Source: Mycoplasmatales bacterium
GTDB lineage: Bacteria > Bacillota_I > Bacilli_A > Mycoplasmatales > Mycoplasmataceae
Direction: 5' to 3'
Length of the DNA stretch: 24,000 nucleotides
Assembly (NCBI GenBank): GCA_965200445.1
Contig: OZ241341.1
Location: forward strand, 412,126-436,125
The notes under the pieces are model-generated. The model worked only from the letters and a program-made list of their open reading frames with translations. It made no database searches and had not been told where the DNA came from. Positions 1-24,000 of the stretch are shown piece by piece. A program made the position numbers and the translations under genes. The first letter of the stretch is position 1. Every line of letters starts with the position of its first letter.

Positions 1-731
1 TCAAACGTATTTTTTCTAATTTAGGATATTCGATTGTAACAGGGCCGGAATTAGAGCTGGTTGCTTATAATTTTGACAAGCTTAATATTGATGAAAATCA
101 TCCAGCTCGAATTAATAACGACACTTTTTATCTAGACAAAGATACGTTACTACGAACCCATTGCACTAATGTTACTGTCAGACTTATTGAGAGTATGACT
201 GCTGATCAGCAATACTTAGCTTGCGTAAGCCTGGGCAACGTTTATCGCCGTGATGATGATGATGCTACTCACTCTTTTCAATTCCAACAAGCTGATAGTG
301 TTTTGGTGGGTCCTAATATTACTTTTGCACATTTAAAGTGGATGCTACGCCACATATGTGAAGAACTATTTGGTAAGAATGTTAAAACACTGCTGCGGCC
401 AAGTTATTTTCCTTTCACTGAACCCTCAGTTGAAATAGATATTGCTTGTCCGTATTGTAATCAAAAAGGATGTAGCATTTGTAAACAAAACGGCTATATT
501 GAAATTTTGGGCGCTGGTATGGTGCACCCTAATGTGTTTAAAGCATGTCATAAACCCAGCACACTTCAAGGTTTTGCCATTGGTATCGGTATAGAAAGAA
601 TTGCGATGATTCAAAATAATATTAAAGATATTCGTGATTTTTACCGTAACGATATTCGTTTTTTGAAGCAATTTCGTAATTTAACAACAAAAGGAAAATT
701 CTATGATAATCACACGCAATCAGATAGCTAA
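1..731 (+). CDS. pheS: phenylalanine--tRNA ligase alpha subunit (5' end outside window)
   Basis: Frame 3 is open from the window edge. The translation KRIFSNLGYSIVTGPELELVAYNFDKLNIDENHPAR...LRPSYFPFTEPSVEID...GAGMVHPNV...RNDIRFLKQF carries the class II PheRS alpha core motifs. Stop is TAA at 729-731. Confidence 0.9.
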   Translation, partial: KRIFSNLGYSIVTGPELELVAYNFDKLNIDENHPARINNDTFYLDKDTLLRTHCTNVTVRLIESMTADQQYLACVSLGNVYRRDDDDATHSFQFQQADSVLVGPNITFAHLKWMLRHICEELFGKNVKTLLRPSYFPFTEPSVEIDIACPYCNQKGCSICKQNGYIEILGAGMVHPNVFKACHKPSTLQGFAIGIGIERIAMIQNNIKDIRDFYRNDIRFLKQFRNLTTKGKFYDNHTQSDS

Positions 732-3090
732 ATATCTTAGGATTGAGAATATTTCTGATAAAGAACTTTGTTTTGTTTTCAATTCTATCGGTCTGGAAAT
801 TATTGGTTTTCGCACGGTTAGTAATGTAGGGTTAGAATGAGCTTATGTTGAAAATTTAGAACCTATTGCAGGTACTGAGCATCTTTCATGGGTCTCTCTA
901 AGACTACTCAATAAAAAAAATGTTCACGTGGTGTGTGGTGCCGATAATGTTAAAGCTGGTCATTTAGTGTTGTATGCTCCTGTAGGATCCACTATTGCTA
1001 GTGGGTTAACATTGCAGTCTAAAATGATTAAAGACCATCTATCAGCAGGAATGATTTGTTCCCTTGCAGAACTAGGGGTAACTGCTGATTCGTTGTTACC
1101 ATCTGAACAAGATGGAATCTTTACATTAGCAGCTGATAATCCCTGATGTCCTTGAACCAAAGCAGGAGCACAAGCAATCTTAGCTAGTTTCCAAGATACT
1201 GTTTTTGAACTGGAACTCCCACTTAACCGAAGTGATTGCTTAAGCTTAATTCAAATTGTGCAAGAGTTAAGCCGTTATTTAAATATACCAGCGGAAATTT
1301 CACCTATAGAAAATAATTTTAAAGCTTCATCCTTCTCACCAGCTGCTTTCGTGGAAATACCATCCAGTGTGAAAAATGATGTTGTCGGTTTGACCGCAGT
1401 TAATATTGTCATAGATCATACAATGTATTTATTTGCTGACTGGGTCGGAATGCGTTTTTGTGATATAGCTTTACCATTGTCCAATCCTTGGGTGCTAATC
1501 GAACAACTACTAATGTTAGAGACTGGCTATCCGGTAATGATTTTACCTGCTGCGAATACAAAAAAGGCGCCAGCATGGTCTGTGAAGAAAATCATAGCAG
1601 CCCAAAACACCAAAAATTATCTTTATCAAATTAATGATTTGGCAAGTCAAAAAACATATATTTTAGGGCAATCAACTCCCTTGCCACTATCATCTGATAA
1701 AAAGGCTTTGCTAGTCATTGTTTTAGTCAAACCCTCCTTAATGCGTATTCAACAAAAATTAACTAACCAATATAGTGGATTATTTGTGACACGTGCTATT
1801 AAACCAGTGTCACCTGGTTTTGCCTTTCAGTCCATATGATATTTTATGGAGCAATACTCGCAGTTTAAACCCAAAATCATGCAAGTTCAGCATTATTTAA
1901 AGGATACTAGTGGGGCGCCACAAATTCCGCTAAGCACCCAGCAAATTAATGATTTTTTAGGAACCACATGAAGTACAGATTTGATATGTGAGCAGCTACG
2001 TAAATTGAACTTTAAAGTCATGATAAAAAAACCAGATGATCTTTTCATGATAACACCGCCTTTGTATCGTCAAGATATAACTATGAAAGCAGATGTGTGT
2101 GAAGAACTAGTGCGTGCTATTAAGCTGGTTAATTTACCAACGAGCAACTATTATGATATTGCTCATCTGCTAAAACAGCAGCAACATGATGATCAATTAG
2201 CCATGCAGTTAAACAGTATCAAACATTTATTTACTAATAGCGGCTTTTATCAAATTGAAAATTATAATTTAGTTGCTTCTAATGAAAATCAATTTTTCAA
2301 TTTTTTCAACGCTCATAATCAGCATGTTGTTAATAATCCGCTAACTAAAAAACGTTCTGAAATGCGCACAACTCTTATTCCCGCATTATTACAGACAGCC
2401 CAATACAATAACCACCGTAAAATATCAAATACAAAATTATTTGCAATCAATATTTTGCACAATAGTACTAATCAAACAGAGTTTAACCAACATGTCGCAT
2501 TTGGTGTGCAGGATTTTGTCTGGCAAAATAGTTTGCATCAGAATATACCGGGCTCTTATTATTTTGTAAAAGGGTTTTTGGCTCAAATTCTGGATATCAT
2601 GGCTGCTAATATTGAGGATATCAAGTTTGAGATGTTGGCTCACACAGGAACAATTATCCATCCTTACCAGTCAGTAAAACTTTTTTACCAGAAGCAACTA
2701 ATTGGAGTCATAGTAAGGTTACACCCTGCGCTGCAGAAGAATATGAAAATGCAAACTTGGTATGGGGCAGAAATTAATTTATCATTGATAGCTAAACTAG
2801 CAAAAATAAAAAATCAATTTATATCGCAAAGTTGATCAAAATTTTCACCAATAAGAAGAGATTTAAATATTTATGATGATCTAACTTTTGATTTTGTGGC
2901 CTTCAAAAAACAAGTGCTTAAGACCTCACCATTGTGTTGTGAAGTTACTTTACATGATCTTTACAGAGAAAATAATGAATCACAAACACAAAAATTAACC
3001 GTACGACTAGATTTTAATAGCAGTAAACACCAGTTAACGGAATCGGATGTAGATAAGGAATTTGCTAAAATTAAAGCGCTGGTAGCTTAA
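703..3090 (+). CDS. pheT: phenylalanine--tRNA ligase beta subunit
   Basis: ATG 703 gives MIITRNQIAKYL..., a typical PheT N-terminus, and overlaps the pheS 3' end by 29 nt. Frame 1 is continuous to TAA 3088-3090 if six in-frame TGA are read as Trp (838, 1144, 1153, 1837, 1969, 2833). This joins five fragments of the ORF track into about 795 aa. It sits directly after pheS. Confidence 0.88.
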
Positions 3091-3137
3091 TATACATCGA
3101 TATAAAACTACGCTTATACTGTATAAAAGTTTAAAAA

Positions 3138-3146
3138 TGATACAAT
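3138..3146 (+). promoter_or_regulatory. candidate extended -10 element (TGATACAAT) upstream of rpmF-fba
   Basis: A TGnTACAAT match lies in the AT-rich pheT-rpmF spacer, about 127 nt upstream of the rpmF ATG. No clear -35 is present. Sequence match only. Confidence 0.25.
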
Positions 3147-3241
3147 AACATTGGTTTTTAAATATTTTTTCTCTTACTATTAAATATGAGTGCTATTATT
3201 ATCTAGCCTTAAAAAGTTTATAGAAATAAAATAATAATTAA

Positions 3242-3258
3242 TGTGATCATGGATCACA
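3242..3258 (+). promoter_or_regulatory. perfect 7-3-7 inverted repeat TGTGATC-ATG-GATCACA just upstream of the rpmF RBS
   Basis: The palindrome is read directly from the sequence. It lies 14 nt before the rpmF start (3273), between AT-rich -10-like sequence and the GAAAGG Shine-Dalgarno. It could be an operator or a 5'-UTR hairpin. Confidence 0.3.
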
Positions 3259-3272
3259 ATGAAAGGTAGTTT

Positions 3273-3452
3273 ATGGCAGTACCAGCTAGAAAAACAAGTA
3301 AATCTAAGCGCAACAAACGACGCAGTAATATGGCTTTACCTAAAACAAATCCTAACCATTGTAAAAATTGCGGCGCAACAGTTTTGCCTCACCGCGTGTG
3401 TAAAGACTGCGGTTTTTATGGCGGAAAAGAAGTGATTAAAATAAAGAGCTAG
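3273..3452 (+). CDS. rpmF: 50S ribosomal protein L32 (zinc-ribbon form)
   Basis: 59 aa: MAVPARKTSKSKRNKRRSNMALPKTNPNHCKNCGATVLPHRVCKDCGFYGGKEV... The canonical L32 N-terminus and the CxxC...CxxC pairs are present. GAAAGG lies 7 nt upstream. The gene was too short to appear in the ORF track. Confidence 0.9.
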   Translation: MAVPARKTSKSKRNKRRSNMALPKTNPNHCKNCGATVLPHRVCKDCGFYGGKEVIKIKS

Positions 3453-3454
3453 GA

Positions 3455-4312
3455 ATGAAGACTGATTTAAATCACGAGCTAAGTCTTGCTCAAATGAATG
3501 GGTATGCTGTACCTGCTTTTAATTTTGATAATTTAATTATGCTAAAGGCGATTATAGCTGCAGCGGAAGCTGCTCAGTCACCAGTGATTTTAATGGTGAG
3601 TGAAAAATCGATTCATTATTTAGGCAAGGAGTACGCGCTTAATATTGCTAAAACGGCCCGTCAATTAGCCACTGTGCCAGTTGTTGTGCACTTGGATCAT
3701 GCTACTGACTTAGCATTAGCCCAATATTTTATTGAAAATGGGGCTGATTCTATTATGCTGGATTACTCCAATAAACCCTTAGCTGATAATATTGCAGGGA
3801 CACAAAAAATTACTAAAATAGCTCATGCTTATAATGTAATGGTAGAAGGTGAAATCGGCCATGTTGGTGGTAAAGAAGGGGAACTTGAATCGCAAAAAAG
3901 TAATTTTACTTCTCCCCAGGAGGCTAAAGTTTTTGTTGATGAGACCAAAGTAGATGCACTAGCCATTGCTGTTGGTTCATCCCATGGCTTTTATAAAGGG
4001 AAAATCGAACTACAATATGCTTTGATTGAAAAAATCAGGAATAGTGTTTCGACACCTCTAGTTTTACACGGTAGTTCAGGTATTCCTGACAAGGATTTGA
4101 TTGCTGCTATTAAAGGTGGTATCACCAAAATCAACATTGGTACAGAAATTAAAACTGTTAATGCTAAAGCTTTGAGAGCTTGATTCAAGGATAATCCAAC
4201 AGGTTATGATTCGCGCAAATTTGGTGCTTGTGCGATGGAAGCTATGAAAAAAGTGGTTTTAGAAAAAATAAAGATCTGCGGTTCTTTTAATCGCTTTGCT
4301 GCTCAAACTTAA
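3455..4312 (+). CDS. fba: class II fructose-1,6-bisphosphate (ketose-bisphosphate) aldolase
   Basis: 285 aa after reading TGA 4181-4183 as Trp. Motifs are VVVHLDHA, VEGEIGHVGGKE and LVLHGSSG(I), matching the class II aldolase metal and phosphate sites. The gene starts 2 nt after the rpmF stop. Confidence 0.85.
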
Positions 4313-4376
4313 ATCAAATAACTACTGAGGGTTTTTGTATTAGTTAACCCACGAGCTATTGCTTTTACAAATTTAT

Positions 4377-4400
4377 TTGACGTGAATTAATATATATAAT
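4377..4400 (+). promoter_or_regulatory. candidate promoter for fumC-malic enzyme (TTGACG ... TATAAT)
   Basis: TTGACG lies at 4377-4382 and TATAAT at 4395-4400 in the fba-fumC spacer. The 12-nt spacing is too short for a canonical -35/-10 pair, so only the -10 is credible. Confidence 0.25.
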
Positions 4401-4450
4401 TATGAATGTATTGTATATTCTTAATTTAGCTATTATTGCAGAAAATTCTG

Positions 4451-5815
4451 ATGATGGAACACTATTGAAGTAAAGAAACAGAATTAGCACTCAAACATTT
4501 TCGAATTAAACCACATTTAAAATGACCAATAGATGTTATCCGTGCACTAATTCTTATAAAAGCGGCAGCAGCTAAAACCCACCAACTACATCACAAAATT
4601 CCCAGTGACATTGCTCAAGTTATCTACGAATCATCTAAGTTTATTTATGCTAATGAAGACTTTATAAAAAAGCAGTTTATGCTGCCCATTTGGCAATCAG
4701 GTTCTGGGACTCAAATGCATATGAATGTTAATGAAGTGATTGCTAATTATTCCAATCACACTATGCATAAAAAAGCTTGGATTGATCCTCATGATCATGT
4801 TAATTACGGACAATCAACCAATGATGTGATGATTACAGCTATTCATATTACCATTTTATGAAAAATCCCTGACTTAATAAAAGCTCTTGAAAATTTACAA
4901 CTTACTTTTCTGAAACTGACAAAAAAATATGGGTCGATTATTAAGGTTGGTCGCACCCACTGACAAGATGCGGTGCCGCTGTCTTATAAGCAAGAATGGT
5001 CAGGTTATCTTGCTGTTATTGATAATTTAATTAAAGATTTAAAATATAGCCAAAAAAATTTAGGTTATATTCCGATAGGTGGGACAGCAGTTGGTACAGG
5101 AATTAATTCTTATCCTCAATTCAGCACAACAGTCTGCAAAATACTAAGTGATGAAACAGGCCTTGTTTTATCACCAGCTGCTAATTTTTATAGCAAAATT
5201 AGTGTGCACATGGATATCGCCTTTACTAGTGGTATATTAAATAATGTTGCGCAATTTGCCCAAAAATTAAGTCATGATTTTTCAATCCTGTCATCAGGTC
5301 CAGATTGTGGTATTAATGAAATTTTATTTTATCCTAATGAGCCAGGTTCATCGATTATGGCTGGTAAATCTAATCCGACACAGTGCGAAATGTTAAGTAT
5401 GGCGGCTTTGGACGTGATGGGTCAAAATTTTATTATCAGCGCAGCCAACGCTAATAGTGTTTTGCAATTAAACACATACCGTCCGCTGATGGCTTACCAT
5501 ATTATTAATATGTTTGATTTATTAACAAGTGCTCTGAGTAGTTGAAATGATCATTTTTTAACTAAAATTAAAATTAATATCCAGCAAAACCAGAAATGAC
5601 AATCCCATTCTAAAATGATCACTACAAAGCTAGTGCCTGTGTTGGGTTATGATAAAGTTGCCGAATTAATCAAGTATGCTCAGCAAAAGCAGCTTGCGAT
5701 TAAAGAGGCTATTTTAAAATTAGATTTATTAACACCTTCTGAAATGGAGCTTTTACTAGATCCTGCTGCTATGATCAGCGTAGTAGATAATGAATGGTCC
5801 CAACATAACAAATAA
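4451..5815 (+). CDS. fumC: class II fumarate hydratase (fumarase C family)
   Basis: Frame 2 is continuous from ATG 4451 to TAA 5813-5815 with several TGA read as Trp (about 454 aa). Family signatures are SGSGTQMHMNVNEV, HVNYGQSTNDV, GRTHW(TGA)QDAVP, GGTAVGTG and GSSIMAGKSNPTQCE. The TQCE tail is of fumarase type rather than aspartase type. Confidence 0.85.
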
Positions 5816-7020
5816 TGGCACGCAACTATAAATTTAAAAACATTAATAAAACAGTGTTGAATTGATATGCTCAGCACCCTGTTAAACAAAAAGTGATTAG
5901 CAAAATTAACATTTACGAAGATGGGATTGTAGATATTATTTCACCACCAGGTGTAGGAGAAGCTGCCAAGCAAATTGCTATGCATCCTAGGGAGCTGATG
6001 AATTTAACCGGTGTTTCTAATAGTGTGGCTATTATTACTAACGGAACGGCAGTATTAGGGTTAGGGGACGTAGGTTCTAAAGCAGCCTTTCCTATTATGG
6101 AGTTCAAAAGCATTTTATATAGTGAAATGGCGGACATTAATTCACTTCCGCTTTGCATTAATGAAAAAAATCCTGAAAAATTAGTAAACATCATTGTGAA
6201 ATTAGCTGATAATTTTGGCGCAATCCATCTCGAGGATATTAAATCCCCAGATTGTTTTTATGTGGAAACAGAGCTAAAAAAGCGTTTAAAAATCCCTGTT
6301 TTTCATGATGACCGTCACGGCACTGCTGTTGTAATAGCTGCAGCATTTATTAATGCTGCCCGCCTGGATCGTAAAAAAATGTCAGACTTAACAGTGTGCT
6401 TATCTGGATTGGGGGCAGCAGGTTTAACTACAGCTTATCTGTTGAAAAAAATAGGGGTTAACAAAATATATGGTTTTGATAAATTTGGTGTTTTAACAAC
6501 CAAAAATCTAAGGCAATGCAATGCTATTCAAAGCAAAGCTTTTCAGGAAAAAATTATTAATGATCCTCATGAGGACTACCCCGACATTAATACATTGCAT
6601 GATTTAATGCAACACACTAATGTTTTCTTGGGTCTATCAGCTGCCAATATTTTATCAACTGATCATATTAGGGCTATGCCAAAAAACTCGTGAGTGTTTG
6701 CTTTAGCTAATCCAACTCCCGAAATTGATTTAAATGTAGCTAAAGCTTGCGGTGCCCATATTGTTGCTGCAGGTTCTAGCGTCTTTGAAAATCAAATTAA
6801 TAATGGGGCAGCATACCCAGGGATTATTAAAGCAGCATTAACACTTGGTTTTTCAGACATTACTGAAAATATTAAAATCGCTGCAGCTTATGGTTTAGCT
6901 TATAGTATTGCAGAGCAAGATTTAAAAGTTGATCATATTATGCCTGATATATTAAATAAGCATAATGTTTCTAGTGTGGTCAAGGCAATTGAAAATTATC
7001 TGGCTCAAAAAAGGGGATAG
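5815..7020 (+). CDS. NAD(P)-dependent malic enzyme, short bacterial form
   Basis: ATG 5815 overlaps the fumC stop (TAATG). It restores 26 N-terminal residues (MARNYKFKNINKTVLNW(TGA)YAQHPVKQK) ahead of the GTG 5893 used by the ORF track. TGA 6691-6693 read as Trp joins the two fragments into about 401 aa. Motifs are TNGTAVLGLGDVG, GAIHLEDI, PVFHDDRHGTA, a GLGAAG Rossmann loop and ALANPTPEI. Confidence 0.85.
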
Positions 7021-7248
7021 CAAAACCAACAGTCAAGTTTTTGATGAATAAGATTGTTGTATAAAATCATCCTCAGGATAGTATTTTGATGTTACCTAAA
7101 GCATCTTGCGTTTTGGTGAGATTCTTTTATTTATATCTAAGAATAGCATTATAAATGCTTATTTAAGGTTTATTTTTAGTATTTTTATAAAACCACTAAT
7201 TAAAGTAATATTTTTTACTTTAATTTTTATTTTTGTATTTTTAATATT

Positions 7249-7275
7249 AAAGTGGTATGATGTGGGAAGCAAGGG
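7249..7275 (+). promoter_or_regulatory. MraZ operator-like direct repeats (AAAGTGG-tat-GATGTGG-gaa-GCAAGGG, 10-bp period)
   Basis: Three heptads at 10-bp spacing lie immediately upstream of mraZ. The first matches the published Mollicutes MraZ box AAAGTG[T/G] exactly; the second and third are progressively degenerate. A TAATAT -10-like hexamer at 7242-7247 abuts the array, and the third repeat overlaps the mraZ RBS (AAGGGGGG). Confidence 0.5.
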
Positions 7276-7281
7276 GGGCTC

Positions 7282-7713
7282 ATGCTATTTTTAGGAACCT
7301 ACCAACACACATTAGATAATAAAAATCGTTTAATTATTCCATCAAAATTTCGCAGTGTTTTAAGGGATTCTTTGTGCTATGTGTCAAAGGGATTTGATAA
7401 TTGCTTGGAAATTAGAGGTGCCGATAATTTTTATAAATGAGCACAAAAATTATCTGAAATTCCTGAAGCTAAAAATAAAGCACGTGCCTTAAAGCGTAAA
7501 ATTATGGCTCTATCAGAAGATGTTAAGTGTGACTCAGTTGGGCGAATTAAAATTTCGAACCGACTACTAGAGCATGTTGGTATTACTAAAGATGTTGTGA
7601 TTATCGGTAACAATAGTAAATTTGAGTTATGAAGTCCTGATGTTTGAGAAAAATACAAAGCAGATAATATTGATATTGAAGATATTGCAGATACATATAG
7701 CGAATGAATTTAA
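7282..7713 (+). CDS. mraZ: transcriptional regulator MraZ
   Basis: 143 aa: MLFLGTYQHTLDNKNRLIIPSKFR...CDSVGRIKISNRLLEH... The duplicated DxxxR/SpoVT-AbrB-like halves are present. Four in-frame TGA are read as Trp. This is the first gene of the division cluster. Confidence 0.9.
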
Positions 7714-8675
7714 TTAACTTTAAGCCAATGGTAATTTCTAACTTACACAAGCCAGTTCTTCTCAATGAGGTAATTGACAATTTGCATATTAAACCTCATG
7801 GCATATATGTAGATGCTACACTAGGGCGGGGCGGTCATACGCAGGCGATTTTGTCGCGGCTAAATAATGCTGGACATTTATATGCGTTTGACTGTGATGC
7901 TGATGCGATTGCTTATTTTCAACATCAGATAACGAAACTACAAATTAAAAATTGCACATTAATACAAGAAAATTTTGCCTCTTTAAGATATCAGTTGCAC
8001 TTACGCGATATTAGTGAAGTCGATGGCATTATTTTTGATTTAGGAGTTTCTAGTCCTCAATTGGACAATCCACATCGTGGCTTTAGCTATAATAAAACAG
8101 CTAAATTAGACATGCGAATGAATCAGTCTTTAACCAAAGATGCTTTTAGTGTTGTGAATGAAGCTACTTTGCAAGAATTACAGTATATTTTGCAAAAATT
8201 TGGGGAAATGCCATTTGCTAAAACAATTGCTAATGCCATTAAAAATAGGCGTGAGGTTAAACCTATTGTCACAACTACTGATTTAAGCAATATTGTGCGG
8301 GGGTGTTTGCCAAGTAAATTCTTACGTAGCTTTAAACACCCTGCTAAGCAAGTATTTCAAGCCTTACGCATTTATGTGAATGATGAACTTGATAACTTGC
8401 AAAAAGGACTGCGAGCAGCTACCAAGATGCTTAAATCAGGAGGCTATCTGCTGGTCATATCATTTCATTCACTAGAGGATCGCATAGTAAAGCAGTATTT
8501 TCGTGAAATCAGCACTGATCCTCAGGCTAATATGTACAGCAAGCTGCCTTACCAATCGGGGTGAAAACCACAATTTGAATTAGTAAATCATAAAGTTATT
8601 AGAGCTTCTGAGCAAGAGCAAGGCATTAATCGTCGTAGTCAATCTGCTCGGTTGCGGATCATAAAGAAGGTATAG
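7704..8675 (+). CDS. rsmH: 16S rRNA (cytosine1402-N4)-methyltransferase
   Basis: HKPVLLNEVIDNL...GIYVDATLGRGGHTQAIL...FDLGVSSPQLD...ISFHSLEDRIVK are RsmH/MraW signatures. TGA 8562-8564 read as Trp extends the ORF to TAG 8673-8675 (323 aa). The gene overlaps mraZ by 10 nt. Confidence 0.9.
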
Positions 8676-8684
8676 GGGTTTAGT

Positions 8685-9944
8685 ATGGGGATGCAAGCGT
8701 TTTTAAATTTTGGGCAATCAGTTACCGAATTTGTTGTTTTAGGAAAAATAGCAGATAATTACTCGGTTATTTATACTAAATCATCAAAAATGGCGCTGGC
8801 GAACCTGGACTTTACACAAAATGATCATGTACCACTGTTTCGCAAAATAGAGAAATGGTTATCAGCTTTTAAGAAGCAATTTAAAGGGACAAGGTTATTA
8901 ACGGTTACTGCGGTTGTTGATAACAAATACATTCATCGTATTAGTGGTCAACAAAATATTACAGTGAATAAATCATTAAAAAATAAATATGACTTGCATA
9001 AAATATGAAGCAAAATCGCTAAAAACGACTCTAATGATCAATCTGCTGTGGTTAATGTCACACCTATTAGTTTCGAACTTAATGGTCAGAAATTGCTTAG
9101 TTTACCTATGCATACATATTTAGGCTCTGTAATTTTTAAATACGTAGAATGTCGTCTTCAGAATGTCTTATTCAGAAGCATTTTCAGCTTGTGTGATTTT
9201 CTTAACTTAGAGCTTTTAGCTATTTTGCCCGAATACCTTGCTAAGCAATCCTATTTAAACAGCCAATTTGGATTTATTGAGGGTGGTAACTATATTAATG
9301 TGAACTGAGAATCTGATGAAACTTTTGTCCATGTCACCAGAAATTATAATTGTCAAAATTATTTTACAATTCCGCAAGGATTAAATCATTTAATTAGCAC
9401 CATTGCGAATGCCACCGATGTTGATAGTAAAGTTGTGCACAAAATCTTACGTAAGTCTTCTTGTCAATATGATATGACAACGATGCTCCCTAGCATCAAT
9501 CAGCATAGTTATACTGGCAAGCAAATTGATTTTGCCTCATGCGAAAAAGTATGGGAAGCCTTTAACCGCTATTTTTATAATTGCTTGCAAGCAATTGAAA
9601 CGAAATTATCTACGATTATTAATAACAGTGAAGCAGTAGTTTTATATACTGGTATTATTACGCAAATCCCCAATATTGATCATTTACTCCAACAGCAAAG
9701 TGCTTATAAAGCGTATGCTAAAAACCATTTATCCAAACTAGGTCGGCAAAAGTATGCTTCCTTTGTTTACTGGGGCGCTGCCTGCTACCAAGCTCAAATG
9801 AACCAAGCCCTAGCAGCCAAAACTAATAAAAAAGGCCTCAAATTCTATAAGCAAATCCCTAATCCCAAATGAAGCCCTAGAGCCTCTCTGCGGACCGAGC
9901 ATAAGCAGCTCACACTACAACCACATTTAATAATACGAAAATAA
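8685..9944 (+). CDS. divergent FtsA-like (actin-fold) cell-division protein
   Basis: Three ORF-track fragments plus a tail join in frame 3 via TGA at 9006, 9306 and 9870 (419 aa). The gene lies between rsmH and ftsZ. It shows weak but collinear resemblance to FtsA blocks: QAFLNFGQS vs DIGS(S/T), VNVTPISFELNGQ, LELLAILPEYLA, GFIEGGNYINV vs DIGGGTT, IPQGLNHLISTIA, VVLYTGIITQIPNI. The phosphate-binding residues are mostly substituted. Confidence 0.55.
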
Positions 9945-9982
9945 TATAATAGAGTTATATTTACATATATAGAAGGACAAAA

Positions 9983-11254
9983 ATGGATAGTCAAACAATT
10001 TCAAATTATGAACAAATTGCTAAAATCAAGGTTATTGGGGTCGGAGGAGCCGGTAATAATGCTGTTAATCGCATGATCGAAGATGGTGTGGAAGGTGTTG
10101 AATTCATTGTTGCTAATACTGACGCCCAGGTTTTAAGTGTTTCGAAAGCTGAAAACCGCATTGTTTTAGGTAAAAACATCACCAAAGGCCTTGGGGCAGG
10201 GGCCAATCCTGATATCGGGCGGCAAGCTGCTGAAGAGAGCCGTGATGAGATTAGACGCCACCTTAAAGGTGCTGACATGGTGTTTATTGCTGCTGGGATG
10301 GGCGGTGGTACTGGTACTGGTGCAGCGCCGATCATAGCGCAAATCGCCAAAGAAACAGAAGCGCTAACTGTGGGTATTATCACTACACCATTTACTTTTG
10401 AAGGCCATTTACGTTGTAATTATGCCAAGCAAGGCACTAGCGAACTGCGTAAGCATGTTGATTCATTAATTATGATTGCCAATGATCGTTTATTAGAAAT
10501 TATTGGTGGCGTGCCTTTGAAGGATTCCTTTAAAGAAGCAGACAATATTTTGCGGCAAGGGGTGCAAACCATTACCGATTTAATTGCTGTGCCTTCTTTA
10601 ATTAATCTGGACTTTGCTGATGCGCGCAATGTGATGAAAAACAAGGGTAATGCCCTGTTTGGCATTGGGTTAGGTGAAGGGCCCGAAAAGGCAATCCAAG
10701 CTGCCAACCGTGCTATTGTTTCGCCTCTCCTAGAAGCTGATATTAAAGGCGCAAGGGATGCTATTATCAATGTCACAGGGGGCAAGACTATGACCTTGCA
10801 CGACGCCAATGATGCTGTTGATATTGTTCGACAAGCAACTGGCAACGAAGTAAACATCATCTTTGGGGTTGCTATTAATGAACATCTTGAAGATAAAATG
10901 ATTCTAACGGTTATTGCTACTGGTTTTGAAGATACTGCAGCAGAACAACAACAAGCAGCAGAACCAGAAAAACTCGAAAACGAAATGAATCAATTCTTTA
11001 ACAATGGGGGTATTTTACGTCCTAAAGCTCAAGATGAACAGCATGAACCCACTGTTAATCAACCAGCAATTGATGAGCCCCAAGCTTATCCCCACGAAGA
11101 AATAACTGATGCTCGCAAAGAAATTCAGCAACAATATGATGCGTACTTGGCGCGGTCTCAATCGCCAGAAAACAATCCAAGCGTGGCATCACAACCAGAA
11201 ACTACAACTGAAGAATTTGAAAATGACTTACCAGCTTTTTTAAGAAAGGACTAA
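9983..11254 (+). CDS. ftsZ: cell division GTPase FtsZ
   Basis: Motifs are [26 protein letters not shown], the tubulin signature [12 protein letters not shown], and NLDFADA. A long Q/E/P-rich linker ends in the conserved C-terminal peptide [18 protein letters not shown] is present. Confidence 0.97.
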
Positions 11255-11258
11255 CAAA

Positions 11259-11594
11259 ATGGGAATTTTTAATCGCAACCGTGGAACACAAGATCAAAAT
11301 AAACCGCTAACCACTAACAAAGACAGAGAAGGGTTCATGCCTTATAGCGGCGATATTGAAATGAAGCCCGAATTAACCAAATCACCACAGATCACCACTT
11401 TCCAACCTTCTAAATTTGATGAAATGGATGAAATAGCTAACCACCTAATTAAGTTCAAGCAAATTAAATTAAATTTAGCTAGTATGGACAGTAAAGAACG
11501 TATTCGTAGTCTTGATTTTATTAGTGGCATTATGTATGCCTACCATGGCCGAGTGGAAGTAATTGGTCATAATATGTATTTATTTTTGATTTAG
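11259..11594 (+). CDS. sepF: cell division protein SepF
   Basis: 111 aa. The C-terminal domain TTFQPSKFDEMDEIANHLIKFKQIKLNLASMDSKERIRSLDFISGIMYAYHGRVEVIGHNMYLF matches the SepF/YlmF core pattern. The gene starts 4 nt after ftsZ. Confidence 0.8.
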   Translation: MGIFNRNRGTQDQNKPLTTNKDREGFMPYSGDIEMKPELTKSPQITTFQPSKFDEMDEIANHLIKFKQIKLNLASMDSKERIRSLDFISGIMYAYHGRVEVIGHNMYLFLI

Positions 11595-11657
11595 ATTTTC
11601 GTCACCAAAAATTTTGTTAAAATAATGATTACTATTATTTTAGTGTGGTAATCAATT

Positions 11658-12074
11658 ATGCTCAATAAAAAACAGCTTCAAGCAGTTATTAAACACTTGC
11701 AGCAACAAAACATAGACTTAAAGTCCCAGACTTCTACTTTGCAAGCGCAAATTGATGAAATCATCCATAAAGAGGATCATATGGATGATGTTTTGATTCC
11801 TGATAGTTTAAAAGCTGCTGACAGCCAAACAAGGGTTAATCAGGCAGAAATATTGGGATTAGTAGTGCAAGGGTTTAATGCCTTATTTGAAATCAAGGAT
11901 GCCTTACTTGTGCTATTAGAGAAGCTAAAAAACAACAATGACCCTGTCCAAGTTCGCGACTTAGTGACAAATTTTTTGCGTGAATATGAATACTGGACCG
12001 CCAACAATGTTAATGATTCGGACCTGTATAAGCTAATTGATGAAGTCAACATTAATAATAAAAAAGCATTATAA
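11658..12074 (+). CDS. hypothetical coiled-coil protein at the divIVA position of the Firmicute ftsZ-sepF-divIVA-ileS arrangement
   Basis: An intact 138-aa ORF with no TGA. The N-terminal half is heptad-like and Q/L-rich (LQAVIKHLQQQNIDLKSQTSTLQAQIDEII). I see no recognisable DivIVA N-terminal motif. The call as a gene rests on ORF length, tight packing and strand. Confidence 0.55.
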   Translation: MLNKKQLQAVIKHLQQQNIDLKSQTSTLQAQIDEIIHKEDHMDDVLIPDSLKAADSQTRVNQAEILGLVVQGFNALFEIKDALLVLLEKLKNNNDPVQVRDLVTNFLREYEYWTANNVNDSDLYKLIDEVNINNKKAL

Positions 12075-12094
12075 AAAAGGGTATTTTAAATATT

Positions 12095-14845
12095 GTGGAT
12101 TGAAAAGGCACTCTTAATATTTTCTCATCAGCCTTTAGTATGAAGGCCAATTTACAAAATAAGGAAAAAGAATTTTTAGCTAGGTGGTATGATCAAAATC
12201 TGCCCCAGATCATTAACGATTGCAATGCTCAAAAACCACCCTTTATTATTCATGATGGACCACCTTATGCTAATGGTGAACTGCACATTGGCCACGCTTT
12301 TAATAAAATTTTAAAAGATATTTTAGTGCGCTACTATAATAACGCAGGATTTTATTCACCTTTTATTCTAGGCTGAGATACCCATGGTTTACCTATTGAA
12401 GTAGCTGTTTTAAAAAAAGGTTTTAATCCGCAGCACTTAAGTGTTGACCAGTTTCGGAAGGAATGCGCTAAGTATGCTGATCAGCAAATTTCTCAGCAAG
12501 CAAGTCAACTAAAACTGCTGGGGCTGTTAACTGATTTTGACCAAAAGTATGTTACAAAAAATTGATCCTATGAAGTAGCACAACTCGAATTCTACCAAAC
12601 ATTAATTAGCAAAGGTTTAATTTATCGAGGTTTAAAACCTGTGCATTGGTCGCCTTCTAGTCAATCAGTTTTAGCTGATGCTGAAATTGAATACCAAAAT
12701 CTAGAAGCATCTGCCTTGTATTGTCAATTTAAAATAGAAGAAAACCAACATTGAAAAAAATTAGGATTGCCTAGTAACTGTTATTTGCCCATTTGGACAA
12801 CAACCCCTTGAACGATTCCGTGCAACCAATTATTAGCGGTAGGCGTTGATTTAGAATACAACTTGCTGCGCCACGAAAATCAGCATTATTTGGTTGCTGC
12901 CAGTCGTTTAAATACTATTGTTGAAGAATTAAAATGATCTGATTATCAGATACTTAAAAATTATCAAGGTCACGATTTAGTGGGACTTATGAGCTTGCAC
13001 CCATTTTATCAACGCTCAAGTTTAGTGGTAGAAGGCTTTCATGTCACAAGTGATATAGGGACCGGGGTAGTGCACGTGGCTCCTGGCTTTGGAGAAGAGG
13101 ACTATGAAATAGGGTTACAGCACAATTTATCTGCGTATGCTCCGCTGAACAATAAAGGTTGTTTCACTGATGAAATTCAAGATCCTGATTTAGTTAATGT
13201 GTTTTATGCAAAAGCTAATCATATAGTTATCGATAAGTTGAAACGAGCGCAAGCTTTGCTGGGGATTTGTGATATAGAACACTCAGTAGCTGTTGATTGG
13301 AGAACTAAAAAGCCAGTTATTTACCGCGCCACCGAACAGTGATTTGTTAATATTCAAAAGATTAAACCATCTTTGATCCGGGCAATTGCAGATGTTAATT
13401 GGAAACCAGCCTGAGCGCAAGAACACATGCTGCGTATGATTAAAAAAAGGCAAGATTGGTGTATCTCACGACAACGATCATGGGGCGTTCCTTTGATAGC
13501 TTTTTATGATCAAAATGACCAATTGCAGGTGAGCGAAGAATTGGTTGCACATGCTATAGGCATTCTTAAAAACTATCAATCATGTGATGCTTGATTCACT
13601 GAACCGGCTGATGCTTTTTTACCTGCTAAGTTGCAAAAACAAGGTTGACGTAAAGAATTGAATATTATTGATGTTTGATTTGACAGCGGCATAAGTAGCT
13701 CAGTGGTTCTTCCTGAACACAATTTACAACCTCCCGCTGATGTTGTCTTTGAAGGTAATGATCAATTCCGGGGATGATTTAATTCCTCTTTAATTATCGG
13801 GGTTATTAAAACAGGTAGGGCTCCCTACAAAAATGTTTTAACCCATGGTTTTGTCAATGATGCTCATGGATTTAAAATGTCTAAATCTAAAAATAATTTT
13901 ATTAGTATTAGTAAGTTCCTTAAGCAGGAGAGTGCAGAAATTTTAAGGTTATGGGTTGCTTCTTCAGACTATACATCTGATATTAAATATGCTCCTCATA
14001 AAATTCAGCAAGTTAAAGAACAATACCGACGTTTTCGCAACACCTTACGTTTTTTGGTGAATAATCTCGAAGACTTTACTTTTGAAACAGATTGGCAAAA
14101 GCAATTAAATGAGGTTGATTTATTTATCATTAATAAGCTCATTAAATTGCAAACATCTGTTAATAAGCTGTATGAAAAAGCTGATTATCAACAAATCACG
14201 ATACTGATTAATAATTTTATTACCTATTATTTGTCATCGTTTTATTTGGATTTTAGCAAAGATGTCTTGTATGTCGAGCATCCTAATGCCCAAAGGCGTC
14301 GTCAAGTGCAAACCACACTGTATGTCGTTCTACACACATTAGTAGATTTGCTTAAACCTATTTTGGTTTTTACGACAGAAGAACTGCACGATCACTTGCA
14401 ATATCCTGCCCGAAAACCCTCTGTCCATTTAAAGCCTTGTTATCAGATTCCGTTTTCCTATAATGAATCAGTTGAGTTGGTCTGAGATCAGTTGATGCTG
14501 ATTAAAAAGGATATTAACCTTGCTTTGGAGCAAGCGCGTAACCAAAAAATTGTGAATAAATCAGCAGCTGCCGCAGTACATATTGTTTTAAAACCGGCTT
14601 TGGCCAAGTACGTAAATTATCGATCTCAAATGGAGAGATCTTTCATCCTTGGGAAAGTGATAATGGCAAATGATCATGATGCAACCTGAGATGCTTACGA
14701 TACTGCCTGAATTAAAATTCAGCTCAAGGCAGGAGTTAAATGTACTAGATGCTGGAGGATAGCAGATCAAATTGATGCCAATGAAGTTTGTGTGGCGTGT
14801 GCAAAAATATTAAAGCAACTAGAAACCGTGACCAATCATGCGTAA
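12095..14845 (+). CDS. ileS: isoleucine--tRNA ligase
   Basis: Frame 2 is continuous to TAA 14843-14845 with many TGA read as Trp (about 916 aa). It has HIGH (GELHIGHA), GW(TGA)DTHGLP, KMSKS (FKMSKSKNN) and a C-terminal CTRCW...CVAC zinc knuckle. The sequence upstream of the first ATG (12140) translates VDW(TGA)[17 protein letters not shown]. That fits the conserved IleRS N-terminus (MDYKxTLNLPxTxFPMRxNL), so GTG 12095 is preferred as the start. Confidence 0.92.
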
Positions 14846-15413
14846 TCTACTGCACAAAACCTGAACACACTTGCGTTTGCATGATTATAAATGAAAACAG
14901 AAACTGCAAATTATCCTACCGATTATTGGTTTTTTATTGGCTTGTGATGTTGTGACCAAAGTATTAGCCCAAACATATCTAACCTATGGGGTGAAGCAAA
15001 ATTTAATTGGCAGCTTCATTCAAGTGCAATTATTAAATAATTCTGGTATAGCCTTTGGCACATCTCTAAATCTTGTGGCTGCTATTACTATTGGGATTAT
15101 TTTAGTGATCTTTTGTACTTGCATGGTGGCATACTTAAATTTACTGATTATTTGCACAGGATTTGCTTTTATTCTGTCGGGTTCATTAGGTAATTTGATC
15201 AACCGCATTTGGAATAATGGTTCAGTAACTGATTTTTTAGTATGGAAACTATTTCCTCCCGAATCCATCTTTAATTTAGCTGATACTTTTATTATTTTGG
15301 GATGCGTTATTATTGGCATTGGTTTATTCTGAGAATTAATTAAAGCTAGCTTACAAAAACACCGTGAAAATAAAGCTGAGGATGCGAGAATTCAGCTTGA
15401 GCAAAAAGCATAG
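14838..15413 (+). CDS. lspA: lipoprotein signal peptidase II
   Basis: ATG 14838 overlaps the ileS stop by 8 nt. 191 aa with TGA read as Trp. It has four hydrophobic segments, DVVTK, NNSGIAFG, GSLGNLINR, and the catalytic Asp contexts VTDF and FNLAD. Confidence 0.85.
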
Positions 15414-15424
15414 TTCTTGGTAGG

Positions 15425-16363
15425 ATGATGATTAAAATTATAAGCACTGAAGCTAAAATACGTTTGGATAAATATTTAGCCCAGATTCTGGTTAATTATG
15501 GTTTAAGCTGGAGTCGTTCTCACATAGCACATGCTATTAAAGATCACCAAGTCACTGTTAATAATAAAAATGTCCAACCCAGCCATATTTTAAATGTCGG
15601 CGACACTATTAGGGTAGAGGCAAGTTACACTGGCCCTCAACAAACATTGGTGCACTCCAACATTAAGCCAGAAAAAATGGATCTTGACATTATTTATGAA
15701 GATGATGATCTGATGGTTGTTAATAAGCCCAACCACATGGTCGTGCATCCCTCCATTGGTCACACTACGAACACCTTGCTACACGGTCTTAAGTATCACA
15801 GTAAAAAGTTGTCTGATTTTCACACAGACCCTTTGAGGCCTGGTGTGGTGCACAGAATTGACAAGGATACCACAGGCTTGCTCATTGTGGCTAAAAATAA
15901 CAAAGCGCATCAAAAGATAGCAGCAGATTTGCGTGACCACAAAATTCAACGTTCGTACCTGGCGATATGCCATGGTCTAATCAAAGAACCGGCTGGTCGC
16001 ATAGAAGCCCCTTTGGGGCGTGACCCTAATAATCGCTTAAAAATTAAAGTACAAGCAACAAAAAGCAAGCAGGCTATCACCAATTTTATTGTAATTAGCC
16101 GGTCAAAAGATTATACTTATATTAAGTGCAGTTTGGAGACGGGGCGTACTCACCAAATTCGTTCTCATCTGTGCTATATTCAACATCCAATTTTGGGAGA
16201 TCATCTTTATGGATGGAAGGAAGATAAACACATTGCATTTGGTCAATTTTTACATGCTTACAAATTAAGTTTTTATCATCCGATTACTAACCAATTAATG
16301 GTTTTTAAGGCTCCTATCCCCGATGAATTTCAATCAAAATTAAAATTATTAGATTTAGATTAA
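15425..16363 (+). CDS. rluD: RluA/RluD-family 23S rRNA pseudouridine synthase
   Basis: An N-terminal S4-like domain (RLDKYLAQ...), the catalytic motif HRIDKDTTGLLIVAKN, and TGRTHQIRSHL. The ileS-lspA-rluD order is conserved as in Firmicutes. Confidence 0.88.
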   Translation: MMIKIISTEAKIRLDKYLAQILVNYGLSWSRSHIAHAIKDHQVTVNNKNVQPSHILNVGDTIRVEASYTGPQQTLVHSNIKPEKMDLDIIYEDDDLMVVNKPNHMVVHPSIGHTTNTLLHGLKYHSKKLSDFHTDPLRPGVVHRIDKDTTGLLIVAKNNKAHQKIAADLRDHKIQRSYLAICHGLIKEPAGRIEAPLGRDPNNRLKIKVQATKSKQAITNFIVISRSKDYTYIKCSLETGRTHQIRSHLCYIQHPILGDHLYGWKEDKHIAFGQFLHAYKLSFYHPITNQLMVFKAPIPDEFQSKLKLLDLD

Positions 16364-16366
16364 CTA

Positions 16367-17641
16367 ATGACTATGGATAATTTCTTTAGCGAAGAGAAGT
16401 TAACAATTATTGAGTTCTTGCAAAAGCATGAACAGTACAAAATTTTTGAATATGGCGGTAAAAATAAAACTGACACATATTTGTTTAAACCTACCTTAGA
16501 TGGGTTTCAAATTATCCGGATCAATAATACTTACCATGATGATCTCAAGGATTTTGCGGTTGAATCAGATGTTTGAAAGAGACTTTCAGCCAAGTTGCTA
16601 AAGAAGCAAAAACATCTCAAACTTAAGACACTTGTCATTATTTTAGGTAATCGAGCAGAGCAATCAGTAACGCTTAAAGATCACACACTTGTAAACCTTA
16701 ATAAAGAATATAAAAATGGTCTTGCCCAGTTTTTCCCAGGTATTAAGCAATTTATTGATGATAAAGAGGTTGATTTAAAAAAACTATCCCCAGAAGAACT
16801 AAAAAACCAAATGGAAGATGCGGGTAGTCGGTTAAATCGGGATCTCAAAAAAATTAGCCAAAAATTTCGTTCAAGTAATCTGATTGTGGTCTGGATATCA
16901 ACGGTACTATTTATTGTTTTGCCTTTTCTTTTGTTTTTGTTCAGTGGTAGCCTTGGGTTTAAGGGTATTACCTCATCAACCCTAGGGCTAATCTTAGGTG
17001 GCTTAAATCGTGATGTTGTAGTAGGTCTTAACCAGTGATGAAGACTCTTCACCTATGTATTTGCTACTGATAGCATTTTTTCTCTGTTAATCTATGGGAT
17101 TATTCTCTTTTTTAGTGTTAAGTTGCTAGAAGTAACAATGAAGCCCTGAAAAATTCTCATTGCGTTTATTTGTCTGATTCCCACCTCTGCGTTTTTAACT
17201 GCGATTGCTATCCCCGGCTATATTTTTACTGGTCCGCAAACCATTGCAGTGGCCATGTACGGGTTAATGTTTATGACCCACTACAGTCGCAAAACACTAA
17301 CATCACAAATAGCTGGTATGCAATCCAATTGAATTCCTATTTTGTTAATTTTAATCCCACTTTTTTCTGGGTCTTATATGACTTACCTAATTTATATAGT
17401 GGCCTTCACTGCCGGAGTGGTAATGTCATATTTCTTAGATTATGATTATCGTAGGTTGAGATGAAGTATTGTGCCACCTGTTTTGATTGCCTTTTGCTTA
17501 ATTGTGGTGCCAATTATTCTTTTTGAAACTAATGTTTACTGAGCTCCGAATAATTACACTGTCTTTAGTATGATGCAGCAATACTACAACCAAAAGTTTA
17601 TGTCTAAGGGTGCGATTACCAAAATATTAGAAAACTACTAT
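16367..17641 (+). CDS. polytopic membrane protein with a rhomboid-like core lacking the Ser/His dyad, plus a cytoplasmic domain of about 190 aa
   Basis: Frame 2 is continuous from ATG 16367 to TAA 17639-17641 with TGA read as Trp (424 aa). After the first TM helix comes Q-W-W-R-L-F-T (both Trp are TGA), matching the rhomboid L1/TM2 WRxxT motif. Roughly six further hydrophobic helices follow. The positions expected for HxxxN, GxSG and the TM6 His read SLLIY, GPQT and AFTAG. Confidence 0.55.
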
Positions 17642-17699
17642 CATATTCCTGCGAATATGATTGGTAATTATATTAGTTTCTAGGATTATGGCAGCAAAA

Positions 17700-18155
17700 A
17701 TTCTGACTTGAGAACGCTTTTTTGTGGCAGTTTGCTATTTATGTGCTGCTAAAAGTAAGGATCCTCATACGCAAGTGGGGGCTTGTATAGTGAACGATCT
17801 TAACCAGATTATTAGCACTGGCTATAATGGTTTCCCTCGTGGTCTTAATGATGAATTATACCCCTGACAAAAAGCCGGGTTAACTGCTTTCGAAATTAAG
17901 TACACTTATGTAGTGCACGCCGAGCTAAATGCTATCATTGCGGCTAAAACCAATATTGCGGGTTGTACGCTATATACCACTTTATTTCCTTGTGCCAATT
18001 GTGCGAAGATTATTATTCAAGCAGGTATTGCTAAAGTGGTGTATGTAAGCGACAAGTATCTTAACACACCAGATGGCCAGGCTGCCCTGAAAATGTTAAA
18101 TGATGCTAAAGTGGTTTTAACCCAAGCCAAACCACTCCGATTAGAGATTACCTAG
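17700..18155 (+). CDS. dCMP (deoxycytidylate) deaminase, ComEB-like; start codon uncertain (ATT 17700 or CTG 17703)
   Basis: W(TGA)ERFFVAVCYL...DPHTQVGACIV...GYNGFPRG...VVHAELNAI...LFPCANCAKIIIQAGI carries the HAE and PCxxC zinc-deaminase motifs. Frame 3 opens only after TAG 17682-17684 and contains no ATG before the conserved N-terminal Trp codon (17709). Stop is TAG 18153-18155. Confidence 0.78.
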
Positions 18156-18344
18156 ATTTTAAGCGCTTAAGATTTATAAAATACAAACTATTTCAGCTGG
18201 AAAAAGTAAAATGTAGAATTTATTTCTTATTTTAATTACTCGCTATTATGAAAATTTTTAAAACCTCAAAAGGAAAGCATAAATTAATTTAAATAGTGCA
18301 ACTAAAAATGTGAAATAAAGCTCAAGATTGTAACTATTGATTCA

Positions 18345-18419
18345 ATGTAAATTACACAAAAAAGTAACAACGAGATAATCATAAAATTTTTATTTATGTA
18401 ATAATTACGTAATTTACAT
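18345..18419. repeat. 11-bp inverted repeat ATGTAAATTAC / GTAATTTACAT (53-nt spacer), with a nested 12-bp palindrome AATTACGTAATT (18403-18414)
   Basis: Read directly: 18345-18355 is the exact reverse complement of 18409-18419. The palindrome overlaps the right arm. Confidence 0.6.
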
Positions 18420-18658
18420 GGTCTATATAGTAATTAATTGATGTTAATGTGTATGAGATTAATATTATAAAGTACAGGAATTAAATTTGCATTTTATGGG
18501 ATTAGAAATCCACTATTTTCCTACACTTAAGTTAGCAGAATTAAAAATAATTATAGATAAGGATAAACACATTAATATAGTTAATCATATGCAAAAATTA
18601 ATTTTAATAATTTCACTGAATTTATAATTAAGTTTTTAAAATTTTTTTAAAAATAATC

Positions 18659-18679
18659 AAACGATAAGGAATCGTTTTT
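18659..18679 (+). terminator. orphan terminator-like hairpin AAACGAT-aagga-ATCGTTT followed by TT
   Basis: A 7-bp stem, 5-nt loop and T-run on the + strand only. The stem is weak (2 G:C pairs). It lies about 500 nt from the nearest + strand gene end, so it is only meaningful if an unannotated transcript exists. Confidence 0.25.
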
Positions 18680-18850
18680 GCAGCTAAGTTCATTAATTAT
18701 ATTGCTTAAGATGTTCCAGCAAATCGAGAAAATGAAATAATGTTAGCCCAAACATAAAAATTTCTATGAACTAACAAAATAATCTGCTCTTAAATTATAT
18801 TCATTTGTAAGCTGACAAAAATAAGCAAAATAGTTTGAGAATTTGTTTTT

Positions 18851-18959
18851 CCCTTTTTCTTAATATCACTAGAGTAGATAATTTAGTAAATCAAAAGCCA
18901 TGACTGATGATTTTTAAAGCCAAAAAATTTTATAGACTCTAAAACCCTTTTTCTTAATA
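18851..18959. repeat. exact 15-nt direct repeat CCCTTTTTCTTAATA (18851-18865 and 18945-18959), 94 bp apart
   Basis: Read directly. On the - strand it reads TATTAAGAAAAAGGG, which is -10-like plus Shine-Dalgarno-like. The flanks are not similar. Confidence 0.6.
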
Positions 18960-19429
18960 GAATTTCAAAGCATGCATAAAGATATTTGCGACATGTAGAT
19001 AAAATAAATTTTAAGATAATTAGAAATAAACTTAAAAAAGAGAAGGCTTATTTAAAAAATTTAGCAAAATACTCCTACAATAAAAATCCTTATCATTACT
19101 AGCAAAAATATAAGAAATATTAAAATAAAATTTTTTAAAAACTTTTTTAGAAAGCAAATTTTTAAACTATATTGATTTTAAATTAACCTGAATGCCGCTC
19201 CATAGATATAGAAATTAATTCACTCTTATTTCTTTAGTCCCTTTATGAAGTCTTCGTAAAATATATTTAAGTATTTTTTGAAAGCTAAAATATTCTTTTT
19301 TGGTTTTATTTTTATTGGTTTTAAATTTTTAAGAGATAAAAATGAAAAAATGCAATTAATCAAAGAATTACTATTTCTAATTTTTTGAGCTTAGAGGTCA
19401 AAAATATTTAAAACTGCTTCTTCTCTTAC

Positions 19430-19473
19430 AAAACTGAAAAACCTAAAATTATTAATTAAGGCTTTTGAGTTTT
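19430..19473 (-). terminator. imperfect AT-rich inverted repeat just downstream of the methyltransferase stop (possible - strand terminator)
   Basis: AAAACTGAAAAACCT (19430-19444) pairs with AGGCTTTTGAGTTTT (19459-19473) at 13 of 15 positions, with a 14-nt loop. It begins 11 nt after the stop (19484-19486). The stem is weak and there is no strong U-tract. Confidence 0.25.
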
Positions 19474-19483
19474 AAAATTTTTA

Positions 19484-20521
19484 TTAATTTAAAATTTTTT
19501 GAATCAAAATTCTTTTATAAGGGACCACATACAAAGAGTTGTTTTTGCAATCTTTATATTTGATACTTTTCCCGTAAAAATTATTTCTATATAAAGGATT
19601 ATATTTTATATACACGCAGCCTTTCCCGTTTTTAACTATTTTACCCTTACCACTACCACTTAGTTGTGTCATTAAAAAGTTATTTTTAAAAGTGCACAAT
19701 TCAGATGTCCCCACACCAATTATTTTAAATTGTTGAGGGTTATGTTTGTGCATGTAACTGATCGGAACTCCTATAATGCCGTTATAATCTTTGGGTATAT
19801 CTGCCACTTTATCACAGTTAATAGCATCATAATTAACATACATAGGATAGTCTAATTCATTGTATTTAGCGGTTAGGATAATTTCATCATGCCTTTTATT
19901 ATGATCTAAATTAGTAAATCAACACATATTAGGGATTGCAATAAGATCTTCTTTGTTTTTACCAGTTTGAGTGTTCTCATAAGGACTTTTGAATGACATT
20001 ACCCCGTGATTAATACCTAGTCAAATTTTATTTTTCATAACCTGCCTAAACACACTGGTAATACCAAGTTTATTTTGAGAACCTAATATAATAAATTTTT
20101 TTCTATATTCCATTAATTGATTCACATATTCCTGAAATAAACTAAATGGCGGATTAGTAATAATAATGTCTGCTTGTTTTAAAATATTGATACATTCTTC
20201 ACTACGAAAATCACCATTGCCTTGTAAAGGAATTTTCAAGGATTTCTGACCATAAGAATTAATTTCTAAGTAATATGTTGCATGATTTTTATGATAATGC
20301 GTAGCTATTAATTTTTTTAATTTAAAGATACCAAAATTATTGTTGAAGTATCTTCAAAAATTAGAATTCTCAGGGTCATCACAGTTTAACAAAATTGTTT
20401 TATTTTTAAAATAAGACATATAATAACACAATTCTTTTTCAATATCAGTCATTGAAGTGTAGAATTCGTCTTTTTTATTTATCTTTGCTTGAAGTAATTT
20501 TTTGTTAAGCGTTGTAGGCAT
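19484..20521 (-). CDS. EcoRI-methylase-family N6-adenine DNA methyltransferase
   Basis: ATG 20521 to TAA 19484-19486 is continuous with three TGA read as Trp (345 aa), joining two ORF-track fragments. Motifs are KDEFYTSMTDIEKEL, ILLNCDDPENSNFW, GNGDFRSEEC, catalytic IIITNPPFSLF (NPPF at 20144-20155), KFIILGSQN, NMCW(TGA)FTNLD, YVNYDAINC and IIGVPISYMHKHNPQQFKIIG. This is the motif order I associate with the EcoRI_methylase family. Confidence 0.85.
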
Positions 20522-20523
20522 AA

Positions 20524-21660
20524 TTAATATTTATCACTTTTTCTAGCATTACAATCACGGCACAAAATTTGACAATTATCTAAGGTTGTAGTCCCTCCTT
20601 TGGAAAAAGGCTTCACATGGTCTGCAGCAGCTTCATCAAAACTAATTTTTCTGCCACATTTTTGGCATTTTTCTGATTGTTTTTTATATATTTTTCTTTT
20701 ATCATTTTCTGAAAATAATCTTAATTGAATCATTTGAGGATTACCCGATAAGGCGTACTCAAAAACGTTTTTTGGGTTTGCGATCGATTGATTATTTATA
20801 ACTTCATTGATTCTTCTTTTTAATATTACCTGGGAATATTTTTTATGAGAATATTTTTGATAAATTTTTCCTCATGCAACTTGGTTTAAATATTGAGTAA
20901 TTGTGGAATCTGGCTTAGGGAAGGTATCGTTTATTCAGTCAACTACGTGCTGAAAAAAATTTCATAAAGGTTTGGCTAGTAAATCATTTCTATGCTTTGA
21001 CATATAATCATCTATTGATTGAAACCTAGGATTATTTTGGCAATACCATTGAATTGCTGTTTCAAGGTAGTCTTGACGATTTGGAGAACCCTTAATGTAT
21101 TTTTTTGCAATTCGATAAGCAGGCCCTTGATTCTTACTAAAATATTTTTTAGCATTTGAAACTCATGATCCATTATAAACAGCATTTCTAATTTCTTGTT
21201 TTTTTAAAGGTTCACCCGACACATTTACAATTTGAAACCAATTAATAACTTCTTCATCACTGCCTTTACATACATATATTGTAAAGCGATGATAATTTAA
21301 TATTGTGGTTTGATACTCTTTATCTCTGTTATGAAAATTTTTAGGATAATTATGTTCATCAGGCATTGAAAAGGATGGATTAGTAACATATTTACAAAAA
21401 CTTATAATTCGCTGCTGGCCATCTAAAACTTCATATTGGTCTTTCCCGTTTTCAACTCAGTACATAACATTTAATGGATAATCATTTTCGATACTTTTTA
21501 TTACTTCATTTCTTTGTTTATCGTTATAAACTCATTCCCTTTGATACTTAGGACGAATATTTAGTTTACCTCTATATCCTGTAACACCTTCTTCCCCATT
21601 ATCTATAAAATCTTTAGCAATATCTCTAACAGATATGTTCTTTTTAATGCTTATTTCCAA
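20524..21660 (-). CDS. DUF262 (ParB/GmrSD-N-like) plus HNH endonuclease fusion protein
   Basis: TTG 21660 lies 7 nt after a GAGGAG RBS. I checked the frame codon by codon: it is continuous to TAA 20524-20526 with six TGA read as Trp (378 aa). The N-terminus has RPKYQREW(TGA)VYN and VLDGQQRI (DGQQR at 21409-21423), the DUF262 hallmarks. The C-terminus has CQKCG...ADHVKPFSKGG...NCQILCRDCNARK (20539-20667), a canonical zinc-bearing HNH. Confidence 0.8.
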
Positions 21661-21689
21661 AAATATTCTCCTCTAAAACTCGAAAATAA

Positions 21690-21708
21690 GGGTGTATTTT
21701 AAAAAACA
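21690..21708 (-). promoter_or_regulatory. near-palindrome GTGTATTTT|AAAAAACAC in the 113-nt spacer upstream of the nuclease-methylase pair
   Basis: An 18-bp inverted repeat with one mismatch, about 30-50 nt upstream of the TTG start. On the - strand it contains a TAAAAT -10-like hexamer. It could be an operator, a promoter, or a weak terminator for the lemA operon. Confidence 0.25.
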
Positions 21709-21773
21709 CAGTTTTTGTTTTTCTTGTTTTAATTATTGTTTATTTTTTAAATTTAGTGAGAAGTTAAGTAGAG

Positions 21774-22859
21774 CTATTTAATGTTAGTGTCTTCTAAGGC
21801 CTTTTTGCGCGCGTAACGTTCGATACCCAAAACTTTTTCTCATTTCATATTTTCAATCATGTATTCCACATCATTGATAATTTTGTTAATAATAATTTCC
21901 ACGGTTTTTTTATAAGTAGATCCGACAGGTAAATGGATCAGAATTTTACTGTAGTCAGTTAAATTAAAAATTCTTTGGAAAGCAAAGTTGACAATCACCC
22001 GGTGGTCGTTAATTCATATGCGCGGTGGTTTTTTGTCGTCACTTTGTTCCTTAACAAAATCTAAGATATTGGCCATGATTCTTGGTTGAAAAAAGCGCCT
22101 TAGCTGCACAGGATTCTGATAGTCAATTTCAAACATTTTTTCAAATTCAGTTGACTCTAATCCTTCTTGAATTTCTTCTTTGCTTAGCTTACTTTTTTCT
22201 CGTCCGAACAAACCACGTTTTTCAGGGAATAGGGCAGTAGTTAATTCAGTAGATTCACTGGTTAAAAAAGTAATATAGTGTCAAGCTTCATAAATCGTCA
22301 CATCGTTGTTGCGGACTCGCACAACATGTGATGTTAATAATGAACCAAAATCATATTTAACATTGCCCTGCATAGCATTTAAATTTCAGGATTCATAATA
22401 TTTGGGCTGATTTTTTTTAATTTTAAAGTAACCAAAGATTTCGTAAACTGGATTAACGTTAGTCCCACCATCAGTTACTCCTTGCAGCTTAATATTTTTG
22501 TACTTGTTAGCAAAAATTTTGTTGGCAACACTGGCGACAAATTCCTTGTCAAAGATGTCCTGTAATTTGTGACTAATCTTACCTTGTTGCGTCGATATTA
22601 TTAGTCCAATAACAACGATAATTCCCCCGATAATAAATAAGGCAATTGCCAATGGTTCTAAGCCATTACCAGAATTAAACAAAATATAGCCCCCCACATC
22701 AATGATCACCCCTAATACGATGATCCCGTAGACGAAGTATTTAAATAGTCTTAATTGAAACAGCAGCTGAACTTTAGTAATTTTGGCTTGTTTGAGTTTG
22801 CCAATGATTTGTTCTTCAATAGCAAGCCTTTGTGCAGGCTCTAGGTCATTTATTTCCAT
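21774..22859 (-). CDS. two-TM membrane protein, LemA-associated (DUF3137-like)
   Basis: ATG 22859 to TAG 21774-21776 is continuous with four TGA read as Trp (361 aa), joining two ORF-track fragments. It has two adjacent hydrophobic helices (FKYFVYGIIVLGVIIDVGGYILF and LAIALFIIGGIIVVIGLIIS) and then a soluble domain of about 260 aa. It sits 37 nt downstream of lemA, an arrangement I recall for LemA plus DUF3137 pairs. Confidence 0.6.
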
Positions 22860-22896
22860 ATTTAATTAACTAAAAACAATATTTTAATGGTAATAA

Positions 22897-23508
22897 TTAA
22901 AATTCGATTTTAACATCCTTGCGGTCAGCTTCAGAAGCTTCAAAATAAGGATAAGTCTTTACATGTTTTGAGGCAGCGGGTACATTGTTAGGGTAGGTTA
23001 GAATAAATGAGTTGAAACCTCTTACGCTGGTATTGTAAAAGCGACGAGATGCAGCAATATTATCTTCTATATTTTGACTTGCTTCTTGCAGTTGCAAAAC
23101 ATTGTTGCTTGACTTTAGATTAGGATAATTTTCTAATTGAACATTGATGCTACGTAGCAAGCCAGCAGTTTCTGAGTTAACTTTATTAATTTGGTCTGGG
23201 GTAATTTTATTTTGCACACTTTGGCGTAGTTCGGTAATTTTAGAATAAGTGCTTTTTTCAAATTCCATGCTACCTTTTACTGCTGAAACTAATTTGGTAA
23301 TTAAATCAAATCTTTTCTTCAGTTGTACATCAATACCAGATGCTGTGTCATCAACTTGTTGGGCCATACGTACAATGTTATTTCGAGCGATAATAAATCA
23401 TATCCACCCTAAGAAAAGTGGCAGAGTTAAGCCGATATATAAAATTATTTTTCCAAAACCGGCAGGCTTTGGTTCTTGGATTTTATTTTCAGGTGTAATT
23501 TCCTTCAT
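22897..23508 (-). CDS. lemA: LemA family membrane protein
   Basis: ATG 23508 (AAAGGAA RBS) precedes an N-terminal TM helix (IILYIGLTLPLFLGWIW(TGA)FII) and then a LemA-like body (IDVQLKKRFDLITKLVSAVKG...ELRQS...QLENYPNLKS...LQEA...NIAASRRFYN). The ORF track's ATG 23367 would remove the TM anchor. 203 aa. Confidence 0.88.
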
Positions 23509-23556
23509 AGTAATATTCCTTTAAAATTAGTTTATTTGTATTGGTTCTATTAATTT

Positions 23557-23562
23557 ATTATA
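23557..23562 (-). promoter_or_regulatory. candidate -10 box (TATAAT on the - strand) for the lemA operon
   Basis: The - strand reads ...ATATTTGCTATAATAAATT..., about 48 nt upstream of the lemA ATG. No convincing -35 is present. Confidence 0.35.
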
Positions 23563-23580
23563 GCAAATATCTTGTAATTA

Positions 23581-24000
23581 TTACTTTAGCTTAAAGTGCA
23601 ACTTCATTATGTGCTGTTGGGTCTCAAGCGGTAATGTTTTTTTGAGATATTTAGCATATTGTTGGGTCTCTAAACTAGCCCCTAATAAAGGTGTTATGTG
23701 GAATTGATTTTGTAGTTGCTGCATAGACTTTAGGAACTGGTACCGGCTTATTATCGACGCCACTGCCACCGCTAGATAATCTTGTTCAGCGCGAACTACT
23801 AAATTGAGATCCTTGTTTCATATTGGTTTTAATTGCAAATTATGTAAATAACCCTGTCAATTTTTCAGCGAGCAGTATGCATCAATAATAACGGCTGGGT
23901 TTTTTAAATGGTGTTTTTGTATTAATTGGGTTATAGCTTTTTCGTGCAGGTATGTTTTTAAAATATGGCTATTTTGATACTGCTGGTATAGATGGTTGTA
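23581..24000 (-). CDS. ribonuclease HII/HIII-family protein, C-terminal part (5' end outside window)
   Basis: The frame is open to the window edge with two TGA read as Trp. RAEQDYLAVAVASIISRYQFLKSM...LLGAS...KLHFKLK resembles the RNase HIII/HII C-terminal catalytic-Asp segment and tail. Stop is TAA 23581-23583. Confidence 0.6.

Follow-up and report, generated by a model that had tools for sequence, protein, structure and literature searches.

Several described restriction systems share features with the locus considered here. In the mobile two-gene EcoRI system (Type II, site GAATTC), the nuclease gene precedes that of the methylase M.EcoRI, and R.EcoRI is a 277-aa PD-(D/E)XK enzyme. GmrSD, BrxU and SspE, Type IV or phosphorothioate-sensing nucleases that act on modified DNA and belong to a defence context, combine an N-terminal DUF262 domain of the ParB/Srx-like type, bearing a DGQQR motif, with a C-terminal His-Me finger of the DUF1524 family, and they are devoid of a cognate methylase. 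The HNH Type II enzymes KpnI, Hpy99I, PacI and SphI contain a Cys4 zinc beta-beta-alpha-metal module; they are small (about 140-240 aa) and are not known to carry a DUF262/ParB-like domain. The closest counterpart is a family catalogued by PADLOC as a Type II restriction enzyme, REase_II (PDLC03418), accompanied by the methylase MTase_II (PDLC03297), in which a DUF262-HNH nuclease is paired with an EcoRI-family methylase. Literature and PDB searches on this family returned no cleavage data, methylome-verified site, solved structure or characterised prototype, and no characterised enzyme with this pairing was found in the literature.

The window, by which we mean the whole stretch of 24,000 nucleotides analysed, contains such a pair on its minus strand. 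Translation table 11 fragments both genes, whereas table 4, in which TGA is read as tryptophan, gives two intact ORFs with nine in-frame TGA codons across them, in agreement with an initial annotation made from the sequence alone; at their junction, TAA-tt-ATG, the stop codon of the nuclease and the ATG of the methylase lie on the same strand with a gap of 2 nt. With the PADLOC family the pair shares both proteins, their lengths and domain order, the conserved motifs, the adjacent co-oriented genes and the association with mobile DNA. It differs in its code-4 Mollicute host, in having the most divergent nuclease of the aligned set, and in gene order, which is R then M here and M then R in all 81 other DUF262-HNH loci examined (77 from genomes and 4 from metagenomes), the latter order being a habit observed in the family and no formal membership criterion. 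The M.EcoRI-type methylase, the R-then-M order and the arrangement as a mobile Type II gene pair are shared with the EcoRI system, but the nuclease, a 378-aa protein with DUF262 and HNH domains, is unrelated to R.EcoRI, and no nuclease of the R.EcoRI type was recognised among the window's code-4 ORFs with 80 aa or more. Taken as a whole, the locus is best explained as a horizontally acquired Type II-like restriction-modification (R-M) module, a reading to which we assign a probability of about 0.8; the adjacent separate genes, the m6A catalytic motifs, the intact nuclease site and the co-inheritance of the pair all fit it. A specificity subunit, a helicase and a controller gene are absent, as had been stated in the initial annotation.

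The nuclease gene (20524-21660, minus strand) contains six of the in-frame TGA codons and begins with a TTG that aligns with Met1 of the homologues; a GAGGAG ribosome-binding site, read from the sequence, precedes it with a 7-nt spacer (21668-21673, minus strand). The DUF262-HNH fusion previously proposed from short motifs is recovered by Pfam: an N-terminal DUF262/GmrSD_N ParB-like domain at aa 34-162 (PF03235, E 1.4e-19; 21175-21561, minus strand) is followed by a helical middle region and a C-terminal Cys4 HNH domain at aa 332-377 (PF01844, E 9e-14; 20530-20667, minus strand). The YQREW motif corresponds to aa 39-43, and the DGQQR motif (aa 80-84; 21409-21423, minus strand), conserved without exception in the 68 aligned homologues, is predicted to form the NTP-binding loop, a role taken from the literature on GmrSD, BrxU and SspE. 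The HNH residues are C332xxC335, D347-H348, N362, C367xxC370 and N371; the catalytic and zinc-binding core is invariant over the 68 homologues, C370 being kept in at least 90% of them. Every residue invariant in the family is retained in the window copy, including DGQQR, the D-H pair, the asparagine and the zinc cysteines. This copy departs from 32 of 138 highly conserved columns (median of the others, 2) and is 42-49% identical to family members from many phyla.

Profile comparison places the nuclease in the PADLOC family. Residues 6-377 align with positions 5-372 of the 372-position PADLOC REase_II profile (E 6.7e-98, 326 bits), and the PADLOC Type IV model mREase_IV matches the HNH stretch only (E 6.5e-4). 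No DUF1524 domain (PF07510) was detected by Pfam at E values up to 0.01, an NCBIfam search gave only sub-threshold matches to the HNH of IscB/Cas9, and sequence and profile searches of the PDB retrieved generic HNH domains only; a profile of the family matches the Gme HNH nicking endonuclease 4H9D (E 2.6e-7). The AF2 model has a mean pLDDT of 89.8, and in Foldseek its DUF262 domain weakly resembles CDP-bound ParB (probability 0.77), BrxU and SspE, every E value exceeding 0.02. Compared with GmrSD, BrxU and SspE, the protein has the zinc-bearing HNH in place of DUF1524 and is about 200 aa shorter; with KpnI, Hpy99I, PacI and SphI it shares the Cys4 module and the Type II setting, and no sequence similarity to them was found outside the HNH core.

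The second gene (19484-20521, minus strand; 345 aa, three in-frame TGA codons) encodes an N6-adenine DNA methyltransferase of the EcoRI family (Pfam EcoRI_methylase, E 2.3e-102; PADLOC MTase_II, E 7e-93), which confirms its earlier assignment. Its catalytic motif IV, NPPF, at aa 123-126 (20144-20155, minus strand) aligns with the NPPF of M.EcoRI, here represented by the protein encoded beside an annotated R.EcoRI on the E. coli plasmid NZ_OW967970.1. The two methylases are 45% identical over residues 6-275; the similarity covers nearly the whole of M.EcoRI and takes in its C-terminal half to residue 306, and conservation peaks in the C-terminal half, where the target-recognition region of gamma-class methyltransferases is placed. 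Compared with M.EcoRI, the window methylase has about 45 additional residues, inserted before the shared C-terminal motif PY(F/K)RILI. A PDB search found no solved relative of the methylase.

The initial annotation had regarded DUF262 nucleases as not being operon partners of an adenine methylase, and the pairing as a non-canonical one. For this DUF262-HNH subfamily, the distribution contradicts the premise. Searches retrieved 5551 nuclease homologues that are about 360-370 aa long and have both the DUF262 and the HNH domain, and the family spans many phyla. In a census of 80 genomes with a homologous nuclease, the window's own genome not among them, an EcoRI-family methylase directly adjoins the nuclease, and in the same orientation, in 77 of the 77 that could be assessed, the other three having less than 250 bp of contig upstream of the nuclease. 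Adjacency is thus the rule and not a chance juxtaposition, and plasmids of Macrococcoides, Aeromonas, Gordonia, Enterococcus and other genera carry the pair as well. The suggestion of an R-M-like system stands; the non-canonical character ascribed to the pairing is not supported. Identity of the partner methylases to M.EcoRI ranges from 37 to 61% (median 48%), and a tblastn search with R.EcoRI against the DUF262-HNH loci gave no match. In a neighbour-joining tree the methylases partnered by R.EcoRI make up a single clade that lies within the HNH-partnered ones. EcoRI-family methylases have two alternative partners, R.EcoRI or a DUF262-HNH nuclease, so that one M.EcoRI-like family is common to two unrelated nucleases. 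Because hundreds of other bacteria and plasmids carry this gene pair, the module in the window is real but fairly ordinary, and only its R-then-M order and its Mollicute host are locally distinctive. Nor is the architecture novel, since it is already catalogued as PDLC03418 and REBASE probably holds a member in Pin25611FORF1345P of Prevotella intermedia; this is a weaker form of an outcome that the initial annotation had itself foreseen, namely the listing of this exact architecture in REBASE as a characterised enzyme.

The homology of the methylase to M.EcoRI, combined with the exchange of R.EcoRI and DUF262-HNH nucleases as partners of one methylase family, suggests that the recognition site is probably GAATTC or a similar sequence. 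For the P. intermedia locus, with its matching gene order and sizes, the predicted site in REBASE is indeed GAATTC (PMC5608340). A true R-M system with another specificity, be it RAATTY, AATT or an unrelated sequence, varying through the methylase C-termini, is nevertheless a serious contender, with chances somewhat short of even. The C-termini of the partner methylases are of two kinds, 'long' ones, for which the alignment extends to about residue 341 of the window protein, and 'short' ones, for which it ends at about residue 270; together with the insertion before PY(F/K)RILI, this variation is compatible with divergent specificities, and related methylases of Campylobacter have been reported both for GAATTC and for RAATTY. 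At 45% identity to M.EcoRI, the window methylase is below the level for safe transfer of specificity, for which Nanomotif requires 80%. A depletion specific to GAATTC is also missing: the window contains 6 sites against 6.0 expected, two of them inside the methylase gene, and over 84 carrier loci (759 kb) the observed/expected ratio is 0.65-0.86, no different from that of CAATTG. Pooled over the loci and run for all 4- and 6-bp palindromes at Markov orders 1-4, this comparison showed only the generic palindrome depletion that is common in bacteria. Evidence on the side of GAATTC, besides the REBASE prediction, comes from the nested position of M.EcoRI and the R.EcoRI-partnered methylases within the family tree and from the strength of M.EcoRI conservation in the half of the protein to which target recognition is ascribed.

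The module belongs to a strain-specific island (18210-21727; 3518 bp, GC 25.8%) made up of an AT-rich tract and the M and R genes, whose bounds follow from its absence in sister strains. In blastn comparisons, the sister-strain contigs L087 and L089 lack the module; the flanks are 96% identical with no homology in between, and an unrelated 1805-bp segment occupies the position of the island. With its arrival, a surface-lipoprotein gene downstream of the lemA operon was replaced and the operon's terminator disappeared, which bears out the earlier view of the module as an accessory element added to the 3' end of that operon. The contrast in base composition noted by eye in the initial annotation is likewise real, the module having a GC content of 25-30% and the adjacent tract 19-28%, against 32-44% in housekeeping genes. 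The non-coding part of the island (18210-19483) is without a detectable gene, RNA or relic: over 18156-19483, which corresponds to the non-coding tract of about 1.3 kb described before, code 4 gives no ORF above 54 aa, there is neither a tRNA nor an Rfam match, and blastn and tblastx found no similarity of the tract to a plasmid-like contig (L088), the sister-strain insert or the carrier loci (L001-L086). An imperfect 35-nt direct repeat lies at the island boundaries, its left copy at 18223-18257 and its right copy at 21720-21754 (both plus strand), the latter overlapping the point at which sister-strain homology resumes and the lemA-operon terminator was lost; the copies are 77% identical and 3497 nt apart, and in DNA so rich in AT their resemblance may be accidental.

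Upstream of the module, the host operon (21774-23508, minus strand) consists of lemA (22897-23508; Pfam LemA, E 1e-43) and, at 21774-22859, a gene for a DUF3137-like membrane protein, for which the DUF3137 match is weak and below threshold. No hairpin terminator is left in 21661-21773. Since the upstream terminator was lost, a route for transcription of the module exists, and read-through from the lemA operon may reach it; the 2-nt gap between the genes would allow translation of the methylase to be coupled to that of the nuclease. Whether the system works in this host at all has to be weighed against the idea of a silent or decaying passenger, with intact ORFs and no activity, after the example of P. 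intermedia, where the locus of matching size and order lacked methylation at GAATTC and was considered inactive (PMC5608340). The TTG start of the nuclease, a promoter and terminator scan with nothing above shuffled expectation and hence no convincing promoter for the nuclease gene, the unequalled number of deviating conserved columns and the lack of GAATTC avoidance in the window all point in this direction. Yet both ORFs are full length with their nine TGA codons read as Trp, the invariant nuclease residues and the methylase NPPF are all kept, the deviations are mostly conservative (Y/F, I/V, L/I), as expected for a fast-evolving AT-rich Mollicute, and the loss of the terminator upstream offers a means of transcription, so we regard an inactive passenger as unlikely.

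That the nuclease is instead a modification-dependent Type IV enzyme similar to GmrSD or BrxU, its neighbouring methylase serving some other purpose such as marking self or counteracting anti-restriction, was the alternative suggested in the initial annotation; it is very improbable. In its favour, an N-terminal DUF262 domain with DGQQR typifies GmrSD, BrxU and SspE, and the structure weakly resembles BrxU and SspE. Against it, the enzyme has the classical PF01844 HNH and no DUF1524, its best PADLOC match is the full-length REase_II and not mREase_IV, a nuclease cutting the product of its partner methylase would be lethal, and the obligatory same-strand linkage to one methylase family, the signature of a protective methylase, makes an unrelated neighbour implausible.

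As a Type II-like R-M module, the pair would operate as follows. The methylase, judging from its family, would N6-methylate the adenine of a short site on host DNA, most probably GAATTC or a close relative, and the nuclease would cut the same site when unmethylated, using its C-terminal Cys4 HNH active site of the beta-beta-alpha-metal type; the obligatory pairing with a methylase, in which it departs from GmrSD, BrxU and SspE, implies that the nuclease is presumably blocked by modification and not dependent on it. DNA binding may be supplied by the DUF262/ParB-like domain and the helical middle region, and the invariant DGQQR loop could provide nucleotide-dependent control. By analogy with other HNH restriction enzymes, the cut ends would be expected to be blunt or to have 3' overhangs, and at GAATTC the enzyme would then be a neoschizomer of EcoRI. 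We tentatively propose, as a possibility that is rather doubtful, that the DUF262-HNH enzymes form a widespread and biochemically undescribed Type II class with sequence-specific, methylation-sensitive HNH cleavage, perhaps at GAATTC, gated by NTP binding or hydrolysis in the ParB/GmrS-like domain, of which the Mollicute copy would be a re-wired variant with R-then-M order and translational coupling. If so, these enzymes would constitute a mechanistic bridge from the Type IV GmrSD/BrxU nucleases to classical Type II restriction, and if DGQQR makes them nucleotide-dependent, they would widen the range of Type II restriction mechanisms and offer a simple model for the control of nucleases by ParB-like NTPases.

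The locus downstream of lemA emerges as a strain-variable hotspot of defence and mobile DNA in an uncultured Spiroplasma-like Mollicute, and the module as an R-M barrier to reckon with when transforming such organisms. The pair is also present in a few phages and on a circular contig, a code-4 plasmid or ICE-like element, which encodes the closest homologue of the methylase, at 54% identity. A scan of viral contigs with the window nuclease gave no match.

Read with translation table 11, the region splits into short ORFs, but under code 4 (TGA = Trp), which is the genetic code of the window, it resolves into two intact minus-strand genes. The first, R (20524-21660, 378 aa, six in-frame TGA), encodes a nuclease in which Pfam recognizes GmrSD_N/DUF262 at residues 34-162 (E 1.4e-19) and HNH at residues 332-377 (E 9e-14). 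Its TTG start aligns with Met1 of the homologues and lies 7 nt downstream of a GAGGAG site. The second, M (19484-20521, 345 aa, three in-frame TGA), follows across a TAA-tt-ATG junction and is an EcoRI_methylase (E 2.3e-102). Every motif reported in the initial annotation (YQREW, DGQQR, CxxC...DH...N...CxxCN and NPPF) was found, and its proposal of a DUF262 and HNH nuclease beside an EcoRI-family methylase is borne out by the Pfam matches and the intact code-4 ORFs. The module is genuine and intact, a Type II-like restriction-modification system gained by horizontal transfer.

The pairing itself is widespread. The window nuclease matches the PADLOC profile PDLC03418, "Type II restriction enzyme", end to end (5-372 of 372, E 6.7e-98), and the methylase matches MTase_II (E 7e-93). 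Among 5.8 billion proteins searched, 5551 were homologues of the nuclease; the best 120 of these are all 360-387 aa long, 44-49% identical and built from the identical Pfam pair. With one genome scanned for each species, at least 576 stretches matching the pattern were confirmed, the matches listed including Firmicutes, Bacteroidota, Actinobacteria, Proteobacteria, Saccharibacteria and other candidate-phyla-radiation lineages, Spirochaetes and more. A same-strand EcoRI-family methylase lies upstream of the nuclease in 77 of the 80 loci retrieved, the remaining three having less than 250 bp of contig on that side; it is immediately upstream in nearly all of the 77, with a gap of 1.3-2.6 kb in five. 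The assumption that methylases do not partner with DUF262 nucleases is therefore wrong for the DUF262-HNH subfamily. Of the earlier reading, the description and the insertion hypothesis stand, while the claim of novelty does not, the pairing being usual and catalogued in PADLOC.

The identical pair also occurs on Gardnerella and Campylobacter canadensis contigs and on plasmids of Macrococcoides, Aeromonas, Gordonia, Enterococcus and others, where it is annotated only as "DUF262 domain-containing protein" and "adenine-specific methyltransferase EcoRI family protein"; a few phages carry the nuclease as well. The closest homologue of the window methylase (54% identity) belongs to an M-then-R pair on a circular 25.4-kb contig (ENA ERZ25878362, ctg12955; GC 25.7%) that uses code 4, with seven in-frame TGA in the nuclease gene, and encodes Rep3, ParA, SSB, a T4SS pilin and TraG/VirD4. 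Because of its code and its Rep3, ParA, SSB and TraG/VirD4 genes, this contig looks like a plasmid or ICE-like, conjugative element of a Mollicute. In three Gardnerella loci (L001 4660-4833, L002 4636-4833, L003 4660-4833) the methylase gene is directly preceded by an ORF of 57-65 aa that gives weak, sub-threshold ribbon-helix-helix matches (E about 0.007) and could be a controller-like regulator; nothing comparable exists in the window.

Over nearly the full length of authentic M.EcoRI, whose gene adjoins that of an annotated R.EcoRI on E. coli plasmid NZ_OW967970.1, the window methylase shows 45% identity; it differs by an insertion of ~45 aa before the common C-terminal PY(F/K)RILI motif. 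Identity to M.EcoRI ranges from 37 to 61% (median 48%) among the methylases partnered with DUF262-HNH nucleases, and none of the DUF262-HNH loci examined encodes an R.EcoRI homologue. When metagenomes were scanned with the window methylase, 41 loci had an R.EcoRI homologue followed by the methylase and four had the methylase ahead of a DUF262-HNH nuclease. A rough neighbour-joining tree places the R.EcoRI-partnered methylases in a single clade that lies within the HNH-partnered ones. Two unrelated nucleases thus share one methylase family as partner. The 41 R.EcoRI-paired methylases are about 46% identical to that of the window, always in the order R then M; their nucleases are 44-70% (mostly 62-70%) identical to R.EcoRI. 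Many come from human gut and rumen metagenomes, and EcoRI-type systems appear common in gut communities.

The likeliest recognition site would be GAATTC or a close relative; the exact site is not fixed, because related Campylobacter methylases have been reported for both GAATTC and RAATTY (PMC13436318). Site-avoidance statistics gave no signal. A P. intermedia locus, listed in REBASE as a putative GAATTC system and inactive by SMRT sequencing, has a 323-aa methylase (51% identical to M.EcoRI) and, 72 bp downstream of it, a 1104-bp R gene (PMC5608340), and fits the family by gene order and size.

Since the linkage of methylase and nuclease is strict and co-oriented, a classical restriction-modification logic is favored, in which the methylase would protect the site and the HNH centre of the nuclease would cut the same site when unmethylated. 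Catalytic and zinc-binding residues are conserved across the family. In a confident AF2 model of the nuclease (pLDDT 89.8), the N-terminal domain is alpha/beta, the middle region is helical and the HNH domain forms the C-terminus; the PDB gives weak matches (all E >0.02), which point to the Gme HNH endonuclease, ParB with bound CDP, BrxU and SspE. Nucleotide binding is plausible, because GmrSD, BrxU and SspE build their NTP pocket from the DGQQR loop, which is invariant in the DUF262-HNH family. That the nuclease is instead a modification-dependent (Type IV) enzyme is unlikely: Pfam finds no DUF1524 domain in it, the PADLOC Type IV model covers the HNH stretch only (E 6.5e-4), and a nuclease cutting the product of the neighbouring methylase would kill the host.

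The window locus is set apart by its R-then-M order with a 2-nt gap, compared with M then R in all 81 other DUF262-HNH loci examined, and locally by its Mollicute host. Its nuclease is the most divergent of the aligned set, with 32 deviations, mostly conservative, at 138 highly conserved columns (median 2). None of these three features alters the kind of system. Despite its gene order, the window methylase has the "long" C-terminus, which some HNH-partnered methylases share (roughly 25 loci align as far as residue about 341) and none of the R.EcoRI-partnered methylases examined does. The module is a new member of its family, and the interest lies rather in that family, a very common nuclease architecture with an invariant NTP-binding motif, catalogued yet apparently uncharacterised; searches of the literature and of structures turned up neither biochemistry nor a verified site or structure for it.

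The host is an uncultured, deep-branching Spiroplasma-like Mollicute, since its IleS is at most 48% identical to Spiroplasma proteins and the source contig measures 661 kb. Contigs of two sister strains (L087 and L089) are 96% identical to the flanks (21728-24000 and 11184-18209), between which the window carries 3518 bp (18210-21727, GC 25.8%) of AT-rich tract, M and R. At the equivalent position the sister strains have 1805 bp (L087 11777-13581; L089 about 11777-13500) encoding instead a lipoprotein of ~340 aa, with a lipobox signal (...VVAC|GS), about nine "VYASSDGKTIYAGT...GGLSIGTK" repeats and a Pfam Reg_prop beta-propeller match (E 1.6e-6). The comparison bears out the suspected accessory insertion: the whole block is strain-specific cargo at a variable locus, which therefore alternates, housing a surface protein in the sister strains and a defence module in the window. 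The 1.3-kb tract (18156-19483), mostly island DNA (18210-19483), falls to 19% GC; it contains no ORF >54 aa, RNA family or detectable relic, and resembles none of the sequences compared. An imperfect 35-nt direct repeat (18223-18257 and 21720-21754; 77% identity, 15/16 over the first 16 nt) at the exact island ends is suggestive of an att-like footprint, although AT-rich DNA could produce such a match by chance.

The sister strains have a strong intrinsic terminator after the DUF3137-like gene of the lemA operon (L087 11759-11791; 13-bp stem, -14.5 kcal/mol, then a U7 run). Homology with the window ends within the terminator loop (TAATTAAA), and no hairpin is present at the equivalent minus-strand site (21700-21773), so read-through from the lemA operon into R is plausible. 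Downstream of lemA, on the minus strand at 21774-22859, lies the gene for a 361-aa membrane protein whose only match, to DUF3137, is sub-threshold (E 1.4e-4); the sister strains keep this gene and lemA as a pair.
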